Source: a virus (lineage: Duplodnaviria > Caudoviricetes). From it: DNA of 64,000 nt. The position numbers were made by a program, and so were the translations under genes. The notes below the pieces were generated by a model. That model did no database searches. It saw only the letters and a list, made by a program, of their open reading frames with translations, and was not told the DNA's origin. This document shows positions 1 through 64,000 of the stretch, piece after piece; within the stretch, counting starts at the first letter, position 1, and every line of letters starts with the position of its first letter. The stretch spans positions 1 through 64,000 of the IMG/VR virus record IMGVR_UViG_3300029288_000085; one strand, written 5' to 3'.

Positions 1-80
1 CAGACTTCAACACAATTGAGCAATTTGTAATTAAAGTACATCGAGATTTAATTTTGAATAGAAAGTAGTAGGTTTTTAAA

Positions 81-1403
81 ATGGAAGTAGGTAAACACAT
101 AATACAAAAACTTATGGAACACAATCATGAGGCATATTTCATTGGTGGTTGTGTAAGAGATTTTCTTCTAGGTAGAAAGTCTTTAGATATAGATATAGTA
201 ACATCGGCATCACCGGATGAAATTATAACTATCTTTAAAGACTATAAAACTGATTTAGTAGGAAAATCCTTTGGTGTAGTCATAGTAGATGGAATTGACG
301 TAGCTACCTATAGAACGGATGTTTATTCTGAATCTACTGATATGACTGTAAGATTTGCTTCTTCCTTAGAAGAAGATGTTTCCAGAAGAGACTTTACGAT
401 CAACTCTATAGCAATGGATATTAATGGCAACTTTATTGATTATAATAATGGAATGAAGCACATTCAGAATGGGATAATTAAATTTATTGGAAATCCTGCC
501 AAAAGAATAGAAGAAGATCCAAATAGAATAATCAGAGCAGCTAGATTTAAAGCTGCTCTCAATGGAACATTTGATGGTAAAACAGTTGATACATTAGTTG
601 AAAAATCAAACGATGTCAAATTAATAAGCCCTGAAAGAATTTATAAAGAATTAACGAAGGTAATGAAGGTAAGAAAAGCCTCACAGTTTTTCACTACTTG
701 CTATCAAATCAACATCCTACACCACATCTTACCAAAATTATACAACTGTATTGGGTATGAACAAAATAGGTTTCATAATGAACCTCTATTTACTCATAAT
801 ATGATCGTGGGTGATTCTGTATCTATTAAATATCCTTTAGTAAAACTTGCAGGCTATTTGCATGATGTAGGAAAGCCGGATTCTTGTGAATTTAATGAAG
901 AAAAACAAGATAAGACCTTTCTAAGACATGAAGAATTAGGAGCTGAAATAGTAAAGACCGAATTGGGCAGTTTGAAATTTAGTAATGATGAAGTAGATAA
1001 GATTTCAAATCTCGTACGATTACATATGAGAACTTTCTCTTCACCAAAAGCATGTAGAAAAATAATAAAAGATCTGACTGAATGCTCATTAAGTGTAAAA
1101 GATTTATTAAGGCTAAAACTAGGAGATTTCAAAGGAAAAAATTATAATAGAAGTATACCACTATCTATAGCAAAAGAGATAGTAAATAATACACGACTAG
1201 TGTATCAAAAAAATGAGCCGTTCAGTCTAAAACAATTGGCAGTAAACGGAAATGATATAATGACTAATTTAAACCTTCAACCAGGGCCGATTATAGGAAA
1301 AGTCCTGAATAGTCTACTTGAGATTGTACTTGAAGATCCACAATTAAACATAAAGGAAATCTTAATGGAAAAAATGAAGGAGTTTATGAATGATACCAAG
1401 TGA
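81..1403 (+). CDS. cca: CCA-adding tRNA nucleotidyltransferase (class II) with HD domain
   Basis: GGCVRD...DIDI, RRDFTINS and EEDPNRIIRAARF motifs; H...LHDVGK HD domain. Confidence 0.9.
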   Translation: MEVGKHIIQKLMEHNHEAYFIGGCVRDFLLGRKSLDIDIVTSASPDEIITIFKDYKTDLVGKSFGVVIVDGIDVATYRTDVYSESTDMTVRFASSLEEDVSRRDFTINSIAMDINGNFIDYNNGMKHIQNGIIKFIGNPAKRIEEDPNRIIRAARFKAALNGTFDGKTVDTLVEKSNDVKLISPERIYKELTKVMKVRKASQFFTTCYQINILHHILPKLYNCIGYEQNRFHNEPLFTHNMIVGDSVSIKYPLVKLAGYLHDVGKPDSCEFNEEKQDKTFLRHEELGAEIVKTELGSLKFSNDEVDKISNLVRLHMRTFSSPKACRKIIKDLTECSLSVKDLLRLKLGDFKGKNYNRSIPLSIAKEIVNNTRLVYQKNEPFSLKQLAVNGNDIMTNLNLQPGPIIGKVLNSLLEIVLEDPQLNIKEILMEKMKEFMNDTK

Positions 1404-1667
1404 AAAAGCCAAAGAGATCTGGAAGTTTGTAGATGGCTGTTCATTAGCTGTTTATGGAAGAAAAACGAGTACGTGTATTAAGAATGATATTTGTGTTTCA
1501 TGTGGCAAAGATGCTAATTCATTTAAAGATGAATTAAGTAAAAAAGAGTTCAGTATGTCTGGACTTTGCCAAAATTGTCAAAAGACAGTATTTTAATTAC
1601 TACATACTGCCTATACAGAAAGGGTATAGGCAGAATGAAATAATTAAACAAAAAAGGAGATAAGAAA

Positions 1668-1970
1668 ATGAAAAAAGTACTACTAACTTCACTATTTCTA
1701 TTTTGTATAGTTGGATGTAATGATCCTTATTGGAGATTTGAGCAAGCACCAGAAACACCCCAAGAAAGAATAGCTGTAGCTCAATTAGAAATTGATATTC
1801 TAAAAGCAGTACAACTAAACTCACTGAGTGGGCATGATCAAGATTGGGATGATGCAATTAAAATGGCTCATAAGGTAGCTATAAAAACTATATGTAAAAA
1901 AAGACTTTATGAAGTAAATTCTACTGGTGCTTATACTGGAAGAATGAAGGAGATCAAAGAAGGAGAATAA
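1668..1970 (+). CDS. Putative lipoprotein
   Basis: MKK + hydrophobic stretch + IVGC lipobox; AGGAG RBS. Confidence 0.6.
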   Translation: MKKVLLTSLFLFCIVGCNDPYWRFEQAPETPQERIAVAQLEIDILKAVQLNSLSGHDQDWDDAIKMAHKVAIKTICKKRLYEVNSTGAYTGRMKEIKEGE

Positions 1971-1971
1971 T

Positions 1972-2703
1972 ATGACAGAAGAAGATAAGACCCTATATAA
2001 ATCAAAATCTGGATTTGAAACCGTAAAAGTTGTAAGAGGATTTACAGAAATCAAGAATTTATTTTTTTATCTAAAAAAATCAAATATAGCTTGTACTATT
2101 TGTGGTGGGTATGTACGTTATATGGCATCACCACTAGAAAACCCAATTCCAGCATCGGATATTGATATCTATTCAGAAACAGAAGAAGATGTTGAGAAAA
2201 TAAAGCAGTTTATGCACAATAACAATCTTGAAATTAAGCATGAAAATAATATTTTCATTACCTATAAAAGCCTAAATTATACCCACCCTTGGTTTGGATG
2301 TTTACCAATTCAACTAATAAAACCAATAAAAGAAGGGCATATTGTAGCTTTAGGAGATATGAAAACAATTCTGTCAAATTTTGACTTTACAATTATAAGA
2401 GCAGGCTTGATATCAGAAACATCTGTAATGGTAGATGCAGACTTTGTTCATGATGAACAACACAAAATACTCAGGATTAAAAACATACACTGTCCTGTTA
2501 GTTCAACTCTTAGGTGTATGAAATATAGCAAAAAGGGATATTGGCTACCACCAATGCAAGCACTAAAGTTATTTGTAGATTGGCAAGAACGTGGAGATGA
2601 TTATCGTAATAGAATAGTAGAATTTTTAGAAAAAGCAAATGAGGGGAATAAACTTTCTCAAGAAGATATTGATGAATTAGAAAAACTTATGAGAATAGAC
2701 TAA
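1972..2703 (+). CDS. Second, minimal pol-beta-superfamily nucleotidyltransferase
   Basis: CGGYVR...SDIDIY and NFDFTI motifs. Confidence 0.7.
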   Translation: MTEEDKTLYKSKSGFETVKVVRGFTEIKNLFFYLKKSNIACTICGGYVRYMASPLENPIPASDIDIYSETEEDVEKIKQFMHNNNLEIKHENNIFITYKSLNYTHPWFGCLPIQLIKPIKEGHIVALGDMKTILSNFDFTIIRAGLISETSVMVDADFVHDEQHKILRIKNIHCPVSSTLRCMKYSKKGYWLPPMQALKLFVDWQERGDDYRNRIVEFLEKANEGNKLSQEDIDELEKLMRID

Positions 2704-2721
2704 TAAAAGGATAAACTTATT

Positions 2722-3426
2722 ATGAAACTTAAAGAATGTAAAATAGGAATGACAGTTAAAGCAATAAAGAAGAGTATAGGTCTTTACTATTGGAAAGAAT
2801 TTTGTGAAAATTGCCCAACTCACACAGCAGTCATTTCTTCTGTTATTGACAGCCACGTAACATTACGTTCATCTAATGACTACAGATATATATTCTTACC
2901 AGAAGATTTAGAACTAATAGAAGATCTAAGACCAATAAAGGAGGAAACCAAGATGGAATATAAAGAATTGCAAAAAATTTCAGTAAAACTTGTTGGTGAT
3001 GAAAAACCATGTAAAAACGAATTCACTCTATTTGCAAACCATTTTCTTCCAAACTATTATTCATTTGAATTTATTCCATTAGAGGAAGTAATAAAAACAT
3101 TTAAAGACCACGAAACATGGAAAAGTTGGTTGATACTACATAATTTTATAAAAGAAATAGAAAAGGAAAAGACATTTTCGGTTGGAGATGAATTCATTTT
3201 AAATACTCATGCTTACAGTGATACAAAGGCCGTATTAATTGAAGTAAGAAAAAATGAGTTATTTAATATTCTTATTTTATCTGGTCCTGATAAAGGAAGA
3301 GTTTGGTCTTCAAATCATACAAAATGTGAAAATATGAGAAAAATAACTGAAACAGAAATCAAAAATTCCTCCTATTCTAAGGAGGTAGTTAATTCAATTC
3401 TTAACTCTAAAAGGGGGAATGAGTAA
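2722..3426 (+). CDS. Hypothetical protein, paralog of 8826-10073
   Basis: Shares the MKxxxCKxGMxVKAIKKSI...FLPEDL N-domain and the WLxxHxFI segment. Confidence 0.6.
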   Translation: MKLKECKIGMTVKAIKKSIGLYYWKEFCENCPTHTAVISSVIDSHVTLRSSNDYRYIFLPEDLELIEDLRPIKEETKMEYKELQKISVKLVGDEKPCKNEFTLFANHFLPNYYSFEFIPLEEVIKTFKDHETWKSWLILHNFIKEIEKEKTFSVGDEFILNTHAYSDTKAVLIEVRKNELFNILILSGPDKGRVWSSNHTKCENMRKITETEIKNSSYSKEVVNSILNSKRGNE

Positions 3427-3913
3427 TGAAATCTACTGTTAAAATAAAACTTGTGGCATTATTTGGTGATGTAGTAAATCATCCAAAACTAGGTGATCGT
3501 AAAGATGTCTTCACCTCAAGAGTTATAAAGGTAAAAGGCAAAACAACAATTGAAACTCTAAATACAATCTATATTCTTGAAGAGTTTGAGGAGGAATGAT
3601 TATGGACCATTTTGAATATGATGAAGAAAATAAGGATGAACTACTTTATATTCTACCAAGACATATGAGAGAAGGAGTAAAAAGATACATTGAAGAAGGA
3701 TGTGAACCAGGAAATTTTCTCAGTGCTATAATTCAAAACAAACTGAAAGAATCATTTCAATATGCAGATGACATAAACATAAATAAAATAAGAGATTTTG
3801 TTCAATACTTTTTTTCACACGCCCCTGCTATATGTTGGGGATCAGAGGAAAGAATGGAAAATTGGATTAAACGACAAGGATTAAAAGGAATAAGAGAGGG
3901 GCTTTAATGAACA

Positions 3914-5404
3914 ATGAAACTACCAAAAAACTTTTCTACTATCGGCTTAAAATTCTACCCATTTCAACTAGAGACCTTCTTATTTTCAATACGACAAAAT
4001 AATACAGGGCTACTACTTGAAATGGGAACTGGTAAAAGTATGATATCTATTAACGTAGCTAGATATAGAATACAATTTGATAAAATAAGAAAAGTGTTAG
4101 TAGTTTGCCCATCAAGCGTTATATACAATTGGAAAACAAATATTGAGAAACTATCTGAATACAAACCTACAATACTACATGACACACGGATTAATAGACT
4201 TAAAAATCTCAATGAAGATTATAGATTTGGGATTATAAATTATGAATCGTTGTTTCCTTTATTAAAAGATCTTAGAGTAATAAGTGAAGAACCACCATTC
4301 ATTATACATCATAACTATAAGGAAATGCTTAATGATCTGCAATTTGATATGATTATCTTTGATGAATCAGCAAAATTTATTCGTAATCATAGTGCTAGAA
4401 GAACTATAGCTAGTACTTTATTTGCTGATACTGCAAAGTATAAAATGATTTTAACTGGAACACCTATTGCTAATAGACCGAACAATTTATGGTCTCAATT
4501 TAGAGTTTTAGATGGGGGTGAATCTTTTGGAAGAAGTTATGAAGTATTTAAAAATGTCTTTTTCTACAAAGATCCGAATGACCATTTTGGAAGGCTCTAT
4601 CTAAGGTTAGATAAGATAGAAGATATGAAAAAAAGGATTTATACCAGATGTATTAGAAAGACAAAAAAGGAAGTTTTACCAGATCTACCAGAACAAATAC
4701 ATAACACCTTAGAGATAGAAATGTCCTCTTCACTAGAGAATCTCTATAAAGAAGTAAAACGTAGTATTCTCTCGGAGATTGAAACGGAAGAGGGGATAAC
4801 AACATTAAGGATAAATAATATTCTATTAAGATTGATGAGACTACAACAAATAACAAGTGGATTTACAGCAGGGGAAAATCATACGACTGTAGAACTAACT
4901 GAGCAACCAAAATTAAATGCACTCATTGAGCATATAGAGATAATTCTCGAAGAAGAATCGTCAGTAATTGTTTGGTGTAGATTTCGCAAATCAATATCAA
5001 TGATTGCAAAACAACTTAATAGACTAAAAATACCTTTTACTGCAATGACAGGAGATGATAATGAGAAAATAAAGTATGAAAAATGGAAAGGATTTCAAGA
5101 AAGTAGTACTGTAAATGTATTCATAGGACAGATTGAAGCGGGTGGTATCGGAATTGAACTATTCAAGTTGGATTCTAAACCATATGAAAAACAGTATACC
5201 TTTTTCTACGAAAATGTATTCACTCTTGATACAAGAGAACAAGCAATAAGTAGACCTCATAGGATTGGGCAAAAGAGTATATGTATATACACTGACTTTG
5301 TATTAAAGAATACTATAGATGAGAAAATACTGAGATCAGTAGAAAATAAAAAGAATATTGCAGATGTAATCTTAGGAGATGGAGTACATAAATTTTTAGA
5401 ATAA
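3914..5404 (+). CDS. SNF2-family (SF2) helicase
   Basis: EMGTGKS, FDES, LTGTP and QAISRPHRIGQ motifs. Confidence 0.88.
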   Translation: MKLPKNFSTIGLKFYPFQLETFLFSIRQNNTGLLLEMGTGKSMISINVARYRIQFDKIRKVLVVCPSSVIYNWKTNIEKLSEYKPTILHDTRINRLKNLNEDYRFGIINYESLFPLLKDLRVISEEPPFIIHHNYKEMLNDLQFDMIIFDESAKFIRNHSARRTIASTLFADTAKYKMILTGTPIANRPNNLWSQFRVLDGGESFGRSYEVFKNVFFYKDPNDHFGRLYLRLDKIEDMKKRIYTRCIRKTKKEVLPDLPEQIHNTLEIEMSSSLENLYKEVKRSILSEIETEEGITTLRINNILLRLMRLQQITSGFTAGENHTTVELTEQPKLNALIEHIEIILEEESSVIVWCRFRKSISMIAKQLNRLKIPFTAMTGDDNEKIKYEKWKGFQESSTVNVFIGQIEAGGIGIELFKLDSKPYEKQYTFFYENVFTLDTREQAISRPHRIGQKSICIYTDFVLKNTIDEKILRSVENKKNIADVILGDGVHKFLE

Positions 5405-5574
5405 ATGGGGGTTAAAATGGGAATAGGAAACCTAATTAAATGGTGGATTCTTGACACTTGTATTTTCATCATCAGAAAAGCTGAAATATGCAAGAACCGA
5501 TGTTTAGCTCAAAAATTGTATGATTTAGCTAAAGACTACGATCCAAAATAAAACCATCAATAAAGGAGAAAAAT

Positions 5575-7640
5575 ATGGAATCTCTTTTTACTGATAAAGG
5601 GCATTACACTGATGTAGCAGATCAAATTGACAGAGAGGTAATAAAGATATTAGAGCCTTTCTTTAAAAGATGGGTATATGCTGGTTATAGTGTTCGAGAA
5701 ATTAGTCATCTTATTAATTTGGCACTCTTCACTTTAGAATTAGAACAATTAATTGATTGGACAAAATAAAGGAGAAATATGATGATAAAATTAATGAAAT
5801 GTGGTCATTCAACTAATGCAACTAATAGTAAAGGGAATCCTGTTTGTGCAATCTGTATAGGAACCACGCCTGATGCTGAAATTGTCGATACCCTACCAAA
5901 TCTTGAGGGAAGAGAAGCGTGTTGTAGCTTCATTGATTTTGGGAAATGTGGAAATCAAGGGGGAGAAATAAAAGAAGGAAGGCACGGGTGGGTGAAATCA
6001 TCTCTAAAGCTTGCTTTTTTTGAATACTGCCCAAGTAGACCACACGATCTTTATTATTGTGGTTGTTGGGGATGGGAATAAAAGGAGGATAAATATAAGT
6101 ATGAAACTCACCAAGAAAAGAACTATTGAACTTCATAAAGAATTATGGGATTGGCTGAGTAAACATCCAAACGCAGAAAAATACCAGTGGCCAAAGTGGA
6201 AAAATTTTCCATATATAAGCCATGACTGCTTTCTTTGTGCATATGCAAGAGAACAACAGCTTAATACGAATTCTTTTGCGTCTAAATGTTATTTTTGTAT
6301 TGCAAAAGATGGGTGGGGATATGATGCACTATGCAATCATTGTGAGGATGTGTATAGCATTTTTACATTGTGGAAGAGATCTGATCATTTTCCTAAACTA
6401 AAAAGGGAATTTGCAAAACTTATAAGGGATGTATGTGATAAATAAGAAAGGAAAATCAAACATATAAGGAGAAAGATAATGAAAAAAGTTAAAGTAAAAC
6501 TAGTTGGTGAAGATGGAAACGCTTTTGCTATCATAGGTAGAACAGTAGCTGCAATGAAGAAAGCTAAAATTCCAAAAGAAACAATTGATGAATACCAAAA
6601 AAAGGCAATATCAGGAGATTATAATAATTTATTGCGAGTAACAATGGAATATGTAGATGTAAAATAAAAGACACTGAGGAGGGTAAATTGACATGAACCT
6701 TAACAAAGCAGTCTTATGTTTAGATTGTCAAGAGGTATTTAGTAGTAATCAAAAGAAATGCCCAACTTGTGGTAGAAATACTCCTGATTGCAGTTATCCG
6801 ATTGTAAATTGGATTAGACCTATATCAGAAGCAAACAAAAATATTCTTAAGAAAGCTGCATAAGGAGAAAATCTACGACTTGCTCAAAATGCAATGAAGA
6901 GGTGAAATTATGGAAGTAACTCTTAAAGATGGAGAAAAAGCAAAAGTAATTGAAATGTTCCTTTGTGAACAGAATTTTCTTATACTTAGACCAAATCAAC
7001 TTTATTATTTCACAGTTGACCCTAATTGTGATGCCTGTAATAAAATTGCAAACAATTATAATAGATTTAGAGAAAAACTATGACCAGAAAACCAAGATAT
7101 GTAACTGAAGGTTTTTGCCCTAATTGTAAGAGAAGAGTTATTGGCAAATGGGAAGATTTCGGCATCGGAAACTATGAATTTTGGGGGGCAAAAGGAGTTC
7201 ACCATGATTATATAGCTGTTTGTACAGAATGTGGTGAATCATTATCAGACGTAGAAGAGATTGACTAAATATTATCATCCAGAAGAGGGGTAAATATGAA
7301 ACTAACACCAATAGGATCTAATATGAATGAAGTGGAAATAGGAGATGTCATCATATTTTTCTCTTATAAAGAACCAGTAGCTTGCCATATTTTAGGTAAA
7401 TTCTATAAAACTGAGAAGAAATGGTCTAGAACTACAAGTAAACATATTACAAAATGGCTTAATGGAGCAAAAGCTGAAACAAAACCACAAGAATTTTTTG
7501 ATAATCTTTTAGAAACAGATATTTCTTTAGAAGACAAAGTTGAACAATATTTTAAAAATGTTACAAATACACAATTAGAGAAAGATCTTAAGAAAGCTAG
7601 ATTTGATTTTTATAATCTGATAAAGACACAACTTTTCTAA
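5575..7640 (+). CDS. Cluster of small hypothetical proteins, several Cys-rich/zinc-ribbon
   Basis: Tandem short ORFs, most with GGAG/AGGAG RBS; CxxC pairs. Confidence 0.55.
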
Positions 7641-7664
7641 ACAAAACCACAAGAATTTTTTGAT
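7477..7664 (+). repeat. 26-bp perfect direct repeat AAACAAAACCACAAGAATTTTTTGAT (7477-7502 and 7639-7664)
   Basis: Read directly; copies flank 136 bp that supplies the current C-terminus of ORF 7296-7640. Confidence 0.9.
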
Positions 7665-7703
7665 GAAATAATAGAAAATGATTGGATTATCTGTAAAAAT
7701 AAT

Positions 7704-7784
7704 GGGAGAGATGCTAATTGGAAAAGCAGCAGACTGTAAATCTGTGGCCATAGTGCTATGTAGGTTCGAATCCTTCCTCTCCCA
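7704..7784 (+). tRNA. tRNA-Tyr(GTA), CCA not encoded
   Basis: Acceptor GGGAGAG/CTCTCCC; anticodon arm GCAGA-CTGTAAA-TCTGT; long variable arm; GGTTCGAATCC T arm. Confidence 0.92.
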
Positions 7785-7871
7785 ATATAATTTCTGTCAA
7801 GGGGGTTGACAAAATAAAGATGAGTTCTTCCTACCATGCTTTTTGCCAGGGGGTATAAATATATTTCTATA

Positions 7872-7905
7872 TACCCCTTGACAAAAATGGTATAGTGGTT
7901 AGCTT
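7872..7905 (+). promoter_or_regulatory. Sigma70-like promoter TTGACA-N16-TAGCTT within an inverted-repeat-rich region
   Basis: TACCCCTTGAC-N6-GGTAT-N5-TTAGCTT; same architecture as 25387-25420. Confidence 0.6.
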
Positions 7906-7934
7906 ATAGAGCAGAAAACATATCCTTTAAATAA

Positions 7935-8310
7935 TGACCTTCACTTACAGAAGGATACGTGAGAACAGACCTAGTAAGTAAAAGTAATAAACTTGAAAGT
8001 CTCGTTGGAGAGGTATCTAAAAGATACCAATTTCCCAGATGATGTGCAGAAATGCAACATATATTATTTGATTATTAGATAATGTATGACCGTCCTTGCT
8101 TAACAGCGGAGCCTAATAGATTAGTTGTGATAGGGATAGTCGCAACTTTATGGTAAAGTAACGGAAAGTTATAAGACCTGGGCGTAGGATTAAAATCCGT
8201 CTATTTCATTTTATGATGATGTCCGAAGACCGAAGGGATCGTAAGACAAGTGCTCTCCCCCCGTTTCGTGGGGGGGAGCCTTATCCTCAAACGTCAGCTA
8301 ATCGTAAGAC
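7935..8310 (+). ncRNA. Candidate large structured ncRNA
   Basis: Largely ORF-free region with many stems containing G-U pairs: 7938-7954, 8012-8028, 8058-8088, 8123-8147, 8252-8279. Confidence 0.5.
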
Positions 8311-8317
8311 TATATGT

Positions 8318-8788
8318 ATGTATTCAAATTCATTAAAATCTTTTAAAAGATATTTAAGAAAAAAGAAAAAACGTCTTCTTCAGAAAGAAATTGCTAGGAA
8401 AAAGTCTATTTTTGGTAATAAAAAGAAAACTGTGTTTAAAAGAGCTTGCTGGATGAGAAATGGAGCACAAACTGTTCATGAAGGCATAACTAAATATATT
8501 GTAGATGATGAATGTAAGAAGTTAAATCTTTTACTTGTTAACCGAAAAGTATTTTTCAATAAAGTTACTAATAAGTGGTATATTACAGATTTCTATATTC
8601 CTCAAATAAAACTTGTCATTGAAATAGATGGTGAGTCTCATTTAAAACAGAAGAAATATGATGAAGAACGTAGCAGATTTCTCAATAAAAAATATCTAAC
8701 AGTAGTCAGATTTCAAAACTTGGAAGTTGAAACTATGGAATTCAGAAGCAGGATCAGAAATGTTCTTGCTTCTTTTCTTTCCACATAG
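8318..8788 (+). CDS. DUF559/Vsr-like endonuclease with Lys/Arg-rich N-terminal helix
   Basis: YITDFY...LVIEIDGESH...YDEERSRFL...VVRFQN; ATG 8318 preferred over 8213, which reads through a GC hairpin. Confidence 0.8.
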   Translation: MYSNSLKSFKRYLRKKKKRLLQKEIARKKSIFGNKKKTVFKRACWMRNGAQTVHEGITKYIVDDECKKLNLLLVNRKVFFNKVTNKWYITDFYIPQIKLVIEIDGESHLKQKKYDEERSRFLNKKYLTVVRFQNLEVETMEFRSRIRNVLASFLST

Positions 8789-8825
8789 AGGTTTTCTTTA
8801 CTTCTAACCAAAAAGGAGGCTTAAC

Positions 8826-10073
8826 ATGAAATTTGAAGATTGTAAAGTAGGTATGAGAGTCAAAGCAATAAAGAAGAGTATATACCATGAATCTTGGATA
8901 AAATTTATAAACGAACATCCTAATTGTGAATTTGAAATCTATTTAGTGAATAATTCTAATACACCATATCATGTATTAGCTCGAAGTAAAACAAATTTTC
9001 ACTATTGTTTCTTACCAGAAGATTTAGTGCCGGTAGAAGAAAAAAGAATGTATATTTGTGATCATGCGGATATTTGTACCAAATACACTTGTCCATCCAA
9101 GAAAATAGGTAGTTATAATGAACACAATGGCTACTTTAAAACATCTCCTAAAGGGTGGGATTGTAAACATGTGAGTACTTTTGTTAAAGCGAAATTCATT
9201 GATGAGGAGGAGAAGAAAATGATTAAAGAGAGCAGGTTATTCATATGTGACCACGCTGACTCTTGTAGAGTTGAATCTGGTTGCTCTTCTCGTGATATAA
9301 ATGATTATAATAATCATGTTGGATATTTTAGACAATATCCAAATGGGTGGTCTTGTCAACAAGCAGGACCAAATGGAGGAATAGTTAAAGCAAAATTCAT
9401 AGAAGGTCTATTTATATGTGATCATGCTTCTAGTTGTGAATTTACTGGTAATTGCGTATGTAAAACACCAAGATCATTTTCTTTATATGAAGGCAAATTT
9501 AGAAAAAACCCGGAAGGGTGGTTGTGTCATGCTTATTCCCTTTTTGGGACATTGGTTAAAGCAAAATTCATTGATGAGGAGGAGAAGAAAATGGAACAGT
9601 ATAAATCTTTAAAGCCTATTACAGTTGAGAGTCTGCGCAATCATGGTGCTTGTAGTGACGTATTAAAGGATTTTATTAAAAAGGCTGTTCAACAAGAAAT
9701 TAATTATGCCTACAGAGAAATCCCTATTCCAGTTGCCCAAGTGCTTGCCGCAGATTTAGGTTATCCTAATTGGCTTGAAGAGCATGGATTTATTGCTAAA
9801 GTTATACAACGAAGAAAATGGAAGCAAGGGGATAGAGTACATTTTAAAACGGACAGGTTGGATAGGTCTTATAGTATGATATTAGCAACGGTAGACCTTA
9901 ATCAGGTAGTAGCAATAGTAATAGACTCTGATGTGAAAGAAGATATAGGTATAGGAAATAGGTGGACTGCTCCTGTTGATGTAAAAGATAGATTTAATCT
10001 TTCTGATGATGAATTAGACAAAATCAGTGGTACAGCTATAGAATTCAAAAAAGCATTAGGATTGAAGGTGTAA
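8826..10073 (+). CDS. Modular protein with three Cys/His-rich repeats
   Basis: 3x ICDHA..C...C...F...P.GW.C...VKAKFI; flanking domains paralogous to 2722-3426. Confidence 0.65.
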   Translation: MKFEDCKVGMRVKAIKKSIYHESWIKFINEHPNCEFEIYLVNNSNTPYHVLARSKTNFHYCFLPEDLVPVEEKRMYICDHADICTKYTCPSKKIGSYNEHNGYFKTSPKGWDCKHVSTFVKAKFIDEEEKKMIKESRLFICDHADSCRVESGCSSRDINDYNNHVGYFRQYPNGWSCQQAGPNGGIVKAKFIEGLFICDHASSCEFTGNCVCKTPRSFSLYEGKFRKNPEGWLCHAYSLFGTLVKAKFIDEEEKKMEQYKSLKPITVESLRNHGACSDVLKDFIKKAVQQEINYAYREIPIPVAQVLAADLGYPNWLEEHGFIAKVIQRRKWKQGDRVHFKTDRLDRSYSMILATVDLNQVVAIVIDSDVKEDIGIGNRWTAPVDVKDRFNLSDDELDKISGTAIEFKKALGLKV

Positions 10074-10247
10074 CTATGAAAACAAGAGAAGAAATAAATA
10101 AATTTGTAGACAACGCTGTAGCAGATTTGGATGAAAAAGGAAAAATTATACCACAATATTTACAATTTCTCAGTAAAATGATGATCCTCCAAATGGAAGT
10201 TCTTTTGGATATTAGAGAATTCCTTTCAATAAAAAAGGGGGATAAGC

Positions 10248-10664
10248 ATGTGTAACAGAATACATGAGGATAGTATTGTACCAAAAAGAAAAAGTGGAAT
10301 TGGTTATAAGCTCTTCATCCCTAAAAATAGAAATTATCCTTCAAGTTATTATTCAATAATCATTAATACTCATTATAAGCAAGATGAAGATGGTTGGATT
10401 AGATGGGATAATTCACTTTTTTGTGAGGAGGTTTTACCAACTAATGTGAATTTAGGATTTTGCTTTTTCACATCTAAAAAAGAAGCTGAAAAGTCAAATC
10501 TTTTATGGAATAATAGACCTGGTCGTTATATTATATCGGACTTAGGTTTTACAGAAGTTCACAAGATACAATATAAAAAGGCATTTGCTAAACATATGGA
10601 ACCAGGGTTTATTAGCCCCTCTGTAAAAATATCTCTATGTAAAGAATTTAAGATTTTAGATTAA
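10248..10664 (+). CDS. Hypothetical protein, distant paralog of 18770 and 41194
   Basis: MC...GYKLF...GFCFFTSKKEA pattern. Confidence 0.45.
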   Translation: MCNRIHEDSIVPKRKSGIGYKLFIPKNRNYPSSYYSIIINTHYKQDEDGWIRWDNSLFCEEVLPTNVNLGFCFFTSKKEAEKSNLLWNNRPGRYIISDLGFTEVHKIQYKKAFAKHMEPGFISPSVKISLCKEFKILD

Positions 10665-10681
10665 GCAATTCAGGTGCTTAT

Positions 10682-11383
10682 ATGAAACAGCAAACCCTGT
10701 TTTCAGATGTACCTAGAACACCATCAGAACGTATTCTCCAATGTTGGAACGAAACATTTTCCAATAAGCGGGAGATAAAGAAACACACCAAAATAACCTC
10801 TAAAGTTCTAAAAGTAAAAAACAGATTAACTCTTGAATCATACTGGAAAACACTTGATAGTGTAATACAAGAAGCCTTCTTTCTCGGTTTCTCTGAGAAA
10901 GATCTGATTGAATCAATTACTAATTATAAATTAGTAATAGGAGATCCTAAGACTTATTATTACAGTGTTAATTGGGAATTGGCAAAGTTCATCTATTCAG
11001 GGTTGCATGGTGATTCTGGATTTGTGAAATTTCTGGGCAAAAACAAACCATTTGAGAAGTTACGTTATAGAAGAAAGAAAATAGACTTTCATCCTATTAC
11101 TGAAAAGTATGATCCACAAAAAGTGTTCAATGTGTTAACACAAACATATTTTGGTTTCCCTCTTGACAAAATAAAGAATTTCAAACTGAGAAAAAAATAT
11201 CTAGACAGTTTTCTGGACGAAAACCATAATGAATTGAACTTCACCTATTTTTGTGAACTTGAATTGCAGATTGCTGCATTTTTGTTCAATCATACAACTG
11301 AAGATTTTGAAAAGTATTTAGATCTTTGGGAAAAGAATAGGGATAAGTTTGCAGAGAAAGCAAAGAATAAACTTCGATTTTAA
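10682..11383 (+). CDS. Possible replication initiator/helicase-loader-like protein
   Basis: WN...T...GFS.KDL..SI.NY...W.L..FI pattern reminiscent of phage replication-protein C-terminal domains; lies upstream of the primase-helicase. Confidence 0.3.
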   Translation: MKQQTLFSDVPRTPSERILQCWNETFSNKREIKKHTKITSKVLKVKNRLTLESYWKTLDSVIQEAFFLGFSEKDLIESITNYKLVIGDPKTYYYSVNWELAKFIYSGLHGDSGFVKFLGKNKPFEKLRYRRKKIDFHPITEKYDPQKVFNVLTQTYFGFPLDKIKNFKLRKKYLDSFLDENHNELNFTYFCELELQIAAFLFNHTTEDFEKYLDLWEKNRDKFAEKAKNKLRF

Positions 11384-12541
11384 AAATTAGTAGTTTTACA
11401 AACTAAAAGGAGTGTAAATTATGAAAGGAAAAATTACGTCTGTAAAGATAGAAAATAAATTTAAGCCATTTATATTAGAACTTGAAATTGAAACTCTTCA
11501 AGAAGCTAGATTATTATATCATCTAGCTAATGCTCCGCACCTATTAGATGTTTTTAAGAAAGGAGTGGGAGGAGGGTGTTATGGTCTAAGAGATTATTCT
11601 GATGATATTGCAGAATCTTTTCATGGGTATATTTGGGAATTGATCAGTGATGAAATCAAAAAACAAGGTTTTACAATGTAAATTTTTTGATTAGAAAAAG
11701 GAGGAAACTATTATGATTACAGGGTGGGATATCTATTGGATTACAAGGTTGGATGCAATAAAGGGTCTTATCGTTGGATTTTTGACAATTACTATTCTAA
11801 TAATGATCGTACTAGCTGTAATTGTATATATATGTTGGGATGAATTTAATGAAGTGAGGCCACTTAAAAGAACGATTAAGATTATAACCCCACTTATTAT
11901 CTTTTTCGGTTTGAGTCTTGCTTTTATTCCTTCGACTAAAGAGTATGCTGCTATTTGGCTTATTCCAAAAGTTGCTAATAATGAACAAGTACAGAAGGTT
12001 CCAGACCAAGTATTGAGACTACTTAATCTAAAAGTAGAACAATGGATTAATGATATGACATCTTCAAAAGAGAAGAAGTAAAGAATAAACTAAGATGCTT
12101 CTAAAGCAAGGAGTTATAATATGGAAACTAAATATTATAAAATGTCCAAAGGATTAAAAATATCTACTATAGCTTGTTGGATTTTCCTAGTTTTAAATGC
12201 TAGTCTATTTTTAATACAGGTGTTTGATGGAAATTGGAGTGCTTTTATTAGTTATGGAGTAGTAATATTATTTATACTTATTCTATGGAATCATTATAAG
12301 ATATTTCTTCCAAAGATGGAATCATCAGCTAAACATCTATTTGAATTAAAAAATAGATTAAATAAAGGAATTTAATATGTTCAAGAATCTTCCTTGGTAT
12401 ATAAAGATTCCTCTTGTTCCATTTTTATATGTGGCATCTGTACTTGCTTTGTTCTTTATAGTAACACCACTAATATTTTTTGGTTATGAGGATAAAGCAC
12501 AGGAAGTGTTAGATTTCTTTAAATGGTAGGAATAGGAGATA

Positions 12542-13093
12542 ATGATGAGACGATATATGATGGAATTTGTACATCTTAGATGTGCTCCTGATCTATTATT
12601 AAATAAACTATTTCCTAATGCGAAGGAAATAACAGAAAGTATGGCGGCTTATAATGCTGTACGGTCACATATAATAGATAGATTTAATATCAGATATGAT
12701 GACGAAAATATAGCTCTTGTATGTGTGGGGGATGGTAGTACACCACGTACTGCTGCTTTGTTTGCTTTTAGGAGTAATTGGCAATGTTTTAGTATAGACC
12801 CTAAATTAAGAGATAAGGAATATGATATACGTAAATTGGTAATTCTCCGAAGACGAATTGAAGATGAGATTTTAGATTTGACCAAATATGATCAGGTATT
12901 AGTGGTGTTAGTTCATAGTCATGCAAAAATGTCTTCTGTTATAGAAAATATAAAAGCTAAAGTAAAGCATATAATTTCTATTCCTTGTTGTGTCCCACAT
13001 GATATAAAAAATATGACTTATTTAGGTTATCAAGATACCAATATTTGGTCTCCCAAAAATACAGTTAAAATATGGTATAATATTAGACAATAA
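12542..13093 (+). CDS. Rossmann-fold methyltransferase-like protein
   Basis: VCVGDGSTPRTA and SIDP motifs; SIPCC. Confidence 0.5.
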   Translation: MMRRYMMEFVHLRCAPDLLLNKLFPNAKEITESMAAYNAVRSHIIDRFNIRYDDENIALVCVGDGSTPRTAALFAFRSNWQCFSIDPKLRDKEYDIRKLVILRRRIEDEILDLTKYDQVLVVLVHSHAKMSSVIENIKAKVKHIISIPCCVPHDIKNMTYLGYQDTNIWSPKNTVKIWYNIRQ

Positions 13094-13296
13094 GAGGAGT
13101 AATGGATGACAAAAACCAGTAGTACCCCTAATAATGAGAATGTTATGGAAATGGGGATAGACATTAACTATTTACTAGCCCACTTGAAGGAACGATGTTT
13201 AGAAAGAATGAAAACTGATGAATATTGTATGAAGAGTTGTCCTTTTCAACCTTATATGCAAATCCTAGTTGAAGTAGGAGAAATGGATGAGGATAT

Positions 13297-13722
13297 ATGA
13301 AAACAATAAAAGTTAGAGCATGGCATACAAGACTTAAGAAAATGTTTTCAGCAGAAGAAATGGCAGAAGATCAAATGTGCCTTTTACCCACTGGAAAATT
13401 TATTAATATTCATCCTAATCCAAAATTATCAGTAATTGACGAAGCTGATGTTATGATGCCTCTTTTGTTTACAGGTCGTCATGATAAGAATAATAAGGAA
13501 ATTTATGAAGGGGATAGAGTAAAAACACTTTATAATCATCCGTTCAAATTTGAAAATGAAGCTCCTTGGATAGAAGGAGAAATTGAATATTCTCATGGTG
13601 AGTGGATGATTGATTATCCTACTCACGGAGTAAGTATACCTCTTGCTGTCTACTATGTAGCAGATAATATTGAAGTTGTTGGAAACATTTATGAAAATGA
13701 GGATTTATTGAGTGGATCTTGA
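13297..13722 (+). CDS. YopX-family protein
   Basis: KVRAW...FTGRHDKNNKEIYEGD...EVVGNIYEN. Confidence 0.85.
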   Translation: MKTIKVRAWHTRLKKMFSAEEMAEDQMCLLPTGKFINIHPNPKLSVIDEADVMMPLLFTGRHDKNNKEIYEGDRVKTLYNHPFKFENEAPWIEGEIEYSHGEWMIDYPTHGVSIPLAVYYVADNIEVVGNIYENEDLLSGS

Positions 13723-15412
13723 TATTGTTGGTTATCTTAATGAAAAAAGTCTAGTTCATAAAATATCTGGAAAAGAAGCAATCTTAGTTTGCCCTAACTG
13801 TGGAAAGGAGAAGTTATATATAAATATACAGACAGGGGCTTATCATTGCTTCAGATGTGAAGTGATGGAACCGGGAAACGCTTTTGCAAAAGGCCACTTC
13901 TCTAAAATAATGGAATTCTTTGGTGATATATTGCCAATTAAATCTTTTGCTGAGAGGTTAGATATACAAAAGCCTGAACTAGACTTCACAGCACTTGCTG
14001 ATAACTTACATTCAACTATATTTGAGAATAAGAAAGCACTTCGATATTTGACACAACGAGGCTTTACTGAAGATACAATAAGAATGTTCAAATTAGGGTA
14101 TCTTTATAGATATAATCAGGATTGGGTTTCTATACCCGCATATGAAAACGGTGTATGTAAACTACTTAAATACAGACAAATACCTCCAGAAATTAACATG
14201 GATAAATACATAAGGGAACCTGGAGGAAAGACGATACTTTTTAATGGTGATTGTCTTAATGATTATGATGAAATCTATTTATGTGAAGGAGAATTTGATT
14301 GTATTGCTCTTATTCAAAATGGATATGATAATGCAGTAACTGGAACTGCCGGTGCTGGTTCATTATTACCAGAATATTATGATAAACTGATTACTAAAAG
14401 TAAAATCACCTTGATTCTAGATTCAGATCCAGTTGGACAAAATGCTGCTAGAGACACATGGGCAACAAGATTAGGGTTAAATAGATGTTGGAATGTTCTG
14501 CTCCCCGAAGGATATGATATAAATCAATTCTTGATTGATAAATCAAAGGATGACTTTGATAAAGTCATAAAGAATGCAAAGCAGTTTAAGATAGATGGGA
14601 TTTACTCACTTAATGAGGCTCTTTATGAATTATATCGTAAATCTAAAGGAGAAATAGTTGAAAAATATTCATTACCTTGGAATAATGTTAATAAATTGTT
14701 AGGGGGTGGTCTATCAAGAACTCATTTAACTGTATTAGGAGGAATTTCAGGGGCGGGAAAAACTAGTATGGCATTGCAAGTAGCATATCATTTTGCAATA
14801 GTACATAATATACCATCTTTATTTTATTGCATGGAAATGATGCCTGAGATGCTAGCAATGAAGATTATTCAAATGCATTATAATCAACCATTTGATTCAG
14901 TAAACTTATCTGAATGTCTGACTGCTGCTGAGGAACTGAAAGATCTACAAACGTATTTTGGATTTTCAAGTAAGGTAAATCCAGCAAACTTCTATAATAC
15001 TGTGAGATTGGCGAGAGATAGATTAGGAATAGGATTAGTTGTATTTGATAATATTCAAAGGTTATGTCGAACTGGTGAAGAACATATAATGGCACAAGCA
15101 TCAGGCGTATTCAAAGATATAGCTATGGATTTCAATGTAATGATGCTTCTGATATCTCAACCAAGAAAAAGAAATTCGGAAGCTGCACCTACCTACGATG
15201 ATTTGAAAGGTAGTTCAGCTATTTTTCAAGATTCAGATGAAACCATTCTAATTCATAGAATACGTGAGTTTTCAGATGAAGGTAATTCTTCATTTCAGTC
15301 TAAAACACAGGTTATAGTAGATAAGAGTCGATTCTCAGCAGGCGGGAGAACTGAATTGGAGTTTTTAGGAGACCTTAGTAAATTCATAGAAAAGGAGAAT
15401 AAAAATGACTAG
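13712..15412 (+). CDS. Primase-helicase (Zn finger + TOPRIM + DnaB-like)
   Basis: CPNC/CFRC; CEGEFD and LDSD TOPRIM motifs; GISGAGKT Walker A; SQP and LKGSS. Confidence 0.92.
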   Translation: MDLDIVGYLNEKSLVHKISGKEAILVCPNCGKEKLYINIQTGAYHCFRCEVMEPGNAFAKGHFSKIMEFFGDILPIKSFAERLDIQKPELDFTALADNLHSTIFENKKALRYLTQRGFTEDTIRMFKLGYLYRYNQDWVSIPAYENGVCKLLKYRQIPPEINMDKYIREPGGKTILFNGDCLNDYDEIYLCEGEFDCIALIQNGYDNAVTGTAGAGSLLPEYYDKLITKSKITLILDSDPVGQNAARDTWATRLGLNRCWNVLLPEGYDINQFLIDKSKDDFDKVIKNAKQFKIDGIYSLNEALYELYRKSKGEIVEKYSLPWNNVNKLLGGGLSRTHLTVLGGISGAGKTSMALQVAYHFAIVHNIPSLFYCMEMMPEMLAMKIIQMHYNQPFDSVNLSECLTAAEELKDLQTYFGFSSKVNPANFYNTVRLARDRLGIGLVVFDNIQRLCRTGEEHIMAQASGVFKDIAMDFNVMMLLISQPRKRNSEAAPTYDDLKGSSAIFQDSDETILIHRIREFSDEGNSSFQSKTQVIVDKSRFSAGGRTELEFLGDLSKFIEKENKND

Positions 15413-16051
15413 ATTAAATTCTTATCCAGAAAAACTCACTAAGACACAATATGTAAATCGGTTAATTAAGATGCTTAATAATAAGTCTGGTCTTAGACCT
15501 TGTGGCATATGCCCAATAACTATGAAAGATGAAGTTGTATCTTGGGTTTCTAATGCAAGGCAAATGTGTGGTATGTGTAATGATTTCGTTGGATTAGAAC
15601 TTCGTATTGTCTTGGTGAATTCAGGATGGATTAGTGGGAACTGTCCTTGTGTTAGATTAGGACCAAAAAAGGCTATAAATCGTGCTAAGGAATATCTTGA
15701 ACGATGGATTCAAGGAACACATCATTGGCAAAAGAAAGGAACTAAGAAATGAAAAAAGCAACGACAAAAGAATTTGTGAAACGTCTTACTGAAATGTTAG
15801 ATAAAGTGACGAAGTCTAAGAAGAAGATAGGGTATTTTTGTCCTGGGCATAAGATGTATCAATATACACATAATGATTCCGGTTTTGGTTATGCTAAACC
15901 AGTTGATAATTTAGATAGAGGTGACTGGTGTAGTGTCTGTAGGCATTTTATGAGATTAGATTTTAGGGATGCTTGCCCTTGTTCTAAATATGGGAAAAAT
16001 GCTGCTAGAGAAGCAAGAAAACGTATTGAGGAATATGGCAAGCAGACCTGA
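15405..16051 (+). CDS. Two tandem paralogous Cys-rich proteins (15405-15752, 15749-16051)
   Basis: Both carry VxRLxxML...CP...CxxC..F..L...CPC...G.(K/N).A. Confidence 0.55.
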
Positions 16052-16551
16052 ACTAGTTTCAATGTGTATTGAATTAGGAATTGATTGGAGTGGCATGTCT
16101 ATCGAGGAAATGAAATCTGAAATTAGGACAACTGCTGATAAAATATTTAGGTCTAAAAAGATTCATCATAGTGGTGATAAACTATCTTATGCACTCAAAA
16201 GGTTTTTAACTGAAGAATACGATTTTATTATTAAAGATGTAACTGGTAAGAAGATCAAACTTTAAGGGGGATCTGCATGTACAAAATAAAATATTCAATT
16301 GGTGGATATGAAGGAAACCAATTGGAATCAGTAGTATCAGCAATAATAAAAAATGCAATAGATGATCACCGCACTAATGAACTGGAGGAGATTTGTATTG
16401 CTACTCTCATCAGTCTTAATGCAGTAAACCTTAAGAAGTATTGTCCAAAGGATAAAATATGAGCATATTAGATAAAATATGGTGTCTTTATATTGGAATA
16501 ATTATTGGATTAATCATTATATTTATACGATATCTGATAGGAGGATAGAGT

Positions 16552-17529
16552 ATGCTTTCTACTTTGAAGTTTCTCCGCAATGCTGCGGAGAATGTTAATC
16601 ATCCAGTTTATGCACAATATGTTAATTCAAATGGTTCTGTACTGCGAACTTGTAATGATGCTAATTATATGGAAATTGCATATAAAGCACCGTGGAAAGG
16701 TTCCGTTAATATTTTTATTCTTATTGATATTCTCAGCAAATTGACTGAAGAGGTAGAGTTTGTTGATAGTGAAAATGATCTTCATATCCAATCTGGAAGA
16801 TTTAAGTCTGATTTGATTATTGCAAATATGCAATTTCCTACATTTCTTCAACCTGAAATGGAATCTTCTATTAAATTAGATAATGATTTGGTAGAAGTGT
16901 TGAAGCAAGGTATTAAATATGTAGGTAAAGGAAATCTTTCACCTTTGTATATAGACGCACATGGGATATGTGTTACTGATGGAGCAAGGATGTTCATTCA
17001 TAATCATAAATTTGATCTTCCAAAACCTATTTCAATGAACACAAAAGTTCTATCAATATTAGGTGAGGAAAATAAAATAACTTCAGATAAGTTTGGTAAT
17101 ATAGTTGTTGGATATCTAGGAGGTTTTGGGAAATTTAGAACTGATCCTGTAGATTTTTATCCTATTGATAAGATAAGAGAATTTGTCAAGCACAGTTCTG
17201 AAAATATTGAGAAGTTATGTAATGTTGCAACTTTATTAGATAGTGTTGAAAAGTTAAGTCCTGTTCTATATGGTGAAAGTAATACTTTTATTAGTATACT
17301 TAATAATAATAAGACTTTACGCATTCAAGCTGAATCTCTTGTGAATGGAAGTGCAGAATTGATCTTCACTTCTGAGTTACAAACTACATTTTCTATGAAT
17401 TTAGACCTGAAGTTCCTAAAAGGTATAACATTTGATTTTGATGTCTTTATTAATAAAGATAGACAAGATAGGCTTTATCTTAAGAATAACACCGGAAGTG
17501 AGATTGTATTGATGGGGGCAAGTGAGTAG
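16552..17529 (+). CDS. Divergent DnaN-like sliding clamp
   Basis: ~325 aa; 'VTDGARM' resembles the ATDGxRL motif; replication context with a clamp loader. Confidence 0.5.
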   Translation: MLSTLKFLRNAAENVNHPVYAQYVNSNGSVLRTCNDANYMEIAYKAPWKGSVNIFILIDILSKLTEEVEFVDSENDLHIQSGRFKSDLIIANMQFPTFLQPEMESSIKLDNDLVEVLKQGIKYVGKGNLSPLYIDAHGICVTDGARMFIHNHKFDLPKPISMNTKVLSILGEENKITSDKFGNIVVGYLGGFGKFRTDPVDFYPIDKIREFVKHSSENIEKLCNVATLLDSVEKLSPVLYGESNTFISILNNNKTLRIQAESLVNGSAELIFTSELQTTFSMNLDLKFLKGITFDFDVFINKDRQDRLYLKNNTGSEIVLMGASE

Positions 17530-17995
17530 GGGAATAGGAGAAAATTATGTCTGAAGTAGACCAGAGATTTTTTCATAGTGAACATCGTTCAAAAATGATG
17601 GCGGAGATTGAATTGGCTAGATTAACAGGAGAAAGCCCAAATTTTTATTGCCCATATACAATGAAAACTTGTCTTCCAAGTTGCTTCTGTTCAATATGGC
17701 CTTGTATGGTGGAGCGGGAATTCTCAAAAGAGGGAACCATATATCATGTTTATGGTTATAACTGTAGTAATTGTTCATTTATAGGAGATAGGCAATGATT
17801 TGTGAGAGCTGTAAAATTTTTATAGCAAATGGAGTATGTACTGCTTATTCTGAAGCTGGAATGAAACATTGGGATAAACTTGGTTTTTGTACTGTTGGTA
17901 ATGTGGGATTAGAAAAAACTGAAGAACAAAGGAAGACAAGGGTTGGGCAACAAAAGAGTATTAAAATAAAAAAGAAAAAATGAAAGGAGATTATT

Positions 17996-18235
17996 ATGAA
18001 AAGTCTAATTATTTTAATTGCTGTGGTTTTTAGTTTTGGTTGTGCAACTTCTATGAGGAATACTAGTCCTGCGTATGAAAGTGATAAATTTGACTGTGAA
18101 ATGATGTGTACAAATTATGCTTCATCTTTTACCAGCCCCTCCTTTAGTATGGGTTCAGCAGCAGGTTCTGGTATTGCAATGGGATTGATTGCAGGTGATT
18201 GTATTAATAAGTGCATGAGAGTGAGGGGATGGTAA
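17996..18235 (+). CDS. Small lipoprotein
   Basis: SFGC lipobox; C-terminal CMRVRGW. Confidence 0.6.
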   Translation: MKSLIILIAVVFSFGCATSMRNTSPAYESDKFDCEMMCTNYASSFTSPSFSMGSAAGSGIAMGLIAGDCINKCMRVRGW

Positions 18236-18261
18236 CAGAAATTTATTAAAGGAGAGAAATA

Positions 18262-18756
18262 ATGTCTGATTATCCTTTAGTTCCAATTAATGAATCTCTA
18301 TCTTTATCTGGGTTGAAAAATGTTTTTGAGAAGATTATTGCTCTTGGCCAGCAGGATGAAATTTGTGCTAAAAGTCTTCAATTAAGTCAAGAGATGAGTC
18401 TTAAAACTAATGGTAATACAAAAAATAATGTTGTACAAATACAAAGTGTAATCATAGCTACACCTATAATGAATGTTGCAAATGATATTTTAAGTAAGAT
18501 TAATTCACTAAGATCTAACCCAGATGATTATAAGACTTTTCTAGAGAATGAACTTTTTAAATGTTATATGGATTTAGATATTCCACTTATAAAGGCAAAG
18601 AAGAGAGTTGGTGAAGGGTATACAAAGTTTGTCGTGGGAAAGTTGGATGGTATAATAAAAGCAGCAAGATTCTTGAAAGTGACTCGTGGGTATATATCCA
18701 AATTATATAATCACCCCTCTGAAGAATGTGAAGTATTAATCCCAGAAATAGTTTAA
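18262..18756 (+). CDS. Protein with C-terminal Fis/NtrC-like HTH
   Basis: KAARFLKVTRGYISKL. Confidence 0.4.
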   Translation: MSDYPLVPINESLSLSGLKNVFEKIIALGQQDEICAKSLQLSQEMSLKTNGNTKNNVVQIQSVIIATPIMNVANDILSKINSLRSNPDDYKTFLENELFKCYMDLDIPLIKAKKRVGEGYTKFVVGKLDGIIKAARFLKVTRGYISKLYNHPSEECEVLIPEIV

Positions 18757-18769
18757 AGGAGGAATTGTT

Positions 18770-19165
18770 ATGTGTTTAAATAAGGTATTTTCTGTACCAC
18801 CAAAAAGATTTTTAACTAAAAGAGTTGGATATAAAGTATTTGCGAAATCTATTGATGGATTAACAGGAGTATTTACAACAGGGGATCTTGTCAGACCTAC
18901 AGAAAAATGGATAGACGAAAAAGATTTTAGATTTAGAAAGGATCAAAAGACTCTTTTGCCTACATATGGTGAAAAAAGATATCCTACAGGTTGGCATATC
19001 TATTTAAGTAGAGAGGATGCAAGATTCTACAAAGGAATTAATAATACTTTTAGTCGTCCTTTAATTATAAAGAAAGTTTTATTTAGAAATCCTATAGTAT
19101 ATGGGGAACAGGGTAGCAATGTTGTAGTTGCAAGGGAAATATTTATAACTAATGATAAAGTGTAG
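18770..19165 (+). CDS. Hypothetical protein, paralog of 41194-41574
   Basis: RPxEKWIDEKDF...YPTGWHIxLSR shared. Confidence 0.7.
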   Translation: MCLNKVFSVPPKRFLTKRVGYKVFAKSIDGLTGVFTTGDLVRPTEKWIDEKDFRFRKDQKTLLPTYGEKRYPTGWHIYLSREDARFYKGINNTFSRPLIIKKVLFRNPIVYGEQGSNVVVAREIFITNDKV

Positions 19166-21515
19166 TCGTTGTCGATTATCTAACAAGCAAGTAAATTGTG
19201 TTCCCTATTTTGGGTCTGAACATCCTGAAGTATTATTTTGTGGGGAAATGTTTGGGTCAAATGAAGCTGAGAACTATCTTCTTACAGATGAAGCTAAATG
19301 TTTTGTGGGGGAGGCAGGAAAGAAATTTGATGAACTGTTAACTCTTGCTGGATTTAATCGTGATAGCATAGGTATTACCAATGTAATGAGATGTTATCAA
19401 CATGGAAATCCTACGCCCACTAAATCCGAGTTAGATACTTGCTTTATCTATCTTTTGAGAGATATAAATCGACTTAAACCGAAGTTAATAGTGGCAATGG
19501 GGGGGTCTGCTCTATACGCTACTACTAATAAAACAGGTATTGAGCAATATAGAGGATTGCTTCTTCAATCTGAAAAAATACCATATAGGGTCTTCCCAAC
19601 TTTTCATCCTGCTGCTTGCTTGTATGATAAAAGCAAATGGGAGATTCTAGTCGAAGATTTTAAGAAGATTAAGAGCCAGATTATTGCGAATATTCATACA
19701 ATAAGACACTACAAGTATAAAGTGATAGATAGTGTAGAAGAAGTAAGGAGAATATTTCCTACAATACATTCAATCAAGTTTGATACTGAATCAACAGGAT
19801 TGTCTCCTTATAAAGATGATCTAAGAATATTACAGTTAGGTGGAGATGATGACAGTATAATTTATCTTCTTGAAGAAGATTTCATACCGAAAGTTAGAAA
19901 TGAGTTAGAAGAATTATTTAACAGGTGTGAAGTTAGTGGCCAAACATATGAACATGATGTAAAGATGATATGTGTAAAGCATGGTATATTTCCAAAAAAA
20001 TGGGGGCATGATACATGCCTTGCTGAATATGCTTTGCATGGCACTGGTAGCAATGATCTTACTGCTTTAACCTCTAAATACAATAGAGAATCAGCAGGGT
20101 ATGATGATGAAATAAATAAAGTTGGTGGTGCTCACAAAATCTTTGATAAAGGAATATTATATCAATATGGGGCAGATGATGTAGGAACACTCTACCCTAT
20201 AATAAGAGCACAGAAAAAGAAATTAGAAGAGAGAGGCTTAACGTGGTTTTATGAAAATATAATGATTCCTACTAATAGGATTCTCACAAAAATGAGTCTT
20301 AGGGGTGTAACCTATGATTTGGATAAGTTGTGGAAAGTTGATGAGATTTATAGAAAACGAGCGGATAGGGCTTTGTTGAAAGCTATCAGTTTAGAGTGTG
20401 TGAAAGAATGTGAAAAGCATTTTAGAAAAACATTTAATCCAAGATCATCTGATATGGTAAGGTGGATAATAATAGATTATTATAAGTTGCCAATGTTACA
20501 AGAAACAGATGCAGGAAAAGCAAGTATTGGCCAAGAGGAAATGAAAAGATATGTTGAAGAATATGATAATGAATATTGTAAGATAATGGAGGATTATAGA
20601 TCATATCAAGTTATAAGAGATAATTTTCTAAGTGGGGTTGTTCCAAAATTAGTTGGAAATGTAGCCTTGACACGCTATAGTCTACATGCTACAAATAGTG
20701 GAAGACCAAATAGCAAAGATCCAAATCTACTTAATATACCAAGAGAAAAGATAGTAAGGGGGTGTATTGTAGCAAGACCTGGGTATAAATTTGTAGCGGG
20801 GGATCAATCTCAACTAGAAGTACGATGTGCTGCTATGAAAGCAGTATATAATGAACCTAGATTAAGAGATATATGCAATGATTTTGATAAGGATAGTCAT
20901 TCTGCAATTACCGCACAAGCTTTTAAGAAAACATATGAAGAAGTATATAATGGATATAAAAGTGGTGATGTAGCAATGACTGAATTAAGAGTAAAAGGAA
21001 AGGCAACGATGTTCGGGATTGTATATCAGGAAGGCCCATCCAAATTGTCGTATCAACTAAAGATTCCAAAAGAAGAAGCTTATGAGTTTATAAATGGATT
21101 CTATGATAAATTCCCAGATTTACGTAAAAATATAGATGCTACAAAGCAACTTCTTATTGAACAAGGATTTTTAGAAAATTATTTCAAACGTAGACGAACA
21201 TGGCATGATCATAAGCCAGATGACCACAAATCTCAGAGGGAGGGGGTTAATCATTTAGTGCAAAGTTTAGCTTGGGATATTGAAGCTTTATCATTAATAA
21301 GCCTTGATAAGATATATGAAGGACAGAATATGAAATCAGGGTTAGTATTACAGGTTTATGATAGTATAGTTACTGAAGCAAAAGATGAAGAAGTTAATGA
21401 TGTTTCTGCGATAATGAAAGAAACTATGCAAAATATCAATAAACCTTTTAGTGGTATTAATGATGTAAGATTAAAGGTTGATATTAAAGTAGGAGAGGAT
21501 CTATCAGAAGTATAA
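19152..21515 (+). CDS. polA: Family A DNA polymerase with N-terminal family-4 UDG-like domain and 3'-5' exonuclease
   Basis: CSRC...GEMFG...NVMRC...FHPAA; FDTESTGL; SGRPNSKDPNLLNIP; DQSQLE, KATMFGIVY, QVYDS. Confidence 0.93.
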   Translation: MIKCSRCRLSNKQVNCVPYFGSEHPEVLFCGEMFGSNEAENYLLTDEAKCFVGEAGKKFDELLTLAGFNRDSIGITNVMRCYQHGNPTPTKSELDTCFIYLLRDINRLKPKLIVAMGGSALYATTNKTGIEQYRGLLLQSEKIPYRVFPTFHPAACLYDKSKWEILVEDFKKIKSQIIANIHTIRHYKYKVIDSVEEVRRIFPTIHSIKFDTESTGLSPYKDDLRILQLGGDDDSIIYLLEEDFIPKVRNELEELFNRCEVSGQTYEHDVKMICVKHGIFPKKWGHDTCLAEYALHGTGSNDLTALTSKYNRESAGYDDEINKVGGAHKIFDKGILYQYGADDVGTLYPIIRAQKKKLEERGLTWFYENIMIPTNRILTKMSLRGVTYDLDKLWKVDEIYRKRADRALLKAISLECVKECEKHFRKTFNPRSSDMVRWIIIDYYKLPMLQETDAGKASIGQEEMKRYVEEYDNEYCKIMEDYRSYQVIRDNFLSGVVPKLVGNVALTRYSLHATNSGRPNSKDPNLLNIPREKIVRGCIVARPGYKFVAGDQSQLEVRCAAMKAVYNEPRLRDICNDFDKDSHSAITAQAFKKTYEEVYNGYKSGDVAMTELRVKGKATMFGIVYQEGPSKLSYQLKIPKEEAYEFINGFYDKFPDLRKNIDATKQLLIEQGFLENYFKRRRTWHDHKPDDHKSQREGVNHLVQSLAWDIEALSLISLDKIYEGQNMKSGLVLQVYDSIVTEAKDEEVNDVSAIMKETMQNINKPFSGINDVRLKVDIKVGEDLSEV

Positions 21516-21530
21516 AGGAGAATGCTTTAG

Positions 21531-22439
21531 TTGAAAATATGTTGGGATAGTCTTGAGAAATTAAAATATATAAAAGATAAAAATTTATGGTATAATGGTA
21601 AAACAAGTTATCGGTATGTTGAATGCTGTAGAACTTGTGGGGATGATTTTCTAGCTTCAACTTTAAATAATGGATACTTTTGTTGCAGATCTTGTTTTAG
21701 ATTAAATGATGAGGCAAAGCATAAAATAAGTCTATCTCTTATTGGTACTAAACGTAGATTAGGAAAAAAACATTCTGATAAGACTAAAGAAATTTTAAGA
21801 GCTAAAAGTAGGGGGAGGAAATGTCATTGGATGGGTGGTGTTGTTGAAAAAAATCTGCCATTGTATAATACCTATGCTAGTAAACTTTCATACTGTGAAG
21901 AGGTTAGAAGATCTTCAGCAGACAATAATATTTTAGAAGTTAGGTGTTTTAAATGTAGAAATTGGTTTGTGCCAAAACGCACTAGTGTCAGATTAAGACT
22001 TAGTGCATTAAGTGGGCAAACAGGTGGTGAAAGTCATTTCTATTGTTCTCAAGATTGTAAGATTCAATGTTCAATATTTCGGAAAAGGAAGTATTCAGAT
22101 GATGAAATTTTAAAAAGAAAAGAATTATATCATTCATCAGTAGATAGTATTTCTAATCATAATTACCTTAAATACTTATGGGTTATAAATCCTTTAGGGT
22201 TAGTAAGAGGAACTAAAAGTGAAGATTATTCATTAGATCATATTTATTCTATACAAGATGGATTTGAAAATAGTATTCTTCCTGAAATAATTTCTTCTCC
22301 TGTTAATCTTAGGATGATTACATTAGGAAAAAATATTTCAAAGAGTAATAAATCTCTTTTCACCAAAGAGCAATTATATGAATTGTATTATCAATTTCTA
22401 AAAGAAGAGAAAGAAAGAAGTTATGCAGAACGTAAATAA
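21531..22439 (+). mobile_element. Free-standing homing endonuclease (NUMOD3 + Zn ribbons + HNH-like C-terminus)
   Basis: GKKHSDKTKE NUMOD3; CxxC pairs; SLDHIYS...NLRMI...NISK; flanked by the duplicated pol 3' end. Confidence 0.75.
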
Positions 22440-22512
22440 ACCATTTCCGAATATTAACAGAGTAAGGTTGAAAGCAGATATAGAAATAGGAGACAATTTA
22501 GCAGAGGTATAA
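22414..22512 (+). pseudogene. Orphan duplicate of the DNA polymerase C-terminal 32 codons
   Basis: KEVMQNVNKPFPNINRVRLKADIEIGDNLAEV* versus pol KETMQNINKPFSGINDVRLKVDIKVGEDLSEV*. Confidence 0.88.
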
Positions 22513-22917
22513 TATGCTCATAGCAAAAATATTCATTAATGAACGTCAAATTGACGAGATTCATATTCGCAATATAAGAGAAGTCCCAAGGAAAAAAGGT
22601 TATTATGAATATGTAATTGAGAAACCTGATTTGAAAGGACTAAGTCTGAAACATAAACGTGATAAAGGTTACAAGCCTCTGTTGGCAAAGGTGCTAGATT
22701 TAATAAGTTTTTCGGAGGAATATTATGAGTAAAGTATATTGCAGAGATTGTAAGTATCTTGCACAGGTTGAAGATGATTTAGTATATTATACTAATTGGA
22801 AATACAGATGCAATTCACCTAATAATACAGAAGAGTATAAAATAGTAGATAGTTGGCTTAAATGTCATAGACAATTATCTAAACCTAAAATTAGCCCAGA
22901 TGTAAAAAATAAGAATA

Positions 22918-23316
22918 ATGACTGTGATTGGTATAAGGAGAAAGATGTTGAACAACTCAATTCTGGAATTAGCTGTTAAAGAAGCAAGAAAGTCTGATCA
23001 CAGACATAAAATGGGTGCTGTTATTTTTAATCATAAGAGCATTATATCTTCCGGCAGAAACTATTCTTGTAGATCAGTCAAACATTGTCATCCTAGATTC
23101 TTCAGATGGAAAGGTTCTCTTCATGCTGAGATGGATGCTATTATAAAGGCTAAAAGAGATTTAGATGGTTACTCAATTCTTATTATACGTGTGAATAATC
23201 TAGGAAATTTAATGTTTGCTATGCCTTGTGATCATTGTATGGCATATCTTTTGTATACAGGATTGAAATATTGTTATTATTCTGATGAAGATAGAATTTG
23301 TAGAATGAAACTATAA
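22918..23316 (+). CDS. Cytidine/dCMP deaminase-superfamily protein
   Basis: MGAVI...GRN, HAE and PCDHC zinc motifs. Confidence 0.8.
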   Translation: MTVIGIRRKMLNNSILELAVKEARKSDHRHKMGAVIFNHKSIISSGRNYSCRSVKHCHPRFFRWKGSLHAEMDAIIKAKRDLDGYSILIIRVNNLGNLMFAMPCDHCMAYLLYTGLKYCYYSDEDRICRMKL

Positions 23317-24889
23317 AGAAAGGTGAATGGTTAATTATGAAAAAAAATAAAACGCACACGTTCAAATGCAACTCTTGTACCGGATCTCGATGCCCCTTTT
23401 CTGAAAAACAAATGAAGAAACTAGCTGATAGTTCACAATGTAAATTTTATGCTACCTCCTCTCAATGGAAAGTGCCAATGTTGTATTCCATACTGAATAG
23501 TAATAATGGACCAACAAAATTAGCTGAATTGTTACGAAGACATAAAATGTTGTTTAGGGAAACAAGTAGATATCCACATTTTGAATTAACATTTTAGATG
23601 AGGTTTGATGTGAAGAAAGGTAAAATTTGTTATTATTGTACTCATTTTCATGCTGATGTTGATAGTATAATAGCACGGGCAGATGGTGAAGAGATAATTG
23701 TAAAAAGTAAATGTCCAATAAAGAATACAATTATCACTGATAGTGATGAAGCATGTAATAAATTCAATCTAGTTGATTATTTCTATTGCTCGAAAAAGGA
23801 ACAACGAGCACAGATGAAATTATGTTTAGCACGAAGAGAAAAGAAAATGGAAGGTTGTGTGAGGTGTTCACAAGGTAAATATATAGAGGAGGTATTATTA
23901 GATGCGAGAAAATGATGGGGGGTGGGATTTTGTAAAGTTAGGTGGTATTTATCAGTATAAAGAAGAAGGAGTAATTTATATAGTTGAAATTATAGAAGAT
24001 AAGTCAACTGAAAAAGAATACAAATTTGTATTAAAACCTCTTGCGTGTACATTATACTCTCTTAAACCTTTTGAAATATCTTTTGTGAAGAATAATACTG
24101 GATATTGGAATAATATGCCACAATTTTATGAAGAGGCTGAATATGTCCTGTTACCTATTGGTACTCCTTGGCCCTATGTAATAGACAATAAATATAAATA
24201 TGTGGGAATACATCATAGTCTGGAGGAATTAACAGATGAAAATAATAAAAGTATCTGAAGATAGAAATTCTTATTACCTTACAACAGATGATTCTACAGG
24301 ATTTAGGTTACTGAAAAAATATAAAGTAGTTCCTAAAGTTGGGGATGATATTGAGGTTCAAACAGTACATTTCTCTACAGTTAGAGGTATTATCTTAAAT
24401 GGTAAACAAATCTTCTATAAAACTGATGAGGATTTAGAGAAAGAACATCAGAATTGGTTAGATAAAAATGAAAAAAAGAAGCAACGTCTCTTTATAAGAA
24501 ATAAACCAAAATTAGATAAAGATTATAACACTCTTCCTGAAGAATTTAAGAAAAGAATTGACAAATTTAGAATGACAAATCCAAGATTTAGAGTAGATTA
24601 TGAACCATATGAAATGTTTTGTTGTAAAGAAGCTCTGAAGATCGCTAAAGCTTTAAAAGGAAAGACAGAAGAAGAAGTACAAAATTTCTCAAAGGCTGAT
24701 TATACAATTCAAAAGCAAACTGTACCAAAATTAGGTAAAGGACATAGTGGAAATACTTTTGGTGTGGCAGTGAGATTAGCTTATTGGTATCTATTTAATC
24801 CAGAAAATGTGATCTTGGAGCATGGAGCATTAACCACATTAGTAGGTTGTGATGCATATGGTTGCCCACATGAAAAGAAAGAGGGATAG

Positions 24890-25360
24890 ATGGAAAAATT
24901 TGATAAAGATTCAGATGATATAGATTTGGAACTGATTATTGATGACTCGTCAGCACATAAATTATCTGAGGCTATAAAGGTAGGACCACGCAAAGCAGCA
25001 AAATATGTTAGGCTTTCTGCGGCTGCAAATAAGAAAGTAAAGCAATTAGAATTAGCAGAAAAAGTGCTATTAGCTGAATTAATAGGTGCAAGAGGAACAA
25101 TGTCAGCAACAGCTAGACAGGAATTAAGAAAAGGGGGGTTAGCTTCAGATGAACGGGTTCAGAAGCTAGAACAGGAAATTATAGATGCACAGGAAGAAGC
25201 TGATATCTTAAATGGATTAGTATCCGTGTGGACAGGAAGACAGTACTCATTTAAAGAATTAGTTAAATTAATGGATAGGATATTATCAGAGCAATTTGGT
25301 TTTGTTTCTCCAGAAAAGAAGAGTAAGGAGTTGGAAAAAATATTTGAGGAAGGGTCTTGA
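24890..25360 (+). CDS. Possible UvsY-like recombination mediator
   Basis: Helical/coiled-coil, DLxI N-terminus; RecA and gp32-like genes nearby. Confidence 0.35.
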   Translation: MEKFDKDSDDIDLELIIDDSSAHKLSEAIKVGPRKAAKYVRLSAAANKKVKQLELAEKVLLAELIGARGTMSATARQELRKGGLASDERVQKLEQEIIDAQEEADILNGLVSVWTGRQYSFKELVKLMDRILSEQFGFVSPEKKSKELEKIFEEGS

Positions 25361-25386
25361 CAACTTTTTTCAAAGAAAATGCATCT

Positions 25387-25420
25387 TACCCCTTGACTTT
25401 TTAGGTATCATTCTTATCTT
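25387..25420 (+). promoter_or_regulatory. Sigma70-like promoter TTGACT-N16-TATCTT, candidate driver of the RNA-array/DUF2828/cas12f island
   Basis: TACCCCTTGAC-N6-GGTAT-N5-TTATCTT; matches 7872-7905. Confidence 0.6.
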
Positions 25421-25445
25421 GTAGGGCAAGGAAGTAAGACTTAGA

Positions 25446-25496
25446 AGGTTGAGTACAGCAATACAAATCCACTACAAATGGGAAAATTCTCAACCT
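25446..25496 (+). ncRNA. CAGCAA/anticodon-mimic unit 1 (loop CT-ACA-AA, Cys-like with A34)
   Basis: Outer stem AGGTTGAG/CTCAACCT; TACAGCAA; inner TCCA-CTACAAA-TGGG. Confidence 0.75.
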
Positions 25497-25508
25497 GTTT
25501 AAATTAGA

Positions 25509-25573
25509 ACAAAGGTTTCAGCAAACAAACAGACATATCAATTGGGATGATAAAACGTCAAAAAAGCCTTTGT
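25509..25573 (+). ncRNA. Unit 2 (loop AT-TGG-GA, Pro)
   Basis: ACAAAGGTTT/AAGCCTTTGT; TCAGCAA; TATCA-ATTGGGA-TGATA. Confidence 0.78.
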
Positions 25574-25586
25574 GTAATTAGTTAGA

Positions 25587-25648
25587 AGATTGGTTCCGGC
25601 AAAAATAAATGGCATAGACTATTAATCTATATACCAAAAAGCCAATCT
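25587..25648 (+). ncRNA. Unit 3 (loop CT-ATT-AA, Asn-like with A34)
   Basis: AGATTGGTT/AGCCAATCT; CCGGCAA variant; ATAGA-CTATTAA-TCTAT. Confidence 0.75.
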
Positions 25649-25673
25649 GAAATTTAAAAAGGAGAACCATAAA

Positions 25674-27149
25674 ATGAGCAAAAGAAAAATCAGTTCTACT
25701 ATGACAAAGAAAGTAAATCTTCCTACTCGTAAAACGTGGGAAGGTGCGAATGCTTATGAGCATTCCCTTGATAATCATTTAGAGTTCTTTTCTAAGGCAG
25801 GTTCCTTATTTGAGAATCGTAAATCATTTTATGGTGCTCAATCTGAGAGTACTGCATTATCTTTATTCCAACAGATGTGGGCTTCTGGAAAACCAGAATT
25901 AGCTATGAAATTATTGTTCTGGTTGCGTGATTGTAGAGGTGGGGCAGGAAATAGGTCAGGATTTAGAAGTATAATTCAATGGCTTGCTAGTTCTAATGAT
26001 TCTAAATGGCTTGATGCAAATCTAATTCTCGTACCAAAATATGGAAGGTGGGATGATTTGAGATCGTTGTTTGGAACAGAACTACAAACCCAAGCTGCTG
26101 AATTGTGGGGCAGTTCTGTATTAGCTAATGATGTATTAGCTACAAAATGGGCTGATAGGCGTGATTTACCTATCTTTTTCTACATTCGTTCTAAAATCAA
26201 TATTTCAGACATAGGAGAGTTTCGCAGATTATTAAGTAGTGTACGTAAACAGCATATTGTAGAACACAAGATGTGTTCAAGCCAATGGAATGAGATTCAA
26301 TATCCTCATGTTCCTTCTGTAGCAATGGCTAGATATACAAAAGCCTTTGGTCGTCACGATGAGCAAAGGTTCACACAGTATAAAGAAGATCTAAAATCTG
26401 GTAAACAGGAGATCAAAGCAGAGGTACTTTTTCCTCATGACTGTGTTAGAACTGCTCGATTTGGTGATGAAGCTATTGCTGACGCTCAATTTGACGCTCT
26501 CCCCAATTATTTAGGGGAGAGCAATGAGCGTATTATTGTAATAGCCGATACTTCAGGTTCAATGAATGTGGTTTTAAGTGGTTCTATTCATAATATGGAT
26601 ATATCACAAGGATTGGCATTATACTGTTCTTCAAGAATTCCAAAGGATAGTCCTTTTCATAAGAAGTTTATTGGTTTTGAGAGTGAAAGTCAGTTTAAAG
26701 ATTGGGAGGGAATGACATTTTCTGAAGCAATAGGTGATAGAGAAATATTTGATGGTGCTTGTGGTTCAACTAGAATTGATACGGCATTAGATCTTATTTT
26801 AAAAACAGCAAAATTCTTTAAGATTCCACAAGAATTAATGCCAACAACACTTCTTATAGTGTCAGATATGCAGTTCCATCAAGGTGGGTCATTATCTAAT
26901 GATACAGAAGTTGAAGCATGTCTTAAGAAATTCCAAGCTTCAGGATATAAACCACCTAAAGTAGTATACTGGAACCTAGAGGGGTATCAAGGGCAACAAG
27001 CTACAAAAGATATGAAGAATGTTGGTATGGTTTCAGGATTTTCACCTTCAATTTTAAAAGCTATTTTTGGTGGTACAGCATTTGATCCAATAAGCATAAT
27101 GCTTAGAGCTGTTGAGAAGTACGAGATTCAAACACCGTATGTTAATTAA
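25674..27149 (+). CDS. DUF2828-family TROVE/Ro60-like protein with C-terminal vWA domain
   Basis: LFWLRDCRGGAG.R, YGRWDDL, VPSVAM..Y.KAF.RHD; DTSGSM (MIDAS); SDMQF, YWNL, VSGFSP. Confidence 0.85.
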   Translation: MSKRKISSTMTKKVNLPTRKTWEGANAYEHSLDNHLEFFSKAGSLFENRKSFYGAQSESTALSLFQQMWASGKPELAMKLLFWLRDCRGGAGNRSGFRSIIQWLASSNDSKWLDANLILVPKYGRWDDLRSLFGTELQTQAAELWGSSVLANDVLATKWADRRDLPIFFYIRSKINISDIGEFRRLLSSVRKQHIVEHKMCSSQWNEIQYPHVPSVAMARYTKAFGRHDEQRFTQYKEDLKSGKQEIKAEVLFPHDCVRTARFGDEAIADAQFDALPNYLGESNERIIVIADTSGSMNVVLSGSIHNMDISQGLALYCSSRIPKDSPFHKKFIGFESESQFKDWEGMTFSEAIGDREIFDGACGSTRIDTALDLILKTAKFFKIPQELMPTTLLIVSDMQFHQGGSLSNDTEVEACLKKFQASGYKPPKVVYWNLEGYQGQQATKDMKNVGMVSGFSPSILKAIFGGTAFDPISIMLRAVEKYEIQTPYVN

Positions 27150-27152
27150 TGA

Positions 27153-27208
27153 AGGTTTGCTTCAGCAATAAAAATATTAGACTTGAAATCTAACTAAAAT
27201 GCAAACCT
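27153..27208 (+). ncRNA. Unit 4 (loop CT-TGA-AA, Ser)
   Basis: AGGTTTGC/GCAAACCT; TTCAGCAA; TTAGA-CTTGAAA-TCTAA. Confidence 0.8.
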
Positions 27209-27222
27209 GTATTAATTTTAAT

Positions 27223-27272
27223 GGAATGGTTTCAGCAAAAAACATGGTCTGAAACACCAACAAAGCCATTCC
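27223..27272 (+). ncRNA. Unit 5 (loop CT-GAA-AC, Phe)
   Basis: GGAATGGTTT/AAGCCATTCC; TCAGCAA; TGGT-CTGAAAC-ACCA. Confidence 0.78.
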
Positions 27273-27282
27273 GTGAATTATA

Positions 27283-27350
27283 AGGAAGGTTACAGCAAAC
27301 AATATATTATATAATAACTGACAAAGTTATCAAATAATAAAAGCCTTCCT
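27283..27350 (+). ncRNA. Unit 6 (7-nt loop TGACAAA; Val GAC-like or ACA, register ambiguous)
   Basis: AGGAAGGTT/AGCCTTCCT; ACAGCAA; ATAAC-TGACAAA-GTTAT. Confidence 0.7.
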
Positions 27351-27361
27351 GTTAATATGAA

Positions 27362-27415
27362 ACATTGGTTTCAGCAAACAAAAATAAATCATATGGGATG
27401 ATAAAAAGCCAATGT
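27362..27415 (+). ncRNA. Unit 7 (loop TA-TGG-GA, Pro-like)
   Basis: ACATTGGTTT/AAGCCAATGT; TCAGCAA; ATCA-TATGGGA-TGAT. Confidence 0.75.
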
Positions 27416-27464
27416 GAAATTAGGATGTTAAGATGGAAAGGTGGATTAAAGGGAGAAAGATATA

Positions 27465-28781
27465 ATGCAAAAAGATGTAAGAGCTATCAAACTTTACTTC
27501 CATAAACCTTTAGTTAAAGATTGGAAAGAAGTATCTCCTTTATTAAATGATATTAGTTACAAAGTGACTAGAGGATTAAATAGTTGTATGAGTGAGTGGT
27601 ATATGTGGCAATCAAATATTGAAAGGGCTAGAAAGAAAAATATAGAATTTAACTTGGCTGAAGCAAGGGAAAATGAAAGAACTAGACAATATAAAATGAT
27701 AAGAGAAATGTTTCCTGAATTATATTCAGGATTAGCTGACTCTATTAAAGAAACAGCATTTAAGAAGTGGAAGAATGAGTGTAAAGATGTTTTCTATGCT
27801 CAAAGAAAATCCTTATCTTCCTATAAAAAAGGAAAATTAATACCACTCCATGATCAATCTTATTCTGTTGGGAGGATAAATAAAGAAGTAATTCTCAATA
27901 TGAGTTTGTTTTCAAAGCAATCTGATTCTTCTAATAAAGATATGAAATTTGTATTAAAGACACAAAAGATAGATGGTAGTACAAGACATGTTTTAGAACA
28001 AATTTTAAAAGGTAATTTCGTTAAAAAGGCGGGTAGTCTAAAAAAAGATAGTCGTGGTAGAACATATGTAAATATTGCCTATGAAAAACCACATGACCCA
28101 ATCAAAGGTCTAGATCCAGAGAAGATTGTAGGTGTTGATTTAGGAGTTGCACATTCTTTTTATTGTGCTGTAAATTCAACATTAGATTCTATAAAAAGTG
28201 AAGATGGTCATCTTCTTGAAAGATTTCGGAATCAAATACGAAGACTTAGAAAGGGTATACAATCATCATATAGATTATCCAATAGTAGAAAAGGTAAAGG
28301 TAGAGTATATGCCTTAAAACCTTTAAACAGATTAAGAGACAAAGAAAAAAGATTTCGAGATACTTATTGTCATAACTGTAGTAGAATCATTGTCGATTTT
28401 GCAGCAAAAGTTGGTGCTGGTATAATCCAAATGGAAGATTTATCTAGTATGAAATCATTAAAAGTACATGATAAATTTCTTTCCGGGTGGCCTATTGCAG
28501 ATTTACAAAACAAAATTGAGTACAAAGCAAATGAGTATGGTATTGAAGTAAAAAAAGTAAATCCACAATATACAAGTCAAAGATGTTCATCTTGTGGTCA
28601 CATCTCATCTGAAAATCGAGAGAAGATGAGCAGGGAATTTAAGTGTGTTAGATGTGGGGTGGAGATGGATGCTGATTATAATGCTGCAAAGAACTTGAGT
28701 ATTAGAGGAATAGATGAAATCATCAAAAATGCGAACCTAAAGTTGACAGAAAATCTTAGTGAGGTTCGCACAAATGTGTAA
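27465..28781 (+). CDS. cas12f1: Cas12f1 (type V-F) miniature effector, RuvC intact
   Basis: VGVDLG, IQMEDL, VNPQYTSQRCSSCG, FKCVRCG, DADYNAAKN; collinear with AsCas12f1 as recalled (KP...DWKE N-terminus); adjacent tracrRNA and array. Confidence 0.88.
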   Translation: MQKDVRAIKLYFHKPLVKDWKEVSPLLNDISYKVTRGLNSCMSEWYMWQSNIERARKKNIEFNLAEARENERTRQYKMIREMFPELYSGLADSIKETAFKKWKNECKDVFYAQRKSLSSYKKGKLIPLHDQSYSVGRINKEVILNMSLFSKQSDSSNKDMKFVLKTQKIDGSTRHVLEQILKGNFVKKAGSLKKDSRGRTYVNIAYEKPHDPIKGLDPEKIVGVDLGVAHSFYCAVNSTLDSIKSEDGHLLERFRNQIRRLRKGIQSSYRLSNSRKGKGRVYALKPLNRLRDKEKRFRDTYCHNCSRIIVDFAAKVGAGIIQMEDLSSMKSLKVHDKFLSGWPIADLQNKIEYKANEYGIEVKKVNPQYTSQRCSSCGHISSENREKMSREFKCVRCGVEMDADYNAAKNLSIRGIDEIIKNANLKLTENLSEVRTNV

Positions 28782-28791
28782 CATACTGAGA
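28730..28791 (+). promoter_or_regulatory. CRISPR leader-like inverted repeat TGCGAACCT-N23-AGGTTCGCA plus degenerate distal IHF-like site
   Basis: IR at 28730-28738/28762-28770; TAACATACTGAGA at 28779-28791 (2 mismatches to YAANNNNTTGATW). Confidence 0.6.
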
Positions 28792-28799
28792 TCCTTATG

Positions 28800-28910
28800 G
28801 ATCTGGGTTTACTCACAGACCCTAGATGGAGAAAGTGATGTGGTAAGTCCTATGAAGTTAATAGGTTCGCATAATACGCTCCGTAAGATATCTAATATCA
28901 ACTACTTACA
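28800..28910 (+). ncRNA. Cas12f tracrRNA (approximate ends)
   Basis: TTTACTCACA (28808-28817, at a hairpin apex) is complementary to the repeat 3' end; ATATCTAAT (28888-28896) is complementary to the repeat middle; GGAGAAAGTG...ACGCTCCGTAAG core resembles the AsCas12f tracrRNA. Confidence 0.78.
28896..28908 (+). promoter_or_regulatory. IHF consensus site 10 bp upstream of the first repeat
   Basis: TATCAACTACTTA = WATCAANNNNTTR exactly. Confidence 0.65.
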
Positions 28911-28918
28911 TTAGTACA

Positions 28919-29089
28919 GTCACAACAAGTTGTGAAATTAGATATTGATGTGAGTAAATGACGGAGGAAAAGTTAACGTTGTTACAACAGTCACAACAAG
29001 TTGTGAAATTAGATATTGATGTGAGTAAAATATCAATCCTTGGAATTGTGTCACAACAAGTTGTGAAATTAGATATTGATGTGAGTATA
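28919..29089 (+). CRISPR. Mini CRISPR array: 3 repeats (~40 nt, GTCACAACAAGTTGTGAAATTAGATATTGATGTGAGTAAA), 2 spacers (31 and 20 nt)
   Basis: Repeats at 28919, 28990 and 29050; first 38 nt identical; internal palindrome TCACAAC/GTTGTGA. Confidence 0.92.
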
Positions 29090-29358
29090 TAATGAAGAAC
29101 CTGATGATGAAGCTAGAAAATGGGCTATAAATGTAATAAGTAAAAAAGAAATAGGAAAATGAGAATGATTTGCAATACAACAATAATATTGTTATTGTTA
29201 TTATTTTTTCTGATAACGGTTATTTTTCCACTTATCATTTTTAGCAAATCATTTAGTAAATTTGAAAATGATTTAATTTGTAACTTACGTAATCATGGTT
29301 ATACAGAAGAAGAAATTAATAATAAGTTAATTAAATTAAGGAGAATGAGAATTAAAGT

Positions 29359-30258
29359 ATGATAGATAGAGATCCGTATCTGTTAAATCCAGAAGATGGA
29401 ACAGAAATTAAAAGTGGTTTGAAGTCGTTTAGTGCAGGGGAATTGTGTCCTGTACGTAATAAGTTACTTATTGAAAATGGTAGATGTTTAGTATGTGAAG
29501 GGTTGAGACCTTTATGGCAATTTCAAAAAGGTTCTCAACAACGAGAGATTGCTGCAACAAAATCTCCTAAATTGAGTTTCTTTTTTGAGATAGTGCTACC
29601 AGCAAAACCTGAACAGCAGATGATACTTGAAACTGGTGCAAATGCTGGTAATGAGATTGTAGATGGTATTCTGAAGAAGGGGTGGGTTGATATTGTTCAT
29701 CCTAAAGCTGGTAAAGGTAGGGAGTTAACTCTAACAAAGTCGATGAATCAAAAAGGGTATCCTACCTATTCAATATCTCCTGTTTTAGAAAAGGCTGATT
29801 GGGATGTGCCAGATTCAGTATTGAATAACCTTCTCAATATGGATAAGATTATTGAAATGATGAAGGATGGTACTTTTCAAGAAGGGGTGAATTATTTAAA
29901 AGCATCTAGTCTTAAGCAAGATGATGTATTCAAATTTAGATTGCTTCCTGCACATGCAGAAGCAAAACTCTTTAATAAGAAGATTGGCATCGCTTGGATA
30001 TATCGTCATTTTGGTGGCGTTACAAAAGATGAAATTGATGGTAAGATTAAAGTAGATTTGACTCTGCCCCAGAAAGCAGAACAGAAGAAGACTGATGATG
30101 CTCCTCCATGGGAACAACCAAAGGCAAGTGTAGCACTGAGTAATCTTCCTGACACAAAAGAAAAATGTTGGGGGATGAAGAATCTATATGATGAAAGTGA
30201 TCCACAATGTCAGAAATGTAAAGATTTCAAAGGGTGTGGAAGAGAAGCATTGAAGTAA
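29359..30258 (+). CDS. gp32-like ssDNA-binding protein
   Basis: C..C, DIVHPKAGKGRELTLTK...YPTY; acidic DDAPPW; C-terminal Cys cluster. Confidence 0.55.
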   Translation: MIDRDPYLLNPEDGTEIKSGLKSFSAGELCPVRNKLLIENGRCLVCEGLRPLWQFQKGSQQREIAATKSPKLSFFFEIVLPAKPEQQMILETGANAGNEIVDGILKKGWVDIVHPKAGKGRELTLTKSMNQKGYPTYSISPVLEKADWDVPDSVLNNLLNMDKIIEMMKDGTFQEGVNYLKASSLKQDDVFKFRLLPAHAEAKLFNKKIGIAWIYRHFGGVTKDEIDGKIKVDLTLPQKAEQKKTDDAPPWEQPKASVALSNLPDTKEKCWGMKNLYDESDPQCQKCKDFKGCGREALK

Positions 30259-30740
30259 TGCTACAATACAAGGTGTTTGATCAATCGTTATATGATAAAA
30301 ACGATGGTCGTGGTAAAAAGGCGGCTATAAAGTTCTTCTTAAAGAGGGGATTTGAAGCAACTGAGAATCCTGATAAGTATGGGATTGATGTATTAATTTA
30401 TAAAGAAAATAAATTGCAGTTTATGATTGAGGTAGAAGTAAGAGGTGAAGATGTTTGGAATGGTAACATATTCAAATATTCTTCTTTACACATACCTTAT
30501 CGTAAACAAAGATTAATTAAGTTTGATACATTAATCCCAATACAATACTTTGTATTTAATAATACTCTCACATCATTTTTAACTTGTAATCTTAGGTTGT
30601 CTTGTTCTAGACAACCTATAGAAGTTTCAAATAAGTATATACCACAAGGGGAATACTTTTTTGACGTACCTCAGACTGAAATATGGCAATATGTATTAGA
30701 TAATAGTGGAATTTGGATGAATAAAGATATAGTGAGATAA
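30234..30740 (+). CDS. PD-(D/E)XK nuclease-like protein
   Basis: NPDKYGIDV...IEVEVR. Confidence 0.55.
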   Translation: MWKRSIEVMLQYKVFDQSLYDKNDGRGKKAAIKFFLKRGFEATENPDKYGIDVLIYKENKLQFMIEVEVRGEDVWNGNIFKYSSLHIPYRKQRLIKFDTLIPIQYFVFNNTLTSFLTCNLRLSCSRQPIEVSNKYIPQGEYFFDVPQTEIWQYVLDNSGIWMNKDIVR

Positions 30741-30836
30741 CCTCTCACTAATAGAAGGGTTATGGTAAAATTAGGTGAGAGTTAAAGCGGTTGTGGGCAA
30801 ACACACTAAATCCTATTTATCATAACCCTTTCTTTT
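30730..30836 (+). ncRNA. Structured intergenic element (attenuator or ncRNA candidate)
   Basis: 16-bp stem 30754-30769/30816-30831 plus TAGG/CCTA, enclosing two small hairpins; 8-bp hairpin at 30730-30750. Confidence 0.5.
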
Positions 30837-31902
30837 GAGGTAAAGTATAATGGAATTTACTATTAATTATAATTATGGTCTTTCTGTTTCCCCAGTTTCT
30901 CTTTTTATAAATTATTCTCATAACCTATATGATTTTGATTTTATCTATGATAAAATTTCTAAATCAGAAATAAGAGATATTATACTATTCAATTTTGATA
31001 AATCTGATTATAAAGGTCTAGTCTGGCTAACTCCAAGATTGATATTGAATGGTAAGATAGTTTCTTTAGTTTTTAAGAATAGCTTGGAAACTGATTTAAA
31101 GGCAGTAAGTAGGATAATTATAGTTGATAATCCTAATGTCTCACAGTTTTTCTCCTTCCTAAGAGAAAGGGATATATTAATATATAACGGAGGTAAAATA
31201 GACGAGTTACTTTCGCTAAGAAATCAGATAATTACTCATGAAGTAAAATCAATTATTATGTTTGATTCAAAATCAGTTGATGGTGCAAAACTAATAGAAC
31301 TAGGAGTTTTTGACATAACACCTTTTGAACATATAGAATTAATCTATGGAGGATAAGTATGAGTTGGTTCGGGGAAAATATAAAAGAAGACGGACGAGCA
31401 AAAATAAATGAAGCATTAGAAGGATTTAAGAAGACTATTGAAATTCTAATAGAAGGTAGAAATAGATGTAAAGAACAGATTTCTATAAATGAGGGGGAAA
31501 TGGAAACTCTTTTCTCTGAAAATAAAGATCTCACCTTTAATGTGGAAAGAGCAGATAGAATAGCAAAGAAACTTGAAGAATTATTGGCGTAACTTACGTC
31601 TTCTACGTAGGAGATAGAGAGATGAAAAGAACTGGGATATTTGCAACGGATGAAGAAGCAAGGGAAATTGGAGAACTTCATGATCAAGCACAGAAAACTC
31701 CAGTGATTGCACTAACAATGATGCATGGCTTGAGTACAGGAGGATTTTCTGAGGAAGCATGGACTCTCGTAAAAAAGACAGTACATAAGTATGCTCTTGT
31801 TCATGGTCTTCCTGAGATTGAAGGATATTATGGGTTTGACCGTTCAAATAATGAGTTTGTCTCAGTATAAAATGTAATCTTCTAACCTATCAGGATTGTA
31901 TA

Positions 31903-32847
31903 ATGTCTTTTGCAGTAAAACATAGACCAAAAGCTCTATCAGAAGTAGTTGGGAATGGTGTTGTAAAGAAAGTTATTTCTGAAATGATTCAGAATTTAAG
32001 TTTTACTCATGTAATGTTTGAAGGAGATACTGGTAGTGGCAAGACTACTTTTGCCTATATTCTTGCAAAAGAATTTTCAGGAATAGAAGAAAACATTTTT
32101 AATATAAACTGTATGTTTTCTTCTGGTGTTGAAGAAATGCGTAATAAATTAGAAGAATTACGCAAGACTTCTTTATTTGGTATAAATAAGGTTTTAATCT
32201 TAGATGAAATTCATGGTCTTTCTAATCAAGCGCAGAATGTTTTTCTAAAACCTCTAGAGGATGGTTTACCTTCTTATGTATTAATAATTGCTTGTACTAC
32301 TAGTGTAGAGAAATTAAGTCCTATGCTTCTTGACCGATTTAAGAGGTTAAGGGTTAAACCTCTTGTTGATAGTGAAGCAATTCAATTGATTGATAGGATA
32401 AGTTCCCTAGAAAATATAACTACAGAGAAATGGAAAAAAGCACTTATTTTAGAAAAAAGTGCTGGAATACCTAGACGTATTTTGTCGGGGTTAGAAAAAG
32501 TTAAAAGCATTACAGATAAAAGTGAAGTTGAGTTATTGTTGGATATCTCCTCTCTTGAGGAGGAAGACCCTGATATCCTTAAGTTATTCAAATGGATATT
32601 ATCCAAGGCAGATTGGAATATCATTAAGCATCAATTAGATATCCTATTAAAGACTGGTAAGTCACCGGAGAGTATTAGAATAGGGATAGTAAATTTGATT
32701 GCATCAAGATTAACTTCTAATTATAGTAATGAGATTGAAAGGTCTAGATTATCAAAGTTATACTTTAACTATCTTAGACAAATGTTAGGAGTTCCTGACA
32801 AAGCTAACCTTATTAACTTAATTTATCTGATGACGAAAGGAGATTAA
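31903..32847 (+). CDS. DnaX-like AAA+ clamp loader
   Basis: KHRPKAL.EVVG, GDTGSGKTT, ILDEIH, AQNVFLKPLE. Confidence 0.88.
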   Translation: MSFAVKHRPKALSEVVGNGVVKKVISEMIQNLSFTHVMFEGDTGSGKTTFAYILAKEFSGIEENIFNINCMFSSGVEEMRNKLEELRKTSLFGINKVLILDEIHGLSNQAQNVFLKPLEDGLPSYVLIIACTTSVEKLSPMLLDRFKRLRVKPLVDSEAIQLIDRISSLENITTEKWKKALILEKSAGIPRRILSGLEKVKSITDKSEVELLLDISSLEEEDPDILKLFKWILSKADWNIIKHQLDILLKTGKSPESIRIGIVNLIASRLTSNYSNEIERSRLSKLYFNYLRQMLGVPDKANLINLIYLMTKGD

Positions 32848-33884
32848 TGGTTGATTTATCTAAGGTTGTCAAGAACTTAAAGTCTGAATTTTCAACAATA
32901 TCAGTTGCAGAGGAAAAGGAAGATCCTCAAGATTTTATAAGTTCTGGCAATCTTGCTCTAGATCTTGTATTAGATGGTGGTTTTCCTTATGGTAGTGTAA
33001 TTGAGTTATTAGGTTTGTCACAGTCAGGTAAGAGCCTGCTAATACAAAAAGCAATAGCAAATTCTATGAAGAAATATCCTACTGTTGGAGTGTTGGCAAA
33101 CAGGGAAAATGCTTATACAAAAAAAAGAGGAGAACAGTTAGGAATAGATAATAATAGTTTACTTGTGGCTTATCCTTCTGATATTCCTGATGTTCAAAGC
33201 TGTTTCCTTTTTATATTCAACTCAATAGCAGAAATAAGAAAGCAGGATAAGGATTGCTATATTGCAGTAGGAATTGATAGCATCTCAGCTTTCGGTAAAG
33301 ATGTGGCATTTGAAAAATCTGATTCAGGTAGAAAAGCGAAAGCGACTCATGAAGGATTGAGAGAAGTTCTTAAATTAATGGATGACAAGATAATTTTACT
33401 TGTGGCAAATCAAGTGACTTATAAGATCGGAGTGATGTACGGAGATCCACGTACTACTACTGCTGGTGAATCAATGAAGTATTACAGTAATGTTAGATTA
33501 GCATTACAAGATGCTCATAAAGTAGTAGATAAAAGTAAAGGAAATGAAATACTTGGTAATTGGATTGAAATAGAAGTAATTAAAACTAGATTTGGGCCTT
33601 GCTTCCGATCATGTTATCTTCAGCACTTATATAAGGAGGGTATAAGTACTGACTCTGGTTATGTTAGATTATTAGTTAATAGAGGATATTTAAAACCTAA
33701 GAACAAAGAAGAATTCAGAAAGTTTAGTCAAGAAACTGTAATATGGACAGATGGAACAGTAAAAGAGCAATATAGTGAATTCGGTTTAGGTCTGCTTTTT
33801 GAAAAGCATCCAGAATTAAACTTTACAAGTTATCCAGAATATAATTCTAAAGAAATTCAAGTAGGATTAGATGAAACAGAATGA
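32847..33884 (+). CDS. recA: RecA/UvsX recombinase
   Basis: ISSGNLALD...GG.PYG, GLSQSGKS, IDSI, ANQV...G.MYGDP.TT.AG..MKYYSNVRL. Confidence 0.9.
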   Translation: MVDLSKVVKNLKSEFSTISVAEEKEDPQDFISSGNLALDLVLDGGFPYGSVIELLGLSQSGKSLLIQKAIANSMKKYPTVGVLANRENAYTKKRGEQLGIDNNSLLVAYPSDIPDVQSCFLFIFNSIAEIRKQDKDCYIAVGIDSISAFGKDVAFEKSDSGRKAKATHEGLREVLKLMDDKIILLVANQVTYKIGVMYGDPRTTTAGESMKYYSNVRLALQDAHKVVDKSKGNEILGNWIEIEVIKTRFGPCFRSCYLQHLYKEGISTDSGYVRLLVNRGYLKPKNKEEFRKFSQETVIWTDGTVKEQYSEFGLGLLFEKHPELNFTSYPEYNSKEIQVGLDETE

Positions 33885-34405
33885 ATATGATAATTTTATA
33901 AGGGGGTTAGGAAGCAAAATTCTAGTGTTAGGGGATAATTTGATTCTTATTAGATTTAAAGATGTGGTGGATGGTCTAAAAAATTTCATTGAAATGGAGG
34001 AAAGAGACGATGTCAAGCAAATCAAAGAAACACAGATGGATGAAAGGGTTGAGTCGGAAGTTAGTTGATTCAGTAATGAAATATGAACCTAGAGAGGTAA
34101 AATTTGTAATTGAGTATCCAGATTACATCAAGTGTGTCATCATTACTACTAATAAAGAGATAGGAGTAGGTTATGCCATTTGTTCATTTATTGATTGCTT
34201 TGACGAGAAAACTGGTAAAAATAGAGCTTGTGGTAGAGCAGTAAAGGCTTTATCTAAGAAAGAAAATACAGAGTTAGTACGACAAGTTAGTGAATGTCCT
34301 AATACGTGGTTGCTTGCACAAGCAAGACATTTGAATGATGTTGGTAATAGAATAGCTTGGATGAAATCTAGATATGATATGCTTGAATATCAGTAAGGAG
34401 TTTTA

Positions 34406-35035
34406 TTGAAAAAGTTAATTTTAGCAATCACATTGATTGCAAGTTTATTTCTTATGTCAAATGCAAATGCGATGAATGTTACTCTTACGTGCGATCCTAA
34501 TACTGAAGTTGACCTTGCTGGATATAAAATATATACAGCAACGATAAGTGGTGGTCCATATACTCTTCATCCACAAGGAACATTTCCATATGGGCCAAAT
34601 GTAGCTCCAACAATGTTGATTAGTAATCTTCCTGATGTAACTACTTATATTGTGGCTACTGCTTATGATACTGGTGGATTAGAGAGTGGTTATTCAAATC
34701 AAGTAAGTATAGTTCCTTTAAGTGGTCCTTCTATAACAACTCAACCTGCTAATATTACAAGAAATGTAGGCCAAACTGCTACATTCTCAGTAGTTGCTAG
34801 TGGGGATAGCCCATTGACATATCAATGGCAGATGCGAACTAGTTCAACAGGAACGTGGGGAAATGTTACTGGTGCAACAAGTGCAAGTTATACTACTGCT
34901 GTTTTAGTTGCAACAGATAGTGGAAAACAATTTAGATGTGTGGTAACAAATAGTGTAGGTTCAGTAACAAGTAATGCAGCAACATTAACTGTTAATGTAG
35001 CTCCTGTTAAACCTACAAATCTAAGGAAGCTATAA
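34406..35035 (+). CDS. Secreted FN3 + Ig-like protein
   Basis: Signal peptide; VTLTCDPNTE.DLAGYKIY...TAYD.GG.ESGYSN; PSITTQP...ATFSV...YQWQ...FRCVVTN. Confidence 0.85.
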   Translation: MKKLILAITLIASLFLMSNANAMNVTLTCDPNTEVDLAGYKIYTATISGGPYTLHPQGTFPYGPNVAPTMLISNLPDVTTYIVATAYDTGGLESGYSNQVSIVPLSGPSITTQPANITRNVGQTATFSVVASGDSPLTYQWQMRTSSTGTWGNVTGATSASYTTAVLVATDSGKQFRCVVTNSVGSVTSNAATLTVNVAPVKPTNLRKL

Positions 35036-35130
35036 TAAGCATCTAATAAACAGGAGGTGAGTTCTCTCTGGAAGAGAACTATAAGACCAATTGTATTGGT
35101 CAAGAAACAAATAAGGGTTGTGATTTTTTA

Positions 35131-35715
35131 ATGACTGAATTAAGTGCAGTAGATGTATCTGCAATAGCAAAAGAGGTTGCAGCACAAATTGCTCCTCAAG
35201 TAGCACAACAGATAGCATCACAAATTGACCAAGCAGTATCTCAAGTTGCTCAGAAGTTTACTCAAACTACTGGTACTGTCTCTAGTCGTGTGGAAAATGC
35301 GGATATCGGTGGGGCAGAACGACTTGAAAAAGATCAGATGGCTGATAGTGGGATTCTTTTCAGTAATCTGAAACGTACCTATGATGAATATCAACAAGAA
35401 AGTCTTGAATCTATTAAACGGAATCGAACTTATGTAGACAAGGTGTTGAGTGATGCTCTGCAATTTGATAATCAAAGGCAGATTATTGCAAATCAAGCTT
35501 TAGCTAATTTGGTTGAAACCGGAAATATGGTTGGAAAACAAGCTGTTCGACATAGTGATGTGGCAATTGATCGTCAATGGAATGTAGACGAGCAAGGTTA
35601 CACGGTTGCTGATGTTGTGAAAGCACAAGGGGCAGCTACAACTACTCAAGTATCCCTTTACGATTTAATTGTAAAAGCAGTTGGGGATGCTTTATCAGAA
35701 AAAAAGACTGCGTAA
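35131..35715 (+). CDS. Gln/Ala-rich helical hypothetical protein
   Basis: Long ORF; possible in-frame CTG start at 35068. Confidence 0.6.
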   Translation: MTELSAVDVSAIAKEVAAQIAPQVAQQIASQIDQAVSQVAQKFTQTTGTVSSRVENADIGGAERLEKDQMADSGILFSNLKRTYDEYQQESLESIKRNRTYVDKVLSDALQFDNQRQIIANQALANLVETGNMVGKQAVRHSDVAIDRQWNVDEQGYTVADVVKAQGAATTTQVSLYDLIVKAVGDALSEKKTA

Positions 35716-35722
35716 TTGAAAA

Positions 35723-35752
35723 TGGTAGTCTAGTGTAAAAGCTAGACTACCA
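35723..35752. terminator. 11-bp hairpin (terminator or processing site)
   Basis: TGGTAGTCTAG/CTAGACTACCA; no U-tract on the + strand. Confidence 0.45.
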
Positions 35753-35771
35753 AAATTAAGGAGAAAATAGT

Positions 35772-36095
35772 ATGGCAAAAATAGTAACAAGGACGGTAAA
35801 ATGGGACGCAGTTCCACCAGAAGTTCAGGTTACTGGTTATAGGGTTTATGTAGCTAAAGCAGGAGTTCCTCATTCTTATGATTTGCCTCATGCTGATGTA
35901 GCTGCAAATCTTACACAGTTAGTTCTTCCCTGTGAACAGTTACCTCAATCACTTTTTGTGCCTGATGGTGATTATTCTGTGTGGATTACCACTTTAGAAC
36001 AAGGTGGCAATGAGAGCGACCCTTTGGCCCTATCGGGCCGTTTCGACTTTACCCCCCCGCCTGCCCCGACCAATGGCCGTATAGAAATATCATAA
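35772..36095 (+). CDS. FN3-like single-domain protein
   Basis: V.WD...VTGYRVY...GDYSV.ITT...GNESD...PPPAPTNG. Confidence 0.7.
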   Translation: MAKIVTRTVKWDAVPPEVQVTGYRVYVAKAGVPHSYDLPHADVAANLTQLVLPCEQLPQSLFVPDGDYSVWITTLEQGGNESDPLALSGRFDFTPPPAPTNGRIEIS

Positions 36096-36183
36096 TTTGG
36101 TGGAGAAGGCATAGAAGACGGAAACGGCAGAGGCCAGTAATTAATCTTCATTTGCATGTTGAGGCTAATGGAGGTGAAATACT

Positions 36184-36549
36184 CTGAAAAAAATATTAAC
36201 TAGTATTTGTACTCTCATATTTGCTATAATATTATGGCAACAAGCAACTTATTATTCAACTGAATCTGTACCTATTGCTTGGGATTCTCCTTCTGGAGTT
36301 CAATGGGATTTAAAAGCTGTTTGGGTGAGTACAATTATAAAACAAGAATTTAACTTAGGAACTATTTCTACATCTCAATTTATACTTCAAAGACCACGAG
36401 TAGGATGGTTTGAATTTTGGTTGAAGGATCATTCGGATTCTGTTTGGAGTAAGTCTACTGATCCTCTAGTAGCTACAGTAAATGGTGTACCAATGGGGTG
36501 GAGAATATTTTTTGATGTTCCTGCTCCTGGTGGTGGTGGAATAGAATAA
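36184..36549 (+). CDS. Secreted FN3-like protein with probable CTG start
   Basis: GGAGGT 8 nt before CTG 36184; in frame with ORF 36325; adds the KKILTSICTLIFAIIL signal-like segment and IAWDSP. Confidence 0.65.
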   Translation: MKKILTSICTLIFAIILWQQATYYSTESVPIAWDSPSGVQWDLKAVWVSTIIKQEFNLGTISTSQFILQRPRVGWFEFWLKDHSDSVWSKSTDPLVATVNGVPMGWRIFFDVPAPGGGGIE

Positions 36550-36580
36550 TAAAATTTCTGAATGGTAATGGTTGTAAGTA

Positions 36581-37588
36581 TTGAAATTATTAATTTTTTC
36601 TGATGCACAATATACTCTTAACCTTAATAAATCAGAAGTTCTACCAAATGGTCTTACATCATGGCTTAATGAACAGATCACAATCACAAAGGATATCTTT
36701 TCATGTGCTTATGAAAAGAAAGTTGATAAGGTAATCTTTAATGGGGATTTATTTGAAGATAGATCAAGAATAAGTTCTCTACTTTACAACGTAATATGGA
36801 GTTCATATTATAGAAGTCCTTTTTGTGGTCTGTTCATTTTTAATGTGGGAAATCATGATATCTACTCCCACAATACTGATTTATCACTTGCTCCTTTTTC
36901 TTCATTGGGGCAAGTGATAAATAAACCTTTTGATTTTGAAAAAGAGAATACGCTTATACGTATTTTACCATATGGATTTCTAAATGAACAGACTTGTCAA
37001 ATATCTTCTACTGAGCATAAATACAGATTGCTTTTTACACACGAAATCATCTCTAATTTGGAATTAGATAATAACTTTACATTAAAAAATAGTTTTGATG
37101 CTTCTCTATTAAAAGATTGGACTTATGTTTTTAATGGTCATATACATAAACCACAAGAATATATGAATATTATAAATATAGGTTCTATTATGCCTAATGA
37201 TTGGGGTGAAGAAGGAGATCAGAAAAGATTTCTCATATATGAAAATGGTATTATTGAGTCTATTGATATAGACCACCCAAGATTTCTAACATTAGAAGAT
37301 CCTTCTAAAGAGAAGTTAGATAAAATATCTAAAGACAACAGGAATTATTATAGATTATCTTGTAAATCAGATGATTTGACACATAAAGCCTTTTTGAATT
37401 TTAATGTAAGCATCAAAGAGATAAAAAGTGAACGAAGAAAATTGAGGTTAAAGAAAACTGATACTATTAATGATGAATTAATAGAATATTTGAATCTGAA
37501 TAATACAGATTTGGGTAAGGACAAACTTTTCCTTGTAGGTATGGAGTTGATAAATGATATGGCAAGACTTGGTGATAGCAGCATGTAA
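36581..37588 (+). CDS. SbcD/Mre11-like nuclease
   Basis: FSD, NGDLFE, GNHD and GHIH motifs. Confidence 0.85.
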   Translation: MKLLIFSDAQYTLNLNKSEVLPNGLTSWLNEQITITKDIFSCAYEKKVDKVIFNGDLFEDRSRISSLLYNVIWSSYYRSPFCGLFIFNVGNHDIYSHNTDLSLAPFSSLGQVINKPFDFEKENTLIRILPYGFLNEQTCQISSTEHKYRLLFTHEIISNLELDNNFTLKNSFDASLLKDWTYVFNGHIHKPQEYMNIINIGSIMPNDWGEEGDQKRFLIYENGIIESIDIDHPRFLTLEDPSKEKLDKISKDNRNYYRLSCKSDDLTHKAFLNFNVSIKEIKSERRKLRLKKTDTINDELIEYLNLNNTDLGKDKLFLVGMELINDMARLGDSSM

Positions 37589-37829
37589 CATCATTTTCTT
37601 AGGTGCTCTAATTGCTAACATATTCAACGGTTCTAAACCAGCATTGATAACTAGTATATCTACTGCAATTGCATTATCTATAGTAGCATTTTGTTTACTT
37701 ACATTAAGTCTTACAGTTAGTGGGGTTGTAGCAAGTCTATCAGCTATTTGCTGGTTTATTCTTTTCTACCAGAGAAAGTATCAAATAGGAAAGTGTAGAG
37801 GAAAATATATCAATCTGTAGGAGTATGTT

Positions 37830-38192
37830 ATGACCAAGGATGAGATAAACCGAGCGCTCGGAGAGAGGGTGATGGAGTGGCACTTTGATAAAGTTCAGTG
37901 GTTAGATAAAGATGGTAACTTTCAAGGTTACTGTTGGAACCCCTATGAACGATGGGACCACGCAGGGATGGTGGCGGAGAAGTTTTACGGTTATATAATT
38001 GAGAAAATCGGAAGCACATATAGGGCAAAATTACTTATTGACCCGAGAAAAGAGTGGTTCACTGGCCCAAATGGAGCCACTGCCACTATTGCGATCTGTC
38101 TAGCTGCTATTGGGGTGAAGGAGGAGCACTCGAATACTTACGACAATGAAACATCCAAGGCTATTTGGCTAGGGCAGGAGGATAAGTCATGA
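37830..38192 (+). CDS. Phage ABA-sandwich domain protein
   Basis: EINRALGE.VM.W...WNP...W.HA..V.EK...AICLAA. Confidence 0.6.
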   Translation: MTKDEINRALGERVMEWHFDKVQWLDKDGNFQGYCWNPYERWDHAGMVAEKFYGYIIEKIGSTYRAKLLIDPRKEWFTGPNGATATIAICLAAIGVKEEHSNTYDNETSKAIWLGQEDKS

Positions 38193-39464
38193 GTCAAAGA
38201 GTTCTGCTTACTATATGGTTTATCTGCACATTAGGAATTGTCATACTAGCTATCTCCGCAGCTATGAATAATGAATACGGATTAACCCTAACTTGTGGTG
38301 GCATAATATTTCTTAGCACCTGGTTAATAGTTAGGAGGAAGGCATGATTGAAGCTACCGTATTTGGCATCTCAGCAACAGTGGCGTTGTTGCTTCCAATT
38401 ATACTTTGTCTAATATTGGATATGAAAGAATAGTACAGAATCAAAGGAGGAGGAGGCATGAGCGAATACAGTAAAGAAATTGAAGTTCTAAATAAAATAG
38501 AAATAGCCGTGAAAAACGATGCAAAAGAATTTGATGGTAAGCCATTTAACGGTCAGACTGTTGCTCAATATCTCGGATATCAAGGTGCTGCTATAGCTGC
38601 ATTAGCAAATATTTTAAGGTCTATTCTGGACAGAAATGGACCGTGGATAGAAAGAAGTAATTATGAACCTTGAAATGTATTTCGATAATGATATGAACGG
38701 ACAATTCGTTGGGTGTGCAGGAATTGAAGTGGAACTTGGCATGTTTTCAGGATGTTCCGGTGGGGATGATTGCCCTGTCTGCCAAGGGACAGGAAGGGTG
38801 ATAAATTGTCCGAGATGTAGTGAGCCTACTATAGTGATTTCAAATGGTTCGATAGGTTGTCTATCCTGTGGTATGGACTATGAACTGGAAGCCTGAACTG
38901 GGAAGGGAAGTGGGAGGAGAGGAGAAATGAGTTTTACAAACCAACAACCACAAATAGCAACTGAAAAAGATTGTCAAGGAAATTGGGGAGGAGGTAAGAA
39001 AGGTTCACGTTTCAGGTGTTATCTTTGCGGTCATAGATTTATAGTAGGTGACACTTGGCGATGGATTTATGCTGTTAAGAATCATGTAATAAACTTTTTG
39101 GTATGTACTTCGTGTGATGGAGAAGATGTACAAGAAAAATGGCTTAAACATGTTGAAAAAGGTGAACGGGAATTTTGGTGGATGATAAGAGATGATTAAG
39201 GAGAATAAGTATGAAAACTGAAAAAGAGCATACTGTTGAATTTATTTGTATAAATGATGATAGTTTAATTCTATTTGATTTATTTGACCCACCTTATATT
39301 TATAAGGTTGGAGATAAGATTACTATTGATAATTCTTTTGATAGCCAAGGATTTATAGAATTAGAGGTAACAGACGTTAAACATATCATAAGAAATGTAA
39401 TAGTAGCTGATCAAATAACTAAGATCTTTGTGAAGAAGCTGGAATCAAGTCCTACTCTTAATTA

Positions 39465-41192
39465 ATGATAAGATTTAAAGAACTCCATCTGCAAAACTTT
39501 AGAGCATGGAAAGAACTACATCTAGTAGATTTGAATAAAAGAGGTTTATGTAGTATTGAAGGGGAGAATGGATCTGGGAAAAGTGCAATACGTCAAGCTA
39601 TTGAGTATCTTCTTACTGATGATACAAGTGATGCTATTGATGTAGATGAACTTCCTTTCAATAAGGACAAAGACTGTATTATAACTGGAATTCTTGATAA
39701 AGACGGTCATGAAGTAAACATTACAAAGTATAGGAATCATTATAGAGAACTTAACAAGATAATAGTTTCAATTGATGATGATAAAAGCTTATCATGTCCT
39801 GTAAGAAAGGATACTCAAAGAAATATAGAAGGATTGCTAGGAATAACAAGTGATTATATCTATCTATCAACTATATTTTCTCAGAATAGTACATCGTTTC
39901 CTTCTTCTAAAGATAGTGAGAGGAAGCAGTTTCTATATTCATGTCTAGATTTATCTAAGTATGATGGGTATCAATCTAGTGCATTATCAAAGGTTTCTCT
40001 TATTGAAAAAGAGATTGAGTCACTGAATAATGATTTTCTATTCTCTAATAGAGTAATTAAAGATCTTCAGAAGAGTATAGGAAAGTTAAAGATAGATGAG
40101 GAAAACTTTGAAACAAACTTGAGTAAAGAAATTGATGTACTCAAAGAACAAAGAGACGCTTTATTGTTTACTGTATCAATAGATATTGAAGATGCTGAAC
40201 CTTTAGAAGAAGAGTATAATTCTCTCTTAGAAAGAGAGAAGGAACTTTTAGAACAAAAGACATCTTTAACTAAAGATCTTATTTCTATAAAAAACAAGAT
40301 AAAAAATATTGGTACTGGCACTTGTTCTATATTAGATATCTTTTGTGAAAAGCTATCTGTAAAGGTTGAATCAATTACTAGTGTTTTAAAGCAAGATCTT
40401 GATGAAGTAAAGATTAAATTAGAGGGAGTCACAGTAGATCTTTCTAAAGTAAAAGATAGTGCAATTAAGTTAAAATCTTTTATTGATGTTAATAATAAAC
40501 ATAAAATTGAGCAAGCTAGAGAGAACTCAGAACTTGAGCAATTAGAACAAAGGATAGATAAACTATCAAAAAACAGAGACAATCCTTATACACAGGTTCT
40601 GAAAGATCAGATTCAAAGGGTTGATGAAGAAATAAAAAAGAAAGCTGATATTGAACAGAAGCTTGCAAAGTTAAAAATAGATATTTTATATCCTAAGTTC
40701 TGGATAGTTGGATTTGGAAAAAGTGGTATTCCCAATCTCAAAATTGAAGGAATATTAGATGATTTAGAATCTCTTACTAATAAATATTTATCGTATATGA
40801 CTAAGAGTATGTTAGTAAAAATAGATGCACAGAAGGAATTGAAGTCAACTAAAGATATAAGAGAGGAGATATCATATAAGATTATATCTAATAGACCAAT
40901 AACTAACTACAAGTCATATAGTGGTGGAGAAAAGCAACGAATACGTATAGCGGATATCCTAGCATTTAATGAACTACTTGGTAAATTTGATATAATGATA
41001 TTGGATGAGGTTCTTGAATTATCTTTAGATGATAAAGGCAAAAGTTCTGTTCTAGACATTTTAAGAGAAAAAGCTAATACTCTCGGTAGTATATTTGTAA
41101 TTTCACATAGTGGAATAATAAAAGATAAAATTGATACAACCATAAAAGTGAAGAATGTAAATGGGATAGCTAAGCTAATAGAGGAGAATTAA
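39465..41192 (+). CDS. SbcC/Rad50-like ATPase
   Basis: GENGSGKS; coiled coil; SGGEKQR; ILDE; ISH. Confidence 0.9.
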   Translation: MIRFKELHLQNFRAWKELHLVDLNKRGLCSIEGENGSGKSAIRQAIEYLLTDDTSDAIDVDELPFNKDKDCIITGILDKDGHEVNITKYRNHYRELNKIIVSIDDDKSLSCPVRKDTQRNIEGLLGITSDYIYLSTIFSQNSTSFPSSKDSERKQFLYSCLDLSKYDGYQSSALSKVSLIEKEIESLNNDFLFSNRVIKDLQKSIGKLKIDEENFETNLSKEIDVLKEQRDALLFTVSIDIEDAEPLEEEYNSLLEREKELLEQKTSLTKDLISIKNKIKNIGTGTCSILDIFCEKLSVKVESITSVLKQDLDEVKIKLEGVTVDLSKVKDSAIKLKSFIDVNNKHKIEQARENSELEQLEQRIDKLSKNRDNPYTQVLKDQIQRVDEEIKKKADIEQKLAKLKIDILYPKFWIVGFGKSGIPNLKIEGILDDLESLTNKYLSYMTKSMLVKIDAQKELKSTKDIREEISYKIISNRPITNYKSYSGGEKQRIRIADILAFNELLGKFDIMILDEVLELSLDDKGKSSVLDILREKANTLGSIFVISHSGIIKDKIDTTIKVKNVNGIAKLIEEN

Positions 41193-41193
41193 T

Positions 41194-41574
41194 ATGTGCT
41201 TAAGTAAATTAGATTCAACTGTTAAAGAAAAGTTTAAAGGTAAAAAATTTGGGTGGAAAGTATTTATCAAAAATTATGATAGTGACTTGTGTGGTATTTA
41301 TAAAGGTATAGATGCTCCTAGACCACTAGAAAAATGGATAGATGAAAAAGATTTTAATGGGGGGTTTAATGATGCTATTAGAACTCCATATGGTGGTTCA
41401 TACCCTACTGGTTGGCACATTTTTCTTTCTAGACGAGAAGCAAGACATGATCGGTGTGAGGGTGAAGTTGTAAAGAAAGTTTATTTCAAAGAACCTCTTG
41501 CATGGGGATATGATACGGGTCATGCTGCTGTAGTAGTAACTAGAAAGATTTTTATATCTAAGGATAAAACATAA
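41194..41574 (+). CDS. Hypothetical protein, paralog of 18770-19165
   Basis: Shared RPLEKWIDEKDF and YPTGWHI. Confidence 0.7.
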   Translation: MCLSKLDSTVKEKFKGKKFGWKVFIKNYDSDLCGIYKGIDAPRPLEKWIDEKDFNGGFNDAIRTPYGGSYPTGWHIFLSRREARHDRCEGEVVKKVYFKEPLAWGYDTGHAAVVVTRKIFISKDKT

Positions 41575-42041
41575 ATGGAAATAGATAAAGAACGAATTGA
41601 TAAAAGATCAAAAGCACCTAATATTATTAGTTGTGGAATAACTCATGTTGATGGAAGATTAATTTTCAAACTAGGTAAGAAATGGAGAAATGTCTATTAT
41701 AGTATCTGTCATTTCTCTGAACATATATTTGCTATTTCACCAATAGATTATCAGTATCCAACAATGGTGACTACTATATATGTTTCACCAGTTGACGGTT
41801 TTTGTGAAAAGGCAAATAGCTGTTTGCATTTCAAATGTTTCTTGAATAAGTTCAATAAAGATGCTTTTATAAGGGAATTTAAAGGGTGTGGAGTATTTTC
41901 TTTAGGTCTTCCATTAAGTTTAGGTACAAAATCATTATGGTTTAACGATGAAAATGAAAAATGGTCTAGGGTTTGGAAGGATTTTATTATTCTAAGGGAT
42001 GGTGGTATATTGAAATTTAATGAAGGGAAAGGAGAATAGTT

Positions 42042-44183
42042 ATGCGTTATTTGAAGATTAGAGATGATTTGTATTTGAAACAAGAAGAAGTAAATGTAAA
42101 AGAGGAAATTGCTACACCTAAACCAACAAATCATGTTTGGATCTATGATAGATCGGGTAGTATGTATTATACTCTCCCCGGTTTAATAGAAGATCTAGTT
42201 CACAGAGTAAAACAACTACCTAAAAATGACACTATTACACTAGGATGGTTTTCTACAGAAGGAATGTTCAATTTCATAGTCAAAGGGTTTAGAATCTCTG
42301 ATAATGCCGACTATGTTTCCCTTGAAACTATGATCAGAAAGAACAATACGTCATTGTATCTCACTTGCTTTTCTGAAATATTAACGGAAACAAAAACTGT
42401 TATAGAAGATCTGAAACCTATATCTGAAAGATTCTCATTGTGCTTCTTTTCAGATGGCTATCCAGTTGTTTCTAATTATCAGAAGGAGATTTCCAATATC
42501 TTTTCAGCCATTAACCATATTAGCTATGAGATTTCTTCTGTCCTTCTAGTTGGATATGGTTCTTTCTACAATAAAGAACTTATGTCTATGATGGCAGAAA
42601 AGTTTGGTGGATCTTTGATCCATGCTAGTAATTTGAATAACTTTGCTGTAGCTCTAACCGAATTAGTTGAAAGAAGCAAGGATGCAGTAGGCCGCATATA
42701 TGTTCCTTTAATTCCCAACAAAGATGAAATCATTTTCAGTGTAAATGGTGGTATAAATGTATACAAGTCAGATCCTGTTGAGGGAGGTATTTGGTATACT
42801 CCTTGCACAAAAGGAAAGAACTGGCTGTTTACATTAACAAAAATTAAACCCTCCAGTAAGGATTATGAGGAAATAACTCTTACTGAATCTAATGTTAAAG
42901 AAACAACTTCTAAGATCAATCATTTCATTAAAGGTATCTATGCTGCTGCATATGTTCTTTCTCAAAGATGCCAGAATGATTTAGCAATGGATGTTCTAGG
43001 TATTCTTGGTGATAGGTATCTGCTTGATAGATTAAATAATGCTTTTACGGTTGATGAGTATGGGGTTGCAGAAGAAGATATAAAGAATGCAGTGACTAAT
43101 CCAAATAGAAGATTTGTTAAAGGTAGAAATACCAACTATAAAGCTCAAGATGATGCTCCTTGCGTTCTTGATCTTCTTGAATACCTTTCATCTAGGGGTG
43201 ATGTGTATCTTCTACCTCAATTTATGAATTATAAAAAGGTTGGTGTGCCTTCTGTATTCAAAGAGGGGTATCCAAAGTTTGAACCTGAAAGTGGAGTAAA
43301 ATGTAAGTTGGCTGATCTTGTATGGAACAAGAGTCAACTTAATTTGTCAATTCTATCTAGAGTTCCTGGTACTATCAAACTGAAAGATAACTATAAAAAG
43401 TTTGGATTTAAAAGCAATATCTTTAAAACTTTTGTGTGGAGAAATTATACAATTATTAAAAGTGGGATGCTTAATGTAGAAAAGTTGCCTATTGAGGCAG
43501 TTTTAGATACTATGCCTGCCTTTATTACTCCTCTTCTCCTTTTAAAGGAGGAAGAAGTATATATAGATCTAACCAAACTTCCTATTATGAATAGGAAGAT
43601 TGCAAAGGAGAATACTTCAGCTACCTCATTATTCAAAAACGCTATTTTCGAGTTGAAACTTCAAGCAGCACTTAAGTTCTTAAAATATAGAAGAAATCTA
43701 GTAGTACCTGAAGTAGAGATTCCTTCAGGATTTGAAGGATTTACTGAAGAACAAGTTACATATCTGATGGATCTTGGCGTGACTAAGAATGGGTATTCCC
43801 CACCGACTGATAAATTAGAATCTACTGATTATTATATGGCAAAGAAGTTTGAAATTAAGATTAAAGGATTTTCTTCTTTACCTAGCATAGAAACAGTTCT
43901 TAACAAAGAAAAAGCAGGAAAGAAACTTACTCCTTCTGAACAACTTATTAATCAACAGATAAAGTTCTTTGATAGTACATCAAAACTTGAAACAATTGAC
44001 TTGCAAATTGCACAATTTAAGAAAGAATTAAATGAAGTACGATATGCTATTCAGAAAGCTAAGTTTGCAGTATGTTTGGCAAAAGTGTGGTTTAATGAAT
44101 TTCCGTCTAGAGAAAATTGTATGTTAGATATTAATGGGTATAACTTGACTATTGAACTTGGTGAACAAAAAGTTGAATATTAG
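42042..44183 (+). CDS. Large vWA-domain protein
   Basis: YDRSGSM MIDAS; FFSDG; VGYG. Confidence 0.75.
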   Translation: MRYLKIRDDLYLKQEEVNVKEEIATPKPTNHVWIYDRSGSMYYTLPGLIEDLVHRVKQLPKNDTITLGWFSTEGMFNFIVKGFRISDNADYVSLETMIRKNNTSLYLTCFSEILTETKTVIEDLKPISERFSLCFFSDGYPVVSNYQKEISNIFSAINHISYEISSVLLVGYGSFYNKELMSMMAEKFGGSLIHASNLNNFAVALTELVERSKDAVGRIYVPLIPNKDEIIFSVNGGINVYKSDPVEGGIWYTPCTKGKNWLFTLTKIKPSSKDYEEITLTESNVKETTSKINHFIKGIYAAAYVLSQRCQNDLAMDVLGILGDRYLLDRLNNAFTVDEYGVAEEDIKNAVTNPNRRFVKGRNTNYKAQDDAPCVLDLLEYLSSRGDVYLLPQFMNYKKVGVPSVFKEGYPKFEPESGVKCKLADLVWNKSQLNLSILSRVPGTIKLKDNYKKFGFKSNIFKTFVWRNYTIIKSGMLNVEKLPIEAVLDTMPAFITPLLLLKEEEVYIDLTKLPIMNRKIAKENTSATSLFKNAIFELKLQAALKFLKYRRNLVVPEVEIPSGFEGFTEEQVTYLMDLGVTKNGYSPPTDKLESTDYYMAKKFEIKIKGFSSLPSIETVLNKEKAGKKLTPSEQLINQQIKFFDSTSKLETIDLQIAQFKKELNEVRYAIQKAKFAVCLAKVWFNEFPSRENCMLDINGYNLTIELGEQKVEY

Positions 44184-44643
44184 AAAAGGAGAAAAGAAAT
44201 ATGAAAAAAGAAAATAAAGTAGAAGAGATGAAAACTTATTTAATAGAGCATGATAACGGCGAGGAAAGAAAAATAACAGTTCCAGCTAATTGGAAAGTTA
44301 CTTTTGGACCAGCAGCATCAGGATCTTATAAAAGTGATACTACGGGTCGTTATAAAATGCCTTTAGCCTTGAGATTTTATGAGGGTAAAGATAAGCAGAG
44401 AGCTATTTTTACGGATGTGAAGAGTTTTAGAGACCTTAGTATAAAAGTAGAGATCAGAAAGATTAGTGTACAAGAAAAACAAGGTTATATGGAATGTGAT
44501 GGTGAACGTAAAGCAACAACATTCCGTGCTGAAGTAGCAACTTGGGTTAATCCAGATGAAGTGGTTATAAAGAAACTTCCTAGCCCATCAAAGGTTAAAG
44601 ATTTTGATGTTTCATTTAATGAAATTAAACCTGTAGAAGAAGA

Positions 44644-45195
44644 TTAAAGGTTTATTATAGATTGTGTTGTGGGTATAAATAAACCATTATCCATCTCCCA
44701 ATGACAATTTGGGCATAATGCAATTAAATTTGATAAATCATTTATCACTGTAATACTTGTGTCTAAGTCAAATAAATGAATTGCTTTTATATGACATATT
44801 TCATAGTGAAATTTATACCCACAACGTTCACAACATTTAGGTCTGGTGGATCTTTTGTATATTATTTTAGCTTGTGCTCGTATTCTTGAATATCTGTTGG
44901 AAGGACCATGTTTTTCAATGTCAGTTAAAATAGTTCTTAATGTTATTTGATTCCAATTAATAACTTGTGGATTATGTATGTCACATAATGTTTTTCTTCT
45001 TTGAATTTCAATGTCACAAATTTTGCAACGATAAGTTTTTCTTTTACGTTTTTTATGGATTTTATTGTTGAAAATTGCTGCACAAGTCATAGAACAAAAT
45101 TTAGGGTTTGTAGTGTACTTTTCACAAAGTGGGTTTGAGCATTTATGTTTTTTATCATTCATATATAAATGAATATAGATGACTTGAATTTGCAA
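44644..45195 (-). mobile_element. HNH endonuclease, the only convincing reverse-strand gene in the early arm
   Basis: CERCG...EICHIK...NLIALCPNCHWE; 11-bp IR at 45179-45211 at its 5' end. Confidence 0.8.
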
Positions 45196-45240
45196 TGTTT
45201 ATTCAAGTCATGTTGGGGCGATTAAAAAGAGAATACATCA

Positions 45241-45615
45241 ATGTTATATATTAAATTAATGTGTTTACTTATATTACTTTCTTCCTGTTCTATTGGTTAT
45301 AGAGTAATACCTAACTATTATCTTAATAAAGATGTAATAACACAGATGAATTTTCTTTATGATCCATGGATGGAAAAAGGATTTTGTGTTTCTTCATATG
45401 AAGTTCATAATATTTTAGATGGTGGGTGGATGAGTTACCCTTTACCTATCTGTAATTTTACTGAAATAGTATTTCATACCCATCCAATATGGGCTGAAAA
45501 TGGAGCTAATATTTTAGATGGGTTAATTTGGGATGAGTATAATCGAAGATTTGGAAATAAGAAATATGGTGTTATGTTAGGGATAGATGAATTTAAGGTA
45601 TATATAAAAGAATAA
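45241..45615 (+). CDS. Lipoprotein with JAB/MPN-like HTHP motif
   Basis: LSSC lipobox; E...FHTHP...D. Confidence 0.45.
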   Translation: MLYIKLMCLLILLSSCSIGYRVIPNYYLNKDVITQMNFLYDPWMEKGFCVSSYEVHNILDGGWMSYPLPICNFTEIVFHTHPIWAENGANILDGLIWDEYNRRFGNKKYGVMLGIDEFKVYIKE

Positions 45616-45625
45616 AGGAGTCTAT

Positions 45626-45901
45626 ATGAAAAGACTAATTTGTTTATTGTGTGCAATAGCATTGTTAATATGTGCTTGTGGTGATACGAAAGTCATCAAC
45701 GGAACAGAATATGATACTTATGGTTTATTGAATTCTGATAGTAAAAAGAATTCTAATATTGAGTATGAAGTAATTTGGGGTAATATTGTTTGGGGTATTG
45801 TATTGTTTGAGACTATTGTAGCTCCTGTATATTTCTTTGGATTTTCATTGTTTGAACCAGTAGGACCAAAACCTTTAATAAAAGGAGAAGTCGTGAAGTA
45901 A
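45626..45901 (+). CDS. Membrane lipoprotein
   Basis: ICAC lipobox; hydrophobic C-terminal segment. Confidence 0.55.
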   Translation: MKRLICLLCAIALLICACGDTKVINGTEYDTYGLLNSDSKKNSNIEYEVIWGNIVWGIVLFETIVAPVYFFGFSLFEPVGPKPLIKGEVVK

Positions 45902-46428
45902 TGAAAAAATTAGATTGGGATCAATACTTTATGAATCTTGTTTATCTTATTGCTATGAGATCTCATGATCCCAAGACTCATGTAGGTGCAGTAATAGTTA
46001 AACCAGACAACAGTATTGTGAGTACAGGTTATAATGCATTTCCTTATGGTGTAATAGATTGTTGGAGAGAAGAATGTAAGGACAAATTGTGTGAAAAATG
46101 TAGAACAGAAAGACCATACAAATATTTCTTCTTTTCTCATGGAGAATCTAATGCTGTACTTTTAGCTGCTAGAAATGGACATTCAACAACAGGCTGTAGA
46201 ATGTACACTAATGGTATTCCTTGTACTAACTGTGCTAAAGCTGTCATCCAAGCTGGAATAATAGAAGTAATAACAGATAAGCAATGGACAACAGATGCTA
46301 ACTCTAAGTGGAAGGAAGAAGCTGAGATAAGTAAACAAATGTTTTTTGAGGCTAGTGTAAAACTTAGAGAGATAGATGTGAATTTGGTGAAAGTAGTTAA
46401 ATTTGTCAATGGGCAAATATTTGACTAA
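45901..46428 (+). CDS. dCMP deaminase
   Basis: WDQYFM...RS.DP.T.VGAVIV...GYN...HGE.NA...PCTNC. Confidence 0.9.
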   Translation: MKKLDWDQYFMNLVYLIAMRSHDPKTHVGAVIVKPDNSIVSTGYNAFPYGVIDCWREECKDKLCEKCRTERPYKYFFFSHGESNAVLLAARNGHSTTGCRMYTNGIPCTNCAKAVIQAGIIEVITDKQWTTDANSKWKEEAEISKQMFFEASVKLREIDVNLVKVVKFVNGQIFD

Positions 46429-46434
46429 AAGTAG

Positions 46435-47079
46435 GTGGTTTATGTGTACTTTATTTCTGATTTACATTTGGGAGTGAGGGATAAAAAAGATGATTTTCAA
46501 GAGAGTGTGCTAGAATGTCTAAGATTTTTAGTTTCTATCCCTAATAAAAGTTTAGTTCTTGTGGGCGATATTTATGATTTGTGGGAGAATGATTATAGTG
46601 AGATTTATGATAAGTATGAGAATCTTATTGATATTTTAGAGGCAAAAAAATATGCTTATATTATAGGGAACCATGATTCTAAGATTAGTAAATCTTTTAG
46701 TGAAAAACTAATCATAAATGATACATTAGTAATGCATGGACATCAATTTGATTTTGCAAATAAAGGAAAGGGTTTTATTGGTAGATGGATGACTAAGATG
46801 GTATCTTGGATGGAAAAACGAATTTGGTCTGACATAGATATACCATTTTTTAAATTTGAAATGTGGATTAAACGTCATGGAAAGTATGCCAATGCAAAAA
46901 CATTTCAAGATGTAGCTTTTGATTATATTAATGATTATAATGTGGATGATAGAAAGATAAAGCGGATTATAACAGGGCATACTCATCAGTTAGATCATGC
47001 TGTTAGAGGTGAACTTGAATATTATAACTGTGGAACATGGACTAATGGGCATAAGGATGTGTGGGAGATTAACATATGA
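46435..47079 (+). CDS. Calcineurin-like metallophosphoesterase (LpxH-like)
   Basis: SDLHLG, GDIYDLW, GNHD, HGHQFD, GHTH, N.GTW. Confidence 0.8.
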   Translation: MVYVYFISDLHLGVRDKKDDFQESVLECLRFLVSIPNKSLVLVGDIYDLWENDYSEIYDKYENLIDILEAKKYAYIIGNHDSKISKSFSEKLIINDTLVMHGHQFDFANKGKGFIGRWMTKMVSWMEKRIWSDIDIPFFKFEMWIKRHGKYANAKTFQDVAFDYINDYNVDDRKIKRIITGHTHQLDHAVRGELEYYNCGTWTNGHKDVWEINI

Positions 47080-47711
47080 CTGAATATCCTAAAATTAATA
47101 CTGTCTTCAAACGTGATATATCTACTAAATTTAAGACTATTATTGATGGTGGGTGGTCTCAATCTGAATTTGAATATCTAGCTAATAATATGTGGATTTT
47201 CACTGAAAAGGTAGATGGTACAAATATTAGAGTGATGTGGAATAATGAAAATAAAATACTTACTTTTGGTGGTAAGACAGATAATGCCCAAATACCTGCA
47301 TTTTTAGTAAATAAGCTTCAACAGATGTTTAAACTTGAAGTGTTTGATTCCATGTTTGATGCTTCGGTTTGTCTTTATGGTGAGGGTTATGGTGCAAAGA
47401 TTCAAAAAGGTGGGGGAAACTATAGACAGGATCAGAGTTTTGTTTTATTTGATGTGAAGATAGAAAATTGGTGGTTACAAAGGAAGGATGTAGTAGATCT
47501 AGCTTCAAAATTAGGAATTGAAGTTGTTCCTATTATTGGATTAGGTACTCTTTTTAATATGGTTGAACTAGTTAAAAAAGGATTTCAGTCTACTTGGGGA
47601 AGTTTTGAAGCTGAAGGTGTTGTGGCTAGACCTGAAGTAGAACTTCAAACAAGAAGTGGTAATAGAATAATAACTAAGTTGAAGTGTAAGGATTTTAGAA
47701 ATAATGAGTAA
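47076..47711 (+). CDS. ATP-dependent RNA ligase (Rnl2-like adenylation domain)
   Basis: YPKI, TEKVDGTN, GEGYG, FDV, EGVV, KLK. Confidence 0.82.
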   Translation: MTEYPKINTVFKRDISTKFKTIIDGGWSQSEFEYLANNMWIFTEKVDGTNIRVMWNNENKILTFGGKTDNAQIPAFLVNKLQQMFKLEVFDSMFDASVCLYGEGYGAKIQKGGGNYRQDQSFVLFDVKIENWWLQRKDVVDLASKLGIEVVPIIGLGTLFNMVELVKKGFQSTWGSFEAEGVVARPEVELQTRSGNRIITKLKCKDFRNNE

Positions 47712-48105
47712 AAAAGGTATTAAAATTTCTAGTAGGAAAGCTAAAGGAAGAAATTTACAGAAGTATATAGCGACTAAGATATCAGAGTTATTAGGTATTC
47801 CTTGGGGAAAAGATGAACTAATAAGATCTCGTGAGATGGGACAATCAGGAACAGATATTGTTCTTATTGGAGAGGCTGGAAAGAGATTTCCATATAGTAT
47901 AGAATGTAAAAATCAAGAAAAATGGGATCTCGCTGCTTATGTTGAACAAGCTAAGTCTAACCAGAAGAAAGGTACTGATTGGTTATTATTTATAAAACGA
48001 AATCGAGAAAAACCCATTGTTGTAATGGATGTCGAAGTATTGTTTAATCTATTTAAGCAGATAGAGGAAAGCAAATATGTGGGGAAAGAAGAAAATAGAA
48101 ATTAA
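47704..48105 (+). CDS. Holliday junction resolvase (PD-(D/E)XK)
   Basis: SRKAKGR...G.SGTDI...SIECKNQE. Confidence 0.75.
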   Translation: MSKKGIKISSRKAKGRNLQKYIATKISELLGIPWGKDELIRSREMGQSGTDIVLIGEAGKRFPYSIECKNQEKWDLAAYVEQAKSNQKKGTDWLLFIKRNREKPIVVMDVEVLFNLFKQIEESKYVGKEENRN

Positions 48106-48658
48106 AGAAGAAGTTGGCACAAAAGAAAATAGATTAGATATTCTCTTTTCTGATGGTAGAATTTTACGGTGGTCTGTTCCTTATGATCAACATAAAATTC
48201 GACCTTGGCGAAACTTTTATAAATGGTTTTTTGGGAGAGATAATAGTGGGGTATTTGTAATGCGCCACAAAGATGGGGAGACAACATTTAGGAAACAAGA
48301 TATTAGACGAATTGAGATAACAATTGCTTTAAAAAGTGAAAGAGATAAGTTTGATTTATAAATGATAATTCAGAGGAGTAATCTATGGACTTTTGTATTT
48401 CTGGTGAAGAATTAAAAAAGGCATTAAAAGATATTAGAATTGCTGAAAAGAATGGATTCAAATGTTGCTTATCTGTTTTCAAGTTAATTCAATGTGGTTG
48501 GAGTATTACAGAATGTAGAGCAGCATATAGTGATATAGTTGAACAAGCATCATGGGATGATGGAAGTTTACAGTGGGGTCGCCATCAAGGAGTAACAAAA
48601 AGATTTAAATTCAAGAATAATAAACTTGTACTGATTAAGGAGAAAAATATTAAGGTTA

Positions 48659-49030
48659 ATGCTAAAAAAGGTGATGTCTGTAAAAGACAGACAAGAAGAG
48701 TTTAAAAAGTTCACTGAAGAACAGTCAAAAGTTTTACTAGGAAAAGGACATGATTATACTGCTGGTAAAGCAGAAAGCGATGCCTATGCAAATTTTCGTA
48801 TCATTGCAATGTTGTTAGAAGGAGCACCTATAACTCCATATACAATTGCTATGATCTATAAACTGAAACATCTCTTTTCATTACTGACTTTCATTAAGAC
48901 AGGTAAACAAGAATCAGGTGAAGGTTTGTTAGGTAGACATATAGACGACAGCAATTATACTTTTATTTTATCACAACTTGTGGAGGATCATTTAGAATAT
49001 TTTGATGAACACAATAAATCAAATAGCTGA
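48659..49030 (+). CDS. Nmad1/DUF1599-like (MazG-fold) protein
   Basis: KGHDY...DAYANFR...K..R-like...ES...D..NY. Confidence 0.6.
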   Translation: MLKKVMSVKDRQEEFKKFTEEQSKVLLGKGHDYTAGKAESDAYANFRIIAMLLEGAPITPYTIAMIYKLKHLFSLLTFIKTGKQESGEGLLGRHIDDSNYTFILSQLVEDHLEYFDEHNKSNS

Positions 49031-49367
49031 TGAAGTATATCAGCTTGCTTGGGAAAAAGGTTGGCATTCAGATGAAGAAAAGGAAGATGCTTTTATTGAA
49101 AGGACATGTAATAATTTACACGATGAAATAAGTGAACTTCATGAAGCATGGCGAAATAATAGACTACATACTCCTTGTGATAAATCATCAGATATGTTCT
49201 TGATAGATATTATACCTCTTTCCTGTATAGAAGAAGAAATGGCTGATATTATCATTAGAACACTTGATAGCTGTAGAAAATTACACATTGATATACAATC
49301 AGCTATAGAACGTAAACATGCTTATAATAAAACTAGACCTTTCAGACACGGTGGTAAGAAGAGTTGA
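49002..49367 (+). CDS. MazG-like NTP pyrophosphatase
   Basis: KGW...HDEISELHEA...EEEMADIIIRTLD...K...N..RP.RHGGK. Confidence 0.85.
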   Translation: MMNTINQIADEVYQLAWEKGWHSDEEKEDAFIERTCNNLHDEISELHEAWRNNRLHTPCDKSSDMFLIDIIPLSCIEEEMADIIIRTLDSCRKLHIDIQSAIERKHAYNKTRPFRHGGKKS

Positions 49368-49918
49368 ATATAATAACAGATTTGGATGATTGTGTTATAG
49401 ACACATCTCATGAAATAATAAAAAGATTAGAAAAGATTTACAATAGAAAATTTGATTGGAATTATATAAGTGAACATAATGTGGAGAAATGTTATAATCT
49501 TGATAGGGAGATAGTAAGAGACTGTATAAATAAGACTTTAGCTTCTCCCATTGTTCCAATAATTGAAGATTCAGTTTCTACTATTTTGAAACTTTTGGAA
49601 AAGAATGATGTTTATATATTATCCCACCGACCTTTATATTTATATGATCATACAAGAAATATGTTAAATAAGATAGGGTTAGATAAAGTCCTTCTTATTT
49701 TAGAATATGATGATAGTAAATCAGAGATTGCTAAGTCCTTAGACGCTAACATTGTAATAGATGATAAAGCAGAAACTTTAATAGATTACTATAATAAGAC
49801 AGATTGTGTATGCTTTATAATGAATAAACCATGGAATCAAAACTTAGATGAAGATTGGAGAATGGTAAGAGCAGATTCATGGAAGTTTATATGTGACTGT
49901 ATAGGAGAGATGAAGTGA
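49364..49918 (+). CDS. HAD 5'(3')-deoxyribonucleotidase-like
   Basis: DLDD.V.D, SHR, IDD, PWN. Confidence 0.8.
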   Translation: MNIITDLDDCVIDTSHEIIKRLEKIYNRKFDWNYISEHNVEKCYNLDREIVRDCINKTLASPIVPIIEDSVSTILKLLEKNDVYILSHRPLYLYDHTRNMLNKIGLDKVLLILEYDDSKSEIAKSLDANIVIDDKAETLIDYYNKTDCVCFIMNKPWNQNLDEDWRMVRADSWKFICDCIGEMK

Positions 49919-50602
49919 AACTAAAAGAATTACAGAATATCACTCTTCCATTGAAAATTCGATATGAATATATCACAATGGGAGAAACGGCATATGCTAA
50001 TGCATCCCTTCATATGGTGGGGGTAAATACAATAGAAGTTTTGTCAATAATCGGTAGTTTGATCTTTTACAAAAGTCATCGTGATGATTATGGAAGTTCT
50101 CACGCTTTTTGTACAGTTTCTGATTTTTACCAATGGTATGGTGACTATGAGGTGCTAGATGAAATTAAAAAATTGTAAACATGTTTCTGCATTAATGAAA
50201 TTGTTTGGTGTGCGTGAAAGTGGTATTGGAATTGAAGTATATGTAGTCGGTATCTTATCATCCACTGCTGATCTCATAGGAGGGTACTCAGGGGAGAATG
50301 TAGTCATATATAAGTATACAGAAATATCTAAAGATGATAAACAAGAGACCTATTACCATTTATGCTCCCAAAGAGATTTCTTCAGTTCTTTCAATGATTT
50401 TGACATAATTGATAGTAGAGAAGTAGATTTAAGTAAAAATACGAAAATAAAATTAAAGAATGCAGATAAGTTTTATTATGTAATAAAAACATTAGATAAC
50501 GGATTTCTTTTTTGTACAGCAGTTCAGCCTTCTGCTTTGGAAAAAGCAAGTAATATAACATATTATATTAAGGCTGAAGATACGGTGGAGGTGTAATGAT
50601 TT

Positions 50603-52324
50603 TTGCAACTATCTGATAATGCTAGAGAGATAGCAGAGAAAAGATATTTTCATGAAAATGAGGATTGGGAAAAATTATCAAGACGAGTGGGTAAATATAT
50701 TTCTTTACAAGAGAAAGAGTCAACTAAATGGGAAAATATATTTGCAGAAGAAATATTTAATATGTTATTTATCCCTGGGGGAAGAATATTAAGAAACTCA
50801 GGATTACCAAAACAATCAATGCTTAATTGCGTATGTCTTTCTATTAATGATTCAATAGAAGCTATTGGGGATACAATTAAAAATGCATTAATAATGTGGT
50901 CTTATGGTGCTGGAATTGGTATTGATTTCTCTCCATTAAGAGAAAAAGGTAGACCACTTAAAAGTAAGGGTGGACATTCATCTGGAATGATGTCATTTAT
51001 AACTGCTATTGATGCAGTAGCTAGAACTATTGAAACAGGGGGTCAAAGAAGAAGTGGTCTTTTAGCAATGGTTAAGGTAGACCACCCAGAAATATTTGAA
51101 TTTATAGATGCAAAGAAGATTGATAAAAAATTACCTTATGTGAATCTATCAGTAGCAGTTGATGAGAATTTTCTACATGCAGTAGAGAATGATATGGATT
51201 GGAATTTACAATTCTCCGGTCAAGTAGTAAGAACAGTAAAAGCCAGAGAAATATGGGATAAAATATTAGAAAGTATGCTTAACTATGGAGATCCTGGTAT
51301 TATAAATACTCATAATCTTTATAGAAATAATACATTCTATTTTCAGAGAATATCATCTACTAACTTATGTGGTGAGATACCTTTACCGGCATCAGGGGCA
51401 TGTTGTTTAGGTAGTATAGTACTACCTAACTTTTTATATCCTAATTCTAAAAATACTAATTGGAAAAAGTTAGAAACATCAATAAGACATGGAGTTAGAT
51501 TTCTTGATAATGTTTTAGATGTCAATTTTTATCCAATTAAGGAAGTTGAGTTAACCGCAAAAGATAGCAGAAGATTAGGTTTAGGTGTAATGGGCCTTCA
51601 CGATTATCTTATGATGAAAGAAATAAGATACGGTAGTGAGGTATCATTATTAGAAGTAGAACGATTATTTAGATTTATACGAAATATCGCATATCAAGAA
51701 TCAATAAAAATAGCAGATGAGAAAGGTACTTTTCCAAAGTTTTCTAAAAATGAGTATTGTAATGCATCTTTCATTAGAAAACTACCTCCTAAAATAAGGA
51801 TTGATATTAAGAAGTTTGGTATTAGAAACAGTTGTATAATTGCTGCTCCACCTACAGGTACATCATCTTTATTATGTGACGTATCTTCAGGTATAGAACC
51901 TGTTTTTTCACTCTCTTATATGAGAAAGGATAGAGTTTCAGAAAGATTATATGTACACCCTAAATTGAAAGAATTGATTTTGTCTGGTCAATCAGAAAAA
52001 CCAGATTGGCTAATAGATACTTATGATTTAACTCCTACAGATCATTTGGAAATACAGACAACAATACAGAAATATTTAGACAATGCAATTTCTAAGACAG
52101 TAAATTGTCCCAAAGATATGAATAAGAATGATCTTAATGATTTGCTACTTGAGTTTTTATATGATGTAAAAGGTATTACAATTTATAGAGATGGAAGTAA
52201 GGAAGATCAAGTTCTAAATAATGTATCTTTTGACAAAATAAAGAAATATGTATTAGATGATAAATCTACCCAGAATATGTCTACTGAAGATACTAAGTGT
52301 AGTACTGGAAGTTGTGAATATTAA
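50603..52324 (+). CDS. nrdJ: Class II (B12-dependent) ribonucleotide reductase
   Basis: PGGR, NC, GIGIDFS.LR, TNLCGE, CCLGS, RRLGLG.MG, PTGT.S, C-terminal CSTGSCE. Confidence 0.88.
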   Translation: MQLSDNAREIAEKRYFHENEDWEKLSRRVGKYISLQEKESTKWENIFAEEIFNMLFIPGGRILRNSGLPKQSMLNCVCLSINDSIEAIGDTIKNALIMWSYGAGIGIDFSPLREKGRPLKSKGGHSSGMMSFITAIDAVARTIETGGQRRSGLLAMVKVDHPEIFEFIDAKKIDKKLPYVNLSVAVDENFLHAVENDMDWNLQFSGQVVRTVKAREIWDKILESMLNYGDPGIINTHNLYRNNTFYFQRISSTNLCGEIPLPASGACCLGSIVLPNFLYPNSKNTNWKKLETSIRHGVRFLDNVLDVNFYPIKEVELTAKDSRRLGLGVMGLHDYLMMKEIRYGSEVSLLEVERLFRFIRNIAYQESIKIADEKGTFPKFSKNEYCNASFIRKLPPKIRIDIKKFGIRNSCIIAAPPTGTSSLLCDVSSGIEPVFSLSYMRKDRVSERLYVHPKLKELILSGQSEKPDWLIDTYDLTPTDHLEIQTTIQKYLDNAISKTVNCPKDMNKNDLNDLLLEFLYDVKGITIYRDGSKEDQVLNNVSFDKIKKYVLDDKSTQNMSTEDTKCSTGSCEY

Positions 52325-52932
52325 AGGAATAACTATTTAAGCGGGGTTAAAATAATGAAAAAGCATTTTGTAGTTTTTTGTAGCCCTGGTACTTTTTTTG
52401 ATGAAATAACAGAAAAACCAATAGAATCATGGAATGTTAAAGAAGCTATTAAAATGTCTACAGCAATAAAAGAACGTCATGGAGCAACTCCTTTTGGATT
52501 TTATTTTATAACTAGAGAACGTGGTAAAAATGATTTAGATAGTCACATTTCTAAAACTAGTGGAACCTATTTTTTAGGTGGACAAATTCTTACTTTGAAT
52601 GAAGTAAAAGCATTAAATAATAAGGATTATAGAATCCTTATATCAAATATGGAAGGTAATGAAATAGATAGAATAATTATTAACACAAATTCATGGAAAG
52701 TTCATAAGCCTTTTATGAAAGGCGACACGTTGTTAAATGTAAATATGGAGGAGTGATAATATCAATTTGTCTAAAACAGAAAGAATTGAAAGAGATCCCT
52801 ATGCACATATTCGTAGGGAAATTCCAAAGCCAGGATTTCCTTTTGGAACTAGAAAATATTTACGGCTAAAAGAAAGATTATCAGAAAAGCAATTAATATT
52901 TGAAGGACTAGGAGATTATATAGAAGAAACGG

Positions 52933-53304
52933 ATGAAAATACTTAAACAGCCTACTAATTATACTTGTGGGCAGACATGTGTTGCAATGTTAGCTGGAAT
53001 CACAGTTGAAAAGGCTATTGAAGTAGTAGATAAAAAGGGAGACACTAGTGGTAACGATTTAATAAAAGCATTAAATAAACTGAACATTAAATGTTCAGAT
53101 AGATTAGAGAGATCAAAGGGAAAACTTCCAAAATTAGCTATTATAAAATATACTTGGAAGAATAGAATCAAAGAGGGTAGTCATTGGATTTTATGTAATA
53201 ATGGTAAATTCTATAATCCTTATTATGGAGTCTTGGATTCACCATTTACAAATGACTCTTATAATTGGCAAAAGATAGTTTCTTATATTGAGATATACAA
53301 ATGA
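52933..53304 (+). CDS. Peptidase C39-like protein
   Basis: QP..YTCGQTCVAM...HW...NP. Confidence 0.65.
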   Translation: MKILKQPTNYTCGQTCVAMLAGITVEKAIEVVDKKGDTSGNDLIKALNKLNIKCSDRLERSKGKLPKLAIIKYTWKNRIKEGSHWILCNNGKFYNPYYGVLDSPFTNDSYNWQKIVSYIEIYK

Positions 53305-54044
53305 TAATAACAACTATAGAAGCAACTACAATCCCAGATTCTTGGTTCCAATGTGTGAGTAAAGTTCAGGAAGTAGGTTTTCGATATGTGATCCAACAAG
53401 GTTCTTTTGTTGGGCAAACCAGACTTGAATTTGATTGGATAACTATTTGCATTAGTCATCCATATTCGGAACCTTATGACACTATGCTTCCAGAAATTCC
53501 TCAACATCTTGGTATTCCTAACCCAGTAGCGAAGGGATATATAGAACAGTATCTTCCATATATTATGACAGATCTAAAAAAGAAAAGTGAAGATTATACC
53601 TATGGAGAAAGATTAACAAGAGCACCTATGTCTACAAAGATAATTGCTGGCTCAAGTATAACAAAGATATCTTCTCATGAAGAATTATGGAGACTTACTA
53701 GAGTTGATCAGATTGAACATTTTATTGAAGTTTTGAAGAATACACCAAATACAAATCAAGCTATTCTCCAAATTGGGCAACCATCAGATTGTGGATTAGA
53801 TGATCCTCCATGTCTTAGACATATTGATATGAGAGTAAAGGATAAAATGCTCATTTTCTATCCTTACTTCCGTTCATGGGATTTATGGTCAGGGATGGCT
53901 CCAAATTTAGCAGCTATTGCTATTCTTCAGAAATATATGGCAGATGAAATCGGAGTTGCAAGTGGGGAAATAATTGCTAGTAGCAAAGGTCTTCATTTGT
54001 ATGGTTATGTAGAACAATTAGCAAAGTTGAGATGTGGGAAATGA
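53301..54044 (+). CDS. Thymidylate synthase-family enzyme (archaeal-like ThyA or dUMP hydroxymethylase)
   Basis: YTYGER, PPCL, FRSWD...N, SKGLHLY. Confidence 0.85.
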   Translation: MIITTIEATTIPDSWFQCVSKVQEVGFRYVIQQGSFVGQTRLEFDWITICISHPYSEPYDTMLPEIPQHLGIPNPVAKGYIEQYLPYIMTDLKKKSEDYTYGERLTRAPMSTKIIAGSSITKISSHEELWRLTRVDQIEHFIEVLKNTPNTNQAILQIGQPSDCGLDDPPCLRHIDMRVKDKMLIFYPYFRSWDLWSGMAPNLAAIAILQKYMADEIGVASGEIIASSKGLHLYGYVEQLAKLRCGK

Positions 54045-54234
54045 AAATGGTAGAAATACAGTTTGAGGGAAAAAATGAAGATAAAGCTACACAGGAATTC
54101 CTCAATTGGTTGAAAATAGAAGATAGTATTTTAGAGTATTTTGCAAGTAAAAACTTACATGTAGACTACATACATTATTGTAATAGTAATATAATCTTTT
54201 ATTTAAGATAGTATAAATAGGATGTGAATTATGA

Positions 54235-54969
54235 ATGTATAAAATTCTTATTTTCTTGGTTTCATTTTTATTTATTTTTGGTGCATGTGCAACCTTTAAC
54301 ACCCAAAAAGGAATTCCTGGTACAACACACAATGTTAAAATAACAGTTGAGTCAGCTAATGATAGTAATGTAAATATTGAAAAAGATAAGATAGTTAAGA
54401 CACAACAAATTCCATATAGTGAACCTGAGTTTAAACCACCTACATTCCAGTTAGGTGATACTGTTTATATTCCAATTTGGAGTGGAATTGATACAAATGA
54501 TACATTATCTTTATGGAATACAATTAACATAGCAAAGTATAAGAAATTAACAAAATTGTATATTTATATAAATTCAGGTGGTGGATCAGTATTTGCCGGA
54601 TTAGGACTTTCGGATGTATTACTTGCAGCAAAGAAAGATGGATTTGAAATTACAACAGAGGCAAACGGTATAGTAGCAAGTGCAGCAGTTACAGTATTTA
54701 TAGTAGGAGATAAAGGAAAAAGAATTGCAACAAAAGGTACAGTATTTATGCTTCATAGAGGAAAGATGTTTAAACTCTTTTCTGAAGAAACAAAAGATGA
54801 TCTTAGAGCACAGCAAGAAATGTTTGCAATTGTTGATGCTAGATATAATAAACTAATTTCAGATAGTTCCAATCTTTCAGAACAAGAAGTAGAAAATAAA
54901 TGTAATTATACAACATGGTTCACAGCAGATGAAGCTCTTGAATGGGGATTAGTTGACATAGTAAAATAA
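54235..54969 (+). CDS. ClpP-family protease with lipoprotein signal
   Basis: FGAC lipobox; YINSGGGSV, ASAA (Ser), MLH (His), WFTADEALEWGLVD. Confidence 0.8.
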   Translation: MYKILIFLVSFLFIFGACATFNTQKGIPGTTHNVKITVESANDSNVNIEKDKIVKTQQIPYSEPEFKPPTFQLGDTVYIPIWSGIDTNDTLSLWNTINIAKYKKLTKLYIYINSGGGSVFAGLGLSDVLLAAKKDGFEITTEANGIVASAAVTVFIVGDKGKRIATKGTVFMLHRGKMFKLFSEETKDDLRAQQEMFAIVDARYNKLISDSSNLSEQEVENKCNYTTWFTADEALEWGLVDIVK

Positions 54970-54994
54970 CTAGAAAGGAGGTAATGTGAAGATT

Positions 54995-55060
54995 ATGGGA
55001 AAGAAAGACAAGGGAAAAGATACTAAGAAACAAACCAAGCAAACAAAGAAAGGTAAGTAA
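54995..55060 (+). CDS. 21-aa Lys-rich peptide MGKKDKGKDTKKQTKQTKKGK
   Basis: AAGGAGGT upstream; followed by a terminator-like hairpin. Confidence 0.45.
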   Translation: MGKKDKGKDTKKQTKQTKKGK

Positions 55061-55072
55061 TTAGTGTAAATA

Positions 55073-55100
55073 GCCCCACTAACAAGTGGGGCAATATTTT
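55073..55100 (+). terminator. Rho-independent terminator-like hairpin
   Basis: GCCCCACT-AACA-AGTGGGGC-AATATTTT. Confidence 0.6.
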
Positions 55101-55112
55101 ACGAGGTAAAAA

Positions 55113-55961
55113 ATGCTTTGTATTTATCATAATGATCTAGATGGAAAATGTGCTGCTGCAATAGTAAACTATAAATATCCTGACTGCAAAATGTTAGAAA
55201 TGGATTACAAGAATGATTATAATCTAGAGGAAATTGCTAAGGAAGATAAGATTTTTATTCTTGACTTTGCTTTACAGCCACTTAATCAAATGCTTAAGTT
55301 ATGGGAAATAAATAAGAATGTTGTTTGGATAGATCATCATAAATCAAATATAGACTTTTGCACGATTAACACTATCGTTAATAATATTAATGGAATACGT
55401 GAGATTGGCAAATCAGGTTGTGAATTAACGTGGGAGTATCTCTTCCCAGAACGGAAAATTCCTCTAACTGTTAAATTACTAGGAAGGTATGATGTATATG
55501 ATTTTACTGATGATAGAACTTTGCCATTCCAATATGGAATGAGATTACTTGACACAAAACCAAATAGTGAAGAGTGGAAAGTTCATTTTCATAAGTATAT
55601 AGATCTTACTGTAGAAAAATATATTGAGTATATTCAGAGTATAGTTGATGAAGGTAATATAGTACTAAAATACATATCTGAAGAAGATGAACTATATTGT
55701 AAACAATATGCCTTTCCTATGACATTTGAAGGATATAATTGTGTCGTTCTTAATAGAGGATTATCAAATGTTAAGGTATTTGACTCAAGGTCAAAAGATT
55801 ATCAGATAATGATTGCATATGTATTTGATGGTAGAAAATATGCTGTTTCTTTGTATACAATTGATACTACAATTGATGTGTCAGCAATAGCAAAGAAGTA
55901 TAAGGGTGGTGGTCATAAGTCGGCTGCGGGATTTGTGACAGAAAAGTTGCCTTGGGGATAA
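55113..55961 (+). CDS. DHH/DHHA1 phosphoesterase
   Basis: YH.DLDG, LDF, IDHH, GGGH.SAAGF. Confidence 0.88.
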   Translation: MLCIYHNDLDGKCAAAIVNYKYPDCKMLEMDYKNDYNLEEIAKEDKIFILDFALQPLNQMLKLWEINKNVVWIDHHKSNIDFCTINTIVNNINGIREIGKSGCELTWEYLFPERKIPLTVKLLGRYDVYDFTDDRTLPFQYGMRLLDTKPNSEEWKVHFHKYIDLTVEKYIEYIQSIVDEGNIVLKYISEEDELYCKQYAFPMTFEGYNCVVLNRGLSNVKVFDSRSKDYQIMIAYVFDGRKYAVSLYTIDTTIDVSAIAKKYKGGGHKSAAGFVTEKLPWG

Positions 55962-55966
55962 AATAT

Positions 55967-56038
55967 GCGGGGATAGACTTAACGTAAAGGACTTGCTTTC
56001 CAAGCAGGAGGTTGATAGCTCGTTGCTATCTCCCCGCT
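55967..56038 (+). tRNA. Atypical tRNA-Gly(TCC), CCA not encoded
   Basis: GCGGGGA/TCCCCGC + U73; CTTGC-TTTCCAA-GCAGG; T stem GATAG/CTATC but loop CTCGTTG; D loop lacks GG. Confidence 0.75.
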
Positions 56039-56382
56039 TACAATATTAAAAAATATGGTTACTTTAAATAAAAAAGACACAAAATTATTCTTAAAGAAAG
56101 TTGAGGAAGGTCTTAAGCATCCTACAGCACCAGTCCCAACTCCAAAATTAGATGGTATATTGAAGAAAATTAAAGAAGATTATTCTAATAAATTAACAGA
56201 CAAACTTGTAAACAAACTAATAAAAAATTTAACTATCACTTCTAATTTTCTAAAGGAACATGTTACATTAGAGAATTATAGATATTCTTTTGAGAAAGCA
56301 GAGATAATTGATATGATTATAGAAGCACTTAAGAAATCTTTAAAAGAAGCTGAGGAGGAAAATAGGGAGGATGATAATATAA

Positions 56383-57087
56383 TTGTCAGGAGCACCAGTA
56401 CATCGACTAAACAAGAAAGAGATTATATGGCTTGCAAATCATAAATGCAAACATTCAATGTCTTATTTAGAACACTTTCGATGTTACGAAACAGAAGTAT
56501 TAAAAGGAAGAAAATATGAAGCAGGTAAGGATAAATTACCAATTGATCAGAAAGTCGGTTATTTTGATATAGAGGCATCTAATTTAACCAGTTCATTCGG
56601 AATAATTTTATGCTATTGCATCAAAGATGCAGATAGTGATATTATTTATAGTGATTGTGTTACAAAAGAGGATTTACAAACTGATTTGGATAAAAATGTA
56701 GTAAAATCATGTATAGAAGATCTAAAACGGTTTGATCGAGTTATAGGGTATTATAGTACTAAATTTGACATTCCGTATACTCGAAGTAGGGCAGTAGTCC
56801 ATAATTTACCTTTTGGGGTATTTGGTTCATTATTACATACAGATTGTTATTATATTGTTAAGCACAAATTCAAACTGCATTCTAATCGCTTAGAAACGGC
56901 ATATGAAACATTAGTAGGACCAAGCTATAAGACTCCTATTAAACCTGCAATATGGATAAAAGCATTACAAGGTGATAAAGACAGTTTAAATTTTATAGTT
57001 GATCATTGTCAAAGAGATGTTCACATGCTTCAAGAACTTTATGAGAAGATCTCTGATTTTTCAAGAAGGAAAGATACAAGTATTTAG
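56383..57087 (+). CDS. RNase H-like (DnaQ/RNase_H_2) exonuclease
   Basis: FDIE, YYSTKFDIPY, HCQRDV. Confidence 0.8.
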   Translation: MSGAPVHRLNKKEIIWLANHKCKHSMSYLEHFRCYETEVLKGRKYEAGKDKLPIDQKVGYFDIEASNLTSSFGIILCYCIKDADSDIIYSDCVTKEDLQTDLDKNVVKSCIEDLKRFDRVIGYYSTKFDIPYTRSRAVVHNLPFGVFGSLLHTDCYYIVKHKFKLHSNRLETAYETLVGPSYKTPIKPAIWIKALQGDKDSLNFIVDHCQRDVHMLQELYEKISDFSRRKDTSI

Positions 57088-57963
57088 ATGAAATTATGTT
57101 GGGATAATCTTGCGAAGTTGAGATTCAATAATAAAACTGGTTGTTGGTATAACGAGCATAGGAATAAATATGAATTGGTAGATTCCTGCAAAACTTGTGG
57201 TGAGGAATTTTTAGCTTCATCGTATGGTTTTAAACTTTTCTGTGAGAGAAAGTGCCAACCAAGTAATCAAAAAGGTAGACACCACTCTGAAGAAACTAAA
57301 AATAGATTACGAAAAGTCTTAAAGGATAGAATATTTTCTGAGGAAACACGTAGAAAACTTAGTGAAGCTAATAAAGGAAAAAAGCATTCTGCATTTACAA
57401 AAGCAAAATTACGAGAAATAAATTTAGGTTCCAACTCTCCAGCTTGGAAGGGTGGAGTAAATGAAAAAGATGTTCCAATTTATGATACTTATTCTCATAA
57501 AATAAGTTGGTGTGAAGAAGTAAAGAGAGATTCAAAAGATGAAAGATTACTACAAGTTAAATGCACTTACTGTGGAAAATGGTATACACCCACTAGAACA
57601 AGTGTAAGATCTAGAATAAGAGCAATAAATGGAGATTTAAGTGGTGAACATCATTTTTATTGTTCAAGTGAATGCAAGAATCTCTGTCCAATCTATAGAC
57701 AGAGAGATTATTATAAATTTCAAACAGAAGATCTTACTAGAGAAGTTCAAGCAGAACTAAGACAGTTAGTTTTTGCCAGAGATAATTGGACTTGTACTAA
57801 ATGTAGTAGGAAAGATTCTTTACATTGTCATCATATTGAAGGAATAAAATGGGAACCATTAGAAAGTGCAGATATAGATAAATGTAAAACTGTGTGTGAA
57901 GAATGCCATATTCAAATTCATAAAATTGAAGGGTGCACATATTATGATATGAGGTGTAATTAA
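57088..57963 (+). mobile_element. NUMOD3 + HNH homing endonuclease
   Basis: HSEETK/SEETRRKLS/GKKHS repeats; VFARD.WTC.KC...LHCHHI...CEECH...H. Confidence 0.8.
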
Positions 57964-58816
57964 TTTGGTCCAACTTATTCCAGATAGTACATATAAAGTT
58001 AACGAATGTATTTTTTATAAGGCAAAAAGATGCTTACTTACTCATGGGGTTATCTTTGGGAACAAAAAAATGAGATCAACTTGCAAACCTATAGCTACTT
58101 GTTCTTATGGAGTAGATATAAACAACTTTTTTAATAGTATAAAAACAAGTTTTCAAATTGATCCAAATGAAGAGTTTATGGCAAATCCTCCATCAAAAAA
58201 AGACATGGAGGAGTTCATTTATACGATTGCTGAATCAAGTATGAAAAACCAAGAAAAAGAGAGTAATGAGCAAAAATGACCGATGTAATGATTTTCAAGA
58301 CATCTAATTCTAGGCATATTGGTTCTTATAAAAGTTTTCAACATGCAATCGAGATATTGGGAGTTAAGAAAGATCCAGTCAACCTATTAATAGATACCAT
58401 TCAAGTAATGAAAAGTAATCTAGTACTTTCTCCTAACATTACTTTGCTATTTATATCAGAGGGTGCAATTGATGGTAATGGATATATACTTTATCTAGAT
58501 TCACCAAATCAAATAGTAAAACCTGAAGATAAAGAAGTATTTATTGGTAATATAGGGGTAATATACAATGAAAGAGAAGACTAAGATTGGAAAAGTTGAA
58601 GTAACTGTTCAAACTGAAGACAGATTGAAGGCAATAACTAATTTAGCTATTGCTGTTCGTTGCCTAGCAGAAGCATTGAATAATCCAGTTCATATTGAAG
58701 TTAAGGATTGCACACTAAAGGCTAATGACATTGCTATGTTAATAAAAACAAATCCTAATATTTCCAGAACAGAAATAAAGGAAATTATTGGATAAAGAAA
58801 CTAGCTAGGAGAAATC

Positions 58817-59404
58817 CTAGCTAGTTTTATTTGACTTTTTGTTATTTTCCGTTGCTAGAAGTTGTGACTTTATTGCACTCCCCCTAGAACTTCCGAAGAA
58901 ATAACCTAATACTGTAGAGAAACCAGATACTAAACCACCAAAAAGCATAAATACCACTTCATTCTGACCAAGAGGAATTGCATGAAAAATTAATGTTCCT
59001 GTTAAAGCAAAGAATCCTGTTACTATAACCCATGCAAGCACATATAGGTTTGTATCTTTTTGCCCTGTTGCCTTTACTACTTCAGTTTCTCTCTGTCTCG
59101 CATTAGCAGTATCTTGTAATTCAGCAGACTCTATCTGTATCTCTAATTTCTGTTGCTCAAGTATTATCTTCTGTAATTCTATTTTATAATTTGCATCTAT
59201 TTCAGCAAGTTTGACAGCAGCATTAGGGTCTGTCATTAATAGTGAATTTATCTTATCTGGCGTAGTCTCTTCTGGAGTTAGTCCAAACTGACTAGCGAGA
59301 ATTGAGACTAGACCTCCTATTGCACCACCTAAAGGGCCTGCTAGCGCCGTACCAAGGATGGGGGCAGCTTTTGCTACTGAACTTGCTACATCTTGCCATT
59401 GCAT
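58817..59404 (-). CDS. Holin-like membrane protein
   Basis: APILGTALAGPLGG; two C-terminal TM segments, YFFGSS; adjacent to the endolysin. Confidence 0.7.
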   Translation of the reverse strand: MQWQDVASSVAKAAPILGTALAGPLGGAIGGLVSILASQFGLTPEETTPDKINSLLMTDPNAAVKLAEIDANYKIELQKIILEQQKLEIQIESAELQDTANARQRETEVVKATGQKDTNLYVLAWVIVTGFFALTGTLIFHAIPLGQNEVVFMLFGGLVSGFSTVLGYFFGSSRGSAIKSQLLATENNKKSNKTS

Positions 59405-59407
59405 GTT

Positions 59408-59914
59408 TTATACTCTCCTTAACCAACCCCTATAGAATACTTCTTGTGAAGTATCTTCGTGAAGACGTTTATGGTAATGCTCACCTTGGCATACATTCAA
59501 ATGCTTCACTATTGCGTCTGGGTATGGATGACTGTTTACTGCTTTTATAGTCTTTGGTCCAATAAGACCATCAACCTTAAGCTGATCTTCTTTTTCCTTA
59601 TCTAAATGATTTATTGCATCTTGAAGAAACATTCCTGCTCTAGTCCAATGCATATTCACAGCAATATCAAGCATTTCCTCTGCAATTTGTTGATTGTCAA
59701 TTAAGTCACCTTGAAACTTATTCCAATAATCTCTTTTATATATTTCTAATGCACGTTCTTTTGTCACGTTAGGTATATCTTCTTCTGGGTAATATTTTTT
59801 AGCAATCCCCCATTTAGTTTCTCCACCATAATCATTTGAATCATTAGAATATTTACCTTCTATATCTAATACTTTTTCTGCTGCTTGAATGAAATTTGCC
59901 ATTATTTTTACCAC
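59408..59914 (-). CDS. Endolysin, glycoside hydrolase family 108
   Basis: EG.YSND..D.GGETKWGI, Y..DYW, D.AVN, DG.IGPKT, F.RGWL.RV. Confidence 0.88.
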   Translation of the reverse strand: MVKIMANFIQAAEKVLDIEGKYSNDSNDYGGETKWGIAKKYYPEEDIPNVTKERALEIYKRDYWNKFQGDLIDNQQIAEEMLDIAVNMHWTRAGMFLQDAINHLDKEKEDQLKVDGLIGPKTIKAVNSHPYPDAIVKHLNVCQGEHYHKRLHEDTSQEVFYRGWLRRV

Positions 59915-59981
59915 TTTCTAAATAAAATAACACTTCCTTTTATAAAATTTTTTGCTGAGTAATACGTATATATAATATCTA

Positions 59982-61844
59982 CTAATTTACGACTCTTTCT
60001 GCTCTCCATAAAATATAGTCTTCATCTGCCCCACCTGGAGCTGCATTAATATTTATGGTAAATGTAGTAGCACCAATAGATGTCACGAAGATAGAAGTTG
60101 CATTTGTCGGGGCTGTCTGGAATGTACATTGGATATCAGTAGGAGTGACATTCATTCCATGTGTAACTACTACAGAAGTATTTGCTCCTGCTATTGTAGC
60201 TAATCCTCTTGCTTTTGTTATGAATCCGTTGTTAGCTTCAACAATATTTGTTGTATGTGAGATGACTATTGGTACACCTGTTCCTCTTATAGTGAGAATA
60301 TCATTTCCTCTAACAGTCACTTCTCCTACAGTTGTATCAACTCCATTAGCTGTATTTCCTGCATCTGCCCCTATATTTCTTATTTTGGAATTTACTAAAG
60401 AAGAATAGTTATCAGAAATTTGAACACCTCCCACATCATTATTAGTATCCATTATAGTAGCAGATGAAACTGTAATGTCTTCCTGGGCTATCTTGAGAGC
60501 ATGAGTTTCGGTAGTGTCTAAATTATACAACATTATATTTGAGGCATTTATATATAGACCACTCAGAACCATGTTGCCTCCATTGACTACATTTATGTCG
60601 TTTAGTTGGCTGTACCCCCCTGAAACTGTGATCTGTGTTCCTATATTACTAGATGCCCCCCTTAAAACTAAGTTAGAAAGAGTTCCATAGACACCTGACC
60701 ACGTTATTCTCCCATTTGTATTATCCCCACTAAATGAACAATTATCAAGTTGATTCCCATTACCCGATATATTCAGATGTAAAGCACCATTTTTGTTGAA
60801 GTGACACCCTATCATCTTTGTCTCATTTCCATCAGAATCAATATAGATTTGACAAGATGCATTTGCAGGATCAGTATTTCCTGATTCAAAACCAATAGCA
60901 AGTATCTTAATGCGCTCACAATCAGCATCTATAGCTAGATAATCATCATTAAAACAGTGTTCAATTTTACCTAACTCAATTACCATTGATTGTGGAATAT
61001 TAGATGAACTTTGTGGATTTAACCACAAAGAAGGTTGTGATGTATCTCCACAATATTCAATAGCAAAATCTTTTATATTTCCTTTTACTGCTCTGTCAAC
61101 TTTGATAGCACTACCTTTGATATAATGGAATCCACAATTCTCTACTCTTCCATGATCAAAATCTGTCAACTTTAAAGCAGCTTCAACAGCTACAACTCTT
61201 CTACTTTCAATAGTTGCATTAGCTAAATCGGAATCATCTAGAAACAGAAGACCTCTTATTAGACCAGCCCCATGACGATATCTATTAGCGACATCAGGAG
61301 CAACATATTCTATAAGAGATCCTCCAGCAATTCCCGTTCTTGGTCTTATATATCCTTGAGTGTAAGCAGTTCCTAACCAAGTAGGAACTTTTATTTGCAT
61401 ATTAGAAATTAGGTTGATTGGGTAATTACAAGATACTGTAATGGCCTTGTCTGCATCGTAAACGGTTGGCTGTACTAACACAGTCCCCCCTTTACTAGCT
61501 TCTAAAGCTGAAACAGCTTTATCTAGTGAATCCCATGGATCTGCATCAAACCACAAACTTGAAATTTCGCCAGGGTTAGTAAAACTTACTGTTCCGGTCC
61601 CTGTAAATATTTGCTGATTTGGAGAAGCAATTATGTGAGCAGGAGAGGATATTGTTAATGTATTACCATTGGTATTTATCTTTCCTGATTCTCTAAATGC
61701 TAGATAACACGTTGAAGGGAAAGCTAAATCAGCAGAAAGGATTTGTTCTGTATCTATAATTAGATATGTTGGATCAGACCCTAAAGCACCTAATACTGTA
61801 TTAATATTATTTACTTTTCTTCCACCAATCATTGTGTCAGACAT
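59982..61844 (-). CDS. Tailspike/receptor-binding protein (beta-helix)
   Basis: GGTVLV motif; Asn/Ile-rich parallel beta-helix-like repeats; VTHG...TP C-terminus. Confidence 0.65.
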   Translation of the reverse strand: MSDTMIGGRKVNNINTVLGALGSDPTYLIIDTEQILSADLAFPSTCYLAFRESGKINTNGNTLTISSPAHIIASPNQQIFTGTGTVSFTNPGEISSLWFDADPWDSLDKAVSALEASKGGTVLVQPTVYDADKAITVSCNYPINLISNMQIKVPTWLGTAYTQGYIRPRTGIAGGSLIEYVAPDVANRYRHGAGLIRGLLFLDDSDLANATIESRRVVAVEAALKLTDFDHGRVENCGFHYIKGSAIKVDRAVKGNIKDFAIEYCGDTSQPSLWLNPQSSSNIPQSMVIELGKIEHCFNDDYLAIDADCERIKILAIGFESGNTDPANASCQIYIDSDGNETKMIGCHFNKNGALHLNISGNGNQLDNCSFSGDNTNGRITWSGVYGTLSNLVLRGASSNIGTQITVSGGYSQLNDINVVNGGNMVLSGLYINASNIMLYNLDTTETHALKIAQEDITVSSATIMDTNNDVGGVQISDNYSSLVNSKIRNIGADAGNTANGVDTTVGEVTVRGNDILTIRGTGVPIVISHTTNIVEANNGFITKARGLATIAGANTSVVVTHGMNVTPTDIQCTFQTAPTNATSIFVTSIGATTFTININAAPGGADEDYILWRAERVVN

Positions 61845-61847
61845 AAA

Positions 61848-62810
61848 CTATATAACCACCCAAAGACCTGATTTAACACATCTTAATGTCGCAGCATCAT
61901 ATTGACCTGTTAGTTTTACACTTCTAGCTCCTTCTACTGAGTCACCTACTACCTTACAAGTAGCAGTTACGTCATAAGTAGCTGAAGTGTTAACTACAAC
62001 TATTTCTCTTCCTATATTCTTTGCACCTGTAGTAAATAACGTCAATTTCTTATTTGCTGGTATCAAATTGAAAACTACTGTACTATCAAGATGAGTAGCA
62101 CTATAATTTGTTGCAACAGTTACTATTTGAGATTTATATCCTCTATGTGTAAGATCTTGTATAGAAGCGTTTGTAATGGAAGCTGTTCTTACTTTTACAC
62201 TAGCCACTGTGATAGCATGAATAGCTTGGTCTATCATTCTCATTGACTTAGTATAAATATAAGATAGATTCTGATCAGTAGGAGCGGCTTCTGGAAATCT
62301 ATAATAGGGGGTATAATCTCTAAATATCTGATAAGACTGCCCAGTTAAGGTATCGCCTGAAAAATAAGAAGCAGATAAGTTATATCCATCAGTAAGAACT
62401 TTGCCTAAAGTAATTGAGAATAATCCACTATCATAATCTATAGTACCAGTTCCACCTTGAGTACCAGTAAGTGTACCTGCACCATCATCAGCAAATCTTT
62501 CACTTGCATTGATGACAGCTTTAGTTTGAATGACTGGTCTGTAAGATAATGTACCTGAATAAATATTAGTAGCAGCATTAGCACTTGCCACATTTTCTGT
62601 TCTGGCAGTCTGATAACTTGTATTTGCATATCGTGAGGATAAGACTAATTTAGTTGCAGAATAAACTGCTGCAATAGTATAAAATACTCCCTCATTAGTC
62701 AACTTGAATACATAGTTTGCACTAACATAAGTAGTAAATTGTGTATTACTACCTATTACAATTGCTGATCCGATTTTGATTTTGGCCGACCCGCTCGAAT
62801 AACTTGCCAA
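61848..62810 (-). CDS. Tail fibre/structural protein
   Basis: YSSG....GS..V.G.NTQF tail-fibre N-motif; GTIDY.SG. Confidence 0.6.
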   Translation of the reverse strand: MASYSSGSAKIKIGSAIVIGSNTQFTTYVSANYVFKLTNEGVFYTIAAVYSATKLVLSSRYANTSYQTARTENVASANAATNIYSGTLSYRPVIQTKAVINASERFADDGAGTLTGTQGGTGTIDYDSGLFSITLGKVLTDGYNLSASYFSGDTLTGQSYQIFRDYTPYYRFPEAAPTDQNLSYIYTKSMRMIDQAIHAITVASVKVRTASITNASIQDLTHRGYKSQIVTVATNYSATHLDSTVVFNLIPANKKLTLFTTGAKNIGREIVVVNTSATYDVTATCKVVGDSVEGARSVKLTGQYDAATLRCVKSGLWVVI

Positions 62811-62821
62811 GCTGTTACCTC

Positions 62822-64000
62822 CTAATCTGCATAAAAATAATTTGCCACTAATTTATATCTGTCACCAAGGGCAGATGCATTTCTTATTCTCACAAAAGTT
62901 CCTTTGTCTAAAACATTGATATGTCTTAATTTAGAACTATTTAGGCATGAACCTATTGTTGAATGTATATTGACTACAGATGATTTTGTGATTGTAAAAA
63001 TGCCTGATATATCTGGATTAGCATCTGTTGCTGCTAATGAAATTTCTAATATTCCACGACTGTTCGATGGTAGATCAATTCTATCAAAAGGATCAAATGT
63101 GTCATCTCTAATTGTTAAGACCTTTATCTTCTTAGTCGTATTATCTATGTAAGTTGCTGAACTGTCATCCCATTTTCTATAGTTGTAAATTTGGCTATAT
63201 GAACCATTCCCAATTACTGTGAATCGTTGCTTCTTCTTGTAAAATGATCTGAAAACAGGCGAAGCAATATTTACTGATGCATTTAGAGTAAGTTGACCAT
63301 TTCTATTCAATCGTACTGGTGTTCCTACTTTATCTGTCTTAAAACAAGTACTACCAGACTTCTCAATATATAGTCTAAGAGCATTATTAATATAAGAAGA
63401 GAAGTTTAAAGATGCTTCCGTTCTTACAATATTGCTATGGATTGGCTTCTTTAGATTGACATAACTTTTAGTGAATGTGGTGATACTTGTACCATCAATT
63501 TTAGATTCTATTAATCTTGATGCTTCTAAATTTAAAGTTCTAGTTCTATAATTAGTTGCTACTGCTCCTAAACTGAGAAGACTATTTCTTGTTGCAACTA
63601 AACTTGCTGATGGACCTATTGCTAACTTATGTAGAGCTTTAGATTTAACTATTCTCCAATACTTATTAGGTTTAGCATTATTTATAAATCTAATTTCGCT
63701 AGGTGTGATATCATTACCATCATATAGATAAATAATAGACTTATTTCCAGCAGTACCAGCTTCAAGAGTAATATCCCCACCTTGTCTGATTGTTAATCCT
63801 GCACTTGCTGTAATAATCAGACCTTGCAATGAGTCAATAATCAAACCACTTGCTGTGTTAATTGTAATTTCAGGTCCGGTTGAATATAATTTTCCACCTT
63901 TAGTGACTCTGAATAATGCACTGGCAGGATTACTATGCCCTATCCATTCTCTATAAGTAGCATCTTGAGAATCTAATACAACAGTATCATTTCCAGCACC
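62822..64000 (-). CDS. C-terminal part of a large tail protein (open beyond the window end)
   Basis: Frame stays open from 64000 (GAGNDTVVLDSQD...ALFRVTKGGKLY) into ORF 62822-63844. Confidence 0.65.
   Translation of the reverse strand, partial: GAGNDTVVLDSQDATYREWIGHSNPASALFRVTKGGKLYSTGPEITINTASGLIIDSLQGLIITASAGLTIRQGGDITLEAGTAGNKSIIYLYDGNDITPSEIRFINNAKPNKYWRIVKSKALHKLAIGPSASLVATRNSLLSLGAVATNYRTRTLNLEASRLIESKIDGTSITTFTKSYVNLKKPIHSNIVRTEASLNFSSYINNALRLYIEKSGSTCFKTDKVGTPVRLNRNGQLTLNASVNIASPVFRSFYKKKQRFTVIGNGSYSQIYNYRKWDDSSATYIDNTTKKIKVLTIRDDTFDPFDRIDLPSNSRGILEISLAATDANPDISGIFTITKSSVVNIHSTIGSCLNSSKLRHINVLDKGTFVRIRNASALGDRYKLVANYFYAD

What the first reader, a model, noticed from the sequence alone, without database searches (positions are those of the whole stretch)
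25446..27415. Array of seven anticodon-stem-loop mimic RNAs flanking a Ro60/TROVE-like (DUF2828) gene: candidate new ribonucleoprotein system
SEEN: seven intergenic units (25446, 25509, 25587 | gene | 27153, 27223, 27283, 27362) share one architecture. It runs: 8-10 bp outer stem, CAGCAA (CGGCAA once) directly 3' of the 5' strand, A-rich linker, inner 4-5 bp hairpin with a 7-nt loop, A-rich linker, 3' strand, then G(T/A). Outer stems differ in sequence but always pair; units 2 and 7 show compensatory change (ACAAAGG/CCTTTGT vs ACATTGG/CCAATGT), so structure rather than sequence is conserved. The 7-nt loops read like anticodon loops: CT-ACA-AA, AT-TGG-GA (Pro, with the Pro-typical G37), CT-ATT-AA, CT-TGA-AA (Ser), CT-GAA-AC (Phe), TGACAAA (ambiguous), TA-TGG-GA (Pro). 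There are no D, T or acceptor arms, so these are not tRNAs. KNOWN: Ro60/Rsr TROVE-vWA rings bind a conserved helix of Y RNAs encoded beside the gene; bacterial YrlA RNAs mimic the tRNA D/T/acceptor part. Anticodon nucleases (PrrC, RloC, VapC, colicin E5/D-type, PARIS AriB) cut anticodon loops, several as anti-phage effectors. INFERENCE: the DUF2828 protein binds the constant stem+CAGCAA handle and displays a variable panel of anticodon loops. These could be decoys or inhibitors of host tRNases, or guides for repair enzymes: a Y-RNA-like scaffold with programmable tRNA specificity. I know of no description of this RNA family.
Basis: partly seen in the sequence, partly recalled or inferred. Interest (0 to 1): 0.96.

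Follow-up and report, generated by a model that had tools for sequence, protein, structure and literature searches.

The report
Anticodon-arm RNAs flanking Ro60-like phage gene
A 144-kb phage encodes a ring-shaped Ro60-like protein flanked by seven small folded RNAs that share one conserved "handle" and each carry a hairpin built like a tRNA anticodon arm; they are probably the protein's partner RNAs, in an RNA family I found in neither Rfam nor the papers searched.

Summary
All seven units lie where stated, on the gene's strand. Each has an 8-10 bp terminal stem, then U-W-CAGCAA (CGGCAA once), a variable middle, the 3' strand and a (C)UG tail.

A covariance model built from four units recovers the other three. 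In 82 loci holding related genes, 196 of 196 matches lie on the gene's strand, mostly within about 100 nt of the gene. The terminal stem covaries strongly.

The 491-aa DUF2828/DUF7788 protein is predicted with high confidence to have the full Ro60 fold, although it shows no sequence match to TROVE.

Seven-nt loops are about five-fold enriched in short cargos. Their position-by-position composition matches that of real tRNA genes in the same loci. The central triplet is random even between units with identical hairpin stems.

Binding to the protein and any decoy or repair role remain inference. Rfam has no family above threshold. The nearest sub-threshold match is the Dictyostelium Class I RNA, which has the same layout, but homology is unproven. 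Other cargos in the family are T-arms or YrlA-like bodies.

This scan has already noted the family on other DNA, in more than 130 genomes. I found no publication describing it.

The parts
25393..25420 (+). Sigma-70-like promoter candidate (TTGACT, 16 nt, TATCTT) about 25 nt upstream of U1. It could drive the U1-U3, gene and U4-U7 stretch as one transcript.
   Evidence: This is a consensus match only (9 of 12 positions). No terminator-like site lies between it and U7.
25446..25498 (+). Unit U1. Stem AGGTTGAG/CTCAACCT, motif TACAGCAA, inner hairpin 25467-25483 with loop CT-ACA-AA, tail GT.
   Evidence: R1 60.3 bits, R2 52.1 bits, RF01414 17.6 bits.
25509..25577 (+). Unit U2. Stem ACAAAGGTT/AGCCTTTGT, motif TCAGCAA, inner hairpin 25536-25552 (TATCA AT-TGG-GA TGATA) inside a further GAC/GTC stem, tail GT.
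   Evidence: Held out of model R1 and still found at 41.1 bits. R2 44.1 bits. Sequence.
25587..25652 (+). Unit U3. Stem AGATTGGTT/AGCCAATCT, motif CCGGCAA (the one CGGCAA variant), inner hairpin 25614-25630 (ATAGA CT-ATT-AA TCTAT), tail GA. It ends 22 nt before the gene's ATG, directly ahead of the Shine-Dalgarno sequence.
   Evidence: Held out of R1 and found at 31.8 bits. R2 36.4 bits. Fold.
25674..27149 (+). Gene for the 491-aa DUF2828/DUF7788 protein, predicted as a Ro60-like helical-repeat ring plus a vWA domain with an invariant DxSxS MIDAS motif.
   Evidence: Pfam DUF7788 4e-30 and DUF2828 2e-28. PHROG 850 'RNA-binding protein' 1e-99. AlphaFold2 pLDDT 90.4, pTM 0.90. Foldseek top hits are all Ro60, full length, TM 0.64/0.61, E 1e-9. 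Invariant residues.
27153..27210 (+). Unit U4. Stem AGGTTTGC/GCAAACCT, motif TTCAGCAA, inner hairpin 27177-27193 (TTAGA CT-TGA-AA TCTAA), tail GT. It starts 4 nt after the stop codon.
   Evidence: R1 66.3 bits, R2 58.3 bits. It is the best RF01414 match in the genome, at 21 bits.
27223..27274 (+). Unit U5. Stem GGAATGGTT/AGCCATTCC, motif TCAGCAA, inner hairpin 27244-27260 (TGGT CT-GAA-AC ACCA), tail GT.
   Evidence: R1 58.4 bits, R2 49 bits. Fold z-score -2.5.
27283..27352 (+). Unit U6. Stem AGGAAGGTT/AGCCTTCCT, motif ACAGCAA, long inner arm with apical hairpin 27314-27330 (ATAAC TG-ACA-AA GTTAT; a 5-nt loop is also possible), tail GT.
   Evidence: Held out of R1 and found at 35 bits. R2 46.5 bits. 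Fold z-score -4.1. RF01414 20.9 bits.
27362..27417 (+). Unit U7. Stem ACATTGGTT/AGCCAATGT, motif TCAGCAA, inner hairpin 27387-27403 (AATCA TA-TGG-GA TGATA; a 5-nt loop is also possible), tail GA. It is a paralogue of U2 with two compensated stem pairs.
   Evidence: R1 67.5 bits, R2 58.3 bits. Sequence.

Best explanation
The seven units are genes, or processed segments of one transcript, for small structured RNAs of a widespread phage RNA family. They play the part that Y RNAs play for Ro60: they are the partner RNAs of the neighbouring Ro60-like DUF2828 protein. Each RNA has two modules. The constant 'handle' is a terminal helix with conserved A-G-R-W-U / A-W-Y-C-U pairs, the single-stranded U-W-CAGCAA next to its 5' strand, and a 3' (C)UG(U) tail. 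It is the likely docking site for the protein ring. The variable 'cargo' in this phage is a hairpin built like a tRNA anticodon arm: a 4-5 bp stem and a 7-nt loop with C32, U33, A/G37 and A38, carrying different triplets (ACA, UGG, AUU, UGA, GAA). The particle would therefore present a panel of anticodon-arm look-alikes. Shown here: the RNA family, its structure, its strict linkage to the gene, the protein's predicted Ro60 fold, and the anticodon-arm signature. Inferred: that the protein binds the handle, that the units are cut into separate RNAs, and that the particle acts in the contest over tRNAs. In that contest it would most plausibly bind, trap or mis-direct enzymes that read anticodon loops, such as host anticodon nucleases, or help to deal with cleaved tRNAs.
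For: Structure: in 21 units from eight phages the terminal stem is 94% paired, and 8 of 9 pairs show changes on both sides. Slid controls give 29-47% pairing, and 0 of 500 shuffles reach the observed covariation score. C12, G14 and C15 of the motif and the tail G are invariant in 150 of 150 aligned units.

Linkage: model R1 gives 62 of 62 matches on the gene's strand and model R2 gives 196 of 196, in 82 loci whose proteins are 31-63% identical to this one. Of the best 150 matches, 116 lie upstream (median gap 106 nt) and 19 downstream (median gap 39 nt). In five phage genomes of 210-394 kb, 13 of 18 matches sit next to the gene. In this genome there are only 8 matches at E<=1. Units lie beside the gene in cultured Listeria, Staphylococcus, Campylobacter, Mycobacterium, Bacillus and E. 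coli phages, with 19 of 19 on the gene's strand.

Protein: the Ro60 fold is predicted over the full length. A Felix O1-type homologue, Bas63 gp130, is reported as Ro60-like and as a counter to the Ppl defence system (PMC11482910).

Link to Y RNAs: one mycobacteriophage unit carries a cargo that matches Rfam YrlA over its full length at 39.3 bits, E 2e-5.

Anticodon arm: among 89 short cargos the best hairpin has a 7-nt loop in 27, against 5.6+-2.1 in shuffles. With a stem of at least 5 bp the count is 21 against 2.6+-1.6. The stem is exactly 5 bp in 19 of 27. The 26 distinct loops have C32 65%, U33 77%, A37 88%, A38 81% and A34 8%, on a background of A 45%, C 17% and T 30%. Binomial tails range from 5e-8 to 2e-4. 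The 132 distinct anticodon arms of real tRNA genes in the same loci give C32 61%, U33 98%, A34 4%, A37 89% and A38 85%. Units with identical hairpin stems share the triplet at 0.30 identity, against a random expectation of 0.27, while the loop flanks share 0.64.

Context: this phage carries an adjacent metallophosphoesterase and Rnl2-type RNA ligase, and the Listeria phage has an RtcB ligase 1.3 kb from its units.
Against: There is no direct evidence of transcription, processing or protein binding.

Single-sequence folding z-scores are modest, from -1.3 to -4.1, and the inner hairpins are weak A/U-rich helices.

About two thirds of short cargos have no clean 7-nt-loop hairpin. Other cargos are T-arms, long tRNA-like bodies or nearly nothing, so anticodon display cannot be the family's universal function.

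Three of this phage's seven triplets begin with A34 (ACA twice, AUU), which real bacterial tRNAs rarely do. U6 and U7 lack U33.

In several relatives a single unit lies between the promoter and the ribosome-binding site, which also fits a cis-regulatory role.

Units from related phages are not independent, so the binomial tails overstate significance.

Vibrio phage D485 has the gene but no unit within 2.5 kb.
Confidence: 0.7

Rival explanations
1. The units are cis-acting operators in the DUF2828 mRNA, not stand-alone RNAs. The protein, or another factor, would bind the handle in the leader and trailer of its own transcript to control translation or stability, as many RNA-binding proteins do.
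For: U3 ends 22 nt before the ATG, directly ahead of the Shine-Dalgarno sequence. In L013, L014 and L018 a single, minimal unit lies between a sigma-70-like promoter and the ribosome-binding site, and the L014 unit has no inner hairpin. No terminator separates the units from the gene.
Against: Arrays of three to six units with different cargos are hard to explain as operators. Units also lie downstream of the gene. In Felix O1-type phages they sit inside the tRNA array, where flanking tRNA processing would release them. Some lie more than 100 kb from the gene. The anticodon-arm signature and the YrlA-like cargo serve no obvious purpose in an operator. The two roles are not exclusive.
Confidence: 0.15
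2. The units are true homologues of the Dictyostelium Class I RNAs (Rfam RF01414), so the family is already known under that name.
For: The layout is the same: a terminal stem closed by a conserved 5' G, UUACAGCAA directly 3' of the 5' strand, a variable middle, a 3' CUGU and a length of 50-70 nt (PMC7919456). The three best RF01414 matches in the whole 144-kb genome are U4, U6 and U1. In four of five other phage genomes the top RF01414 match is one of the units. One phage unit reaches 35.2 bits.
Against: Every match is below the family's gathering score of 41.5 bits; the window's units score 17.6-21. Sub-threshold matches also turn up in 7-8 of 14 control genomes. The shared motif is short and could be convergent. 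The Dictyostelium promoter element and the known binder Rnp1A have no counterpart here. I could not establish whether dictyostelids encode a DUF2828 protein. A later check recorded in this scan's notes put a bold reading of a related finding at 6 in 100.
Confidence: 0.1
3. The units are decayed tRNA-derived repeats or generic intergenic stem-loops (processing signals, terminators) with no dedicated protein partner.
For: Their hairpins look like tRNA anticodon arms, tRNA genes are common in related loci (145 predicted in 37 loci), and the region is A/T-rich.
Against: An invariant single-stranded motif, a covarying stem and strand-specific linkage to one gene family across host phyla are not expected from decay products. 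None is followed by a T-run. C32, U33, A37 and A38 are kept while the triplet is free, which points to selection on loop architecture.
Confidence: 0.04
4. U4-U7 belong to the TnpB/IS200-605-type element whose gene starts 48 nt after U7, as transposon end hairpins or guide-RNA parts.
For: The ORF at 27465-28781 has Cas12f1-like TNB and OrfB_IS605 domains, and such elements have structured ends.
Against: Identical units lie upstream of the DUF2828 gene. The family tracks DUF2828 in over 80 loci, and I saw no TnpB next to it in the loci I inspected. TnpB guide RNAs lie at the 3' end of tnpB, not upstream. Rfam reports no transposon RNA here.
Confidence: 0.01

Closest known systems
Ro60 (Rsr/TROVE2) with Y RNAs, especially bacterial and phage YrlA/YrlB (Rfam RF02553; Chen et al. 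2014, PMC4201824) and Thermus phage phiLo Ro60 with Yrl1/Yrl2 (PMC12135203)
   Same: The protein is a ring of helical repeats plus a vWA/MIDAS domain (predicted fold). The small RNAs are encoded within a few hundred bases on the same strand. Their 5' and 3' ends form a helix with a conserved motif on the 5' side. The rest of each RNA is variable and copies tRNA parts. One mycobacteriophage member carries a YrlA-like body on the CAGCAA handle.
   Different: There is no sequence match to TROVE or to any solved Ro60. The conserved motif is U-W-CAGCAA plus a (C)UG tail, not GGUCCGA or GNCGAAN0-1G. The window's cargos mimic the anticodon arm, the one tRNA part that YrlA lacks. The RNAs are shorter (52-70 nt) and come in arrays of up to seven. 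No partner nuclease such as PNPase is implied by any data here.
Dictyostelium Class I RNAs (Rfam RF01414; Kjellin et al. 2021, PMC7919456)
   Same: Length of 42-65 nt, a short terminal stem with a conserved 5' G, the motif CCUUACAGCAA next to the 5' strand, a variable remainder and a 3' CUGU. The Dictyostelium model picks the phage units as its best matches in this genome and in four of five others.
   Different: Scores lie below the curated threshold. The phage stems are longer (8-10 bp against about 6). Only 8 of the 11 motif positions are shared. Class I RNAs are eukaryotic, have their own upstream promoter element, and the only protein reported there to bind them directly is an RRM protein. 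They are reported as unique to Dictyostelia.
Bas63 (Felixounavirus) gp130, a Ro60-like counter to the Ppl defence system (PhageMaP preprint, PMC11482910)
   Same: From the preprint's description (Ro60-like, directly upstream of the tRNA stretch), gp130 appears to be the counterpart of the Felixounavirus DUF2828 genes found here. The authors guessed that some neighbouring 'tRNA genes' might be Y RNAs.
   Different: They did not identify the RNAs. In a Felix O1-type phage the handle-bearing units lie between the tRNA genes, not within them. This window's phage has no tRNA array at the locus.
tRNA anticodon stem-loops as minimal ligands of anticodon nucleases and other anticodon-loop-reading enzymes (my own knowledge, not tested here)
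   Same: A 5-bp stem and a 7-nt loop with U33 and a purine at 37, with position-specific composition close to that of real tRNAs.
   Different: There is no tRNA body. Some triplets (ACA, AUU) are not normal bacterial anticodons. The arm is grafted onto a protein-docking handle.

Membership tests
Ro60 / TROVE protein family | Ring of alpha-helical (HEAT-like) repeats closed by a vWA domain with a MIDAS motif | tested here: met
   AlphaFold2 model with pLDDT 90.4. The top 12 PDB matches are Ro60 proteins aligned over the full length, TM 0.64/0.61, E 1e-9. DxSxS is invariant in 45 homologues. The fold is predicted, not solved.
Ro60 / TROVE protein family | Sequence match to the Pfam TROVE domain or to solved Ro60 proteins | tested here: not met
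   Pfam reports only DUF2828 and DUF7788. phmmer against all PDB sequences finds no Ro60 even at E up to 10.
Y RNA / YrlA (RF02553) | Encoded next to the Ro60-type gene on the same strand, with the 5' and 3' ends forming a helix | tested here: met
Y RNA / YrlA (RF02553) | Ro-binding motif GGUCCGA or GNCGAAN0-1G, and a match to the Rfam model | tested here: not met
   The conserved motif is U-W-CAGCAA. YrlA does not appear in the window even at E up to 10. It matches only the cargo of one mycobacteriophage unit, at 39.3 bits against a gathering score of 69.
Y RNA / YrlA (RF02553) | Physical binding to the ring protein | not testable with these tools
   Needs EMSA, immunoprecipitation or a structure.
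Dictyostelium Class I RNA (RF01414) | Terminal stem with a conserved 5' G pairing with the C of a 3' CUGU | tested here: met
   G at stem position 2 in 143 of 150 units and its partner C in 143 of 150. The tail G is invariant, and the next base is U in 98 of 150.
Dictyostelium Class I RNA (RF01414) | 11-nt motif CCUUACAGCAA directly 3' of the 5' strand | tested here: inconclusive
   U-W-CAGCAA is shared (8 of 11 positions). The first three positions are part of the paired stem in the phage units.
Dictyostelium Class I RNA (RF01414) | Score at or above Rfam's gathering threshold of 41.5 bits | tested here: not met
   The window's units score 21, 20.9 and 17.6 bits. The best phage unit seen scores 35.2 bits.
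Dictyostelium Class I RNA (RF01414) | Upstream DUSE promoter element and binding by Rnp1A/CIBP | not testable with these tools
   These are eukaryote-specific features (PMC7919456). No dictyostelid sequence is available in these tools.
tRNA | Cloverleaf with acceptor, D and T arms | tested here: not met
   ARAGORN and Rfam call no tRNA in 24800-28000.
Anticodon stem-loop (as a structural mimic) | 5-bp stem and 7-nt loop with pyrimidine 32, U33, purine 37 and A38 | tested here: met
   In the window, all seven hairpins can be drawn with a 7-nt loop and a purine at 37. Five have U33, and the stems are 4-5 bp. Across the family, the 7-nt-loop enrichment and position-specific composition match real tRNAs.

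The most novel reading that the evidence does not exclude
The locus encodes a programmable display system for anticodon arms. A Ro60-like ring docks onto a constant RNA handle, and each RNA presents one tRNA anticodon-arm look-alike. The triplets diversify freely on a conserved scaffold under arms-race selection. The panel traps, blocks or redirects host enzymes that read anticodon loops, above all the anticodon nucleases used as anti-phage defences, or it marks the matching cleaved tRNAs for repair. A bolder extension is that the orphan Class I RNAs of Dictyostelium are the eukaryotic branch of the same handle and also work with a DUF2828-type ring.
Probability: 0.2. Interest if true: 0.92.

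Novelty: new variant of a known kind. Interest (0 to 1): 0.8.

Why it matters
Ro60 and its Y RNAs are an old puzzle: what the tRNA-like parts of bacterial Y RNAs do is still unknown.

This locus adds a second, sequence-unrelated branch of Ro60-shaped proteins. tblastn finds it in 708 phage records, and a profile search finds 1,220 protein clusters. It comes with its own RNA family, which is modular and easy to recognise. In this phage the RNAs carry the one tRNA part that YrlA lacks, the anticodon arm.

That ties the Ro-type particle directly to anticodon-loop biology, which is where many anti-phage nucleases and phage counter-measures act. One homologue is already reported to defeat a defence system.

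The family occurs in easily handled phages (Felix O1/Bas63, P100-like Listeria phages, staphylococcal and mycobacterial phages), so the idea can be tested at the bench now.

It also gives the first concrete lead on the function of Dictyostelium Class I RNAs, if that likeness proves to be more than convergence.

Many of these RNAs are currently unannotated or called as tiny hypothetical ORFs.

Tried and rejected
- MAFFT on all seven units, or with a Felix O1-type unit added, mis-aligned the 3' strands.
- Weak model matches at window 54614-54671 and 52450-52511 lie inside ORFs and were discarded as chance.
- Rfam at gathering threshold reports only two tRNAs in the window. At E up to 10 the other matches in the region (ceN23-1, ceN106, sR28) are noise.
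- The sequence search of the PDB gave nothing relevant.
- The nucleotide search of the phage collection gave only two short matches.
- I tried four routes to learn whether Dictyostelium encodes a DUF2828 protein, and all failed. The ESM Atlas lists only viral and bacterial clusters. The search for longer homologues found none. The profile search returned 120 unnamed metagenomic proteins. Full-text searches for DUF2828 and PF11443 gave nothing useful. Avesson et al. 2011 is not held.
- RtcB is absent from this genome.
- I looked for a link between the CCGCAA motif variant and particular loci. Both variants occur within single genomes, so no co-variation test with the protein was possible.
- I ran no protein-RNA complex prediction, because the tool offers protein-protein pairs only.


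Full report
**The locus.** The window is the first 64 kb of a complete 144,334-bp phage record with direct terminal repeats. The window is 32% G+C. The region lies in the replication and recombination module, which holds a primase-helicase, a family A DNA polymerase, a clamp-loader-like ATPase and RecA.

ORF 25674-27149 (+) encodes a 491-aa protein. It matches Pfam DUF7788 (4e-30) and DUF2828 (2e-28), and PHROG 850 'RNA-binding protein' (1e-99).

Three repeat units precede the gene and four follow it, all on the + strand. They are separated by only 6-10 A/U-rich bases. A promoter-like site (TTGACT, 16 nt, TATCTT; 25393-25420) lies about 25 nt before U1. No terminator-like site interrupts the stretch. 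One transcript that is later cut into pieces is therefore plausible, but this is not shown.

- All seven minimum-energy folds contain the terminal stem. Z-scores against shuffles run from -1.3 to -4.1.
- A covariance model built only from U1, U4, U5 and U7, with only the terminal stem annotated, finds the held-out U2, U6 and U3 at 41, 35 and 32 bits. It finds nothing else credible in the 64 kb. The two weak extra matches lie inside ORFs.
- With the wider model R2, the whole genome yields eight matches at E<=1. These are the seven units plus one intergenic unit far outside the window, at genome position 113570-113652 on the minus strand. That unit scores 34.3 bits and has a CAGCCA variant of the motif.
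- No tRNA is called in the region.

**The family and its link to the gene.** tblastn finds the protein in 708 phage records, including Felixounavirus, mycobacteriophages (annotated 'Ro-like RNA binding protein'), and Listeria, Staphylococcus, Campylobacter, Vibrio and Bacillus phages.

I fetched 15 and then 80 IMG/VR loci encoding relatives that are 31-63% identical.

- Model R1 gave 62 matches at E<=0.05, all on the gene's strand.
- Model R2, rebuilt from those 62, gave 196 matches at E<=0.1, again all on the gene's strand.
- Of the best 150, 116 lie upstream of the gene (median gap 106 nt), 19 lie downstream (median gap 39 nt), and 65 of the 80 loci hold at least one.
- In five whole phage genomes of 210-394 kb, 13 of 18 matches are next to the gene.
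- In cultured phages the units sit beside the gene in Listeria phage LMTA-57, Staphylococcus phage S-CoN_Ph3, Campylobacter phage F358, mycobacteriophage Clautastrophe, Bacillus phage FADO and E. coli phage vB_EcoM_H12. In the last they lie between tRNA genes. Vibrio phage D485 has none within 2.5 kb. All 19 matches are on the gene's strand.
- On 21 units from eight phages the stem is 94% paired, and 8 of 9 pairs change on both sides, against 29-47% pairing when the partner is slid.
- In 150 aligned units, C, G and C of CAGCAA and the G of the 3' tail never vary. The outer stem pairs A-U, G-C and U-A are nearly fixed.

**The protein.** An AlphaFold2 model from a 45-sequence alignment is confident (pLDDT 90.4, pTM 0.90). 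Its best PDB matches are all Ro60: Xenopus and human Ro60, Thermus phage phiLo Ro60 and Deinococcus Rsr. They align over the full length (TM 0.64/0.61, E 1e-9, 13-18% identity). Isolated vWA domains follow far behind.

There is no sequence-level match to TROVE or to solved Ro60 proteins. The protein is therefore Ro60-shaped but not a recognisable TROVE member.

The MIDAS motif DxSxS is invariant, and so is a set of basic residues in the N-terminal repeats: R85, R88, R94, R125, K158 and R184. These residues are candidates for handle binding, which is inference.

The PhageMaP preprint reports that Bas63 gp130 is Ro60-like, lies upstream of the tRNA genes and counters the Ppl defence system. The authors only guessed that some neighbouring 'tRNA genes' might be Y RNAs (PMC11482910).

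**The anticodon-arm claim.** This is the part specific to this finding, so I tested it across the family.

- The cargo, meaning the stretch between CAGCAA and the 3' strand, has a median length of 36 nt. Among 149 distinct cargos, 89 are 45 nt or shorter.
- In those 89, the best hairpin has a 7-nt loop in 27 cases, against 5.6+-2.1 in shuffles. With a stem of at least 5 bp the count is 21 against 2.6+-1.6. No other loop size stands out apart from a weaker excess of 9-nt loops, many of which read as a 7-nt loop with an unpaired closing pair.
- The stem is exactly 5 bp in 19 of 27.
- The 26 distinct loops and the 132 distinct anticodon arms of real tRNA genes in the same loci compare as follows. 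The cargo background is A 45%, C 17%, G 9%, T 30%.

| Loop position | Unit loops | Real tRNA genes |
|---|---|---|
| C32 | 65% | 61% |
| U33 | 77% | 98% |
| 34 | T 46, G 27, C 19, A 8% | T 55, G 26, C 16, A 4% |
| A37 | 88% | 89% |
| A38 | 81% | 85% |

- The same stem, UUUCA/UGAAA, carries GUA, GUU, UAG, CAU, GCU, UCC and CAA in different freshwater phages, and GCU in a mycobacteriophage.
- For 28 pairs of units with near-identical hairpin stems, triplet identity is 0.30 against a random expectation of 0.27. The four flanking loop positions share 0.64.

So the loop architecture is conserved and the triplet is free.

There are caveats. Related phages are not independent. The helices are weak. 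U6 and U7 of this window lack U33 and could close to 5-nt loops. ACA and AUU are not normal bacterial anticodons.

**Other cargos.** Anticodon arms are one class among several.

- One unit of the closest relative carries a T-arm-like hairpin, GAGGTTCGATCCCTC.
- Eleven of 46 long cargos contain a GTTCRANYC T-loop.
- A mycobacteriophage unit closes a body that matches Rfam YrlA over its full length, at 39.3 bits and E 2e-5, below the gathering score of 69.
- Some leader units have almost no cargo.

This range ties the family to the Y-RNA idea of a docking helix plus tRNA mimicry. It also shows that the docking helix here is a different one.

**Mechanism.** I propose a Y-RNA-like particle.

- Shown: a modular RNA family, a covarying handle, strict co-location and co-orientation with a Ro60-fold protein, and cargos that copy tRNA parts.
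- Inferred: that the ring binds the handle as Ro60 binds the conserved Y RNA helix, that host nucleases cut the array into single RNAs, and that the displayed anticodon arms engage proteins that read anticodon loops.

The most economical reading is a counter-defence role against tRNA-directed nucleases, as decoy, trap or repair platform. Three observations fit it:

- the reported anti-Ppl activity of the Bas63 homologue;
- the adjacent metallophosphoesterase and Rnl2-type RNA ligase in this phage (window 46435-47711);
- the RtcB ligase near the units in the Listeria phage.

I put about 0.7 on 'partner RNAs of the Ro60-like protein with anticodon-arm cargo' and about 0.2 on the specific decoy or display function. 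A cis-regulatory role for the leader unit (U3 here) may coexist with this.

**Comparison with known families.** Rfam 15 has no family above threshold here. The only recurring sub-threshold match is the Dictyostelium Class I RNA.

- U4, U6 and U1 are the three best matches to it in the whole genome, at 21, 20.9 and 17.6 bits.
- In four of five other phage genomes the top match is also a unit.
- One unit reaches 35.2 bits against a threshold of 41.5.

The layout agrees point by point with the published description: a 5' G, a short terminal stem, CCUUACAGCAA beside the 5' strand, a variable rest, a 3' CUGU and a length of about 60 nt. That description calls the class 'unique to Dictyostelia' (PMC7919456).

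However, control genomes also give sub-threshold matches. I could not determine whether dictyostelids have a DUF2828 protein. I therefore treat this as a resemblance, with homology at about 0.1.

**Novelty and earlier notes.** Full-text searches found no description of these RNAs. This scan's own notebook shows that the family was noted earlier on other DNA, in more than 130 genomes: phages, giant viruses, bacteria and an Asgard contig. Those notes include anticodon-mimic and tRNA-part cargos.

**Verdict.** The feature is real and conserved, and I found no publication describing it. It is a new variant of the Ro60/Y-RNA kind, and this phage is a particularly clean example of the anticodon-arm cargo class.

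Noticed in passing
window 27465-28781 (+): A TnpB/Cas12f-like ORF of 438 aa (Cas12f1-like TNB 7.5e-25, OrfB_IS605; PHROG 506 'transposase') starts 48 nt after U7, with no obvious room for a left end. It may be an IS200/605-type insertion, or a domesticated copy, at the end of the RNA array.
   Followed up: partly
window 55967-56038 (+): A tRNA-like gene that Rfam calls (tRNA, 40.5 bits) but ARAGORN does not. It has an acceptor stem and a T arm, an anticodon loop UUUCCAA (UCC, Gly) and an odd D region. It lies 6 nt after a DHH/DHHA1 phosphoesterase gene (55113-55961).
   Followed up: partly
window 46435-47711 (+): Overlapping genes for a calcineurin-like metallophosphoesterase (214 aa) and an Rnl2-type RNA ligase (211 aa, PF09414, 64.6 bits). 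The pair looks like an RNA end-healing and sealing module. RtcB is absent from the genome.
   Followed up: partly
own genome G000:C1:113570-113652 (-), outside the window (L009 1501-1583): An eighth, remote unit in an intergenic gap. It has the stem AAGGTTGGA/TCCAACCTT, the motif TACAGCCA (A changed to C at a nearly invariant position), a 53-nt cargo and the tail GTGT. R2 scores it at 34.3 bits, E 5e-5.
   Followed up: partly
L010 2656-2800 (closest relative, 60-63% protein identity): One unit carries a T-arm-like hairpin (GAGGTTCGATCCCTC). It is followed by a handle-less tRNA-like piece with an acceptor stem and a T arm but no recognisable D or anticodon arm. The array there mixes several tRNA parts.
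   Followed up: no
L106 925-1476 (Listeria phage LMTA-57): A ROOL RNA match just under threshold (88.5 bits against 99.1, E 1e-16) lies about 1 kb upstream of the DUF2828 gene and its three units. An annotated tRNA-splicing (RtcB) ligase lies 1.3 kb downstream.
   Followed up: no
L012 2888-2975: A unit whose cargo is a tandem repeat (TTTTTCAA, about five copies). This lets the 3' strand TCAATCT pair in several registers and may be a slippage-prone variant.
   Followed up: no
L107 3971-4318 (Staphylococcus phage S-CoN_Ph3): Three units directly downstream of the gene (L107 3983-4195) overlap or abut tiny 'hypothetical protein' CDSs of about 30-43 codons (3971-4060, 4190-4318). These RNAs are probably being mis-annotated as ORFs in deposited genomes.
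   Followed up: no
window 27163-27192 (U4) and 27233-27252 (U5): In the minimum-energy folds of U4 and U5, the UUCAG of the handle motif pairs with the CUUGAA or CUGAA of the anticodon-like loop. This alternative fold could be chance, or a switch between free and protein-bound states.
   Followed up: no

What the first reader, a model, noticed from the sequence alone, without database searches (positions are those of the whole stretch)
27465..29089. Complete phage-borne miniature Cas12f1 system with tracrRNA and an unusual ~40-nt repeat
SEEN: a 438-aa effector with intact RuvC D-E-D and Zn finger. The downstream tracrRNA has two anti-repeat blocks; the 5' one sits at a hairpin apex (pseudoknot-type pairing with the repeat 3' end). 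Three ~40-nt repeats carry their own TCACAAC/GTTGTGA palindrome. No cas1/cas2/cas4 in the window. KNOWN: this layout matches AsCas12f1-type V-F loci. INFERENCE: an active compact nuclease for inter-phage competition or host targeting. The tracrRNA looks only ~110 nt, which would be attractive for genome editing.
Basis: partly seen in the sequence, partly recalled or inferred. Interest (0 to 1): 0.78.

Follow-up and report, generated by a model that had tools for sequence, protein, structure and literature searches.

The report
Phage-borne miniature Cas12f CRISPR module
A complete 144-kb bacteriophage carries a small, intact CRISPR nuclease (Cas12f, 438 residues) with its helper RNA and a three-repeat guide array; it is real and probably works, but phage cassettes of this kind have been described before and recur in this scan.

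Summary
ORF 27465-28781 (+) encodes a 438-aa protein that matches solved AsCas12f structures over its full length (phmmer E 4e-65; predicted fold TM 0.68-0.71). The RuvC residues D225/E324/D404 and the CCCC zinc ribbon are intact.

Downstream lies a structured RNA gene homologous to the Cas12f1 tracrRNA. It has strong covariation across 37 loci and weakly matches the AsCas12f locus. Three exact 38-40-nt repeats and two spacers (31 and 20 nt) follow.

The apex of tracrRNA hairpin 1 (28808-28817) is a perfect 10-nt complement of the repeat 3' end. This pseudoknot pairing covaries in 15 of 15 related loci.

The whole DTR-bounded phage genome has no Cas1, Cas2, Cas4 or Y1 transposase. That is normal for this clade (former type V-U3).

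Three corrections:
- A conserved stem overlapping the ORF 3' end suggests the natural tracrRNA is about 173 nt, not about 110.
- Self-complementary repeats are a family trait, so the repeat is not unusual.
- The 3' anti-repeat block is only marginally above chance.

No protospacer was found, so the biological target is unknown.

Verdict: a new member of a known kind. The same scan has noted comparable phage Cas12f modules in at least 26 other genomes.

The parts
27450..27455 (+). Shine-Dalgarno-like AGGGAG, 9 nt before the ATG of cas12f
   Evidence: Read directly from the sequence.
27465..28781 (+). cas12f1 gene, 438 aa, AsCas12f clade. RuvC residues D225, E324 and D404; TNB zinc ribbon C374, C377, C394 and C397.
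   Evidence: Pfam Cas12f1-like_TNB E 7.5e-25. PDB phmmer to AsCas12f (8j12, 8dzj, 7wju), E about 4e-65 over residues 9-422. Residues conserved in A1. AlphaFold2 model pLDDT 85.5; Foldseek best hits AsCas12f at TM 0.68-0.71.
28730..28770 (+). Candidate tracrRNA stem 1: TGCGAACCT (28730-28738) pairs with AGGTTCGCA (28762-28770), 23-nt loop. It overlaps the last codons of cas12f.
   Evidence: The same inverted repeat lies 32-37 nt upstream of hairpin 1 in L009, L015, L017 and L011, whether coding or not. L014 has a stem of different sequence at the same spacing. Distant loci have GTGCGAA/TTCGCAC just before hairpin 1. Membership in the RNA is inferred.
28789..28804 (+). Small hairpin AGATCC-TTAT-GGATCT in the linker between stem 1 and hairpin 1. 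Its sequence is not conserved.
   Evidence: MFE fold. From my own reading, L009 has a hairpin of different sequence at this place.
28805..28822 (+). tracrRNA hairpin 1. Its apex, 28808-28817 (TTTACTCACA), is the short anti-repeat that forms the pseudoknot with the repeat 3' end.
   Evidence: Helix 1 is 98.6% paired with 5 of 6 pairs covarying in 37 loci. The loop is complementary to the last nucleotides of the repeat in 15 of 15 loci, with different sequences; permutation 1 of 2000.
28826..28884 (+). Conserved tracrRNA core. Closing stem ATGGAG (28826-28831) / CTCCGT (28879-28884); the invariant GAGAAAGTG and ACGCTC motifs; inner stems 28838-28843/28867-28872 and 28849-28853/28861-28865.
   Evidence: Covariance model R1 scores 99 bits, E 6e-18, with a single copy in the genome. 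Covariation is shown. The homologous motifs GCCGAGAAGTG and AACGCTCGGTAAGG occur in the AsCas12f locus L188.
28888..28902 (+). Candidate long anti-repeat: ATATCTAAT plus CAAC, pairing with repeat 28937-28945 and 28929-28932.
   Evidence: RNAduplex and cofold. It is in the position expected from AsCas12f but only marginally above chance: 17 of 300 shuffles do as well.
28919..28958 (+). CRISPR repeat 1 (40 nt), with the 5' palindrome TCACAAC/GTTGTGA
28959..28989 (+). Spacer 1 (31 nt). Target unknown.
   Evidence: No match in the phage's own genome at up to 7 mismatches. No exact match in IMG/VR. Nothing significant in INPHARED or PLSDB.
28990..29029 (+). CRISPR repeat 2 (40 nt, identical to repeat 1)
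29030..29049 (+). Spacer 2 (20 nt). Target unknown.
   Evidence: No self-match at up to 4 mismatches. No exact match in IMG/VR.
29050..29089 (+). CRISPR repeat 3, the terminal and slightly degenerate copy (GAGTATA instead of GAGTAAA)

Best explanation
This is a self-contained type V-F1 (Cas12f1, AsCas12f clade, former V-U3) CRISPR-Cas cassette carried by a complete 144-kb phage.

Shown here:
- An intact 438-aa Cas12f1.
- A single-copy gene for a structured RNA homologous to Cas12f1 tracrRNAs.
- A 3-repeat, 2-spacer array on the same strand, with the degenerate repeat at the far end.

Inferred mechanism:
- cas12f, the tracrRNA and the array are read in one direction. They are probably one transcript, because only 23 nt separate the stop codon from hairpin 1 and only 16 nt separate the anti-repeat from repeat 1.
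- The tracrRNA probably runs from about 28730, or at least 28805, to about 28902.
- It pairs with each repeat through a 10-bp pseudoknot helix (28808-28817 with the last 10 nt of the repeat), and probably through a 9+4-bp long stem.
- By homology, a Cas12f homodimer binds this duplex, recognises a 5' PAM and cuts double-stranded DNA matching the 20-31-nt guides.
- With no adaptation genes and only two guides, the phage most likely uses it as a small fixed arsenal against a competing mobile element or phage in the same host. Host DNA is the less likely target.
For: Protein:
- Full-length match to solved AsCas12f, E about 4e-65, against 5e-12 for ISDra2 TnpB.
- Foldseek TM 0.68-0.71 to AsCas12f, SpCas12f1 and OsCas12f, against 0.39-0.46 to TnpBs.
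- D225, E324, D404 and the CCCC ribbon are conserved.

Clade:
- 31 of 34 dereplicated relatives with tblastn scores of 200 bits or more have an array within 1.2 kb.

tracrRNA:
- Model R1 finds one copy in the genome, at 28788-28920.
- It also finds dozens of copies in other Cas12f loci, all but one (a weak minus-strand match in L009/L010) on the gene's strand and, where checked, beside the gene or array. These include the AsCas12f locus at the equivalent place.
- 93.5% of cells are paired, against 29-44% when partners are slid. 216 double-change cells against 26-48.

Pseudoknot:
- Loop-to-repeat-end complementarity in 15 of 15 loci with different sequences; permutation 1 of 2000.
- The short repeat/anti-repeat pseudoknot is known to be essential in AsCas12f1 (PMC11246509).

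Phage context:
- 127-bp DTR, CheckV 100%.
- Replication genes on both sides.
- Only cas12f and the tracrRNA are shared with relatives; the flanks are unrelated.
- V-U3 loci lack adaptation genes as a rule, and the As and Sp enzymes interfere with plasmids in E. coli (PMC7229846).
Against: - There are no expression data.
- No protospacer was found in the phage itself, IMG/VR, INPHARED or PLSDB. Target, PAM and biological role are therefore unknown.
- The long anti-repeat is only marginally better than chance and is not visibly conserved in the closest relative, L009.
- The repeat can also fold on itself, and a second complement of the repeat end lies at 28903-28911. The real pairing scheme may differ.
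- Spacer lengths are uneven (31 and 20 nt).
Confidence: 0.8

Rival explanations
1. The cassette is functional but is not an immune or competition weapon. The two fixed guides direct Cas12f to the host chromosome or to a resident prophage or plasmid as part of the phage's own programme, for example host shut-off or removal of a defence element.
For: There are no adaptation genes anywhere in the genome and only two guides. The cassette sits inside the replication gene block. Neither guide matches any viral contig in IMG/VR or INPHARED, which fits a non-viral target.
Against: No host genome is known and no host match was found. The RuvC site is intact, so cutting rather than mere binding is expected. 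Absence of hits in incomplete databases is weak evidence.
Confidence: 0.12
2. The cassette is a recently acquired, decaying or silent passenger. The protein is still intact, but the array is a remnant and the guides are obsolete.
For: The array is tiny, with uneven spacers (31 and 20 nt) and a degenerate last repeat. The 8 nt before repeats 1 and 2 are alike, which hints at irregular duplication. No targets were found. The closest relative, L009, has only one repeat-like unit.
Against: The ORF is full length with every catalytic and zinc residue. Three repeats keep an identical 38-nt core. The tracrRNA keeps every conserved helix and a perfect 10-nt complement to the repeat. Mini-arrays are the usual state of phage-borne systems.
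Confidence: 0.06
3. It is an IS200/IS605- or IS607-type TnpB with an omega RNA, that is, a transposon homing nuclease and not a CRISPR effector.
For: NCBIfam's generic guided_TnpB model scores 193 bits and Pfam OrfB_IS605 gives a weak hit. The RNA scaffold seems to start inside the ORF 3' end, as omega RNAs do.
Against: No Y1 transposase anywhere in the genome. The IS200_TnpB and IS607_TnpB models score 79 and 66 bits against cut-offs of 425 and 350. A three-repeat array with separate spacers is present. Nearest relatives are array-associated. Sequence and fold are far closer to Cas12f1 than to TnpB.
Confidence: 0.02

Closest known systems
AsCas12f1 system (Acidibacillus sulfuroxidans / Sulfoacidibacillus thermotolerans Y002; type V-F1, former V-U3; PDB 8j12, 8dzj, 7wju)
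   Same: - Same gene order, cas12f then tracrRNA then array on one strand; compare L188.
- Similar size, 438 against 422 aa.
- 34-36% identity over the full length, and the same fold.
- Identical catalytic and zinc motifs.
- Homologous tracrRNA core (GAGAA(A)GTG ... ACGCTCNGTAAG).
- A hairpin-1 loop that pairs with the repeat 3' end.
- V-U3 loci, the group that includes AsCas12f1, lack adaptation genes (PMC7229846).
   Different: - Encoded by a phage, not a Bacillota chromosome.
- 3 repeats instead of at least 19.
- 40-nt repeat against about 29-36 nt.
- Pseudoknot helix of 10 bp against 5 bp (GTTCA:TGAAC).
- The core from hairpin 1 to the anti-repeat is about 98 nt against about 131 nt. The two hairpins that follow the core in the As locus are missing.
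- Only 16 nt lie between anti-repeat and first repeat, against about 140 nt.
- A conserved stem overlaps the ORF end here; I did not see one in L188.
Virus-encoded compact type V systems (Cas14j/k-like and Cas12f-like effectors, CasPhi/Cas12j, Caslambda, Cas12p 'hacker', Cas12r)
   Same: Phage genomes carrying a small Cas12-family nuclease with a mini-array and no adaptation module, presumed to act against rival elements. Sources: PMC12607003, bioRxiv 10.1101/2025.01.20.633832 and bioRxiv 10.64898/2026.04.20.719267. Al-Shayeb et al. 2022 (Cell) is cited in those papers but I did not read it.
   Different: CasPhi, Caslambda, Cas12p and Cas12r are different, larger families (500-800 aa), and most have no tracrRNA of this type. 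Cas12p chains score only TM 0.42-0.43 against this model. This protein is a plain member of the cellular AsCas12f clade.
Other phage Cas12f mini-modules noted earlier in this scan (for example e1-5325086, e1-3425909, e1-3669539)
   Same: A phage of about 140 kb with an intact Cas12f, a tracrRNA abutting a short array, and no cas1/cas2.
   Different: Those are on other DNA, and the proteins are not close: nothing above 54% identity was found anywhere. Here there are no orphan tracrRNA copies and no self-targeting guide, both of which were reported for some of those.
TnpB with omega RNA (ISDra2; PDB 8exa, 8h1j) and TranC intermediates (LaTranC, PDB 9jfo)
   Same: The same RuvC-TNB core. The guide-RNA scaffold is encoded at, and apparently overlaps, the 3' end of the nuclease gene.
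   Different: No transposase or IS ends. The guide is split into a tracrRNA plus an array of repeats. Similarity is much lower: E 5e-12 and 4e-8, TM 0.39-0.45.

Membership tests
Type V-F1 CRISPR-Cas12f1 (AsCas12f / former V-U3 clade) | Effector of about 400-550 aa with a TnpB-like WED/REC/RuvC/TNB architecture, closest to characterised Cas12f1 proteins | tested here: met
   phmmer E about 4e-65 over the full length to AsCas12f; then SpCas12f1 (9i8y) 1e-56 and OsCas12f (9nzq) 2e-53. Foldseek TM 0.68-0.71. Pfam Cas12f1-like_TNB.
Type V-F1 CRISPR-Cas12f1 (AsCas12f / former V-U3 clade) | Intact RuvC D-E-D triad and CCCC zinc ribbon | tested here: met
   D225, E324, D404, C374, C377, C394 and C397 align to the identical AsCas12f motifs and are invariant or nearly so in A1.
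Type V-F1 CRISPR-Cas12f1 (AsCas12f / former V-U3 clade) | An adjacent CRISPR array on the same strand | tested here: met
   Three repeats with an identical 38-nt core, 138 nt downstream of the stop codon. 31 of 34 close relatives also have arrays.
Type V-F1 CRISPR-Cas12f1 (AsCas12f / former V-U3 clade) | A tracrRNA gene between nuclease and array whose scaffold is homologous to known Cas12f1 tracrRNAs | tested here: met
   R1 scores 99 bits here and 25.5 bits (E 2e-4 within the locus) at the equivalent place in the AsCas12f locus. Covariation across 37 loci.
Type V-F1 CRISPR-Cas12f1 (AsCas12f / former V-U3 clade) | A short repeat/anti-repeat pseudoknot plus a long repeat/anti-repeat stem (PMC11246509) | tested here: inconclusive
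   The pseudoknot is met: 10 bp, covarying in 15 of 15 loci. The long stem (9+4 bp) is present but only marginally above chance, 17 of 300 shuffles. In sister loci the repeat folds on itself instead.
Type V-F1 CRISPR-Cas12f1 (AsCas12f / former V-U3 clade) | The RNAs are expressed and processed; a homodimer assembles on one guide; dsDNA cleavage is PAM-dependent | not testable with these tools
No protospacer is available to infer a PAM. Biochemistry is needed.
IS200/IS605 or IS607 TnpB (omega-RNA-guided transposon nuclease) | Association with a TnpA transposase and IS ends, and a score above the family cut-off | tested here: not met
   No Y1_Tnp hit in the whole genome. NF038281 scores 78.7 bits against a cut-off of 425, and NF038280 scores 66.4 against 350.
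Cas12f2 (Cas14b) | Score above the NCBIfam NF049972 cut-off | tested here: not met
   119.6 bits against a cut-off of 450.
Bacteriophage genome (context claim) | A complete viral genome with terminal repeats and phage hallmark genes around the locus | tested here: met
   144,334 bp, 127-bp DTR, CheckV 100%. PHROG hits to DNA polymerase, primase-helicase, clamp loader and UvsX-like recombinase.

The most novel reading that the evidence does not exclude
The window and its nearest relative (L009) may define a Cas12f1 subclade whose guide RNA is still organised like a TnpB omega RNA. Three features would mark it:
- The scaffold starts with a conserved stem inside the nuclease ORF's 3' end.
- The scaffold runs with no room for a separate promoter into the first repeat, giving a natural single-guide transcript.
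- The RNA is locked by an unusually long pseudoknot of 10-11 bp, against 4-6 bp elsewhere in the family.

In L009 there is only one repeat and one guide. The subclade would then be a living intermediate between the omega RNA and the split tracrRNA/crRNA, kept by phages as a fixed-guide weapon.
Probability: 0.25. Interest if true: 0.45.

Novelty: new member of a known kind. Interest (0 to 1): 0.3.

Why it matters
It adds one more natural, apparently intact 438-aa Cas12f1 orthologue with its predicted guide-RNA scaffold. The protein is only 34-36% identical to AsCas12f and 54% to anything in the databases searched. It comes from a low-GC phage whose replication proteins have no close relative in INPHARED (at most about 25% identity). 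This could interest the search for compact genome editors, for three reasons: the conserved core is short (98 nt), the pseudoknot helix is long (10 bp), and the PAM is unknown. Biologically, it is another case of a phage carrying a nuclease-competent CRISPR cassette without adaptation genes. Neither point is new in kind.

Tried and rejected
- Spacer targets: none found. Searched the phage's own genome (up to 7 and 4 mismatches), IMG/VR by exact match, INPHARED (only chance 16-18-mers) and PLSDB.
- The repeat elsewhere: no exact match in IMG/VR, so no host array was identified.
- Host and related phages: megablast of 9 kb against INPHARED found nothing. The DNA polymerase is at most 25% identical to known phage polymerases. 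The downstream 299-aa gene has no relative in IMG/VR.
- Orphan tracrRNA copies elsewhere in the phage, a lead from an earlier scan note: none.
- Conserved partner genes next to cas12f in relatives: none.
- Promoter and terminator scan: uninformative in this AT-rich DNA.
- Rfam: only tRNAs in the window.
- The Cas12p 'hacker' phage nuclease was considered and rejected as a relative. It is a 500-700-aa family and matches at only TM 0.42-0.43.
- Complex prediction for the homodimer was not run.
It was rerun from the stored files.
Full report
**Context.** The window is the first 64 kb of a 144,334-bp IMG/VR virus record with direct terminal repeats, rated 100% complete. I found the repeat to be 127 bp. 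Almost all ORFs are on the + strand at about 32% GC. The genes around the finding hit phage families: DNA polymerase, primase-helicase, clamp loader, a UvsX-like recombinase, and a Ro60-like 'RNA-binding protein' immediately upstream. No known phage is close. Megablast against INPHARED found nothing, and the polymerase is at most 25% identical to any known phage polymerase. The 'phage-borne' claim therefore holds.

**The protein.** ORF 27465-28781 gives 438 aa (P0001).
- Pfam finds the Cas12f1-like TNB domain (E 7.5e-25) and a sub-threshold OrfB_IS605 hit.
- NCBIfam gives only the generic guided_TnpB model above cut-off. The IS200 TnpB, IS607 TnpB and Cas12f2 models are far below theirs.
- Against PDB sequences the best matches are the five AsCas12f entries, E about 4e-65 over residues 9-422. 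SpCas12f1 (1e-56), OsCas12f (2e-53), CnCas12f1 (8hr5, 3e-38) and Un1Cas12f1 (about 1e-35) follow. ISDra2 TnpB reaches only 5e-12.
- The alignment places GVDLGV, IQMEDL and DADYNAA on the identical AsCas12f motifs.
- In an alignment of 22 relatives, E324, D404 and the four cysteines are invariant and D225 is nearly so.
- An AlphaFold2 model (pLDDT 85.5) matches AsCas12f chains best (TM 0.68-0.71). TnpB structures match at 0.39-0.46.
- The protein is unique in the 5.8-billion-protein collection. The nearest relative is 54% identical and the next are about 43%.

**Is the clade CRISPR-associated?** I fetched about 240 related loci from metagenomes, IMG/VR and genomes. Among dereplicated relatives, 5 of 6 scoring above 250 bits and 26 of 28 scoring 200-250 bits have a repeat array within 1.2 kb. 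The closest examples are L015 (5 repeats), L011 (2), L014 (19, in a Desulfococcaceae MAG) and L016/L017. Many relatives sit on viral contigs. The phage genome has no Y1 transposase, Cas1, Cas2 or Cas4. Karvelis et al. state that type V-U3 systems, the group that includes AsCas12f1, lack adaptation proteins, and that the As and Sp enzymes interfere with plasmids in E. coli (PMC7229846).

**The array.** There are three copies with an identical 38-nt core at 28919, 28990 and 29050. Copies 1 and 2 extend to 40 nt, ending GAGTAAA. Copy 3 ends GAGTATA, the usual degenerate distal repeat, which fits transcription from the cas12f side. The spacers are 31 nt (28959-28989) and 20 nt (29030-29049). Relatives' repeats are 36-38 nt and begin with the same G(T/C)(G/C)ACAA motif.

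**The tracrRNA.**
- The 137-nt gap between the stop codon and repeat 1 aligns with the equivalent gaps of six relatives. It shares invariant blocks, GAGAAAGTG and ACGCTC, and a consensus fold in which 16 of 25 pairs show compensatory changes.
- A covariance model built from this alignment (R1) finds exactly one copy in the whole phage, at 28788-28920 (99 bits).
- R1 also finds dozens of further copies in more distant Cas12f loci. All but one (a weak minus-strand match in L009/L010) lie on the gene's strand and, where I checked positions, beside the gene or array.
- One of these is the Sulfoacidibacillus thermotolerans Y002 locus that encodes AsCas12f1. The match (L188 3773-3887, 25.5 bits) lies just after the gene and shows the motifs GCCGAGAAGTG and AACGCTCGGTAAGG.
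- On 37 aligned matches, 93.5% of cells are paired against 29-44% when partners are slid. There are 216 double-change cells against 26-48. The caveat is that this alignment was fitted to the model.

**The pseudoknot.**
- In the window, the apex of hairpin 1 (28808-28817, TTTACTCACA) is the exact complement of the last 10 nt of the repeat.
- In L009 the equivalent loop (GTGAACCAGCA) complements its own repeat-like end (TGTTGGTTCAC).
- Across 15 loci with well-defined repeats, including AsCas12f (GTTCA:TGAAC), the loop always complements the extreme 3' end of that locus's own repeat. About ten different sequences are involved.
- Shuffling the loop-repeat partnerships matches the observed mean in 1 of 2000 trials.
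- This is the short repeat/anti-repeat pseudoknot described for Cas12f1 and shown to be essential in AsCas12f1 (PMC11246509).
- The window and L009 differ from the rest only in helix length, 10-11 bp against 4-6 bp. That explains the 4 extra nucleotides of the 40-nt repeat.

**The second anti-repeat.** ATATCTAAT (28888-28896) plus CAAC (28899-28902) can pair with repeat 28937-28945 and 28929-28932, and a trans cofold uses both blocks. The position is what AsCas12f predicts. But 17 of 300 shuffled repeats pair as well, and I could not find a conserved counterpart in L009. In the sister group (L011, L014) the repeat folds end to end on itself, with z about -4.4, so the long stem there may be made within the repeat. 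The window repeat does this only weakly (z -1.4). I regard this block as plausible but not established.

**Length of the tracrRNA.**
- An inverted repeat, TGCGAACCT (28730-28738) and AGGTTCGCA (28762-28770), overlaps the last codons of cas12f.
- The same stem lies 32-37 nt upstream of hairpin 1 in L009, L015, L017 and L011. In some of them its 3' arm is coding and in others it is not.
- L014 has a stem of different sequence at the same spacing.
- Distant loci carry GTGCGAA/TTCGCAC 3-8 nt before hairpin 1.
- The natural RNA therefore probably starts inside the ORF and is about 173 nt long. This resembles an omega RNA and fits the roughly 200-nt guide RNAs reported for Cas12f1 (abstract of PMC12255294, seen).
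- The conserved core from hairpin 1 to the anti-repeat is 98 nt. The matching part of the As locus is about 131 nt and has two extra hairpins.

**Cassette and targets.** Only cas12f and the tracrRNA are shared with relatives. The flanking genes are unrelated, so this is a self-contained cassette. Neither spacer matches the phage itself, IMG/VR, INPHARED or PLSDB, and the repeat occurs nowhere else in IMG/VR. The role in inter-phage competition or host targeting therefore remains an inference. Expression could not be examined.

**Novelty.** Virus-encoded Cas14/Cas12f-like effectors with mini-arrays are already in the literature (PMC12607003; Al-Shayeb et al. 2022 is cited there). Other compact phage Cas12 families have been characterised (bioRxiv 10.1101/2025.01.20.633832; 10.64898/2026.04.20.719267). 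This scan's own notes list phage Cas12f mini-modules in at least 26 other genomes. I checked two leads from those notes here, orphan tracrRNA copies and self-targeting guides, and both were negative. The finding is a well-formed new member of a known kind. Its subclade-specific RNA details are the long pseudoknot, the ORF-overlapping stem, and the scaffold abutting the array.

Noticed in passing
Its flanks hold repeated GGTTTCAGCAAA-type units at 27023, 27222, 27288 and 27367. It may be a Y-RNA-like module next to the CRISPR cassette.
   Followed up: no
L009 4520-4700 (and L010): The closest relative of the protein (54% identity) has the tracrRNA homologue followed by a single repeat-like unit and one putative guide, with no array. 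The same locus has a weak second match to the tracrRNA model on the minus strand upstream of the gene (2808-2907, E 0.004).
   Followed up: partly
window 28903-28911 versus 28948-28956: The 16-nt gap between anti-repeat and repeat 1 contains TACTTACAT, a second complement (with one G:U) of the repeat 3' end. In a cis fold it pairs with repeat 1 and would compete with the pseudoknot.
   Followed up: partly
window 28911-28918 and 28982-28989: The 8 nt before repeats 1 and 2 are alike (TTAGTACA and TTACAACA), so the first two units are similar over 48 nt. The end of spacer 1 (GTTGTTACAAC) is also palindromic and resembles the repeat's 5' hairpin. This hints at irregular duplication rather than canonical spacer insertion.
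   Followed up: no
L011 7493-7530, L014 7515-7550: Repeats of the sister group fold into whole-repeat hairpins (-12.8 and -14.3 kcal/mol, z about -4.4). Their tracrRNA tails show no obvious long anti-repeat, so the long stem may be supplied within the crRNA in these loci.
   Followed up: partly
L014 565-5830: The Desulfococcaceae MAG relative, with a 19-repeat array, sits next to AAA_15/AAA_21 plus DUF4276, a dynamin-like protein and a rhomboid protease gene. This looks like a defence island.
   Followed up: no
window 7703-7785 and 55967-56038: There are two tRNA genes in the phage. ARAGORN and Rfam both find tRNA-Tyr (GTA); the second is found by Rfam only, at 40.5 bits.
   Followed up: no
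window 29159-29362: A small ORF (67 aa) directly after the array begins with a strongly hydrophobic, membrane-like segment. It and the next three ORFs (29359-31356) have no PHROG family and no counterpart next to cas12f in relatives.
   Followed up: partly
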